This document shows, piece after piece, positions 1 to 64,000 of a stretch of 64,000 nt of DNA. The notes beneath the pieces were generated by a model. That model was not told the DNA's origin, searched no databases, and saw only the letters and a program-made list of their open reading frames with translations. Source of the DNA: Auanema rhodensis (taxonomy: Eukaryota > Animalia > Nematoda); the NCBI GenBank assembly GCA_964057225.1, contig OZ059896.1, forward strand, positions 18,228,001 through 18,292,000, given 5' to 3'. The translations under genes and the position numbers were made by a program. Within the stretch, counting starts at the first letter, position 1, and every line of letters starts with the position of its first letter.

Positions 1-312
1 TTTGACAAACTCAACTATATTGACGTCACATGGTTGTCTATTAGCATCTTTAAAGAAATCAACATCAAATCTTTGGAATTTAAGATATGAAGTCATTTAA
101 TTTTCTTTTTTTATAGACTCCAGTTCAAAGACAAGTTACATCAGCAACATTAGGGGAACGTAAACGTCTGGCTCTACTAGCAGTTGCTTCCAGCTTCTTA
201 GCTTTCATGTTAATATACTTATTACTTGCTTTATCAATTAATTGAAATATAAGCAACAACAACAACCAAACCTTGGTATGATGTAAAAACAAAAGCTGCG
301 AAATATCGAGCT
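1..312 (+). CDS. 3' end of an unidentified gene entering from the left (possibly scramblase/tubby-like C-terminus)
   Basis: Frame 2 is open (LTNSTILTSHGCLLASLKKSTSNLWNLRYE). A putative very short intron ending ttatag at ~116 is followed in phase by TPVQRQVTSATLGERKRLALLAVASSFLAF. The last exon and stop are uncertain. AT-rich UTR-like sequence follows. Confidence 0.3.
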
Positions 313-879
313 TAGAGATTTCATATATGAACTTCTTCTCTCTCATCATCATGCTTCTTTAATCGTTTATAGTTGAATTTTAAAATTAATACAAATAATA
401 TTGAAATCATTATCATATCTTTTCATTTTCTTTCAAAGTTTAAATAAAATTATTTCAATTTAGAAACTATCATACATAGTTTCGATGTATTCTACTATTC
501 TAGCAAATCTCATTTACTTTATCAATCAATTTTTCTATTTTACTTATTAAACGTCTTGAACGGTTTTCAACAAAAATTCTCGTGATATATCCTTTAATTT
601 TCTTTTTTATTCAAAATTATACTTCAACTTTTCACTAGAATATTATTCAAATCTAATTGCCAATTTTCCATCTAAAACTCAGGAATATTTGCATTTTTTT
701 TTCATATTAACATTATTATGTTTCAACTTTTTTTTTTGTAAATAAATCATTCATTACATTTTTTTTGTTATTAGAGTTTTTATTAAATTATAAAATATTA
801 ATTATAAAACTAGAATTCAAAAATTTATGAAAATACTGTACGTATATAACTATTACTCAATGTATGCATAATATGTAAG

Positions 880-2221
880 CTGGTGTTCCAGCTCAGTCTT
901 CATCATCTTCTCTATGTTTTTCCATTCAGAATTGGAAATAAGCGAAGCGTGGATCAAAAAAAGTAGCTTTTTTTAAGAATTCGTCATTTGCAATCGTTTT
1001 TTAGAAAAAGCTGTTAGTGGTAACGATGACATCACGAACAAAATTCTTGCAAACCGCGACGTTTGTGACTGAGTTGATCCTGAGCACTTTTAGTCAATTG
1101 TTATTACGAAAGAAAACAACGTTACTTTTCTAATTTTTTTTTATTAACTGGCAGCTTCCGTATGTGAACGCAACTGTTTTATTCGATTTCCAAGATATCA
1201 ATGTAGCTTCATGATAGAGCTTGAGTACGTCAACAACGAATTTGAGAAAATCGAGCTCAGACTGATTGAACAATGATTCACCTTCTTGAAATGCAATTCT
1301 ATCGTAAACTGAATGCTATAAAGTAACTCACCGTTATCTTGAAAAGACAGAAAACGTACCATTTTTAAAAAATGATTTATCATTTTATAAGTACTGCTCC
1401 ACCTTGCATGATTAAATTCAAAACGTGAGGAAAACAGTGAATACTAAACTATATTTCAATGAAAATCTTCCAAGAGTAACTAAGTTTTGTTTTCCTAGCA
1501 TTTCACAAGTTTTCTTGACATTAGTGGCACCATCAGTTATGCAAGCTATCATCTCGTTCATCAAGTTTGGATTGAGCGAATCATTCAGATTGTTCTTCAT
1601 CATTTGGGCCGAATGTGAGATAGATCAATAACATCCCATATGAAGTTCAACCGTTTCTGACTATCATAATTGATTGTGTGAGCTGTCACAGCCAACAAGG
1701 AAACAACTAGAATAAGAGTTACAACATATCAATGAAACATACTTTTCAAACGATAAAAAACTAACCTGTGTTCTCGGAACTCCATGCGTCAAATGTTATA
1801 GCAAACGTTTTTGCTTTCTCAAGAGTGAGTTTGTTAGTATTAGCAACTTCTGCAACAAATTGATTCATGAAAAAAAAAATAGTTACCTTTGGAAATCAGC
1901 TTCACGACTTTCATCGCTGTTGTTCTTGATGAAACGTAATACGCAGGATTCAGTTTTTTAAAGTAACTCTTTCAAAAAATAGTTATCCAGACAATTGACA
2001 GGTAAATAAGCAGAAGATATGAATTTGGCAAACAGCATATTGATTTCATTCTGGGTACACTTGGGTGTGCTTTCAAAAAAGTTAGAAAGACTCAGCTTAG
2101 CAACATGCTTCAAGAACTTGCAATCAGCCACATGCGTTTTCAGCATGGTTTTTTTTTCAGCACCCACAATCAGTGTACATCTTCGAACATTTTTTACAAT
2201 GGAAGAAGCCTTTCTCATCAC
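880..2221 (-). mobile_element. Degenerate hAT-superfamily transposase pseudogene
   Basis: Minus-strand fragments carry hAT motifs in the correct order: BED-like C/H residues (ORF 1958-2221), KLNPAYYVSSRTT after a frameshift, FAITFDAWSS (first catalytic Asp, ~1775-1806), ACITDGATNVKK (second Asp, ORF 1418-1603), ARWSSTYKM (~1381-1408) and ATFFDPRF (~945-968). Multiple stops and frameshifts. Confidence 0.8.
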
Positions 2222-2340
2222 TTTGAGATATATTTAAAATACGTGTCGTACTTATTTCCCATTATTAATTTAAATGAATAGAAGATGTAAGCCTAACAGG
2301 CAAACTACGTGATCGTTATAGGACTCATAAAAAAATTAGA

Positions 2341-3348
2341 TAATCGGTTGCAAGTATAATACATATATTACATAATTTAATCCGTTCGCCCCGCCCTTTA
2401 ATTTTTTGAATTTTCATACTAATTTTTCCGAACAAAAATTTTTAATATTTAGAAAATTTCTTAATAAATAATTTTGAATTTATTCATTCTTTTCAGAAAT
2501 AGTTTTGATTTAAATCAATTAATTTGGTCTTGTTCGTGATGGATGTTGTTCATATGCGTCACATTCTCTTGTATCATTTTAAAGAAGGAGTTTCTGCTAG
2601 AGAAGCCTTTCGAAAACTGAAATCGGTATATGGAGATTTGTCTCCAGTGTATAGTACGTGTAAGAAATGGTTTTCCCGTTTCAAAGCTGGAGAGACCGAC
2701 CTTCGGGATCGTCCAAGACCTGGCGCTCTGAAGAAATTCAGCGATGAAGACCCAAAACAGTTAAACAAATTGAAAAAAATAACAAAAAAACAGCGGGCAA
2801 AGTCATATTAAAAATTAAGAACAGATAGTATTGATGTAGTATTGAATTATAAAAGGTTTTCTTTTATTTCCTTTCCCTTTCTTAATTATTTGTTTCAGGA
2901 GTCTCTTATACCAATTTTTGTCTTTTTTTTTCACACAGCTGGCACTACCCAAATATTATTCTGGACATTTCGGCTTAACTTGGAATTCGATATCTTCTCG
3001 ATACGTTTTGGAAACTGCGCAGAATGAGTAAAGGTGAGCAGATCCATTGGCATCACCAAGGCCCCAACACGGTTTTCTCAGATGCGCCTCCGTTTTGTTG
3101 AGCTAAAATGTTTTGCACCACCTCTACTCTCTAGACTTTGAAATGTTCGTGAACATTTTTTTTTTGAGAAAAGTAAATTATTTTTCAGTAAAACAATACG
3201 AGATCATAAGAATGTTGAAAGAATTTCATAGGAATAAGAGGAAACTGAAATATTTAATAAATTAATTTGTATAAAATTTTTTTTCTTAATTTTCTTAGTA
3301 ATCGAGGGGGGGGCGGAACAAGTAAAGAACTTAATATTTGCATCATTA
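2341..3348 (+). mobile_element. Decayed, internally deleted Tc1/mariner element
   Basis: ORF 2539-2811 (MRHILLYHFKEGVSAREAFRKLKSVYG...TCKKWFSRFKAGETDLRDRPRPG) is a typical mariner N-terminal HTH. A degenerate HPPYSPDL motif (LHHLYSLDF) lies at ~3113-3139. Weak inverted ends: taatcggttgcaagtat (2341) versus atatttgcatcatta (3334-3348). Boundaries are approximate. Confidence 0.75.
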
Positions 3349-4583
3349 AGCGATAAATATCACATACTTCACATTTTTGTATGAAATACAATCACACCCG
3401 TCACTGGTTTTAACATTTTTCAAATCGCTGATCATGTTTTCAATATTGCTCAAATCTTTCGGAAAGACCAGCTTGTTTTAGTTCCTTCGATCACCGGTTG
3501 TATTGGATCAGCCAGAAAACTCACTCACACATACCCACACTCTCTGATACGATATAACACAGAATGGATTTGAAAGATTATAACTTAATCAGCTTTTATT
3601 ATGATTTAAAAAAAAAAAAGAAAAGAGTCAAAAATTGAATTTAAAATTGATAAATTGTTTTATGGAATATTGTTGGCAATATGTACAAAATGCAAAAAAT
3701 ATCTTGATGAGTATTAGTAATTTGGTCAAAGTCATTATATCTATTCGTTGATCCTCAACAAACATCCAATAACTACATTTACTAATATTATATAATTTAT
3801 TTAAAAATAAAAGTTATTATTTAATGAAATTCCAATGATTATTATGAAATATGACAAGTAAATATATATATAATGACCCTAAGTGGATGAAAATGACATT
3901 TAGTGGTTGAAAAGGATGGTAACGAAATAAAACTAATGAGCATTTCCTTAGTTATTAACAATGGGCAAACTTAATATTTTACAATCTTCACTCATTTCAT
4001 TGTTCAAAGATCTTCAATGCATTTCATTTAACTCTAATATTTCATCTTTTTTTTATTTCAACTGCGCAATTCGACTTCACCCTAATCTCACAACATAGCA
4101 TTATCTTATTCGACGTCGAAAAAGACGGATGAACGTCAGACGGCTCAAACAGTTAGCGTCGATACAAAACGTAAAAATCATCATCAATTCATACTTCCAT
4201 TCGATTGAGCGCATTGACAGTTGAACGTCAAATATCGTCGTCAAATAGAGTCTAATCTCAAGACAAAACGATATCAACTTGATAGGAATTCAAGAATCAT
4301 GATGTTCACTACTAATGCTATTGAAGCTTCATTACAATGTTCTTTGTAGATTGTACATGTTATACAACGTTATATTCTTTAATTATTTGTTTAATTTTTC
4401 AATTTTTCTTTTCAATTCTTTTAAAAATATTCTTATATTTGTAAAAGTCTTTGCTCTTTCTCAACATCAAACTCCATACATACATACATACACATATATT
4501 TCTTAGCATCATATTGAGGATATTTAACAACAGAGAATACTTGAATTTACTGCTCATTTTCAAGTTCTTATAAATTCTTCATA

Positions 4584-4589
4584 CTCTCT

Positions 4590-4663
<74 letters not shown>

Positions 4664-4686
4664 ACTCACTCACTCTCGCTCTCTCT
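4584..4686. repeat. (CT)n microsatellite grading into (CACT)n
   Basis: Directly visible. Confidence 0.95.
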
Positions 4687-7600
4687 CCCTTTCTATTTTT
4701 CTGTCCATTGTATGCCACCACACGTTAAGATGTTGAACGAAAAAAAAAAGAATTGAAATCCGAATCCCCTGTAACGCGCTATCGACAATGTCGTGCTCGT
4801 TGTCGTCGTTCCTTCTTGTCTATTCATAAAAATCTGTTAAACAAGTTTTGAGCTTCAAGTTGTTACCTGACACACCCCCAATAAAGTTTTTTTCACAGAA
4901 TAATAGTTTGCACGAGTAAAGGATACAAGAAAATGAAGTGATGGGTATTGATGAATGGAATCAAACTATACAGATCTTGACATGAAATGTAGCGAATTTT
5001 TATAAAAAATATGATCACAAGGTTGTCATTGTTGGGTTCCATGTGAATTTCATTTTGTATATATTCTTCTTATCTTTGGGACAAATACTTTATTTAAAAT
5101 CCAAAATGTGTTTTCTGACTTTTGTCCTTTTCTTCCTGAAGGATTCCCTCTACCCCCTACCCTTGCTTTCAAACTTTCTGTAATCTCCAGGGAAATTTCC
5201 GTTCAGAAATATTGAATAATGTTTAAATTATTTTCTCTTTGCTTGACAATTCTTTTTTTTTTGTAATTTTCAAAACAAAATTAATGAACTGCTTACATAC
5301 TTTTATACTTATGTTTTACCTCATATAATCAAATTGTTGGCAAAGTAGTTAAAGCCTATAAGAAAGGAAGAGAAAAGGAGATAGAGATAGACATAGAGAG
5401 AGAGAATCAGATAGAGAAATGTAGAGGAAGAGAAGAAATGAAAAACGAGAGAGAAAGAAAGAAAAATTCATAAATTACCATATAAAACTTTATGAGTTTT
5501 CAAGGAATCACATGATGATGTTGGTTATGACAATGGTCCAATCATATTTGACTCCAGTTCTCATAAAGTTCATATCAAGTTCAAAGCTCACGTGAAACAT
5601 CCACGTGTTGTTCTTTCTACTGCCATCTCTTTTCATAATTAACATCATCATCATCATAATCATTCATTAGAGCAAAGTGCCAACTACCATTGCTGTTATA
5701 ATTTGCTGACGCAATACTCGAGAAAAAATGTTATTTTCCGTCCCAATTTTTCATCCGAGTTCTACCACAACGCTTGTAGCAGCATTAGCTAGAAACTTGA
5801 AATAAGCTCAAAGTTGATCATACGTTTATGTCTGAATCTTTTGCCTTTTTTTCCATATTTTAGAACAAAGAACATTGAGAATTACGCAAATCACGTAAAC
5901 TCTTCTAGATCTAGTCGTTAGTATATCTTGAATAGTTTGTGTGCAGTTATGTGGAACAATTCTCATTATTCCTTTTTGGAATTATTTTCCTCATAAATTT
6001 CAAAGAAATCCGAGTTTTTGTGTTTTTTTTTCATAGAAGCAAGAAAAAAGAAGGAGAAAATTGAGGATAAAGATTAATAGAAATCAAAAGAAAAACTTTT
6101 TGTTTTGTTTTACATACATGTATATGGTTACATATATGTATATTCTTCATTAACTATGTATTTATTCATATTTTAAACTTTTTTTAAAATAAAAATCTTT
6201 TTAATAAATAAAAAAATAAAATTATTTAGTTATATGAATAATAATTATAATTTATATTATTATTATCAATAAAATTATAACAGTTTTACTCATCTTTTTG
6301 TAATTTTCAGCAATAAAATGTTTTTAATTTTCTTTTCTTTTCGCATTTTTTTACCGAAGAGCTATTATTTTTTTATTTTGAACTTGAGCTTCATTTCTTT
6401 TTCAACTTTGTACTCTTCTTTTATAAAAATATAATAACGAAAAACAAATATCAACATTTGTACTTGTTATTGAGATTGTAAGCTTGTTGATCTTCTTTTG
6501 AAACTATGCTCCAAACGAGACCCGTACGGATTATTCGGAACGAAAATAATGTATTTCATGTTATTCCAAACAAATTCTTTTATATATATAAGGTTAAGGA
6601 TTGAATAGTAATATATATTTTCTCACTATTTCATCCACATTCATCAAATTTTTTGGATAAAAATTAGTAAAAATAACGTGAAATCAATGGAATCCTCTAG
6701 ATCCCTCCTTCCCAATGTCCGTTGACTGCCCGATCTACTCGCCCCATTTCTACATAGAAATCGTATATTGTTGCTCTTTATTCAAGAAAGAACATTGGGT
6801 TTGTGAAATTCATATTTCTTCCTCACTTGTTACTTTTTCCTTTTTTTTTTCTTTTTTTCTGTTTTTACATTTTCAACTTTTTCTTGTAATTTTAAACAAA
6901 TATCTCACTTCAAGGCGACAGGCTGTTAAATATTCTGATAGAAGATCTGAAAGATCACCCAGAAAAACCACTTATGATCATCTCATGTCAGCTTAAAGCT
7001 TTAAATGAGTGACTGACAGGACCTTATGATAAACGCTACATGTATTATCCTGATTTTCGATGTGTAACTACGGGTCCATTCTTTAAGAGTTTTCTCTCTC
7101 TCTCTCTTTCTGTGTCTGTCTGTCTCTGTCTCCCTCTGTCTCTCTCTGTCTCTCTTTGTCCCATTTTTAACCTTTTCTGAAAATTTTTCAATTTCCCATT
7201 TTCATGGTTTTGCCGTCCCCTGAACTTTTATTCAAACCTACTTTATCTTCAAACTTTTTCTATTTCATCTTTGGCCTTCTCATTTATTTCCTCAACTTCT
7301 TCATTTTCTTTTCTACTTATTATGCATTTATAAGATGTTAGTATATGTATACATTGATGCTCAGGTTGTTCATAAACAAAGCTTTATATCAAGTTGTCTC
7401 ATTTCTATGCTACCTATCGTTTCTTCAGCTTTTCTTTCCTTTTCTTTCATTTTTCAATCATTCAAAATTCTTTCTTTTCTTTTTCTTTTTAAGAAATTGC
7501 CGGTTCAGCTAAGCAGATTTATAACGAAAAAAACGTTAAAAGAACCATGCTTCTTCCAGTCACCCCCAATTTCCCGTCTAAATTGCCGACTTCCTTTTTC

Positions 7601-8743
7601 CATTTTGCTTGTTGTGTGTCCAGCCATAGTTGGATGCAAGGAGGGGGGGAACCTCCAGATGCTAACCTTTTAATATGTTTGGTCGTTTAGTCTATAGCTT
7701 TCTGTTCTCAAGACTCTTCTTTGATTTTTTTATTCAATTATCACCTTGCCATTACTCCTTGTTTTTTCGATTCTTCCTTTTCAATACATATTCACACAAT
7801 TTCTCTTTTATCAATCCCTCTTTCTTCTGTCGTTTAGCTCCTCTCTCCCAACACCCTTCCCCGTTCAGTCATGGTTGCTTCCTAATCTTTTCTGCTTCGC
7901 TATACTACTAGTTTCCTTGTTTTTACCACATTCTCATCGTCCTACATAATCTTTTTGCTCAATAAACCTTCTCCAATGACTTGAATCATGAATACCAAAA
8001 ACGACAAACTGAAGCCACTGAGCCGAATGACAACGCGCCTATTCTTCCACGGACTCAAAAGAAGCTCATTATTCGGGTCTTCTTTCAGATACATCTATGA
8101 GCTGACTTCTGATTCTCACCCTAGCGGGGCTCATCACTTGTACTTTGTACGGCGATCGAGTGTGAAAAGAATAGAATAGCCAAGTAAAAGACGCAGAGAG
8201 TTAGGAAGATGAGGCACATTAGGAAAAGACGAGATAGCTAACAGGGTTATGGACAAGAAGGCGTCGACGACTCCAGAGGCCAATCCAGCTAATATCAGTC
8301 GTTTGTAAAATCTCTTTTTACAACTTTTGCTTCCTTCTCTCCTCCTCTCACCATCCAGCATTTCTCTCGCAGTCATTTTGAAAATCTTTTTAGTTCCTTT
8401 GAGCATCTATCCGTCTCTCCTCTCATCTTGGTTTCCGATCATTGTCATTGGAGTAATTCTTCAACTCTTCTTCAGTCATTGTCGGCTATTCTTTTATTAT
8501 TTTCTAATTACACACATACACATAGACTGACTCATTCACTCACTAACACTCAGTCATTCATTCACTCACTCACTTACACTCACTTTATTCTTCAGCTTCA
8601 TCATCCTTCTTCCTGCAAAACCTCTTCTCATTCGGGTTTTTTCTCTTCATTCATACGTCTTTCTTCACATTCATGCTTTCTGCTGTTGTTGTCTCTTCCA
8701 TCTATTGGTCAATTCGTCTTGTGTCCAGGGTGTTCATGGTGTC

Positions 8744-8782
8744 CACACACACACACACACAAACACACACACTCTCACACAC
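8744..8782. repeat. Interrupted (CA)n microsatellite
   Basis: Directly visible. Confidence 0.9.
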
Positions 8783-9321
8783 GATAGCTGCAAATTACAA
8801 AAGTTGATCCAACCTCTTCTTCTTATTCCACTTCGTCAGGCTCACTGGATAGAGCTACAAAGCAATTTTTTTCCAAATGTATTTCTAGTTCTACATAAGT
8901 TATTCTATATCATGTTTTACTTTTCTGTCTATCTTAGTATAATACTAACCGTATATATTCTCTTAAACTCATTCTGACCTGTTAATTGAAAACTGGAAGA
9001 GATTATAAATTTTTCTCCGATCTTATTAATCGAAAAGCGGAAGAGTTTTATCAATTTTTTGAACTTTAGAACCTCATCACACCTATCTCATACTTTCTGG
9101 CTTAGAAACGTGTCAGCAATGTACTTTAACTCAATTATCATCCATCATGCTTTTCCCGATTTACAACCACGTGAGCATTGCAGTCATTTCAATATGCTTT
9201 ATCTCTATTTTCTTTTTTTTAATTGGTCTTAACTGCTCTTCATCGTCAATGTCATCAGTTTTTTTCACTTAAATCACCTGAAATAATATTTTATAACTTT
9301 TTCTTTCAGTTTTCTTCACAG

Positions 9322-10865
9322 GTTCACAAACTCCATTGCACACTGGCCGCAAAAACTCCCGAGGCTGCTAGTACGTCGTCAACGACTGGCTACCGAACTG
9401 ACGACGAAGACGACCACATGTCCGAATTATGTGACGAATTTGATGATCCATCGGTATATTATTTTTTTTTTTGAATTACTAACGTATAATTGAAAACAAA
9501 GAGTTCGACTAAAAATTATTTATAGAAAAGCTTTCTTTTAAATTCTGTCTGTTTATTTGTTTTATGTGCATGTAACAACATATACTATTGCTGCTTTATC
9601 CTTCCCTCTCTCTCTCTAACTTCACCTATCTATCTATCTTGATGAATAACAGCAAATGTTTAGAGCCAATTTATGAAAATAATCGATTCCTTAGCTATTT
9701 TTGGGTAACAGATTTCATTTAACTTTCTCTTGCCGCCGTCATGTTTCAGGCGCATTTAGCTTTTACTGACCTCTTCAGACTCTACTGAACTTTGGCATGT
9801 TTGCTAGTCTTCCGGACGATCCATCAGTCTCATATCTACACTTCCGTTCTATTGTGTTATTTTCACCAACAGTGTGACATCAGTTCCTTTGATTCCAGCC
9901 TAACTTGAAACTTGTTTACTCATTCTATGTCCTACTGAACATCGTCTGTCCTTCTGAAGTCGTATGACTACCTTGACGTCCCAATCTCTCCTAGCGTTCG
10001 TTTGAGTTTCGTTGTTATTCTTGTCATTGAATACCAGGAAGCTTAAAAGTTGCTTAGCCAGCTTTGTTCTCCTTCTTCTACATCCATTTCAATTATATTC
10101 TTTCATCCTGGCTCTGTATTTTTTAGCTCTGGTCATCTGTTCAACTATAAAACTGATGAAATCGCCCGGAGGGCGCATTTCGTGCCAGCTTTGAGACAGC
10201 TGAAAAACTTCAAGAAAAAAACTTTTTTTTGGCCGTTCAGGCATTAAAATCGTACTTGATAGATCTGTTTAGCTATCCAAGTTCTGAAAAACAGGAGCAA
10301 GAAAGGCAAAAAAAAAGTGTGTGAAGCACACGATAGGAAATAAAGAACTTGAGGAGAATAGGGAGAAAGATGATGAAGCTGAAGAAACCGATGAGATACT
10401 GGATATTACGGATGAAGCAGCGTAGTACATAGTTAATGACGTCATCTAGCGTCATCGACTATGCTTTCTCTCTAAGGACATTCAAAACATGCAAGTTGCA
10501 TTATGTGAGCAGATTGACGAAAGACAAGCGAGAACAAATGGAGGAAGACGCTTCGCATCTAAGTTGGCAAGTGAGGACGATGAAAAGAGCAAGCAATACA
10601 AAGAGTGGACGAATGCGAAAAGTGAGAGAGACGAAGAAGAGCTTAAGGACCACCAATGAAGTTTTACCATTTTTTAGCATTTCGAAAAAGGTTCTCCATA
10701 TTTACGAATTTGCTTCATCGAACCAATTGCTACACAACTAGATTCACAATTATTTTTCTTTTATCTTGCTTTACTTTCACCTGAAGAATAAAATACTTTG
10801 CTACTCACTTCTTCTCTTTCCCTTTCTCTCTCTCTTTCTCTCCCTCTCTATCTAGTCTACCTCTT

Positions 10866-10928
<63 letters not shown>

Positions 10929-11466
10929 TCTCCCTTTTCTTCTAAGCAAAACAGTTCTGTTTTTCCTTGGTTTATCGACCATAATGTATCCTTCCTACAC
11001 ACAAATAATACACAACAACACAAAACATGTTAGAAGTAGAACTCATGTCAGCATGTTCATTGCAATTCTTGTCCTTTGCCGTGTTTCTAAAAACAGATTC
11101 TCTTCTGATGCGGTTAAGGCTGGTAGGTTGTGTCGTGGATCCAACTTTCCTTAAACTGCATTTTCAATGATATGATTACAACCGTCTATCTTCGCAAAGT
11201 TTGTTTTCACTTTGTTCATCTGATACACCAATGTGGTTCTTCTATCCATATCCCTGATATTCCTCATCTAACTGGCTGTTTCATGAACAGCTTATGCTTC
11301 AATTCATCTGACTATACTTCGTCTTCTTCTTGTTCAGCAGCAACTACTACTCACTGTCACATTTTTCACCTATCTCTTGTATTCAAATTCAATTCTTATT
11401 TTTTCATTCAAATTTCTTAAAATCTAAAAAGAAAAGGAGAAAAGAGAAAAAGAAAGAGAGAGAGAG

Positions 11467-11506
<40 letters not shown>

Positions 11507-12368
11507 AGGCACTAATTTATCAAATATGTGTATATTCAAGTGTATTTTGACTTGATGAATTACACGATTCATTCTTTTAAACATCAGATTAAAATAAGCT
11601 TATCATTGCAATGATACACCTGCAACTTGAACCAACTTTTGATTATAATCCTGAAGCAAAAGACTGGAATTGATATCATGTTTTAAAGATAAAACTTACT
11701 AAAGTTGAGGAAAGGATATAATGAGCATCAGGTTCTTTTGAAAAACTAATAGAAATAGTGAGTGATAGTAAGAGATAAAGAAAGAGAAATAGAAAAAGAT
11801 AAAGAGGAAAAGATAGCGTTTTGCACGTTCAAACTTGAAATAAGATTATGGATGTAGTACCATGAGGTTACAGCTATCAGTTGGTAGGCGATATGTATGA
11901 AAACGAAAAAAAGATGAAAAGAAAGACGATGTCAGTTGTTTCGCTCATACTCTTTTTCATTGGCTTCATCACAAATCATTATTCATATATCTCTTGAAAA
12001 TGGCTTTAAAATCTGAACTTAGTGAGATGGGATGCAGTGAGAGAAAAAAGAAGAAGAAATCAGAAATAAAAAGACAAATAGGAAAATGAAATGAGGGGTA
12101 GAACACGGGGGGGGGGAATAATTACGAAATTTTAGACTTTTATCCTTTAAGTTATACTTTATGATGACAACTCAAGAAGATTTTGAAAGTGATAAGCTTT
12201 TTTACCTTGACAGATAACTTTCAACAAACGCAGTTGCCTGTTCATGAAAGTGATAAAAGATATTATTATAAATTCATAGAGTTAAGAGAATGAAAGAAAA
12301 AAACTAAAGATAAAGTAAGTTCAGTGATTTGGCTGAGAGGATTAGATTGAGAGGCAATGCTGTGACTA

Positions 12369-12421
<53 letters not shown>

Positions 12422-14595
12422 GTTACGAAAAGAGCAACAGAAGGTTTGTGTCATGTCTTCATTGACTCTCACTTCTTCACGTGTCTTGTTACTTCCAACA
12501 CACTTTGTCGATAGATCGCATGTTTTCGGTTGTGGGTGGAAGCTACCAGTTAGAATGAGCGACGAAAAATGCTACTATTACTCTGATTCTGATTGCCCAA
12601 CCTGCCAGCTTTAACTTAATATTCTATTCGTTTATGGTATTCGAACAAGGCGAACAGTTGAAACTTTAAGTTTCACCGTATTCTAGTTATAATATTCCGA
12701 ATATACTTTCTCTCTTTCCCTCTCAGCGTATCGAAGTCTTTATTTTGTCTTTTGCAACGATTTCTCGTCTTCAAACTCCCGGAAAAGGAAAAAAATTATT
12801 TTTTTCTGGTGTGCTCAGCTACTTCATAAGTTCTTTGTTGTATATTTTAAATGACTATTCTTCGTATTATTCTTTCATTTCTTCATATTCATTTTCAAAA
12901 AATTATGGAAAATGCAATTGTCTTTCTTATTCAGAATATACACTTCCTCACGGACGTCAGATTCATTAATCTTCAGACAACACCAATAGAGCTTTGAAAG
13001 ATGTTTCCCAAATTGGGATTGGCCACGAAATCAGCCCTCATAGTAGGTTTTCTTCGGCCTCTCCTGTCACATCCTACTTCACTTTCTACTTTTATACCAA
13101 CTAGCAACTATCCTCCTTTCAATCCCATCTTATCTCTGCTATTACTCAGCTGTACTTAAATTGCTTTTGAATTTTAGTAAAATAGACATAAAGAAGAGTA
13201 CAAATTACTAATTCTATCATAGATTTCATAACACTTACCACTCAAACTGTGTTTAATACATTTTTATTCAAAACTTTCCGTCGCATGATTCAAGGTAGGC
13301 GGAGCATGAAGTCTGTCCTCCTCAATAACTAATCTCAGCGTTTTGACCTCCTCTTTACTTCTTCATGTATTTCACTTGTCCAAACTTCTAATCTTCTGCT
13401 TTTTGCTCTCCGTCTCTCAAATGACTATATATGTATCTAGTAGTACCTACTTATAGTTAACTAGCCGTACTAGTCTCTCAATCATCAGCAGGACCATCAT
13501 TTCACTAGTTTATCTACTTCTCCTTTCTTCTTCATCTTCATCTCCTTCTACTTCTTGATTGTCGTCTACTTCTCACCGTTGAATCATCACTGCCGGCAAT
13601 ATTTCCAAATTTTTCCATTTTTATGCTGAAGCTTTAAACGCTTATCTTTCTACCAAATCTGACAATTTTAAGGCTCATAAATTCTATAGGCTATATTCTT
13701 TGAATTTCCTTTTTTTTCTTTTCAATCGTTTTGCGTCAAATTGTCTTTGAAGCATTTTTTTAAAGCATTTTTGCATAATTTTCGTATAAAATATCAGAGA
13801 ATGATCCATTTTCCAAAATTTTAAAGTTGAATAGAACTCCATTTCTAATGCATGCGATCCTAGCAAACTCTTTAGACCACCATCAGCTTGTCATCAAACA
13901 GTCGCTTCAACAAGAGTCTTTAAAGTTTTTTCTTCAAAATTTGAACAAAAAAAAACTGAGTGTTTTCATTTGAAATTCAAAGTTCTAATTTCATTTTGTT
14001 CTATGCTAACCTAAATACATGTTCATATACATATGTGCAATCATTATAACTATAAAGCTTGTTTGTTTGTAAATAATCCTATAATATTTCCAAATAACAA
14101 TAAAAATTATATTTTTTCTATATAAATAAATCTTTTTATCAACTTTTATTTTCAGAAAATGCAAATAAAACAAGGATATTTTCGACGAAAGTGGCGAAAA
14201 GCCAAGACCTCCCTGCTCAGTATGTGCATGACCAAATATAGGAAATGCTTAACGAAAATGAAAAAGTGCATACGAACTGACACTGAAGTTGACCATGATC
14301 GCAGAAAAAGTTCAGCTAAATTGCATCCCTTACCAGGTATGTGAAATGTTTTTAGAAAAAAAAAACATTTTTTTCGTCTTGGAAATCTTTTAGTAATGTT
14401 TCTTTCGTCTAATTTTATATTCATGCTTCTCTTAAAACTACATTAAACTTGTGCAATATTCTTACAAAGAAAAGAAAAACCTTTATTCTACAAGTTGCAT
14501 TGTTTCAAAAACTTAGCATGACAACAATTAATTTAAAAATGCTTATCATCATAGTATATGCGAACTTTCTTAGCGTTCTCTTCATTCATTCCTCT

Positions 14596-14674
<79 letters not shown>

Positions 14675-17292
14675 CAATTTCAATCTATTCGATTGTTAGC
14701 TAATTTGAGTTCCAATGTTTGGATGATGACAACTTTCCTTACGAAAAGTAAATTGTTCAAGATTTTTCACTTTGATGTCAAAGCATAACTTGATATGTTG
14801 AGGAACTTTTTTCTATTTTTCTAACTTCCATAGATCAATGACACCTTCTACACCAAAAAGTTTTATTGGCTTTTACGCGGTAAAGGCCTTAATCTCATAT
14901 TTCATGTGAAACGTAGCATTGACAACAAATGCTCATCACATTGACGTCAGCAAACCCAGCCAAGCTCAACTATAAGGTTGGGGGTTAGGAGGTGAACTAT
15001 CACAAGCACCATCCTTGTTCTATCTCCTCCCACCTGTAGTGTGAGGTAGTGATCTTATGCGCTATTTTTAAAACTTTTTCTCTCAATTTCTGAAAGAAAA
15101 AGAACAATGATTTCTATCTCTCAAACTTGTTCAATAGCGTTTGGTCCTGTATAGCGTCTTAGTTAAGAGATCAAGTTATGAAAGAGAAACAAAAACGAAT
15201 AGAAAGGAGGGATAATTGATAATTTGAAAAAATAAAATAGATTTCGATTATAAAACTTTAATCATTTCTTTTTGATTAATATTATGCTTAAAAGAATTTT
15301 AAATATTTGAATTACTTAGATGAAAGCAAGTACTTTGAATATACCAAAGATATTTTACTCAAAAATTTCTATTAGTTCATTTTAAACTGTAAAATCAATT
15401 CGCATGTGTTATAGATCGACCAATTCGTCGAGTTGCTTCAAAGTTAAAACGAAGACCAACTGATGAACTCAACAAACTCCGTCGGAAGGGAGAAGATTGG
15501 ACTGCTAACGACCTTTTCCGTTTTCAATACAGTGTGCCTGAGGCTGGAACGCCAGAAGAACGTCGTCAGCTCTGCTATGAATGGCTAGATAGATTACACG
15601 ATATATCAAAGAAATACTGCTATCTTGCTTGGTAGGATTCACGCCCCCAAAACAAATTACCGAATCGAATTGGAATTGTTTAGGTACGAAGCAGCTATAT
15701 ATGCTTGTTACTATCGTTTGGCACCCATATTAACGGACCCGGAAGAAAAGAAGTCTATTTGGAGAGATGCTCGTCAAGAATATGCCGAAATCTTTCTCAT
15801 GGGTCGCCGCATCTGGAGAAGGCCAATTCATCCTTCACGTCTTCGAGTATTTTACGACATGGCCATGCTTTGTGTTAGATTCGGTGAAGTAGAGGTAACA
15901 CATTTTTTGTTTCAACAAAGAAATTCGAATAAAATCTATTAAATAGCCTATGAACAACTGTCTTTACTAAATAGTTGGAATAGCTATTGTTGAAGTTAAG
16001 AATGACTGATCTAACTCAAATATATTACTTTTTTTTAAATTTTCAATATCAAGTAGATTAATGATTCTTAAAGCTTTTCCAAGAAATAAAATTTAAGGCA
16101 GTTGCTTGATCAAAACTCTTTTGTACTCAATAGATTTGAGATTTTAACTATTTAATCTAATGAAATACTTCCAGGGAGATAAGACTATCCCAATGTTCCG
16201 CAATCTTCTGGATGATGCAACAAACTTTGACTTCAAGGTGCTTAATGAGGTCGAATTCGCAAAGTCTATTGACAAGGTAAGATAAAGGTTAACCATCTTA
16301 AACTGAGATCATTTACAAATTAATCTTTTATTTTGTTTCAATATCCCATTTTTTTAATTATCCAAAACCCTTTTGTCTTTCTCTTTTCCTAAAATCTCTT
16401 TCTGATTCTCTCCATCTCTTTATCCGTCTCTCTCAATCTAACTATTTATCTCCCTAGCTTGTCTTTCTTGTCAGTTGGTCCGTCTTCAGCTGACATTACA
16501 ATAAATAAAATGTTCTTTACTGAAAACACTATTAGAAATCCATTTTTCATTCGTGAAAATGAATCATCTGATTTCTGCAAAATGGTTTTGATTGCAAAAG
16601 TTCGTTAATAACAATAGAGAACAGAAGACAGTGAGGTGAAGGTGATGAGGGAATTCTGAGGAAGTAGTAGTAACCTGAAAGTACAGAAATAAAATCCTAT
16701 TCATTCATTATGACTTTTGAAAATAACAATCTATGATCTTGATAATTAAAACATTTTTCAGGTCACAAGACTAGAAAATTTTGTGATTGATGAGTTCTAT
16801 CCACGTCGACGTTCTTCTGGATCTGTTAGAACAAGCTTCCGTTCTCGTCGGAATACTGACCGAAGTCCATCCAGACGTAGTCAAACAGATGATGATGTCT
16901 TTGTGGATGCCAAGTCGTCTATGTCATGCGCTGTCCCACCTCTAAAAGATGAATCCGATACTGATTTGGATTTGATAGATGAAAAGCTCCGCTGTATTCA
17001 TCTTTACAATGATGAGTTCTCAAAACAAGATTCATGTGACAAATACAGAAGCAGTCCTGACGTATCGTTATGGTCTGAATTAGATTCTATGAAATCAGCA
17101 TCTGAAGAGCCTTTAGTCGAAAAGCCAGTACATCGACAACGTAAAGGAGCTTCTATGTCACCTACAACAGAGCATAGACTCCTTAATATTCCCAAAATAG
17201 TTATAAATGCTCCAAGCCGAACAAACAGCATGCGACTCATATCTCCTCGTCTCAGTGTGAGATTCGAAGATGATGAGCCATTAATAAACTAA
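9322..17292 (+). CDS. Divergent 14-3-3-like protein with a basic N-terminal region and a Ser/Arg-rich disordered C-terminal tail
   Basis: Phase-compatible exons: 9322-9453, 14156-14336, 15415-15631, 15684-15894, 16175-16276, 16762-17292. The start is uncertain (Met at 9418, Met at 14159, or an upstream exon such as 7335-7364). CYYRLAP..DARQEYAEIF..PIHPSRL..DKT..LDDA..LNE..LENF parallels 14-3-3 DYYRYLAE..SQQAYQEAF..PTHPIRL..DKA..FDDA..LNE..RDNL. Confidence 0.75.
10871..10924. repeat. (CT)n microsatellite, intronic
   Basis: Directly visible. Confidence 0.95.
11455..11503. repeat. (GA)n microsatellite, intronic
   Basis: Directly visible. Confidence 0.95.
12369..12413. repeat. (CT)n microsatellite, intronic
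   Basis: Directly visible. Confidence 0.95.
14599..14671. repeat. (CT)n microsatellite, intronic
   Basis: Directly visible. Confidence 0.95.
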
Positions 17293-17649
17293 AATTTTAT
17301 CTTAATTCTTTCATTTTGTACATACCGTTTTCTTCAGTCTCATCAAAACTTTCGTATGGGTCCACGAATTTTCCTCAAGTTATCAATATTTTATTTTTTT
17401 TATTTTTTTTGAGAACTATGGTCACAACTGCCTGAATGAACATTTCGAGAAACAGATGAAGCAATAATCAATGCTATTCCTCGTCATATGTGCCTTATTC
17501 GTGGCCAATATCACTTTGTTTGTGCAATATTTGTTATATAGAGATATTATGAAATTCATTTCTGAGAAATATGACATTATAATAAATTTTTTATATTACA
17601 AATTTCTTGTTTTTGGATTTTATTAAAGCATACAGTACAGAACAATTTA

Positions 17650-19887
17650 TTATTTTAAGAATTTACGAACTTCAGCATTATAATTTACCAGCATTGTTTT
17701 CATCTCTGGAGATCTTGCTGAATCAATTAAATTCTTGATCATGTCACTAAACCATCCATATCCCAGAGATATCACCTTGGCGTGTGTGTATATACGATTT
17801 AAATCCTGAGCAAAATACATTTTCAGGAAAAAATGAAAAGAATTATACCTCGTGAACGTCAGGCACACTGTTCTTTTTGATCAATTTTGACAACTTAGTA
17901 GCAGTATCTCTAGATAAATATTCCCCATTTATCCAATTCGCGTGAGTTATTAAGCGAGATTTCGTAGCTGTACTCAATGGTTTTACCTGAATTTTAACCA
18001 TTCCTTCAACAATTCATCATTTAAATCTAACCTCAGGAGCACTAATAAAGTTCAAAAGATGTGACCAAGTTTCAGGATGAATCGAATCTGAAAGCAGCCC
18101 TAGAACTAGGTGACAATCTGATAACGGAATTTCTTCATTTGCTGAAAATATAAACTCTTATACGACCTAATATACGACTTCGCAAACCTAGAATACCATT
18201 TCCAACAGCAATGAGGAAGCAATATCTGGGAGGTTTCGATGTTCTCCGTATTTGACAAAACGCAACAGAACTCGTTTTTATTAATCCTTGCATGAGTAAT
18301 TCCATTAAAGATTTTGTATAAATCTGCATCTAAAACGAAAATCAACTACAAGAATATGAAGGCGAACAATCACACCTTTTTGGAGAATTGAGTCTCGTCA
18401 CCTGCACAGTCATTGTCAGTATAAGCTGAAAATGCAATATTAGAAGGAGTAATAAAGAAAATCTTAATTACCATTTTGCACAAGAAATAGCTCATCTGTT
18501 CCAACACCATTTATATATTTCTCACCCATATTTGCAGCAAGGAATCCAACTGTTTCAATCGTTTGTATATGAAATGGATTGGAATTTTGGGCCAATTTGC
18601 CTGATTTCTTCCAACGGTTCAAGAGCCGCCTCTTCTTATAAGTCCAGCTTGTAATTTTCCGCGGAACGCTTAGATTCTCCTTTTTAGGTTGCTGGGTAGG
18701 CTTTGGTAGAGTTTCCTCCTCAGATATTTCCTTTGAAGTTAATCTTGAAAGCTAGAAATCGGTAAAAATTGATTATCTAGAAAGAAGTTATGATGAACCT
18801 TAATTCTAATAGGAGCTTTAGAACCAAACTTCAAGGCTACACCTTTCATTGGAACACCTTTTCTATCTAGTATGAGATCAGTAAAGTAATACACGTAAGG
18901 AACTAAATGTTCGGGTTTTTTGCTAAAACGCTGATATTATGAATAAAACACTGAATCAAAGAGCATACCAAAGTGAGAAAGTACTGTTCATTGGTGAAGC
19001 TTCTACAATATTACGTATTTCTGCAAGCTTGCCTTTATTCTTCGACAAAACTAAGAAATGACATCGTACTCTACTCAAAATATTTTTCAAAGCAAGCTTA
19101 TTCTGGAACAATATATAATTAGAGCAAAACTTATGCTTTAGGTTTACCGGTTCATCTAAATTTATACCATTATCTATAATAAATACAATCCTATCATTTT
19201 TCTTTTCAGTTTGTCTCACAATTAAATCGAGAACACACTCAAAATTACAAGATGGAATATTGAGAATTTTTTGCTTCGCCAAACAAGTCAACCTAGAATC
19301 AGTTGGTTAAAGTTCTTAGAAAAATTGCACACCTTGTACTGAGCATTCTATAACTTGCAAAACTACCACCAAAAGAGCCTGATACTGGTCGTTCAGCTCT
19401 ATCAGTTAGTGTGGTCTAAACACAGGAAATATTTTTTTTTATTATTTATTTATCACCATTGCAAAGGCCATAGATTTTTCTTTACTTTTCGCATGTAATG
19501 TTGAGAAAAGATCGCAAAGAAATATGCATCCTAGGGAAAGTTTGGATAATGCTACAGCATTACTTGCAATATCTTAAAAAATGTTAGTTTCAAAAATTTT
19601 TCTCAATTTTCAAATACCGTGACGAGCTTCTGAAAACGGTGATCCTACAAATCTCCAAGCATTTTCACTTACTGTATCCAAGTAATCATGCCAATCAGAA
19701 GGACTATAAGTCATTTATATTTAAATACAGTAAAGCTTATGACTAACCATTGCCCCATAGAAGTTGCCGATGAAATAGCGAATAATATTCTTTCTTCACT
19801 ACCATTCGGAGGAGATGATTCTTTTATCTTTTCATCTCTAGGAGCTTCTACGATTGTTTCTTTTATTGCAGAAGTCTTTTTCCTCAT
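17650..19887 (-). CDS. vWA plus Ku-like beta-barrel protein; candidate divergent Integrator subunit 14 (INTS14/VWA9)
   Basis: About 12 exons joined in phase through short GT-AG introns, from ATG 19887 (MRKKTSAIK) to TAA at 17650. Motifs: RILFAISSATSMG, DRIVFIIDNG, IETVGFL, LMELLMQGLIKTSSVAFCQI, HANWINGEYLSRD, HEDLNRIYTHAKVISLGY. The gene model is well supported; the family call is an inference. Confidence 0.6.
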
Positions 19888-20536
19888 ATCTTTAATGAAT
19901 AAAATCAATCAATAAAACTAAAAACACTTGAGTAAATAGATAAGTTTTTTCCATTAATCAGGAGAAACTATACAGTATTTTCATTTGTATAGAAATAAGC
20001 GTAAGGTTATAACATATATTAAAACTTGAGTTTTTAAACGAATAAAGATTTTTATCCACACGCCCGGTCGAGATATTACGTGAGGATGATATTGCGCAGG
20101 AGGTTATATACATTTGAAACTATAAGACTTTCTGTTTTTTGGATCCATGAGAACTTAAGAGGAAATCGTCTAGCTTGGTTCAATTACTTAAAAGGCAAAA
20201 TACAAAAAAACATCATAACCAGTTATGTTCTTGTTTCTTTTTAAAATAAGAGAAATATATGTGACGCAGTTGACAGACGTAATTTACCAGATTAGTTTTG
20301 TGCAGATAAAGAAGAGATATAAGTAAATATTTATTTGCAATCTCAAGAACAAGTGAATGTAATTCCTGGGAATCTCGAAAGTAAGTAGAATATGGCCATA
20401 AAATTACAAGCATACACCAAATCTACAGTACCGATATTATTAACAATTATACTATTCCACAACATTATTGTACATACATATTTCATTTATAAAATAATAA
20501 ATAGCAATTGCAATAGAATATGAAAACTTATAACAA

Positions 20537-23500
20537 TTAATAGTATTTAGAACATTCTTTCATATAAGCCTCTACATTTTGACATGGTAACTGGGGATAA
20601 TAGTTTTCAATATATGCACATCTTTCTGAAATGAGAAAATATTTAGAAAAAATATTAGGATCACCCACCTAAAGCAAATTCCATTACGTCTGACATTGAG
20701 AATTGTTTTGCAAAATTAGCTATGTTTAAACAATGTAATCTACCTGGCTTCTCAATCTAAAGTTCAATAATGAATAAATTACTTAGAGACTATTTTAATA
20801 TTCACTTTATTTGGGGTTATAGTTTTGCGTTTGATTGGATGTACTCGGCTGGATTTATATGTTTGGGATTCAACTTGTTTTTCTATATCAGACAAGAATG
20901 TTTCTTCATCCATATCCTCTACAGTATTTTCGTCATCTTCGTCTTCAACCTGACCTAGTCGTTCCATTTCTTGTTCTATTTGTTTGTTCATGGGTTCACT
21001 AGGTTCAGAATGTCCTTCCTAAGAGTTTCCAAGCATATTTAAAAACTTAAAACTTATCAAACCGAAGACTTTTTCCTATCAACCAAAAAAGTTTTGATTG
21101 AATGAATTCGTCGTAGAACTGGTTCGTTATGAGATGAAGCTCTTTCCTTCTTTTCTAATTCGGCTTCTTCCTACAATGAATTGATGTGATTAATTATGTA
21201 ATAGATCCAAGTTGATTACCGAATCAGTTGGGATTGAGTCCATATGATCGAGAAATTCGTCTGTTGGAACTCTAGCTTTTGGAGGATTCTATAATTACAT
21301 TGATTTAACTGTTGATAAGGATGTTTTTTACCTTCAAGATCGCATCGCTTTGGCGTGGGCGAGGAACATCACTGGACAAATGATCCTAAGAAGAGATGTT
21401 TATTTTTATTTTTATTATTAATATGTAAAAATGAAAAAGTTGACTTACAAATTCACGTACAGCTTCGCTATCCAAATCGTTCTCAGTTGTTACAACTGGT
21501 TTAATTTTCTTAATTTTCTTTTTCAAAGAGTATTTATCTTTCTGAAATTGCAGAATGATTATTATATAACAAGCTCAAGGTTCGATGAATCAGATCAGTC
21601 AAAAACTTTCAAAAAATTACAATTTTCTAAAGATTTTGATTTTATGATACTTACTTCAAATTCTTCTCTTGTTTGAAATGCAAGTCTCTCATCAACCATA
21701 GGGACAGATTCGTGACCCTCATCTGGTTCTGAAGCTCTAAGAAACTCTTTATGTACAGAAGTAATACTCTGAATAATATTTAATTCTAATGGAATATATA
21801 TTTCTGTTTTACCTTTAAACTAACAGTCTTCTTCATATCGTTTGCACTGTCTATTGGCACTGGAACAGCTTGAGATTCATAAACAAGGGTGCTTCTTTCA
21901 TCCTGAACAAGTTTAGTGAATGGACTTTTTTATTTAAAGCTTATAAACCTCAGGTCCGTTAATGACATCCACTTGTCGTTCTGTATCTGCAGAAACTTTT
22001 CTAATGCTATTCGAAACTGTGTTAGGTGATTTAATTGGTTGAACAGGAGGAGCAGGAACAGTTGTGGTAGCAAGAGGAATATAGTTTGGAATCTTTAGTG
22101 CAGATGGATAATTAGTGTTCATAGCTCTCTGTAATGCGTCCTGGAAATGAATATAAGCTTCAAAGAAATTTAAAAATCCGAAAAACCTGAGTAAGTGTCA
22201 TAATTCCATTCATAGCATTATGATTGTAAAATGGGTTAATCATAGGTGGAAATGTATTCGCTTCATATCTAGCAGAATTTGCAAGAATTTGTGGCTTCTG
22301 AAATTAATATCCGACATGAATAGTGTGATGTTATACAAGTATTTATAAAAACAAACTAATTTGCATAAAATTTAACGGAGACGTGGAAAAATCAATATTT
22401 GATTCATTTCTTCAAAATATCAAAATGAAAACGCAATGTTTTCTTTTAATTTTAATACCATTTATTCAAGCCTATGCAATAAATGAAAATAATATATCTA
22501 CAACAGAATTCAAAATAGAAAGTAGTACAGTTTCAATGGAAATTGGCAGAAGTGAAAACGATGACACTAACATCGTTAGTACTAATTCAAGGTTAGAAAG
22601 CTTTTACTCTCATTCATTTTTATTATACTTATAGTGAAATACGGATAAAAAGAAAACAAAATAGTATAAAAATATTTTATAATGAGCAAAATTCCATGAT
22701 ACAAAAAATTTTAAAATATTTTTTGGATAATCTAAAGGGTGCTCATATAGCTACATATCCACTATTTAATTTAACGAGTGATATAAACATGTATTCAAAC
22801 AAAATTGAAGATGTCGATATATTATGCGAAAAATATGTTTGTTTACTTATTTATAATATTTTATTTTAATATATTATATTCGTAAATCTTCAGGCAGATA
22901 AATTAGTAGTTGATCAAAAACCTCAAGATTTTACTATTGTACTAATGACATTAAGTAATATAGAACGGGTAATTTCAAATTAAAACAAAAGAATTATAAT
23001 AAATGTTTTTAAATTTTATAGGCATCTGATATGTGTAATATAGCTGGAAACATATTATTTCTCAGATATTTACCATTTTATCATTTTGTTCTTCTAGCTA
23101 ATCTGCAAATTGATGGAGGAAGAACAATTTTTCCCGTTTATAGTACTATTTAATTCAAAAAATTAGATTAATATTGTAAATTAATAGATCCATACTTTAC
23201 TTTTCGAATTCAATATGTTGCAACAAGGTTAACTGATGTCATCAATTTGATGTCATATGGTACGGAAGCCGCCGTAGAGTATAATCTAAAGATGAAAAAA
23301 AAAGTTCGAGTACATCGTCATACTCATGATACGAACGTATAGACTATATTATCTATTTATATTTTTTATGTTTTTGTTTCAGTTAAATACAAATTCTCAA
23401 AGAAATAATATTTTAATATGGTCATCAACAATATTATTCTTTGCTGTTCTTGTAATCTGTATTTTAAATCGGGAAAGAATTATGATTAAACGAAAGAAAG

Positions 23501-24993
23501 CTCGTCTAGGAAAAGCTCGACTTTTAGCTGATAAAGCGAATGAGAATATTAGTGATGATGAGGTATAAATGAATCAAATATAAAAAAATAATAAATGTAT
23601 TAATTTGTTTTAGGTTAACATTCAAAATGTTGTGTAAAAGATCGAATTTTAAATGAGAAATAATACTGAATTTAAAATTTTAAAGAAATCAATAATGCTC
23701 AAGTTGCAGTTTTTTTTGTATTTCAACCTGTTGTCCTTGATAATCGGTTGTTTCTATTCTCTGTTGGAATAAATACATTTGTGACAGTATTTTGAGTAAA
23801 TAAAGAGAATTCAAGAAAAATTAAGACAATGTTAAAGACTAAAATAATTACCTGTGTTGTTGTAGTTGACTTAATCATTTCAGAATCTTGAGGAGTTTGC
23901 CTTTGATTAGCCCGCTGTTGTAATAATTGTTCAAGAGTAGGTGGTTGAGTTGGAGGTAGTAAAACAGGAATATAGAGCCTTAAACATGCTATTTAGAGAA
24001 ATTGAACTTATATTTGGTTCTAACGTTTGACCATCAGGTTGTACCATAGCTCTGTAAGCATATCGAGGAGAAGATGATCTAGAGCAAATTATTCATATAA
24101 TTAATAAATTAATGAAATTACTCTTGAGGTATGTTAGGAAGCAATGGAACTTGAGGGAAGTTAGGAACAGAATGTGGAAAAGTTTGATGTAAACTAGCAG
24201 GTAAAGATGGCTGTGGCAGTTGACTCACTGGTACATTTGGAGTTCCGAGCATACGAGGGAGTAAGCTTAAGAGAGAATGAAAGTAAAACTTATAAAAATG
24301 AAAAAGGAGCACCTTGATAAAGGTAAAAGGCCAGCGGTCGCTGGTGATTCTTGTATACCATATTGCCCATTCTTTAAAATAATTTTCAATTAATTAACTG
24401 ATAATGATGATAATTAATTATAAAATAAATAAGAATTATAGATACATAATAAATATATAAAACTTACTCCATTGGTATTTTCACTTTCTCTTAAATTTAA
24501 ATTATTAGAATATTATTATATCAAATTCTTCTTTTACCTAGTAACAATCCATGGAACTTTAGATGGTGAAGCAGTAGTTGAACCTTCCATGTAACCAGCA
24601 TTTACAGCTAAATCAGTCATGATGTCAGCTGGTAATTTGAATAAACTAAAAGAAAATCATAAGTTATAAAAGTTTAGGAAATTAGTTAATAGTGAAATTC
24701 AAATTAATGTAAAAACTTACTGGTACAGTTGAGGTGCTGGAGCCGCTGTAGTAAAGTTTATGGTCGTCATACCCATAGCTGCAGCCCGAGGGATTTGAGC
24801 AACAGCATGTATGGTATCCTAAACAGTCAGATTGGGTGTCTTCTCTCATTAAAATGAAAAAAATATATAATATTATCATAATATTTGAAATGAAAACAAA
24901 CTTTACCTTCACTATCTCTTTAACATCAATGAAATGTTCTTCACGTTGCTCAGATAAAACTATTAACCATAGAAATAATAAGAAGGCCCTCAT
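20537..24993 (-). CDS. Secreted Pro/Gln/Thr-rich apical-ECM protein with a C-terminal cysteine-cradle-like domain
   Basis: Signal peptide MRAFLLFLWLIVLS at 24993. About 19 phase-compatible exons, including a 22-nt exon near 24468-24489 and a phase-0 junction across the long intron 22298-23727. C-terminus HCLNIANFAKQFSMSDVMEFALERCAYIENYYPQLPCQNVEAYMKEC has the 4-Cys/YYP pattern of nematode cysteine-cradle domains. Stop at 20537-20539. Confidence 0.75.
22425..23637 (+). CDS. Orphan single-pass type I membrane protein, nested antisense in an intron of the cysteine-cradle gene
   Basis: Seven phase-compatible exons. Signal peptide MKTQCFLLILIPFIQAYA, RIKR furin-like site, two ectodomain Cys, TM ILIWSSTILFFAVLVICIL, basic stop-transfer RERIMIKRKK. 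Ends VNIQNVV* at 23637. Confidence 0.7.
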
Positions 24994-26823
24994 TTTGCTT
25001 GAAATAAAAAAAGAATAATCAATAGTTCAGTGTATTTGAATTACATGAAGTTCTAAGAGAAATAATGCAGAAATCGTATGTAGCTGTAACCAGATAAGCT
25101 AATGTATGAAGACAAAGAACATCGAAACTGCATCATCAGGCTAATCCCTTCAAGTTTTTGGAAGACAAATTGGTTTGTTTAGTAATCTGTACTCGAAGTT
25201 ACAAAGGATCAAGATAGGGGTTTGTGGACTAACAACTACAACTATGATAATATGAAACATTTCAATTTATATTTAATTAAATTATGTATATACATATTTA
25301 AATAAATTAAATAAATCTGAATGAAACATTAAAAACGACGTTCTGATTGCTAGTTTTGAGTGGCTTTTCGTTGTCTGATAAGACGGGAAGAGACAAAAAA
25401 GGGACGTAATGACCCAGATTGTGTGAAGTTGATCGTCTCTCTTTCCTCCTCGTAGGGTTGACAACGTTAACTATCCATGAAGAAGAGACGACATTGAGAG
25501 GAAGACGTTCGAAATTTTGAAGCTATCGAAAAAGTGGAATATGGTCAGTGGGATCGTTAATGAACGGAAAAAAAAATGAAAAAAATAACATTTTATCATC
25601 TTTTTAAAATGATAAAAGATAAAAATGCTACTATATCAAGCTTTAATCAGAGCTTGGATATAGCTTGAAATACGTTTATAGATGGAAGAAAATCAAAATC
25701 TTTAATAAAAGAATCGTTTGAAGCTGATGTAAACATTTTGTGAAGGAGGACAAAGTTGTTCATTCGCAGCTTTGAAAAAGGAAAATCATTTAGTTGTCAG
25801 GTTTAGGGTGTTCAAATATGGATAAAGGCCTCAGAGGCACAAAAAAAGATAGGAATTAGCTAAATTTCAAATAACGAAAAGTGGAAATGGACATTAATTG
25901 TTAGTTGAATAGAGGACAAACATGAGTAGAAAATTCGTATTCAACTATCCGCTATAGCTACATACATACATACATCTCTAACACATGTATGCATGTATAT
26001 GTCATAGTTAAAATTAAAAATATAATAATATATAAATTAAATTATTGAGGTAATTGAAGGAAAAAACTTGATTTGAACATATGCTATAAACATTAGAAAC
26101 ATTTGGTTCTATATCTATTAGAAATTATATGAAAAACGGAAGTTTATGGTTTGAAATTAAAATTGCGATACTTCCAAAACATCAGCCAGCATAGGCTCAT
26201 GTTGAACCATAAGAATGGATTGTTTCTGATGATCTTAATAGATGGATGAACATAAGAAGCAATTCATTACCGATCCGTATGACATTCAGATCGAGATGAC
26301 GAGAATAAGATGGGTAGGAAGATGGGTAAGATTGTCTATCTATCTTATCCATTTTGGAACATTTAATGGAATAAATCGTATAGGAAAGATAGAAGAATTA
26401 TCTGTATCTTTATCATAACTTGATCATATAATTCATAAAGATCAACGAAATATGTAAACGGAAAAGCATCTTAGGAAAATTTCTATTTTTCTGATCAGCA
26501 TCCTCATATCTTTCGGTATTTTTTCAAAGCTGATAACTCGAAACTTTTGCATTTTCACAAAAAATATTGACAAAACACAATTTAAATCATTGAATTGTAA
26601 TTTAGATCATATTTCATATTTACTTTTCCGAAATTGAAGTGTTTTTTCCGCTCAATGTTTTAATAGAATCTGTGTATTATACAGTATTCGATGGTCAAAG
26701 TCGGGTATTTTTCTTGAATTGATGTTTATATCTGAATGCAGTATATAAATCTGATTTAATATTATCTAGATTTCATATTTGAATTCAGATACTAGCCGTT
26801 GTGCCAAGAGAAAAGTGGACGAG

Positions 26824-29800
26824 ATGTCGAAACATCGAGCAATAGCAGTAAATTCATCTACAGTCCTAAATGGGAAAGTTATAGTAAGTTTGAAGTTTTT
26901 AATCTACTAAGTTCTAAGTCTCATTTTCATTGTACCACAAGTCTTCAACATTGACTTTTCCTTCTTTTTTCTTTAATCACAGAAAGTTAATTTGTTAAAG
27001 TTTTGATAATTATGTGTTTCAGTTTAAATATCAATAAAAACTAGTGATTAAGTTGCTTTTTAAAATAATTATTGAAATCATTTTTCTGTTCACATCTAAA
27101 TTAAATCGAAAAAGCATTTTTTTAAATTCTGAAAATGGCGTGTAGATCCTACTCCCCCACACACCCTCACCTTCAATTACAATCTAGCGTTTTGATATTC
27201 TAAAATGTCCATTTATAGAGTTACAATAATAGGCAAAACGGAACACAAGAAATTCATAATGAAAATATTTTTATTATATTTTAAATGAAATTTTTTAGAA
27301 ATTAAATCCATCGCTTGATATTCTATACTTGCTGTTCTCCCTTTAAATTGGAAGGGGGTGAGAAAAGATACGATGAATAAGAGCAACATCTGGTGGTTTC
27401 TCTTATTATTATTTGCAAGATAGTTTTTTCACTTTTTTTTTCTTTTTTTCACAAAAGTCAATAGGGCGATCGGTTTGAGAGGCAATCACAACAAGCGGTA
27501 TCTATCTTCTTCTTTATCTTTTGAAGCACCAGAAGATTCAAAAGCTTATAGTGATTTCCGATGTTCGGAATTAGGAGGAGGCAGCTTCTCGTATTTCGGC
27601 TTTTTTTCAACTTGTAAAACCATCTTTTGATGATTAAGTAAAAGTGCAAATCACTTATCCTTTTGCTTTGAAACAGAATCTCTGCTTCTTACATTCATAT
27701 ATTCAAAATCTTTTTCTTCATTTCACTTTGTCTTTTCATCAGTTCAGTCCAACTATCATTATTCATATTTCAACCAACGTTTTTTTTTTTTTTTTTGAAA
27801 TAATGCCTCATTCACACAAAAACTTGCAGCCTGGAAATTTTCTTTTTAAAATTTACTTACGAACATCTTGATATACTTCCGAGAATCACCAAATACTTTT
27901 TCTACTTTAAAATATTTTCAAAAACTGTTAAGAATGGATGTGAAACGTTTATATAACTATTTGACGTCAATCACACGTATAACTTCATCCCTCTTCTATT
28001 ATATGTTGGCTTTTAAGCCGAATCATCCCTATCATCTTCTTTCCCAGAATATTTCGACGTCTGACCTACTCTTCAGAAATCTTCAAGTGTCTCATTCCGA
28101 TCACCTCGATCGGATTACTCTATTGCACTATCCATTTTGTTCAAAAATTTCTTTACTTTTTCTTAGTTTAAGGTTCAAATTTGAAAATCATTTCTGTTTC
28201 ATATGGTTTTTTTCAAATTATTTTCCGACTAACCTTTAATTTTCACTAAAATAATATTCTAATCAAACTAGTTTGCTTAATATCAAATGATTTTAATGAA
28301 AAATGTTCATGTTAGATGTAAAAATATTTCAACATTTTCTTTAATTTCAGCATATGTCCATGACGATGATTCAAACTCGTACTTTGCAAGCCCTTTTTCA
28401 AGAATCTGAAGAGGTTAGTGTCTAATCATGATTTTTAAAAAAAGAAAAAAGACAAAATGTTTCTCTTTGTTTCAAATTTTGAGTAAATAGATTCTAACGA
28501 TGTTGTTACATCTTGTTCTTTTTGGATGAAATAACATTTCGTAACAAAACACATAATAATTCAAAATTTTGAGATTATCAACAACTACAAGAAAGAGAAA
28601 AAAAGCTGAGAGATATTATACGATGAATAGAATGAGTAGCAATGTCATCGAAAGCTGCTAGAAAGAGTAGAAGATTGAGAGAAAGAAAGAAGAAAAGATG
28701 TACAACCATTTTCCAATTCAACATTCTTCAAATAAATAATGCTCATCCAGATTAACCCACGTGAAACTTTATATTTAAAATAAATTCGGCGCGTAAATTC
28801 ACTTTTGATAAGAAAACATGAGAGATCTTCGATGTGCTCATCATCTCACACAAATAGTCGAATGAAAGTAAAATATTTGCTACTTGATCTATATCTGTAT
28901 GAATTCAACAGATTACCTATCGTATCTCTTGAATCATTTCATTAACATGAGGAGTATATCATACTCTATACATAACTTGATATTTCATAATCAAATCTTA
29001 TTTTATTGAAAAATAATGTTATTTCTTAGAAAATTTTGATGGAAAACCTTGAATATCTGAATGTGAAGCCCAATGTTTATGCAAAACAAAATATGTTTTT
29101 GTAGTTAATGACACTCAATATCCATTAAGGTTATTCGTAATCTTACTGAAGAAGAAATTGAAGAATTCAAAGAAGCTTTTCTATTATTTGATAAAGATGG
29201 TAATGGTACAATATCTACGAAAGAACTGGGCATTGCTATGAGAGCCTTAGGACAAAACCCAACAGAACAAGTTTGAACCTGAATAAGCTTGTGGTCAATA
29301 AACAAGTTTTTTCCAGCAAATTCTTGAGATCATCAATGATGTAGATATAGATGGAAATGGTCAAGTCGAATTCCCTGAATTTTGTGTGATGATGAAAAGG
29401 TTTTGTTGCAACTATAAGCATTTCGTCCCTCAGGAATTTAATGATCATTGTGTTTTTTTGGAAAAATAGAGAGAAAAAAACAACAATATATCTTTGAAAA
29501 TTTGCTTTTTCAGGATTATGAAAGAAACTGACTCAGAGATGATTCGGGAAGCTTTTAGAGTGTTTGACAAAGATGGAAACGGTGTGATAACTGCAAATGA
29601 ATTTAAACACTTTATGGTTAGTTAATCTTATTTTTTCTTTCCAAATAGATAAATAAATATTAAATTCAACTAAATAATTAAGATGAATTCTTCATGAAGT
29701 ATGAGTTTTTCAATACACTCCCCCAATTTTGTGACGAAACTTTGAGCTTTCATTTCGCTTTTCCGAAAAATTATTCTGAAACTTAATCGCAAAAATCTAT

Positions 29801-31340
29801 AACATAATTTCCTTTTGAATTTATTGAAAAGGAAACAATAAATCTGATAGATATGTATACAAAATAAGTAGACCGCCTGACCAGAAAAGATTTAAAAGTT
29901 TGCAATTAACTTCAACCGTCATAATCCTAAAAGATATTTTGTCAATAAACATGAAAAAAATAGTTTAAACGGAAATTGTTCAGATGGTAAATTATTTGCA
30001 AATCAACTTGTATATTCATCTACGATTTCCAAACATTAAAATACATATATCTATGTCAATTGTGAAAGAATATGTTTAAATTTTCATCAAAACAATTATT
30101 GTTTAAAACTAAAATTTTCAAAAATTTATTTTTATTTGCATGAACCACATGTGAAAAATCAGAAAATATATACATGTAAACCATATTTGCTTTACTTTTT
30201 AATAGACGAATCATTTAATCTTGAAGGTGTGTTGCGTATTAAACAACTGGCAGATATTTTTTTCAAAATATTTCCATTTCTGAACTGATCAGAAATCATA
30301 AAATTCTCTCTTTACCGTTGCTTCTTCATGAATTCTATTGGAATGTTTCTGATAAAATACATGATATCATAACAATATTTGATAACAAAAGGATACTTGT
30401 ACAGGTTTCTAATAAGGTTGCCAAAAACCAAAGATTACTTTTTCGTTAAAAAAAATTAGAATAAAAAACTTGAAAGAAGAGAATTCTGAAGATTTTGTTG
30501 TCGTTTTACAAGGTTGAATTGCTTTTTGAGTCTATCTCAACCATTACATCATATACCCGATAATAGATGCTATCAAGTCTTGGGACCACCGTTTGAAAAT
30601 AGCCAGATTATGCTATTCTTGGGGCAAACATGAGATCATTTTCTTCGATTGATAGCACTAGATAACTGGATTATACTCTAAGCATATAAAGATATTTTTG
30701 ATGTAATTCCTTAAATGTATCTTATCAGATAAAATGAAAAAGAAAAAATGAATTTCTTAAATTTTTAGGTTCATATGGGAATGCAATTTAGCGAAGAGGA
30801 AGTTGATGAAATGATGCACGAAGTAGATTGTGATGGTAAGCTAGAAGCTATTTCACTATTTTTTAGAAAATATTTCTGAAAACAAGAAAAAAAATAGAAT
30901 AGAAATTACTATAAAGTACAGAGAAGATTATATGTTTTACATCAAATACCGTTTATTATTTGAATTTATTCACTTAGTTTGCTCTTTATATTATAGATGA
31001 AAATAGCTTTATACATAATAAATATGTTTTAGAGATAAATACAATATGTATATGAGTTTTGATTCTCATCTCTCCCTCAGTTTTGAATATTAGAATTCTA
31101 AAAAAAATGTTTTTTTTTCTCTCAACATACTGAATACTACACTTATATTATGCAGCACAGACGAATACATTATGGCTTTTTTATCGTTTCTTTCAAGAAT
31201 TACAAACTTGCTGCCAAGTTATGTCGACATACTTGCTGAATTCTCAATTTTTGATTTTGAAGTTAATCAATATTGTTTCAGGAAACGGTGAAATTGACTA
31301 CGAAGAATTCGTGAAAATGATGACTGGAGAAGCCCGTTAA
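26824..31340 (+). CDS. cal-3: Calmodulin-like protein with 4 EF-hands (cal-3 type)
   Basis: Exons 26824-26883 (probable; MSKHRAIAV, gtaagt donor), 28351-28413, and exons starting near 29130, 29317, 29514, 30769 and 31282 (to 31340). EF loops [64 protein letters not shown] and [16 protein letters not shown] fit cal-3 rather than cmd-1, from memory. Confidence 0.85.
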
Positions 31341-34300
31341 CATGACAATCCCGCTTTCCATTGTCTAAGAAGTTGTGTTAATTTTCATTTTTCTCTTCAT
31401 CCCTCCAGTTTCTCTTTATATATATACATATATATATATATATTATATGTAATTATTTATACATATTCGTGTTCATCTAGTCTTAACTTCTTTAATAAGT
31501 AATAAAAGAAAGGTTTCATCGGGTTTTCAATTGAGCATTAGAGCTTAAAACCTCATTTTTATAACTTTGTGTGTCTATGCTGCAATTGTTTTTATAAATA
31601 AAGTTTTCATTTGATATTGATGATTCTACTTGCCAGAAGATGATCTTCATTTGATGTTTGATCTTGAAAAACAGCTAAAAAGTTTCTTTGTTGACAAAAA
31701 CTTGGTATGTGATGAAATGTTTCTATAAGATTCTTTGAATATTATAAAATAATAAGCCATCACTGATATCTCTCGAGATTAAAAATCTTTATTTTTCTTC
31801 TCAAACATAGACTTTCAATAGCTCAACAATGCAACACATATTTCCTTTTTCTTCTGCTTCATCGTTTTCATCTATTACTTCTCCTCCTACTCTTTCTCAT
31901 CCTCCTCCTCCTACTCCTCCGCCTTCTCCCTCTTTCTTACTTCTATTTCATCGTCAGCGCCGTCTTCCTTTTTTGAGCTCCTACATTTTTTCGCATTTGC
32001 ACACAAACAACATGAAAAGCTTCGTTTTCTCAATCTATCGCTTCACTTGCCTTTTCCAAGCACACACTTTTGTCCGTTTTTGGTAATCCAGGAATTTCTA
32101 CACGTCAAGAATCGTCTTATACGACATGTTTTAATACTTTTCTCCATGTTTTCTACTTCGATTTCGAGCTATCTCGAGTTGCTTTTCTTTTTTTTGCTAT
32201 TTCCTACTGATATATTGTAGTATTTGAGAACAATTTCACTTAAAAGTAATTGAAATGCTATCATATAGAACCAAATAAATTAATGGTGCAAATCTTGATC
32301 GATATTCTGATTGACAAGTGCAAAATGAAATTTCATGAAAAAATCTGCTTTCCGCCCGAGGCCAGGTGTGGAATATTATCTGCGCTTTTCCATTTAAATC
32401 TCCCCTTTTCGAAAGTTTCTCTTCTTCTTTCTCTTATATTACTCTCTCTTCATGCATCGCTTCTTATACATACTCTCTCTCCCTCTTTCTCTTTCTAGCA
32501 CTCTCTTTCTCTCTCAATGCATGCTATATATTATTCTCTCGTTCTTCCTCTCTACTAGTTCTCCCTTTCCGCCCTTCACTCCCGACAGAAAATTTCTAAG
32601 TCTTAATGGGAGTAGACAGCTGTGTCGCCATTCTCTGTTTCTCTTCATACTCCAAATATAACATGATATTTCATTCCACACATTAAATGGATAGCAAATG
32701 TTGGCATTGTCATCCACAAACAACTAGGAACATACATAGCCAATTTAGGCTTTATCTTTGTTTTCTTTCAGTTTGAGCACTTTGCTTTGTAATTTTACGT
32801 TCTAATGTTAATGCTCTTTGTTGTTTTCCTTGAAATCTCTTGATTCTCAAAAGTATCTTTCACTGTCTGCTTCGCAGAAACTATCTCTATAAGTGCGATG
32901 ATCATTTTCTCGTGCTTAACAGACCTTTAAAACACTATAAGTATCATTAGAGCATATTTTTTACGTATGTGCTCAGGAATTGTATTACATCAACTACCCA
33001 GCTGTAAAGGTTGTCTAGAGAATCATCTGCCTTCTCAACGTTCTTACTCTTCTCTTGAACATTTTGTTCTTATGATATTATCTCTGTATTATTGGATGAA
33101 TTAGACCTACCTCAATTCACATATTACATGATCCAGATGAATTTATAACCTCCGCAGTAATAGAATTGTTAGTAGACACAAGCTGCTGCATGCCAGTCAT
33201 TCAGTCAGCCAGCAGGGGTCACTGGTACCCCCCGCCGCTGCCGTCGTCCATATCATATGGACATATTGATCAGCACAGCTATTGCTGAACCACGAACTAA
33301 GCGAATATGCTTGTTCTTTTATTCCTTTTTCAATCAATATCCATTATTATGTTTTTTCTTCCAATTGTATGTATTGCTGTGTCATAATGCTAGTTGTCAG
33401 ATCGATGACAGAAATCTCAATGTCTTCTTCTCGAAATACAGCAGAATATGCAAAGGATGTGGGCCAACGCGGTTCATCATCGCTGGATCATCATGTTCAC
33501 AGTCAGGTCTTCTTTATCGGTCTGCTCACCTATCAGAATGTTGAAGATTTGAATATCTTCTATACAAATGTTCAATCAAGTTGTTGATTTATTTTATCCA
33601 ATTCTTGAATATTCGTTCTGTTCTTTTATCTTCTCAAAAACTTTCATATTTACTTAAAGCTACAAGTATTCGTCTTGCTCTCCACGTCTCTGCTGAAAGA
33701 TAAAATGATATTCTATACACGTTCGCATTTTCTTTTTCTTGTTGTCTTCTCGATGAAGCCAGCCCTATTTACATTCTTTGATTATCTTTAACATTTCACT
33801 GATTGTGTTATACGGCCTCAATGTTTCCTAATTCTTTTTGCCTTTTTCTTTTCATTATTTATGTTCTTTTTTTCGAATGGAAATTGATACCAAACGCATT
33901 ATGTTATTATTTGCTCATTTATTTCTTACCGCGCCTTTTCACGTACGCTGAAAAAATTATTGCGTATTTCCTTTTTACTAATTGTAACGCCCACTACCGG
34001 TTATTTTATGTTGGCATTGCCAATGATTTATTTTAATTTTTGTTTTACTTCTTTGCTCTTACTTAGTCATCTAATATCCTTACTTACGAGCTCTTATGTC
34101 GTTAAGGTCGGGTTGTTTAGCCTTGTTAAGTAACTCAAGAGCATGATTACTCGATTGTCTCGCCTTATTTGATTCTGCACCAAATTTCGCGCAGACACAA
34201 CTTACTTTTCTCCTCTATATCTAATAACTGCCACTCTTCTTTCCAGACATCTATGTCTTTTATGGACGTTTGCATTTCTTACTTCTGTTTGCTTTAAAGC

Positions 34301-35494
34301 ATGCTTCAAAGTTTTGTGAAATTATTTTCTTCTTCTTGTCTTTCAATCATTTTGTTTCTTTAAGCAATATTTTCTGGAAATTTTTTTTTCAATTTTGCCA
34401 CTTCTCGCAGTTGTTAAATCTAGAGATGAAAGCGCATTTGCACGATTATCTTTTCAAACTTTCAATAGTTCTGGTTTTCTCATAGTTTTTTTTATTCTAT
34501 TTTCTTTCCATAAATATAACATTGTATCTTTCAGGATTTCACTTTAACAGAAGCTAAGCTTGTAATCTAGGCAGGATATGGGAGTTTGGTCGATACTAGC
34601 TCGCACAATTCATTAAATCTACCAGAAATCAGAGGTTCCTTTTCATCATTCTCACTCAACTCACATTCTTATTTTTGATAGCATATACAGCTTTTCTTAG
34701 AAAAAAACATGTTTTATGAGTTTATACCATTTTTAAAAAGCAGTGAAAACTGATAGGACAATATCGAAACAGTATATTTCATCATTTTCTTTGCCAACGG
34801 CATTGTTAGGGACGACTTATAATATTGATTGATCTGGTGTTTTTGTTTGATTCAGATAAAAAGAAACGGTACCTACTAGGACTCAATATTCCTCTTGGTC
34901 GTGTCTGTTTTTCCTTTTTATAGAATTTCATACTTTTTTCGTTTCACACATCATGTATTTCACAGCTAAATATCATTTCACCGATGACTAAAAGTACTAG
35001 TTATGTTAATTCATAACTGATTTTTCAAATTGTTTATATATTTTTCAAATAGTTTAATTGTTATTTTCTGCTCTGTTGTGTCTCTAAACAATCAACGTGT
35101 CGTGACTATTATTTGGCACATTTACGTGCTGTTGTCAAACTGTATATCATCAACATGTTTGATATCTCAATGAAAATTATATCCATCTATCTATGTATGT
35201 GTAATGGATATTAATCAATTACGATCTTGCTTTTCCCGTTTCTTTACTCTTAATTAAATTATATCTCGATCATCGATCGTAACTATGATTCATAGCTGCT
35301 GCTTGTACGCGTCAATCCCAGAAATACTACCATTCCTTGTTCCTCAGTCGGTTAGACTTTTTAAATTTCGAATATAATGTTCGCGTTTATTTTGGTCGGT
35401 GTTCTAAGGACAGTAACTGAATTTATTTGCTTTACTTTCACCTATAGATGAATCATCGATTATCATGAAGGTTTCGTATACTTTTTATTTCAGA

Positions 35495-38400
35495 ATGTCA
35501 ACTACAAACGTTGCTTGTACAACTAAAACAAGTACTCTAAATGATTGGCGAGGAAAAACTAGTGCCAGCAGAGTTTATGCAGGAAATGGATACGAAATAT
35601 CCGATGACTTGCAACGCCGTAAGATTGAGGTATGTTGTTTTTGCATTTGATTTCGTGTTCATTGCTCCCCCTTTTCTAACATCTTCCAACTCGAACCAAA
35701 TTTCCTAGTCACTGTCGTAGTCTTCCCATTGAGTCAGAATATCTGCTGTGTCATTTTTCATCGAAAGCATATGCTTTCTCAAACAAATCTTTATTTTCTT
35801 ATACAACATGATTGCATTTTTGATTCTGCAAGATGGCATTAATCTAAATATATTTTAAATTTTAATCGAAGAGCGTTGTGAACGTTTGAATCTAACATCA
35901 GTTTCTATTACGTATGTGTGGTTTTCAAAAGTCTTGTTGTTACGTTCGAGGAGAGAAGAGAGAAAGTCATTGAAACAGTCCAGATGCTTATCGCGTCTGG
36001 TTCACTTGGTTTTGAATCAGCATATGTAATCGTCTTTCATCACTTGGCTAACTGCTTTTTGGGTAGCATGTCTGCTTCATTCCCTACTCATCTTTCCATT
36101 TCTCCATTTCTCTTTCTCTATCACATGAATCACTAGTTCTTAGCTGTGTCTCGTCACTCCCATATTTAACCTCTTGTTTGTTACATATCCCATATTCTAA
36201 AGCTAATATCTTGCCTTGTATTAGATTTCTATTCCTCGTGGAGCTGTGATCATTTGAGCTTTTCATACTGGTCATATGTCGTGATCTATTTTGTATATAA
36301 TCTTACTGACCAGGCAGCTTAGCTTTAGTTGCAATCTCATCCTTATTCTCACTCAAGCACAATCGGTTTTGGGCTATCCAATTACCTAAAACGAAATAAG
36401 GTATAATTATTACAAGAATAAGATCAATTGAGATGTTGCTACTCGTATTCTTACTCATTGATCCTATTTCATAAATCTGTTCTTTACTGATTTCTATTCT
36501 GTCTATTTTCAACGAATTTTTGCGACGTCTAACTTAACTTTCTGTGTTGACCACTTTTTTCATTTCCAGCAATTGTCGTAGTGAATTAAAAACCAATTTG
36601 CGATTGTTCAGTTTTGTGTACGCTGAACAACTTTATCCTTTGATTGAACTAACCTTTCTATATAAACAACATGAAATGAATACCTATGTTTCGTTTTCTG
36701 TTATCATGATTCGTCTTCTTCTATCGATCTGTCCACTTTTTTACATATAGATAGCTAGGTTTGCTTACAAGTTTATGATACCAGTAGCATATTAAACTAG
36801 TGTGCATGATTATGTATATCAATATGTATTACAATATCATTTCTTGTGACTATAGGCGGCGTAGTTCTCTCTTGTCACTATGTATCATACGCACAATGTA
36901 GTCAATACGATTAGCTCGTCAGCATTAGATTCGAGTGTGATTCAAAATGCTTTCCTTGCATTATTTCAACTTGATTTTCGAAATTTCATATGCATTTACT
37001 CGCTCACATTTCACGTTTGATCTTCATCTGTTATGCTGTATTGTTCTGTTATACAATAAAGTATGGATGGGAGGAACGATATCATCATCACTCACCTGGA
37101 AACTTATTGAAGTTATGATTTTTAATATGCTATTTTAGGTTTTAGAAAAACGATACGGTGGCCGATCAAGGGCTCACAGAGCTGCCATTGTAATACAACG
37201 GGCTTACAGAGAATACCGACTTTCTAAGCGGTGGCAGCAAATGCGGGATCCAGTATTCAGGTGAGAATTCGACATTTTACGACTTTTTCCCTGTTTTTAT
37301 TGCCTTGAATAGTTTGATTCGTTCGTGCTAGTTTCAAACTGAATACAATCAACAACTGAATGAGATCATCTTTCAGAGCCCCTATTGCAGCACCTCCACC
37401 AGCTAATGGGACAGTGGGAAATAGATTGGTTAGAACTCCAACTTCTCTCGTCGTTAGTCCTCATAGGTAAGTCAATATTTTAATTTCTTTTTTCTGTCAA
37501 TAATACGTTAAATCATTGACTCTTTCATTTTCTCCTCTTTGTTTCTTGTCTCGCATTGTCATCTGTCTTTCCTTTTTTTGAACTCAACTTTTTTTAAATG
37601 ATCAACCCAACCGGCATTTTCTTTCTGTCACTGTGATCCGTGTGACATTTCCTGAGCCTCTCCCGCCTTAGTAAAGAACTTGTCACATTTCAAATTATTC
37701 TCGTTTATTCATGTTTGCAAAATCTTGATAATTTTTCAAATAACTTCATTACTATTACTTCTTCAGAATATCAAGTATTCTATGCACCACATACTTGATG
37801 TCGATTTCAATGTTCTTCATTCACATTCACAAGCTGTCCTTTTGCATAAATGGCACGTTTTCTTTTACTCCGTTGCTTTATACTTACTATCGAAATGACT
37901 GAATATGTTGTACCCTCTTCTTCTGCTTCATATCTTTCGATTGAAGCATTTCACTTCAAAACTTTGTCTTTAAAGGAATGAGCTTTGCTAGCATAATCGA
38001 CGTCATTTTTTCAACTTTTTACTCGAAAGTTCTTCAAAATTATTTGCTGCTCGTTGAGGTTCTTATATATCTCTCTAAACAAAGTAAAATTTGTTTAAAG
38101 GCAGATATTAGAGCAGATCATCTTTCTTTTCTGCTATTACTTTCCCATCCCTACCTACCCTTTAGACTGCCAGCTCTGCTGTTCTTTTTCCTATTTTCAC
38201 TGGATTCGCTGATGTTATTCTTAATAACCACCAAAATAGGATAATAAGCAGCAGCAGTATAAGTAGACAGTTAGACATATATCAATGCTGATTTGATCGT
38301 CTGGTTATTTCGCTCGCCTTCTATTTTCTAACTATCGATGTTGATATAAGCAGGACCGGCTGTCGATATGAACCAGCCGACCTTTGACACATAGATTCTG

Positions 38401-41400
38401 TACGGCTCTTCGTCCGTCAATGAATCATTTCGTTGTTGTCACCATCAAAACCACTGTTTCAATTCTCTTTTCTTCTTATTACTACACAACATAGCTAATA
38501 GCAAGTGTATTCTGCTGATTGAGTTAGAATTATATCAATTTAAAAAATGTTGAGAGAACTCATAATATTATGATGTTGTCGTTGCGTTATATTTCGTGTA
38601 CTGGAAGTAATAAAAACTATTTGTTTTATTTTCTAATTATAATAAGATTAACTTCCTCTAATCTAGTATTCTCTTCAAATTAATATTCCATCCTATCTGT
38701 TTACAGTACAAATAATTTGGTTTGTAGTGATTCAAGTTCCAATGTTTTTAGAATATTTTAAAAATAATTGAAAGAAACCTTTGTCATTATTCTTATCCAA
38801 TTTTTGTTAATATTACAGTGTGACTAATTCCATTGAATTAAGTCAATATTCTAAAACTTTTAACTGACATGAGTCAATACGAAACTAGAGACCACAAATG
38901 ATATCATTTCAGGTATAATCCAAGCACCAGCCTGTCTGCCCAGCTCAGAGCTGACAAAAGTATTCGTGCTGGCACTGAAGACCGTGCTCGCAGTCCTCCA
39001 TCTCCATCACCTAACTCATTCCACAATAGGAGTGTCATAGGTATGCGAACAATTTTAAACATTTCGTTATTTCCAGTACTTACTCTCTTTTCTTGAAGTT
39101 TTCTATCCTCATTTCTTTTTCAAGTTCAGCAAGGTTTAAAGATCTATTGATATGTTCGCTTATTTATTTCCTTGTTTGGCATTAGCTTTCTAAAACTGCC
39201 ATTTCTCCTTTTTTATTTATCTCATGTCGGTTAGATTCTCTTTGCATTCATAAAACATGGGCGAGACCTCTCGGTCCTATGATCATGGATGAGAGACAGA
39301 CAATAAAACGGTAATTTGTGCAACGTTATCGACGTCCACTACAGTGGTCGGGAATCGAACTAAAGTGCCCAAACCGGGAGTAATAAATGAGATGTCAGCA
39401 GTTCTAGGCTACGAGAAAACTATGCCTTTCACGGCTTTATATGTTCTTTCCTTTAGATCTTTAACTAAATGTTTTGATGAACCTTTTTAACGTTTGGTTT
39501 TCTACATACCTCATTTAAAATAAGTATTTTGCAAAAAGCAAGTAAATAAGAGTGTATCGTATATATCAGATATACTATATAGGAAGTGCCTCCGATTTTC
39601 ATGTCAATTTACAAGATATTCACACTAAAAGCTTTCCCCTTACCCTTATTCCAGACTTTATATCTTTCCACCACTTCCTCTCTTTTTCCATCATTCACGC
39701 AGCTGGACCATAAGCTTTTGTCGAACAGAATTTGCCGTGTCTTCTGCTGTGAGGTTTTCTTGTCATCGCCGTCACTTCAACTACTCGTTTCGTGCTTCAT
39801 AGTCGTTGTGGTGATTATATGGGATTTGGGACCCCTATTTTCCGCCGGCAACTAAGCTTTCTTAAAAGGAAACGTGTGTCCATGCAGATATAATTACTTA
39901 TTCGTGTGGTCCAAGGTCCTTAAAATAGCCGAGTAAAACAGTGATGGCTGTTTCTCTAAGCCGTTTTACGTAAAGAATCAGTGAGTGCTTCTGATTGTAA
40001 TATTCGCTTTGTTATCTTAAATCAAATTTTTTTCTCTGACTCACGAATAATGATGATAGTTGTTAAACGGTATCAAAAATATCGTTTGCTTGGTATATTT
40101 TGTTTAATTTTTTATTTGTCATTTTGCTCTCATCTTCTGCAATATTCTACTTATCGTTTGCAACTTTTTTCAATATATATCAAAATCCATATGTTCATCA
40201 TGCTCATGTGATTGACATAATGACGATTAGGTGTAATCTGCCAACTGAAGTCGCTTCATATGAATTTTCATAGTAGCATGATGCAGAGAAAGCTATCTTT
40301 GCTGTTACATGAGATGCCCCAATGTTTCAAACAAGATCATGTCAACACCTAAGGACAACGGAAGTACATTACTTGACTCAATCCAATTGACGAAAGTTGT
40401 CGAAGGGCAATTGATGATCTTACCAAAACAGCTTCGATCCGTCTTTTAAATAGCCAGCAATTTTGTCATTTAGCATCCCAGTTCAGTGCGTAGTCGTGTG
40501 TCAATTTACGCCTGTGATCGCCTCCGGTAATTTGTCAATGGCAAGAAGATCCACCCGTTTTATCTTAATCTTTTTTCTCTGTCTTTTCTCATTCATTCTC
40601 TTACTCTCTCTCCTATTAGGAATGATTTTCAAATTCTCTATCAATCTCTTGTTTCTCACTTTATCTGCTTGTCTTTTATTCTCTCAACATCAAATTCTTC
40701 GTTTGCGAGACCATCATTATGATTTGCCCGCTCTGACACAGCTAGCTCTACTTTTCAGCAGTTGCTTTTTCGAGTTGTTAGATTATTTATAACAAGCTGG
40801 TCACAATCCGACCTCGTATTCTTTTTTTTTTTGCAATTCCACTTTGATTTCTAATTCAATTTTTGTTGCAAGTTACTTGAAACCGATTACGATATGAGTT
40901 TTTCGGTGCTTAAATTGATAAATGTCTTCACTTATCTCATTTCCGAATCATATTCAGCTGTCTGGAGCTTTAATTCCGGGCTATCATCTACACTACTAGC
41001 CAGACTAGACATTGACAAAACTAGATTCTTCTTTGCATTAATTTGTTTCTCTCAAAGATAATTCTTACAGACAGTTTGATGTCTCCACGACTTGTACAAC
41101 GTAGGTTTCCACCGGGCAACAATGGAGAAGTTCCGGTAGTTTGGGTTCCTAGAGCATCTCTAGCTGCCCAGAACCAAGCTCATTCTAATAGTCTTCCACG
41201 GTTAGAGAAGCAGTTAGTTAGAGAGTATGATGCCGTCTTTGTGTTCTTTTTGTATTAATGTTAGTCCTATTCTAGTACTATTCGTTTACCCCGTGCAATG
41301 ACAGAACAGGAGCGGAAACGGCAATACCGCATAGCGTTGAACTTCTTCAATAAGTACACCTTATCATCCATCTACTATTTATTTTTTTATTCTTTAGAAA

Positions 41401-43048
41401 ACCTGAAAGAGGAGTTCAGCTGTTAACCGCTTGGGGTTTTGTAGAAGAATCTCCTGAAGCCTTGGCAAAACTACTTTTTGGGCGTCGTGGACTCAGCAAA
41501 CAGATGATTGGAGAATATGTCGGTACATTACACACGCCATTCCACAACTGCGTGTTAAAGTGAGTGATGTAGCTCTGTTTATCCCATGTTTTTGGAGTAT
41601 TACGCCCCAATCTTTGAATCCTCTTATCGCTTTTTTTATCTTATTATTTTTTAATTTGACCATTAAAATTTTCAGATATTTTATCGGGTTAATGGATTTG
41701 CGGGGCCTGGAAGTAGATGTAGCTTTGCGAAAAGCTCTTCAATATTTTATTCTGCCCAAAGAGTCTGAAAAGATAGATAAAGTTCTTCAGGTTTTTATTA
41801 AATATGCTCTATACACATACATTTCTTATTTTAAGGCGTTTGCTATTCATTACTGCAAATGCAATCCCAAACGAGCATCAATGTGGAGAGGTGGTTGGGA
41901 CTCAGTTCATATGCTCGCCTTTGCTATTATGATGTTAAACACAGATTTACACTCACCCAACTTGAAAGTTTGTATTTTTCCTTAAACATGTTTTATTTGT
42001 AATTGAACCATTCATAGTTTTTCTCTGTTTACAGAATTCTGTCAGAATGCGTCCAGAGGAGTTTGTTAGGAACTTAAGAGGCCAAGATAAATCACCAGGC
42101 GAAAAAGATGGTCGGGATTTTGATAGGTTTGTATGCATTTATAATGATTGAAAAAAATATACTCTTCATAGGGGTTTCTTAGAAGGAATTTATGAGAGAA
42201 TTAGGCAAGATGAATTTATTGCGGGAGATGATCATGTTGCTCAGGTGCGACGAGTCGAAATGGCGATTATTGGAAAAGATAAACCTGTAAGTTATTCATT
42301 ATTCAACTATTAAACTTCATTGTACTATTCCATTCTTTCCTGATTTCTTATATGCTATCTTCTCTTTTTAGCGTTTGACCGAAACCCAACGTCGATTAGT
42401 CTGCTATTGTCGCCTACAACAGGTCATGGATCCTTGTCGAAAGCAACCGCCATCAAGTCATGAACGGGATGTTTTCCTTTTCAACGATATGCTGGTGGTA
42501 TGTCTTTGCATCTTTCACTTCTTGTTTTTATGTTAATGAATACGAATTGGCTTCAACCAAGCTTTTCAGGTTACTAAAGCTGTAAGTAAGCGGAAGTCCT
42601 CAGCTGCAACAACATATGCTTTAAAACATCATTGCCCATTATGGGGCGCTAGTGTACATGAGTTTTCGGTCAGTTTTCTTTATTATCGTATATATATGAT
42701 TTTTTTTTGCAGAGGGGCCAATACGAGTTCGGGTTAGTAATTGTTTGTCCTAATCATGAAAAACTTTATTTCAACGCTAGAAACATGGAGGATAGGTTTG
42801 TTTGTGTCTATTTTCCAGCATCTATTTAATATGTTCGTAGGAGACGGTTTGTAGCCGATGTTATTGAGTCTGTCAAAGAATCCACTCAAATGGAAGAAGT
42901 TCGATTAGAGCTTGAACTTGACAAACTTAGAATTGATAATCAGCGTGATAGTGGTCTGCCAGATATGGAAGGTCAACCTCCAACACGTCGCCTCTCATTT
43001 AACTCATTAGATTCGGGGGTTGTTGAGGAGACTTACGACGCAACTTAG
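35495..43048 (+). CDS. bris-1: IQSEC/BRAG-family ARF guanine nucleotide exchange factor (IQ, Sec7, PH)
   Basis: [21 protein letters not shown] and IQ motif [13 protein letters not shown] (exons 35495-35629, 37139-37260). Sec7: [44 protein letters not shown]: [22 protein letters not shown]. Ends [20 protein letters not shown]. Further 5' exons in 32-35 kb are possible. Confidence 0.9.
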
Positions 43049-43644
43049 ACACGTTGCCTTTTAATTTTTTTTCCTTTTTGCTCAACTAATTGTTGTCTTA
43101 CCATCGAATGTTTTGAACAATTTTTCTTCATTTTGTACATTTGCTCATAGAACGGGCTTTTCTTGTAGTTTCAACTTGTTTAAATTATTGCAAATCACTT
43201 ATTATATACGTGGTATGTAAATATTGGCCATTCACTTTAACCCTACATTGTCACCCTGTTTCAGGATGTGTGTGATGTGATTTACTGTTTCTCTAGGTTA
43301 GCCTTGTTTTCCGATCTCAACGTTCACGGCACTTGCCATTTAAAGAGAACTTTTTTTAAAGTTTTAACCTTTTTTATCTAAGTCATATGAGAAGTAGCAA
43401 AGTTATTGTTCCATAGATTTTTCGCTCATGCACCAGGCATTGTAGTTTTTTACTATATCATTTACTTGTTCATATGAACTTGTTTAAATTATTTCATTTA
43501 GTTTTATTTTAAGTCAGTTGAATCTGTTTGATATTGTTGACTAAAAAGAAGAAGTATTGCGTTTCTTTTCATCTTCATTTCTCTAAGCCACAGTCTTATT
43601 GTATTTGTAATATAAGGGTAATACTAGTCATCACAGAAATTTCT

Positions 43645-44183
43645 ATGGAAAAGTCGAAACAAGATAAGATGAATGCTTTACTCAATAGAAGCAAAAAACA
43701 ACAAGCATTAGCAAAGCTAACTCGAATTGCTTCTACAGGAGCGGAGGATATTCCTCCCACCAGATTGAAAACAGATACTGATGTGAAAAAGGCAAATAAT
43801 GAGGATTGTGTTCTTCCTAGTTGTAGTTTTGACACTTCTCCGTCTACTGAAGACGAAAAAAAACAACTGTTGATGAAAAAGGTCATTTTGTTTATCCTTA
43901 TTATGGGCTCATTAACGGGAGAAGCTATGACATAGAGTGTTTTTAGGCTAAAGAAAAGTTATTATTCGAGGCTAAACGAGCCAAAGATAGGGCAGATCAG
44001 TATGGGCCACAGGGATGGTTTGTTCACATGCATACGGACCTATACGATGGAATTAATTTTAGGCTAAAACCCAAAAGCCTTGCAACAAATAAAGAATTTT
44101 TACGTAGAACGTTACAATCAACGATATCTAGAAAAGATGGAAATCGTGAGAAAAGCAAAAAAATCTCGCAATCGAAAAAATAA
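43645..44183 (+). CDS. POLR1D-isoform-2-like small basic protein
   Basis: Exons 43645-43881, 43947-44017, 44063-44183. AKEKLLFEAKRAKDRADQYGPQGWLKPKSLATNKEFLRRTL matches the recalled AIEELLKEAKRGKTRAETMGPMGW...TNKRFLINTI motif of human POLR1D isoform 2. Confidence 0.75.
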
Positions 44184-45434
44184 TTCCTTTCAATACTTGA
44201 TAGATGAAGATGTTCAGTTGTCAATACTTCTGGGTGTATTCTTACGTGTTTATATTATAAAAATAATTTTAAGTTCTAGGCATTTGTTGAGTTGAAAATT
44301 AAATTGTTATAACAAATCAGTGATTTTTCTATTTATTATATTATTCTCTTCGTTTATTATATATTTTATGCGTTGAACAATTAAAATTGTGGTTTTATTG
44401 TCATATTGATTATTATGCAATGTTTGAATAAAAATGAAATATTGTTGCTTTTTTTGGTATAACTTTGGCACATTACTCCATTTAACTATCCAAGGAAATA
44501 TCAAGTGCTGTTATCCTGTCCCCATCTATCATAAGGCTATAGATCTGATTGAGTGTAATCAACAGATGCCATTCTTTCATCTGCTCGGTCCTTCTCTTAA
44601 CTTGTCTGCTTTTCCGCCAGCCGGATCCGAAGACGAGTGGTTCTTTCTCTCTTTTCAGCTTAACCTCTCTGTTCGTCGGTAGAACTCGCATAGAATTGCA
44701 CATGCGTTTGTTACACGTTCAAATGTATTTTATGCTCCAGATTTTTTAAAAGTTTGTTCTTTCGTTTGAAGTTTGTTCTTTTTTTTAATCAAACAAATGT
44801 CAAGCCAAGTGATACATTTTATTTTTTTCAACAGCTGATTAATTAATCTTACTTTTCTATTACCTGACGTACAATGTTATGAATTTAAGAAAAAAGCTCA
44901 AAGGTGAAAGTAAGGTTTTATATTGAAGTTTTTGAAACAAATGTTGTCAGTTGCTTCCTGCTTCTACATCTAAATATTAGCTTCTAAGTCATGTAATATA
45001 TCTTTTTCTCATTATTTTTGTGTTTCTCAATTCAAATTATTATTTTCTCGCAATAAACAGAGGTTTGTCTTTCAAGCTTTTAAGTTTTCATTTTTTTTAC
45101 GTTATGTTATTTTCCCAGCTGAGTTCTCCAGCTAGTTACAATAGCTTTCAAGCTACGAAATAAAAAAAAACAATCGACAAGAGCTCATCTTCATTTTTAC
45201 AGCATTTTGACACGTTCTATTCCACAAGTATAAACTTAACATAATATAAGTCAAGTTTTATTTTCATCCCTAATAACATTTAAGTGGATATTCTTCATGT
45301 AATCGCTTTTTATCTTATTTCTGAGATTGTCTTGTTTGCTTTCTCTCCATAGCTTGTCGAACTATTAAATATACATTTTTTACTTTTTTTTATTTACCCT
45401 TTTTTTTCTTTGAAATCATTTATTTGCAGAAATA

Positions 45435-46169
45435 ATGTCAGAAGTAAAATTGGATGTTAAGGAAACTGATATGGAAGAACCAGAGCAAAACACTGTGATC
45501 GGTGTTGTGAAGGAGGCTCAACGACTTTATAACATTGATAAGGTTAGAACTTTTTTTATAATATTTAATCCTACGAACGATTTGTCTTTTTGGTTTTACT
45601 CATTGAGATAAGTGAGAGGAAGTTCTAGATGTATTACAATTTCTATCTCTTTGTCTCACTTTCCCTCTCAATATTTCTCGTTCTCTCATCCAAAAGGCGA
45701 ATGATGAGGTGAGAGCAAATTATACTAACACCAAAGTTGATTTGACACAAGTCATTTGAGGAACTGAACATTTGACCTTAGCCTCCCACAAAATCTTTTG
45801 TGACGTAAATTGGTAATTGAGAGAATGAAATGGAAGGAGAGAAGGGCTAATCACATGCTTTTAAAACATTTCTTCTAAAATAACTATATACTCTTTCTCT
45901 AAAGCTTCTAAGGTTTTTGAGCTATGATCGTTTTGTAGGATGTTGCAGCTTATGTTAAAGAAGAACTAGATAAGCAATTGGGTGCGACATGGCATGTTAT
46001 ATGTGGAAAATGCTTCGGTTCAAGAGTTTCATATGAAATGGGCCATTTTCTTCTCCTCAGGTGTAACAAGGTAATTTTTCTCTTTTTAATATATTAAACG
46101 TTTCATGTATTTCTGACAAAACATTTTACGTTATAGGTGAATGTGATGATTTACAAGTGCGGATACTAA
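45435..46169 (+). CDS. dlc-2: Dynein light chain (LC8 family)
   Basis: Three exons giving MSEVKLDVKETDMEE...[40 protein letters not shown]...VNVMIYKCGY*. Acceptor tttgcag just upstream of the ATG. Confidence 0.9.
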
Positions 46170-46439
46170 AATATTTCTTGTCCCGTCTCTGAGAGATAAA
46201 CTTTGGGTTTTGTTTTTATCTTTTTTTCCTCGGATTCTTCATCATAGTACAAAGAATTGAGAACATTGGTGTTGATGTATTGATCGGAAACACATTTCAT
46301 TTCACATTTTTTTAAATGAAAAACTTTTATAATCTTTCTTAATTGTACAATTTATTGAAATAACAACTTAAAGGATGCGCATGGAAATTTTCATGGAAGC
46401 TAAACAAATCTATATGGCTAATAACAGAACCTATAGAGT

Positions 46440-47493
46440 TTAGTTAGATGGCTGATATTCAATTCCACATCCGAACTTGTGAGCGTCATTATTAGCAAGA
46501 TTGAATTGGGTTGAGAGAGTCAGCTTCATGGCATCAGAAAGGCTGTGAGTAGCTCCGAAGGCAACCTGATATTTTATGATATGAGTTAGAAATATTTTGA
46601 AAAACTTACAATGCTCTTGTTGTTGACCTTAGCTCTAACAGTGAGGTCGCGGCTTGGGGAGTACTTAGTAGCAAGATCGAAGTTAGCTCCTTCACCTCCA
46701 ATCTTCCATCCGACAGCAGCTCCGACCTCGACGTTGTGGGCGATCTTATGGTAGACAGAGGCTCCGAAGTCAGTGGAGTTGACAACGAAAGAGTTGATGG
46801 TGTATTGCTTGTTTTGGTATCCGAAGGCAAGAGCGGTGGAAGCAATCTTGTTGGAAGAGGTATCGAAAGCAGTTTGAGCACCGAAAAGCCATCCTTCTCT
46901 GGAGAAGACAGCGGCAGCGTTGACTACTGGGGTGGAGGTCAAATTAACATCAGCAGTGATCTGAAATTTATAATTAAAGCAATATCAATTGCTAAAAAAG
47001 AGCGCCGAGCAAACATGAAATATAACTTACGCGAGCAGTTGGGAGAGACCAGTCGGCCTTCAGCTTTCCGGATCTCTTTCCGGTGGCTGGAGCGTAGAGA
47101 GAATCCAAGGTGAGCTTAAGTCCACGTCCGAACTTCTCGTTGACTTCGATGACGGTTCCGAGTTGGTTTTCAGTGTTCCACTTCTCGGTGAGAGTAACTC
47201 CTATAATTGAGAGTAAATTCAAAGTCACATAAGTTTAGTATCTAACCATATTGTGGGACCTTATACTTAATGTCAAGGTTTCCTCCGAGCTTTCCGGATC
47301 CAATGTTATGAGCGGCAGCAGTCTTGAACTCAACCTCCTTGTTATCTCCAGCATTGCTGGTAGAGTCAACCTTGAGGAACCCAAAGTCTAAAGACCATAA
47401 AATAACATAGACAATAAAATTAAACTAACTGTATCCCTTTCCGATAAGATCCTTAGCGGACTTTCCAAGGTCGTTGAAGGTTGGTGGAGCCAT
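46440..47493 (-). CDS. vdac-1: Voltage-dependent anion channel (mitochondrial porin)
   Basis: Five exons: MAPPTFNDLGKSAKDLIGKGY, TLTEKWNTEN, GLKLTLDS, RAKVNN, HKFGCGIEYQPSN*. GC-richer, biased codons typical of a highly expressed gene. Confidence 0.97.
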
Positions 47494-48271
47494 ATCTGAA
47501 AATTAAACACGAGTCAAAAAATAGAGCTAGAAATAGTTAGTGCAAGATATTCGAAAACAACTTTGCTAACAATTGTCCAGTTGACTACGCACACATCAGG
47601 TTTAAACAAACGCTCCACGAGACAAAATAAAAGTTTCGAAATAAAATAAAAAACGAAAAAATGGAGATGAATGTACTAAAAAACGAAGACTGATGAAAAC
47701 CAAGTAACATAAAGAAACGTTTGGATTTCGATTGGTTATAGACGAAGAGTGCCATTTTCAAGCGCCGCGGCCGCGAGGCGGTTTGGAAATTTCCAGCCGG
47801 TAACAATGGCGAGTTCATGTATGCTCTATTTGGGTTCATTCATAATATTGGTTATATTTTAAAACATGATGAAACAAACTAACAAGTAGATCAAAGTAAT
47901 TTAGTCCCAAAAAAGGCAAAAACATGAATACAAAAAATAATTTTTATGACCTATGGCTAAAAACCAGAGAAAGAGAATCAACGGGCGGTCCAGAAGTAAT
48001 AAAATGAAAGTAGCGCGAATTTCAAAAAATGACCGAATGATGGCCTATTTCGTGATCACCCGTTATTACACTATAGATAAGCAGACCATTCTTATAGTTT
48101 AAGGTGGCACATTTGATAAAATCATAACTTTAAATAGCCTTTGAGAAAAGTTGTATTTGGGGTTTAATGATCCGGTAAGAAATTAGACCGGAAACTCACG
48201 GTCTCGTGGTGTAGTAAATATGGGCTTTATTGCCAGCCGTAAGTCATTTATTATTCGAGCAATAGCTTAAA
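47494..48271. promoter_or_regulatory. Divergent promoter region between vdac-1 and the NME5-like gene
   Basis: Head-to-head ATGs about 780 bp apart. GC-rich patch with the palindrome CGCGGCCGCG near 47766. E2F/CHR-like tagcgcgaatttcaaa at 48011. Confidence 0.45.
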
Positions 48272-49202
48272 ATGTACCGAACTATCTGGCAAAAGTCTTC
48301 CGATATTGGAACAACCACCGAGAATTCGGTAGCATCCAGTGCAGTTCTTCTAATTCTTCCATCATTCTATCATTCAAGGCAATCTATATTGCAAAAGCTA
48401 GTTAAATGGAGATATTCTGTGATTGAGGTAAATCATTTAATTTTTGTTTCTCATCAGTGGAGCCTTAAGAAAATATCGTATGAGTCAACCAGTCAGCAAG
48501 TGATAAGTTGGAATACATGGAATGTGGTTGATAATGGTTCATATTTACCGATCAAAATTTGCCCTTCTGGGGACGTTCTGGCAATACTCGTACAGAAGGA
48601 AGGTGTATACGAAGATCTAATCATGTTTACTGAGCAGTTTTTCTCTCTTCCGTAAGTTGAAAATAGTAAAACTCACTTGAAATCATCTAAAAAAAGTTAA
48701 TTGAAATTAATATAAATGGGTCATTGAAAATATAATAGAAAGGATAAAAAATGAATTTCTTTTCAAAGTTACTTCTTGCATATAACCAAAACAGGATATC
48801 ATGAGGTCTTAAAGTTTGCTCTGGTAATTTCCATAACATGGATTGGTTTACAGTTCATTTTTTCCGAAAATGTTTAGATGCAACAGTCCTGGAATTTATT
48901 TTTCGCCAAATTCAGTTATGGCGTTTCGAGATATTTCTCATTTCTTCCCTCAATGTTTGTTATTTCCCCGCCTATTAGAAGATAAGACATTTTTTTTAGA
49001 TAATAGTGGTGAAGAATTCTTACAGAATACAAAAGACTACTTGGATGCGCAAGTTTTTCCTCAACTGAATAGGGCTCTTACCGAATTGGCCATAAGTAGA
49101 CCGGAAGAACCAATAGTGCGTTTAGTGTTTCTTTAAACTTAAAGTAGATGTTTGTATTTTTTAATTTAGAAGTGGCTGGCAGAACATTTGAAGGAAATGT
49201 GA
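48272..49202 (+). CDS. Degenerate nucleoside-diphosphate-kinase-like protein with a C-terminal Dpy-30 motif (NME5-like)
   Basis: NDK-like VLLILPS..ILQKLVKWRYSVIE, SGDVLAILVQK and FRDISHFFP. Dpy-30 motif TKDYLDAQVFPQLNRALTELAISRPEEPI|KWLAEHL. Stop at 49200-49202. Internal exon boundaries are partly uncertain. Confidence 0.75.
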
Positions 49203-49407
49203 AATTCATTTAAATATATGTATTATGTATACAAATAAAAGTTTGAAAACCGTATAAGATATTAAAATCACAGTTAACTTCCACTTTGAAGCGAGCAGTA
49301 GTATTACAATTCTAAGGCAATGACGATAAAAGCGCTTTTTTAATTTTTCTAATAAAAAAAATTTGATCGTGGAAGTTGATTTGAGGTTGTATGTTAGCGA
49401 GTAAATA

Positions 49408-52400
49408 TTACATAGGGTCCAAAGCTATGCGAACAAAAAGCGAAGCACATTGGTCCACGGTGTGTTGATGCCCTGTATTCAGTCGAATTTGCGAATATCC
49501 TAAAAATTCATAAATACTAATTATTTTTTTAAAGGAAAGTTGATACCTGATCTAATGCTACTAACAGGTAATGAGAATTCTCCAATAAAATCATTTGTTG
49601 TTGTTGAATCAAAGTCCTTCACACTAATTCTCATAATAGCAACATCAGGACAGCGCAATAAGAATTCAAAACTTTGGTTCCATTCAGGATTAAAGCCTGT
49701 GAGCAAATGATGAGCACAAATGAATGAAAAAAGCTTAAAATTCTACCGTTATCTTTGATGGTTCTGGTCTTTTGTTTATCTTCATCTGCCGGAATTCCGA
49801 AAATTTGTACTGATACATAAGGATCAACAATATCACGGCCAGGCTCAGATTTTGGCAGATATTGGGCACTAATAATTCCAATACCCAGCTTCACTTTAGG
49901 TTTAATCATAGTGCGGGGATCTAAGGAATGAGAAGAATGAGCACTTTGTTATTTTGCTATTTAATTACCAATGCCATCCAAGAGAATTTGTGGTTTTAAA
50001 ACATATCCGCAGTTACCGTTAACACGGAACATTCCTGTGTTTAGATCCAATTCCTAGAAAATAATTATTTTAAAACATTATACATCTATTAATTTCATCA
50101 TTCGGTAAAGTAAGAATTATATAACAACTAACTTCGCCAGCTGTTTGCATATTCATAGCAACACTCTGAATTCCACATAACCATGACGCAATGGGATGCA
50201 TATTAGAAGAATCTTGGCGTAAACCCTAAAAGAAAACAATCATATTATCTTTTTTGAATACGCAAACCTTTGGATAACTTTTTATGAAGCGACTAGCAGA
50301 ATATGTGAAAATAGGAAAGCCGGCATCATATAAGGAAGCAACCTTATTCTCAGAAAGAGATGGCGAACCATCGTTGGGATCTAAAAAAGTTTCTTGTTTA
50401 CTTTACAATATTGTGGTCACATTACGTTGTTGCATATCATTGTAGATGTTGCTAGTGAGTTTAACAGAGGGTAAAGCAACTAAACTTGAAAAATGAGGAT
50501 CGAGCGGTATTACGTGATGCTGAAAAATGGAATATGTTAGTTTTCATTGTTTATAATAATAAATACAGATTTATCGTTTCCCGTCGGAGAATCATTTTCC
50601 TCATCCAAGTCATCTCCAACTTCATCGGAAGTTGAGAGCTTTTTTCCACGAATGAGAACTTTTCTGCGAAGATCAGCAGGACTTGGTAAAGGTAATTTAC
50701 CGGAGTCTTTAGGTGGCACGTACAAGATGTCTCCCAAAATCTTAAAGTAAACATTACATTTACGAATGCTTTCAATATTCTTCTACCTCTTCGAATAATT
50801 CTGCCATAACCTTTTGTTGTACAACACCTACATGATTTTCAATGGTGAGTATTACTGGATACGGGCTGGAAGCGAAGGCTTCGCGCTGAAGCATTTTGAA
50901 AATAATTCACAGAATTATTGATAGCAAATACCTTTATGGCCTGTAGTGTATTTCGAAGAGATATTGGTTCAATGAGAGTTCTTTTATGTGTGATAACAGG
51001 TTCACCATGTTCTCCATCAAACAAATCGACTGAAAATAATTAACTCAGACCTACCATAGAAGAAAAATCTTGAAGTTTTATTTTCTCAGTCAAAATTTTA
51101 TTTCACCTTTTTTAAGTGAAAAAGTTTTAAAAAATTGTTTTTGAATTATGCTTATTACTGCATTAATTAAAATTTATAAATGAATTTGAAGAGGTGTCAT
51201 GCAAAACATGCAACCAGAACAATATAAGCCAAAGAAGAGCGAAATATATAATATTTTCTAGCAAAATGAAGAGAGTCATTAATACTCCTGAGAGTATTAC
51301 AACAGTTGGATATACAAAATCAAGTTTTTATCACAAATACTTACGTTCTAACAGACGAGCTCCCTTCTTCAAGGCAGCTATGTATCCTTCAACAGTAGCC
51401 TCACCCTTCAGCTGCAGTCCGGTAAGGTAAGTATTATGCGATGAGTTACAGAAATAGAATGATAACGGTTTAGTCATATCCTTTAAATGTTCGAATTTAT
51501 ATTGTTAAGTATTGGAATAGCTGAACCTGGAATATGCCTTCATGTCCCGGTTTCAAGATGTTCCCCCATCTAGATTGCAATAAACGACGCATTCCTATAA
51601 AGCATTTGTTGTTTATTTACTTGCTTATTTTTTATATTCCCGTTCATAAATAATGCCGAAAAAATAAAAAATTCTTGAAAATAATTCACCAATTACACCC
51701 ATTAATTTTGGTTTATTTGCGTCCTGCTTCGTCTGTTCAAATGTGTCAAGAATAGTTTCAGCCTTCTTTTCATCAACATCAATAAACTAAAAATATTATG
51801 ATCAGTTGTATGTAAAAAATAAAACGACCATAGAACCTGTTGTTCTTCAGTAAGAAACCGGTGAAGTTCGGCAGAATTAATAGTTTCTATTCCGTCAGCT
51901 GAGGCCATCCGTAACAGATGACGAAGTTCCGGTCGGTCAGTAAGGCGTTGGAAGAAATTAACAAACTCTTCCTGGTTTAAAACACCGTCTCTTGAGTTTA
52001 TTTCTTCTGATTCCTGAAAACATACTACATTTCTGCAAATATTATGATGTTCTCCAATATACCCTAAAAATAGCTCTAGCATATGGCTCACTAATTTGAA
52101 GGTTCATCTTTTTGAGCAAATTCCACACTTCAGAAAAAGAAAGAGATCCTGTAACAAGTTCAATTCCATATACTATGTATTGAAAGGTTTCTGATTTTAC
52201 TTACCATTTTTATTAGTATCAGCTTCATTGAACTTTTCTTTTAACCAATGAGTTTCATTAAAATGAACTTGATTTTCTCTAGCCAAAGATATAAGGTGGG
52301 CTAGTACGGTAACCCATCGATCTCGAATCTAAAAATTACATAGTATAGATAATTCTGCAATTCAGACAGTTGATTGTTTTTTAAAAAACAGATTTTTTGA

Positions 52401-54208
52401 ATTGTTACACAAGGTTAATTCAAAATGAAAATGGATGCATGAGACAAAATTGAACAAACCTCTTTTGTTTCCGCAGCAAAATCGATTGATTTATGAAGAA
52501 ATTTTCGATGTGTGAATATGACAGAGAAACATTTTGATTCCTGAAGTTACAGGATTTTATTTTTATTTTAGCTTTTTTTTTAAAGTAATGAAATATAACG
52601 AATTCATTGAATTATTTACATTAATGTCGATTTTCCGAACTTTATTTTGAACAATAAGCCAAACAATATTGAGGCCATTACAACATGACAATAAATTTTT
52701 TAACTTCACTTCGAGCATTATTTTTTGAAAAAAGGTGTATGTGTGCGATATATAACGAAAAGAACATATGACTTACCGGAGCTTGACATTGAAATTCATA
52801 TTTTTTAGATGCGCGATGTAAGTTATCAGTATTATAACCAGCTCTTACTTCTAGCAATTCGTTCAAAGAAACTGAAAACAAGTACAATGAAGTCTTCTTT
52901 AATGCATTGTATGACAGAGTAAATAGAAACGCACAGGAACATATAGACAGTAACCGTATTAGGGTCTGTTAATCATTTGATTGATTATTCTGACTATATT
53001 ATAAGAAATTAAGGAAAAAGTAAGAAAAACATCGAATTTCTTTTTTATGATGATTTCAAGTTAAGCCTATGAAATGATTAACAACAAAAACAGAACATAG
53101 AAGACAGGTGCTATATTTTTCTAAGTTTTGAATTAATTATTTTCGCGGGAATTTTTTTTAATATTAAAAAATACAAAAATATACTTTATAAAATTGAAAC
53201 TTCAATTTTTCTTGTAAGATTCCTTTTTACAACCGGTTTTCTCTTTAGCGTTTGTTAAGAGATGTTGTTGGCACTGTAGTCGCCAATATTTGGCATTCTC
53301 TTTTAGATAACAATGACTTGCGTCAAAAGAAGATGGGAATACTTCTCCCCCATCTTCCTGATTAATCCATATAAAGGAAACCAAATTTAGTTTCTAACTT
53401 CGGAATAAAACTTCACAATTGAAGACAACATATTGTGGTAATCGATACATGTGTTGTAGGAGTAAGGGTCGGGTTGTTTATATGCATGCTTGTTTTTGAT
53501 GAAAATAATAAAGAAATTTGAAAAGGTAGGTTATTTCTAGTATACAGAAGAATGAAAACTTGAAGAAAAGAAGAAAAAGTGTTGAATATGCTGGTCTCAT
53601 ATTTTCTGATCCAAAAAGGTGTTGCTTGACAAGAATAATCACGATGAAAATATTGATATTCAAGTCGAAAAACGAGTGGAAAAATACTTTCAGAGATTTA
53701 TGGACAGCTAGCTTAAAATATCCAAGCTGTTTGAATAGAGCTAAAGAGTTTTTTTTTCGAACGACATTGGATGCACACAAACAATCAATATTTTCGGTTG
53801 GTTTTATCACCAAAAGCGTTGTATGTATGAGACATGAACTATAAAAACGAGTTTAATATACGTACCTGACTTGAGAGCGTCAGGCAAAAAATTAAAGAAA
53901 TAGCTAGAGTAATAATTGAGATATTTTTTTTCTTTAATGGATACATGAGCTGCGGAGTGAAGCTTGTTTCTAAAATACCCTAGCGTTGAACAGATGAAAA
54001 ATCGAAAATACCTCTTAATTCTGCGCAAAGCTGTACCTTTTTCTGCCCACAGTAATAATTCCTCGAAGTTTTTCTTCTCTTCCGGATCTGTTGAAGCAGT
54101 AGAAGCAACTGCTACAGCGGTCTGTGGAGGTAGTGGCTTATTTGCTTCCTGCCCAGTTATGGACACTTTGTGAGCTACACTATCTCCATTCTGAATGTTG
54201 TCCGCCAT
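49408..54208 (-). CDS. plc-4: Phosphoinositide phospholipase C, delta-like (PH, EF, X/Y, C2)
   Basis: PH ([19 protein letters not shown]), EF (DTNKNGSLSFSE), X box CNSSHNTYL and [21 protein letters not shown] (both catalytic His), [12 protein letters not shown] box [30 protein letters not shown]2 [24 protein letters not shown]. Ends RIALDPM*. Confidence 0.92.
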
Positions 54209-54858
54209 TTTTTGGTACGTATCGGACTCCTAACTTCCGGTACTGTTATTTCACAGCTAGCCTTTCAGGCTTAAGAAGATACTCTTCTTCCACTTCCTTC
54301 AATTCTTCCACGTTAAGTAAGTTGACTCCTAGTACACGACACAAACAATCGTTTTCAGTCGATGTTGGAAGTAGATTGATGTAAAAAAGAACTTGTGAAG
54401 GTATAAGACACACAACTCAGTTCAATTTTAAGAAATTTATAACGAGTAAAACTATGTGCTTCCTATAGCGTTAATAGAAACACAAGGAAGCCAAGCAAAG
54501 CAAAGCAAGGCAGTCCTGGCCTCCAGCGCCACACAACAAAAAAGCCCCGCCCTCTCTGCGTCCATTGCGACAATTCAAACCCCAGCATCTCTGCGCTCTT
54601 ACTTCTTTTCTCTAGCTTCTCTACGCCCTCTTGCGAAGAGAATCTATCGTCAGCTCTCCTCCTCTTCCCTCCTCCTCTAAGGCTCAGGTCTTAGGCCGTC
54701 CCAACCAGAAGGATTCAGCTCCTCTCTCCTTTATCTTCACCTCCTCTTTCAGTCTACATCGGTGTCTCTATCAGATAGAGAACGCTTCTAGATTTAGTAC
54801 TTCTCCAGTAGCTGGATAGAAGTCGAATCTTCCACCTTTTGAACGTCGTTAGAAGGCG
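54209..54858. promoter_or_regulatory. Divergent promoter region between plc-4 and inx-18
   Basis: ATGs at 54208 (-) and 54859 (+) are 650 bp apart. A C-rich island at 54510-54740 holds a GC-box-like gccccgccc and tctctgcgtc/tctctgcgct (similar to the GAGACGCAGA-type motif). Confidence 0.5.
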
Positions 54859-57800
54859 ATGGTCGGTGGCTATCGTATAGGAATGCATTTCTTAGCCTCT
54901 GCACTTCGGTTTCTGGAACCCAGGTAGTTCTATATTGCCGATAAGGCTCGATTTAATCTTGATACGTTCTGAATTTCAAAATTACAGAGTTGACGATGAC
55001 TTCGTCGACCGTTTACACTATCTCTATACTTCAACTCTTGTTCTAATGTTTGCTGTCCTGGTTTCAGCAAAACAGTACGGTAGGTCTAAGAGATAACAAC
55101 ATTTCATGATCTCCCTTTTGAAACGAACGTTTTTTTTCACTAAAAATGAATAGATGATCTTATTTAAGTTTACTTTTGACATTTTTCGGCATAACGTATT
55201 ATATTCTCTTTCCCTATCACGGCCACTACCTATGAGCACTTGTACGTGCAGCCTGTTAACATGACCAGCTGTTGATGTTGTAATGAATATATCAGTGTGA
55301 GCGAGTGAGTGAGAAGAGGGCGAATGCTTGAGCTTCAGCGTATATATGAGAACTAAAAACGCCCAATTTCTCTTAAAGTAACCTCATCAGAAAACCTTCG
55401 TTTTCTCTTCTTTTTTTCTCAACTACTCCATTTCATTGTCTTTAAAAAAATCCGAAATGAGCTCTAAAGATAGCGAGAATATGAACATTAAGAAAGACAA
55501 TATCTCTAGAAACGCTGAAAACAGATTATGAATCTGAAAACATACAAAGTTCCAAACAAGAAAACGAAGGTGACTACTTGGTCTCCATAGTAAAGACATA
55601 CTTAGCCTTATAACTAGGCTCTTAGAGGAGAATTCCTTTTTCTTTTTCCACTTTTTTCCTGTAGGAATTACTTTCCTTTAATCGGTTTGCATATTCTTTA
55701 GTATGAAAACTTCACCTCTTCTACGATCTTCGGCTTCAGTTGAATGTTCTGAAGTGCCACCAGAATGACATGAAACTTCGGATCTTTCGCGAGAAAAAAA
55801 AGTATTTTAGCTTAAGTAAAAGCTTAAAATGTTCTAAAAAATCTGCAAAATATTCTTTATGATTTTAGTTTTATAATGATAAGCATATAAACAAATATAA
55901 CTAAATTAACTGTAGAGAATAGGATCATAAGAGGTAATTAAGAGATGATATACAAGATTCAGTATTTTCGGAACATATACATGATTATATCCATATTTGA
56001 TCAAACTACTTTACTACTACTATATGTTATAGTATATCTAACAAGTAGTTAGATATATATATACATATATTTCTGTTTTTTTCTTTTCTTATGACTTCAG
56101 ACTTCTTGTTTCATATCTCAAGCACATAGAAAAAGACAATAATTGTTAGAATATCAGCTATATATACATATACATAACTACAAGTATTTACTATACTATA
56201 TAGATAAATTAGGTTCATCTGCTCTTAACGTAAACGCTTTTCAATTCGCAGTCATCTTCACTTTTCATTATCTTCTCTTTCTTCATTACTATATACTTTA
56301 TATTATTCAGTCTTTTTCCATTAATATTAAACTCAATTAGTGTCGAATGTCAAACTTATCATTTTTTTTTACTTTTTGATAACTTTTCTTTTAATCTTAA
56401 AAGCCGGAAATGACCTTTTTTCCTCATATTAACTGAACTATGATGAATTTTTTTCTTCTTAAACTTTATTTTTTCTATAGTTTAACCAGGTTTTACTTTA
56501 GTTTATTCTAATTCTTTCCCCTCTTTTAGTTAGATTTAATTATATTCCAAGGAATTGAGATGAATACTTCCGTACTTTTTTATTTTTGCTTGTCATTTTG
56601 TTTAGACGACGTCTCAAACTTTTTCTTCCTAATAAGCTTTGTCATCAGCGTTTTGTTTCCAGCTTAGTCTGTATATTTCTATTGAGACGAGAAGCAAAGA
56701 CACGTATACGAACAATAGAAATATATGTATATATATGTATATATATTATATATATATAGTTTCTTCATTGTCATATTTTCTATTATGAACCAGCTGACTG
56801 ACCATTTAAAATTGAAATTTCATCTAAAAAGCGAACCATATGGTTCGTGTAATGCCTGGTCGCATCGGGCATGAACTGCTGGAAGATGGCAAGTCCGCCA
56901 GTCGGCCGATATGATATTCGTCATTTCATGAACCTCTTGTTTCAACCTATGTGTATAGCATGCTATATAACTTTCTTTCAACTTGAATAAGATGACGTCA
57001 TGCAATATCTTGAATAATGAAGAAGATTGCTATACTAAACATTAGAAGAAGTAAAAGGTAAGAAACTTTTGGGTTAGAAGATATTTGAACATTCAAGCTA
57101 ACCTCATACAAGCAAGTTCTTATGTTTTCAACTCAAGAGTGCTATTTATCGGTTCATACCGACATTTTCACGATCTGTGGTAAACTGATTACAACCTTTA
57201 CTTCAGTTTCTGCTTGAAGATTAGAACAGGCAATTACCTACTTCAATCCTTCTGATTTTGCGATGATGGTTTCATAGCACATTATGCTTTTCCAATATTA
57301 CCGATTGAATGAAAAACGTAAAAGCAGAAGCGATACTCACAGCTTGGTCAGGTTGGTCTGCGAAGACTGCCAGATGCTCTTAACCTTCAATTTGAACAAC
57401 GATTTTCAGATGTAATAAGCGACTTATCGAGGTTACGATTAAGCGACAATTGTAATTCCTCATTCAATTTGCCTATAGACTTCCAAATATAGTAGCAAAA
57501 ACTCTATTTTTCCTATTTAATTGGAACATAAACTTAAAAAAAATTAAAATTGTTCAAAGGTAGCTCTTATACTAAGCTTGGCTGAATAAGAAAAAGAAAA
57601 AGCTGTTTCGAGAGAGAAGGACAAGGAGAGTTAGTGAAATCGAGACAGGATACGGATGTGGATTTCAAGTGGAAAATTGCTTAAATATTACGTGAAACTT
57701 TGTAGATTCTCGAAACACAATTCAAAAAGAAAATTACCCGTTTTAAATACTTCGATTGTTCTCGATGTTTTATTCGATTCGATGCCCTTCTCTTTATTTT

Positions 57801-60800
57801 GCCGAATTACATGTATCCCCCTCTCCTCAAGTATGAGCTCACCTTCACCCTTCCTATTCCCTCTCATGTCTCTTACTCTCGCTGTTCCTCCCTCTCGCTC
57901 TATTTCTTTTCTGGAGAGTATGCATGTTCTTTAAACAGATTTACTTCCTTGGTTGGCGTACTTTCTAAACTTATTCACTAAAAGGTTCATATTCGTTCTT
58001 TAAGAATAGATAGATGGCAATAAGAGTATCACAGAATCATCTTTGTTTCATAAATACCAAACTCGTTTTCATCTGCTTACGAATGTGTTCTACATTTAAA
58101 CATTCTATTCTTCAAGATCTTAACTATCATATTCAAATGACGACTCAATTGATGAGATGGTGTGAAGCTACATAACTGTTGGAAAGTTCAGTCTAAAACT
58201 TTGACAGAAATGTATATAATATGACATATAGCTTTAGGCTATCCTTTTTCGGAAAGAGCAAACGTCCTCTATTTCTTTCTTCTGGACTATAAGCCCACCG
58301 AATAGTTTACTAAATTATGTTTGAGAAGTCAGCAGTGAAGCATCTGCTCATTCAATGTTGATGTATCATTTCAATAAGCTCAATAATACTATGAAAAATT
58401 ACAAAAAATATGCGCGGGGGGAATTTATCGAGATACTTCTACATAACCATGTGGCGTGCACACTTAGCAGCTTTTTTTTTCAAAAATGAATAGCTCCAAA
58501 GATAGATAAAGGTCAAATCGTTAATAATGATCATACATTGAGATGTTTCATTGTTAAAGAAGACACATTTCATTTTTATTTATGAATGTTTCACTGTTTG
58601 ACACATTTGCACTTATTCATAACTGTTCTTTGCGTTCATTTTCAATAACTAGATGATACACTCATGCTTATTCAACTTTACTCATCATTTTTCGTTTTTC
58701 TTCTTTGACGTTTCTTCACAAAAATAAGAGTTTGAATAGAAAAAACAATGTTTTAACAGCTTTTGAAGAAGCCAATGAATTTGAAATACGAATGAATGGT
58801 GTAATATGCAGATCTCTTCCGTTAAATAACGATGGCAGAAGATCATTTGATTGTAATTATGTACGAAATGGATAAGGAGTGAAGAAATGCCGAAAGATAG
58901 AGAAATCGCGAAGGAAGAGGGGGTGGAAGAAGACGTTTGAGAGAAAAGAACTGAACAACCGATCACACGAATTCATTGAAAATATCCAACCTGCAATTGC
59001 AAGAAGTACACGTAAGATGACGTCATATACTAAAGATGTATGGATACGACTTTTACGATATTCAATTTTCAAATTGTCTGATTGCTAATCACTGAAATCA
59101 ATCACATTTGTATTTTGAATCCAGGGACACACGTGGCGAGAAAGATGAAAGTAGGCTGAAAATGAGCAGCAGCAATTCATAATGCTGTAATCATCCATTA
59201 TCAATATATCAGCAATTGGATAAACGATAAAAGCTTACACATCATAGACACCAATAATGAGATAAAAGATATATTGAAGCAATTATGCTTTTCTGGCAAG
59301 TGGACATACATTTGGAATATGTATTATACGTATCCCTTTACTTCAATTTCGTTTCTTCTGTAAAACTTTTCAAGAATATCGATTGTGCATAAAATGAACT
59401 GAAGGGAAAATAAAAGAAACATTGAGTAATAATGATATTTTCAGTTGGCCATCCAATAGAATGTTTCGTGCCGGCCCAATTTACACGTGCTATGGAGCAA
59501 TATACAGAGAATTATTGTTGGGTTCAGAATACGTATTGGGTTCCATTTCAGGTTTGTTTTTTTTATTCTGCAAGTTTACTTAATTGTACGTTTGATTTTG
59601 CAACTGGGTGGTAATAAGGTTCCCAAAAGGAAAGAAGTACCGTTTTTTGAGGAACATAGAAGAAAAAGGAAATATTAATTGTCGAGAAAGACATTTCTTT
59701 CAAAATGAGAAATTGAAATCTTTTTCATGTTACCCGTTTTTTTCTATTTTTCTTCCTATAATCATTCTTTTATCTCTCTTTCTCTCTATCATTTCATGAA
59801 CACTGAACAAGAGCATAGGGAAGCTATGACAGACACGAGCTGCTTCCTTCGTCATGTTGCGAAAATGCTTTCTTTTAAGTTTGAAAAATGGAAAGAATGT
59901 TGGAGGTCTACTGAGAGCAAGGAAATGAGTATGAGAGTGAGTAAGCACAGAAATGTACTGCGGTTTATGAGATAGATGACTCAGGTATATGACAGGTAGC
60001 AGCTCGACTTTCCTTTAGAACAGAGAGACATTGTGGCAAAACTTGTAGCTGTCACTCATCTTTCCATCAAGTTTTACGCTTCTTTTGCATACGACCTATC
60101 TTGTTGCTAAGAATTGCCAGATTAAATATACGACTTCTTAAAGCATTTAATAACTAAATTTGTTACTATACTAACAAATATGTATATTTATGAAGTTGTG
60201 GCTGTTGAGATCATTAAATATATGCTAAGATACTAGTATATATATATAAATATATAATTCATATTGAAAACATATTGTTAATTGCAACTTGTCACAACAC
60301 TTCTGATGTTTCCTAGACGCTTTAAGCTTCTATTCCCGATTTTTATCAGAAACCAACAAATAATTTCCAAATCACGGTGTGTTTTTTCAGGATTTAATTC
60401 CTCATCGCTTGGATGACCGAGAACGAAGACAAATTGGCTACTATCAATGGGTACCTTTCGTTTTAGCTATTGCAGCTTTGATGTTTCATATACCATCATC
60501 AGTTTGGAGAATGCTTGCAAGTCAATCGGGTTAGTGTAATTTCATTCTTCTTATATACTTTCTTCAGAACTTTTTTTGAATACAAAAAAGCTTTGTTCCA
60601 TCTTGAAAGTTTTCATTAGAAACCACATAAATATAACGTAAATATTGATGAAGATAGATAATTGAGAGAATTTCTGAAAAGCCGAAGTTTGAGCTATTTT
60701 CTCTTAAACAGCTGACTGAAATGCTGGCCGGTTACATGAACTGGACGGCTGTGTGGTTCGCTAGCTATGCTGTATGTATAGCTTGTCTGCTCGGACAAAC

Positions 60801-62858
60801 GATAGTCGGAAGTTGTTATTTCACCAACATTCTCACATTTTCTTATCTTCTTCTTCTTTGGTTCAATATGATGACTAGAAAGAAGAGGATAGATTATGAT
60901 CTGAATGAATGAATGAATGAGGGAACATAATCACTCAATGATTGGATAATAATTAGCATTTTCTAAAAGATATTATTTTGAAAAAGTGAAATATTACAAG
61001 AAAAAACTAAAAAATATATTGTTAACTATAGATATTTAGCTTTAGAATCTTATTTACATGCAAAAAAACACAAAAAAAACGTAAGGACGGAATAAATAAA
61101 AATAAATAATTAAGAAAATTGAGTATAAATGATCATATCATATCGTTTTTTATGCTTTTAGCTAAAATTAGAATAGTTAATATGTTTTCTTTTTCCTTAA
61201 AAATATCATAATTAGAAAGAAAAAATAACAAGTCTCCAATTATTTTTCTTTAGTTTCTTTTTTCAATGAAAAATAATAATAAAAAAGAGATTCAATAAAT
61301 CTGGTTTATAAGAAAAAAAAAAGAAAACAACTTTGAAATAAAATAAATTTGGTTTAATAGTATTTTGCTCCTATTTCTTAAAATCATCAAATATTTTGCT
61401 ATTGCTTCCAAACTTAATAAAAATTATTATTTTAGGCTTGAATGCGGGACTTGTATTGCAACTAGCGTGTCAAGAACAAAATGTTGATCCAATTGTTCGA
61501 GCAAAAACAGTAGATATTCTGGCTAGGTTGGTTAAGCATTTTGTAAAATTGAATTACTTTCACTTATTTAGACATATTGATGATGCTCTCATGTATCAAA
61601 GAGATCATGGAGCTAAACGTAAAAATGTGTATCTGTTTGCTTTTGTTCGTTTAGGTGATGATTGAAGTTCATACAAGACATAAACGTTAAATTATTCTTT
61701 TTAGGCAAATTTTATGGATCCTATGTTTCAACCGTATATGTCTTCATCAAAACTCTTCATCTTTGTAATGTTCTAATTCAATTCATGATGCTCAATGCAT
61801 TCTTAGAAACATCAGAATATCCTTTATTTGGAGCTCATGTACTATATGATCTTTTTATGGTATTTTGTCTCTATTTCTGATTCTTTATCTTATTTTCCAA
61901 CTCTTCAAGGGACGTGAATGGAGAGATTCTGGAAAATTTCCAAGAGTAACTCTGTGTGATTTTGAAATTCGAGTACTTGGTAACGTTCATCGACATACTG
62001 TTCAATGTGTCTTGGTTATTAACATGCTGACAGAAAAAATCTTCATATTCTTGTGGTTATGGCTTACAGTACAGTTTACTTTTTTGAATTTGTTTTAACT
62101 CAAGATTATGCAGGTTCTGGCTACAATTACTGCTCTGAATCTGCTGTTTTGGCTATGTGCTTTGGTATCTGGACAATGCCGTCAGAATTTCGTAGCCAAG
62201 CACTTAGATATGGAAACAGATCAGATTGAACGATTTACTGATAGGTAATCCTCGCAACATTTTAAAATATTTTGATGTGCTAGGGCAAATATTTGAATTT
62301 TTTGTAAGACATATAACTATTGGTGTCATTTCTATTAAATTAGTGTTATGTATTCCATATAAAGATTTTATCTCCAGGTTTTTACGTCCGGACGGTGTAT
62401 TCCTACTACAAATGATCGCTGCTCATGCCGGAAACCTTACATGCGCTCGGGTAAGCTAACTCTCTTAAAAGTATTTTCTCAGGAAAACAATTAAATTAGA
62501 GAATATCTTTAACTTGTTGAACTTAATTGAGCCTTTTGATAACCTAATTATTATAATTATTCAACTGTTTTTTACACATAGTGTAAGTAAAGTCCTAATT
62601 TTCAGGTAACAGAAGCTTTGTGGCTTATATTCCTGCGTCGAAGTGGTAAGCCAGTAGCGGATGACAAAGTAATTGAAGGATCTGAACGTGAATGGGAAAG
62701 TGTAAGTGCATTTCCTAAATAACTTTGCTAGTCTTGTTTTTCAGAATGAAGATTATCTGATGGGTTCAATAAAGGAGTCAGATCGGCGGGATTCATGGCA
62801 TGAAACATCAATGCCTCCACCTATGCCACCACTTCCAAATCGAACACACTATGTGTGA
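54859..62858 (+). CDS. inx-18: Innexin gap-junction protein
   Basis: Exon 1 [22 protein letters not shown]; exon 2 [21 protein letters not shown] (~54988-55079); 4.4-kb intron; then [69 protein letters not shown]. Ends [14 protein letters not shown]. Confidence 0.9.
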
Positions 62859-63549
62859 AATTAATTTCTTGTTATAAGATTAATACAAGAAGAAGTATTA
62901 TACCAAGAACTTCTAAAATCAAGTTTATATTTTATGATTTTTTCATCACTTATTTTATAGTTTATTCTTATTAACAATCAAATTTATATGTTTCTTGCCG
63001 ATTTTATCGTATTATTCTTTTAATTTCTTCAAACGTTTCTATAGACAGTTTAGTTATTTTAATCCGTGTTTTGCCTAATTTTCAAAATTCAAACTATAGC
63101 TGAGTACCGACTACAGTCACGCTCAATCAAACATTCGTTACGTGTATGTGATCTCATGCTTCCAGTGTTAATGTTTCTTTCCATCCTAACTGAAATATGA
63201 CAGCCATACCAGATTCTCTAACATGTTGAATATGATTATTTCTAAAGCATGTCGTTCTAGTTCAGTTTTAAATATATTCATCGAAATAAATTGTTTATTC
63301 TTAACTAATTTCAGTTGCGATTTCAAATAAACGTTGAAGATATTGTCATATCCCGTAGAGTTTTAGGAATTATATAGTATTCTCAATAATATTCAATTCG
63401 ATTGATAAATAAATTAAATTAAATCATTATTATTGATTTATTTCTTAAGATTTTAAGCATAAACATGTTATTCAATTATCTACAGAATAATTTAGAGATC
63501 TAGTATTATATACAAACGGCGAATATCGGCTATTTTCTATTGCATTCCA

Positions 63550-64000
63550 TCAATTAAAAGGTAAAGGACTGGCTTGCAGAGCACGTTTGCTACAGATTTG
63601 TAAAGCTTCAAAAAGTCGGAACAGACCTGTGTCTTTTGGTCTTTCCAAGCCTCTTCTTAATCGACGTCGCATCACAGCAATCATTTCATCATTTGAAAGT
63701 TTTCCATCCTAGAAGAAAAAAGGAAAATTCTAAGATTTAATGAAAATGATCTCACCTGATTATCATCAAAGAGTGTAATCACAATATCAATCATATGATC
63801 GCTAAGATCAACTTGTGCAACTTTTGTTGCAACTCTATATAACAAAATAAAAGATTTTAACAATAACATTAGAGTAAAAACCTTTTTAATAGAGGGCCTT
63901 CTACTGGTAATCCAGCCATTCGATGAAAATGAAGAGCCATATCAACATCATCTATATGGTATAAAAATTGAAAAAAATCAGAAACCTGTAAAACGAATAA
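63550..64000 (-). CDS. micu-1: Mitochondrial calcium uptake protein 1, 3' end (partial)
   Basis: HIDDVDMALHFHRMAG, RVATKVAQVDLSDHMIDIVITLFDDNQDGKLSNDEMIAVMRRRLRRGLERPKDTGL..SPLPFN* match the MICU1 C-terminal EF-hand region. Stop at 63550-63552. Confidence 0.92.

Follow-up and report, generated by a model that had tools for sequence, protein, structure and literature searches.

The locus at positions 17650–19887 of the window (the whole 64,000-nucleotide stretch of Auanema rhodensis DNA analysed here) carries a minus-strand gene, running from 19887 to 17650, with 13 exons and 12 introns. Each intron is of the GT..AG type and 40–47 nt long, the borders being placed by GT..AG and reading frame. 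The coding sequence (17650..19887, minus strand) is complete, from an ATG at 19887 to a TAA stop at 17652-17650, and its 1704 nt encode a protein of 567 aa, with a mass of 63.9 kDa and a pI of 9.4. The initial annotation had described a gene hidden in a dozen small exons, with outer coordinates identical to the ATG and stop of the refined model; the chain of small exons stands, while their number is corrected from 12 to 13. The peptides it had quoted are all found in frame on the minus strand, in exons 1, 5, 8, 10, 11, and 12 and at the exon 12/13 junction.

Positions are counted below on the joined 567-aa translation; the searches and models took single exons, fragments, or the orthologous protein P0001 described below. 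All exons lie on the minus strand. Exon 1 (19748..19887, aa 1–47) encodes a 31-aa N-terminal extension and then the first vWA-like strand, carries RILFAISSATSM, and is 60% identical to its counterpart in Auanema sp. JU1783. Exons 2 (19618..19703, aa 47–76), 6 (18969..19102, aa 191–235), and 9 (18376..18425, aa 370–386) are supported by the gene model and transcript contigs, as is exon 3 (19457..19572, aa 76–114), which the DNA of Auanema sp. JU1783 keeps and its annotation omits. Exon 4 (19333..19415, aa 115–142), with TTLTDRAERPVSGSFGG, is among the best-conserved exons (81% vs. Auanema sp. JU1783). The segment DRIVFIIDNG in exon 5 (19148..19292, aa 142–190) resembles the vWA strand beta-4, with its Asp kept. 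For exon 7 (18799..18922, aa 235–276), the acceptor is at 18922, not 18930. Exon 8 (18472..18751, aa 277–370) starts with a poorly conserved acidic-then-basic insert and continues into the first predicted barrel strands with IETVGFL, and further predicted barrel strands, SSVAFCQIRR and PRYCFLIAV, follow in exon 10 (18188..18329, aa 387–434), which carries LMELLMQGLIKTSSVAFCQI. Exon 11 (18032..18141, aa 434–470; 75% identity) contains a conserved linker with HLVLGLL. Exon 12 (17849..17986, aa 471–516), which has the highest conservation of all exons (82%) and carries ANWINGEYLSRD, encodes the remainder of the linker and the first helix of the C-terminal domain. Finally, HEDLNRIYTHAKVISLGY spans the junction with exon 13 (17650..17805, aa 517–567 plus the stop), which opens with DLNR and encodes the C-terminal helical domain, its predicted helices having pLDDT of 80–93.

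In one study, four runs contain transcript-like contigs of about 1730–1750 nt, which reproduce 12 of the 12 junctions with zero mismatches and skip exactly the modelled introns (CT..AC on the plus strand). The source runs were taken as RNA by guess, and the intron-less, SL1-capped contigs match the expected form of mRNA. In two runs the contigs have CCAAGTTTG at their 5' ends. This sequence corresponds to the 3' terminus of the SL1 leader of nematodes and is joined at 19891, in keeping with the assignment of the gene to a nematode; a loose contig end on the plus strand, CAAACTTGG, is the same CCAAGTTTG of SL1. The trans-splice acceptor AG (19890..19891, minus strand) lies 2 nt before the ATG, and the mature 5' UTR consists of SL1 plus 2 nt. 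At the other end, the 3' UTR is short (17616..17649, minus strand): the contigs end at 17616–17639, with one AATAAA hexamer at 17651-17646 that overlaps the stop codon and another at 17624-17619. As these contigs are intron-less and SL1-capped, the gene is expressed. It is a real, complete, trans-spliced, and intact gene, far beyond what chance would produce. Since the mRNA carries SL1, not SL2, there is no sign here of a downstream place in an operon.

Another transcript contig, about 1500–1700 nt long, ends at 17564–17598, some 20–50 nt away from the 3' terminus of the mRNA described above. It probably belongs to the plus-strand neighbor (last ORF at 16783-17292), and the two genes would therefore be convergent, with 3' ends nearly abutting. 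Upstream, the minus-strand gene at 20532-22288 is 55–73% identical to its counterpart in Auanema sp. JU1783 and is another fast-evolving neighbor. A (CT)n-type microsatellite at about 14600–14700 of the window translates into a long SLSLSL... repeat in two ORFs of the plus strand. A scan with Rfam over positions 1–64000 yielded 0 families at the gathering score.

Conservation in Auanema sp. JU1783

The sole true relative found is P0001 from Auanema sp. JU1783, which is 523 aa long and deposited as an "unnamed protein product". An exhaustive HMMER search with exon 8 alone as the query, covering 1.84 billion representatives, produced this one relative and two repeat-protein artifacts. Three word-index searches with P0001 (whole, residues 385–500, and residues 75–215) retrieved P0001 itself and no further relative, and a scan of metagenome contigs found no relative either. 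The databases searched thus yielded no sequence that would bridge the protein to canonical INTS14 or to C. elegans. P0001 is collinear with every exon of the gene except exon 3, with exon identities of 57–82%. Over 486 aligned codons, the two genes share 68% amino-acid identity, with pN of 0.21 and a saturated pS of 0.79; these comparisons rest on part-length alignments, as the full-length MAFFT alignments came out misaligned. The value of pN, well below that of pS, indicates purifying selection. Auanema sp. JU1783 also keeps the frame and the positions of all 12 introns.

The counterpart of exon 3 is present in the DNA of that species (contig CALQYR020007199.1 of assembly GCA_943334845.2, positions 10317–10430) and is 68% identical. 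A conserved exon of 38 codons at this place means that the gene model behind P0001 omitted it. The public model of P0001 is about 40 aa short, within the vWA-like domain. Synteny between the two species extends over more than 25 kb in inverted orientation (window 6100–31400 vs. 1500–20300 of the same contig). Within this block, the exons of a neighboring gene (window ~9346–17292), whose product in Auanema sp. JU1783 is a DUF7758 protein of 450 aa, are 80–97% identical. Conservation of this neighbor is far higher than that of the gene at 17650–19887, which therefore evolves faster.

Similarity searches, structural models, and motifs

Direct comparison with known families gave uniformly negative results. 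In hmmscan runs with E up to 10, no match to VWA_2 (PF13519), IntS14_b-barrel (PF19435), or IntS14_C (PF20504) was obtained with ten exons, P0001, and ten sub-ranges, and none to the Ku core (PF02735), Ku_N, or Ku_C with P0001 and the ten sub-ranges. Neither Mat89Bb (PF10221) nor M1AP_N (PF28287) was matched in Pfam by P0001 and the sub-ranges, and the Pfam Treslin model had no match. The Pfam output consisted of sub-threshold noise (BsuBI_PstI_RE, OST-HTH, WDR47_COR). A restriction-endonuclease or LOTUS domain reading was rejected, as the respective scores of 12–15 bits are far under the cut-offs. Searches of the PDB, which includes INTS14, by phmmer with exon 8 and P0001 and by a two-species profile revealed no INTS14, VWA, or Ku protein; the matches (L32, haemoglobin, an antifreeze protein) were at chance level.

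Language-model features of P0001 point to a single superfamily. Three INTS14 clusters were on top, with scores of 0.95 (192/256 shared features), 0.94, and 0.94, and the next family sets among the matches listed were M1AP (0.94), asunder/INTS13 (0.93), Ku (0.91), and one unnamed cluster. When residues 255–523 were used alone, with the vWA part excluded, the cluster of the INTS14 barrel and C-terminus was again first (0.91, 192/256 features), followed by INTS13 (0.87) and Ku (0.86, range 0.83–0.86). According to the calibration of the method, a score of 0.95 is reached by about 1 in 100 shuffled proteins, and at least 170 shared features usually mean the same family. According to the heuristic of the tool, the exact family may be wrong, as only 5 of the 10 best matches fall into the top family with the whole protein and 1 of 10 with the C-terminal half. 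These features lend strong support to the superfamily and moderate support to INTS14. In the model of the Atlas itself, residues 274–413 align to Ku barrels with TM of 0.32–0.36 by query. The matches listed in the Atlas search by structure include Ku, M1AP, and a Treslin cluster, the latter with TM of 0.44 by query over residues 265–523 and 0.15 when normalized by target. INTS14 is absent among the matches listed in this structure search, and Treslin is absent among the feature matches listed.

Two AlphaFold models were built, one of P0001 alone and one of its residues 196–523 with fragments of the 17650–19887 protein. Both are poor (pLDDT 44.5 and 41.7; 22–38 in the barrel region) because an alignment was lacking, and confidence is limited to a portion of the vWA-like domain and to the four helices at the end. 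In Foldseek searches against 350,542 chains, the full model retrieved INTS14 at rank 1 (8pk5_B, E = 1.6e-3), closely followed by 6sn1_B, 9eoc_B, and Ku chains, and the C-terminal model retrieved Ku80 at rank 1, INTS14 at ranks 2–4, and INTS13 (6sn1_A) at rank 36. All of these matches have E > 0.001 and TM < 0.2 and are without significance, and Ku chains are interleaved with those of INTS14. The vWA fold match is tied with flavodoxin-like dehydroquinases in a model that is only partly confident, and the C-terminal fold match does not rise above the helical-bundle background. The initial annotation had taken a best structural match to Ku70/80 as an argument against INTS14; on these weak models the result is divided, the full model favoring INTS14 and the C-terminal one Ku80.

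The paper on the human proteins gives the residues D8, S10, L11, and S12 (PMC7347597), and the MIDAS formed by D8, S10, and S12 binds INTS10 (PMC7347597). Here, the strand beta-1 with a degenerate MIDAS (ILFAISSATSM, aa 34–44; 19756..19788, minus strand) reads S39-x-A41-x-S43 vs. human D8-x-S10-x-S12, so the replacement of the MIDAS Asp by Ser, suspected from the start, is real; Auanema sp. JU1783 likewise has Ser (ISSVTSM, i.e., S-x-V-x-S). Thus, the INTS14 MIDAS pocket is lacking in both the 17650–19887 protein and P0001. Within the arm module of human Integrator, INTS14 and E633 of INTS10 share the metal of the MIDAS (bioRxiv 2024.01.30.577955), and INTS-10 of C. elegans is a protein of only 38.7 kDa (PMC6390993). 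For these two reasons, loss of the MIDAS–INTS10 contact in nematodes seems plausible, by analogy with the human complex.

Two other motifs have candidate human counterparts. In human INTS14, the segment LG(PISD) at 369–374 of the linker threads through a loop of INTS13 (PMC7347597), whose LxPF loop is unconserved in nematodes according to Sabath et al. (PMC7347597). The candidate counterpart is LGLLSD (aa 447–452; 18086..18103, minus strand), which is FGLLST in Auanema sp. JU1783. It sits in the best-conserved stretch of the protein, exons 11–12 (75–82% vs. 68% overall), where little secondary structure is predicted. The DLNR that opens exon 13 may correspond to human ELNR at 436–439. The human motif YKELNRLRKAALAFGF, quoted in the initial annotation, is indeed matched by the human peptides TQTFYKELNR (430–439) and KAALAFGFLDLLK (442–454). 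From the Leu of the LG motif to that of the LNR motif, the distance is 71 residues in this protein vs. 68 in human INTS14. A Lys/Arg-rich insert with KKRR (aa 277–330; 18590..18751, minus strand) corresponds approximately to the 47 residues by which the distance between MIDAS and LG exceeds that in human, and it is a possible nuclear localization signal.

Identity and possible role of the protein

From N- to C-terminus, the protein is predicted to comprise a vWA-like alpha/beta domain, then a basic insert, a beta-rich center, a conserved linker, and a four-helix domain, and this layout would be that of the Ku70/Ku80/INTS13/INTS14/M1AP superfamily. In human INTS14, the order is a vWA domain, a barrel, a long linker that is highly conserved and devoid of secondary structure, and a helical domain (PMC7347597). 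We consider it very probable that the protein belongs to the structural superfamily of Ku, INTS13, and INTS14. As for the exact family, the initial annotation had proposed a very divergent INTS14. The features, the Foldseek rank (non-significant), and the LGLLSD/DLNR spacing agree with this proposal, while all sequence and profile searches, the MIDAS, the FGLLST of Auanema sp. JU1783, and the LxPF loop of INTS13, unconserved in nematodes, speak against it; on balance, a divergent, fast-evolving nematode INTS14 has a slightly better than even chance of being correct.

An alternative explanation, which we regard as rather unlikely, is that the protein is a superfamily member but not an INTS14 orthologue, i.e., a lineage-specific INTS13/M1AP-, Ku-, or Treslin/SLD-3-like paralogue with another partner or role (DNA repair, meiosis, replication initiation). 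By features, M1AP (0.94), asunder/INTS13 (0.93), and Ku (0.91) are indeed close to INTS14 (0.95), but INTS14 headed three rankings that are partly related (features of the whole protein, features of the C-terminal half, and Foldseek with the full model) and outranked INTS13 every time. Length and architecture, too, fit INTS14 better: 567 vs. 518 aa and no long C-terminal tail, as opposed to INTS13 (706 aa), Ku80, and Treslin. A paralogue would agree with the lost MIDAS, with Ku80 at Foldseek rank 1 for the C-terminal model, with the Atlas structure matches listed, which include Ku, M1AP, and the Treslin cluster and no INTS14, and with the doubt about the exact family raised by the heuristic of the feature tool; it is harder to reconcile with counterparts of LGxxSD and ELNR at near-human spacing (71 vs. 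68). Moreover, nematodes already possess recognizable INTS-13, CKU-70, and CKU-80, which argues against this alternative.

Still less probable, in our opinion, is a clade-restricted protein outside the Ku superfamily, in which a generic Rossmann/vWA-like N-terminus is combined with a helical C-terminus and the INTS14 and Ku signals are artifacts of weak methods. This would explain why no search by sequence, profile, or structure gave a significant match, why one relative only was retrieved (by exhaustive HMMER with exon 8 and by word searches with P0001), and why the central region is unmodeled, and shuffled proteins do reach 0.95 about once in 100. It does not explain why the feature matches listed (ten family sets from 30 matches, and five matches for the C-terminal half) all belong to one superfamily, bar one unnamed cluster, nor the strong enrichment of Ku-like chains atop two Foldseek lists drawn from 350,542 chains, and the domain order agrees with the superfamily as well. 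Finally, the probability that the locus is non-functional, be it a chance chain of ORFs, a pseudogene, or an assembly artifact, is negligible, given a spliced SL1-capped transcript in four runs, an intact frame of 567 codons, 12 intron positions and a frame kept in Auanema sp. JU1783, and pN well below pS. The pseudogene and chance-ORF readings were therefore rejected on the transcripts, the conserved introns and frame, and the pN/pS relation.

The INTS14 reading has to be seen against the published inventories, which, as the initial annotation had stated for C. elegans, lack this subunit in nematodes: Gomez-Orte et al. found all Integrator subunits in C. elegans except INTS-14 (PMC6390993), and according to Sabath et al. 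nematodes have no INTS14 (PMC7347597). No report of a nematode INTS14 was found in the literature searched. At the same time, C. elegans keeps INTS-13 (R02D3.4; PMC6390993), and human INTS13 is presumed unable to exist on its own, or to fold, in the absence of INTS14 (PMC7347597). A cryptic nematode INTS14, if true, would resolve this inconsistency of a retained INTS-13 and an INTS14 reported absent. By analogy with the human complex, the candidate INTS14 would fold with INTS-13 into a pseudo-symmetric heterodimer of the Integrator arm module. In such a heterodimer, the linker with LGLLSD would lie on INTS-13 or thread through it, and the metal-dependent MIDAS contact to INTS10 would be lost, with S-x-A-x-S in place of D-x-S-x-S. 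In its broadest form, the proposal is that rhabditid nematodes kept INTS14, which diverged past every sequence profile and gave up the MIDAS–INTS10 metal bridge while still interlocking with INTS-13; we hold this scenario to be possible, at somewhat less than an even chance.

In nematodes, Integrator acts in the processing of snRNAs, spliced-leader RNAs, and the precursors of piRNAs. While the gene structure, its expression, the SL1 leader, the syntenic orthologue, the selective constraint, and the degenerate MIDAS are established by the data, the barrel fold, INTS14 orthology, pairing with INTS-13, nuclear localization, and a role in snRNA and SL RNA 3' processing are inferred. If they are true, nematode Integrator would be completed, the published list of 13 subunits would be incomplete, and a C. 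elegans orthologue would be expected among uncharacterized proteins. The protein would also be part of a natural INTS13–INTS14 pair functioning without the MIDAS–INTS10 contact, and the candidate would represent a clear failure of homology detection for a fast-evolving subunit. The INTS14 candidate is testable in culturable Auanema-type worms.

Among known systems, Treslin/TICRR (Sld3), which has an N-terminal vWA domain and a Ku-like M domain, accounts for one Atlas structure match (TM 0.44 by query), but the nematode protein does not have the long tail with CDK sites. Ku70/Ku80 and bacterial Ku share the layout of vWA domain, barrel, and helical arm, whereas their feature scores (0.91 and 0.83–0.86) are under those of INTS14, and eukaryotic Ku is longer than the nematode protein. 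The same superfamily architecture is present in INTS13/Asunder and its paralogue M1AP, which score 0.93–0.94 for the whole protein (INTS13 0.87 for the C-terminal half), below INTS14; in contrast to them, the nematode protein is without the long tail that carries the cleavage-module-binding motif. The closest resemblance is to human INTS14/VWA9 (PDB 6SN1 chain B; PF13519 + PF19435 + PF20504), which at 518 aa is of similar size. The differences are a 31-aa N-terminal extension and a basic insert of some 50 aa that precedes the barrel in the nematode protein, a C-terminus beyond the LNR motif that is about 30 aa shorter, the S-x-A-x-S form of the MIDAS, FGLLST in Auanema sp. JU1783, and no Pfam, phmmer, or profile match. 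On the other hand, both proteins have the same predicted order of a vWA-like domain, a beta-rich center, a structure-poor conserved linker, and C-terminal helices, and LGLLSD and DLNR of the nematode protein are paralleled by LGPISD and ELNR in the human one.
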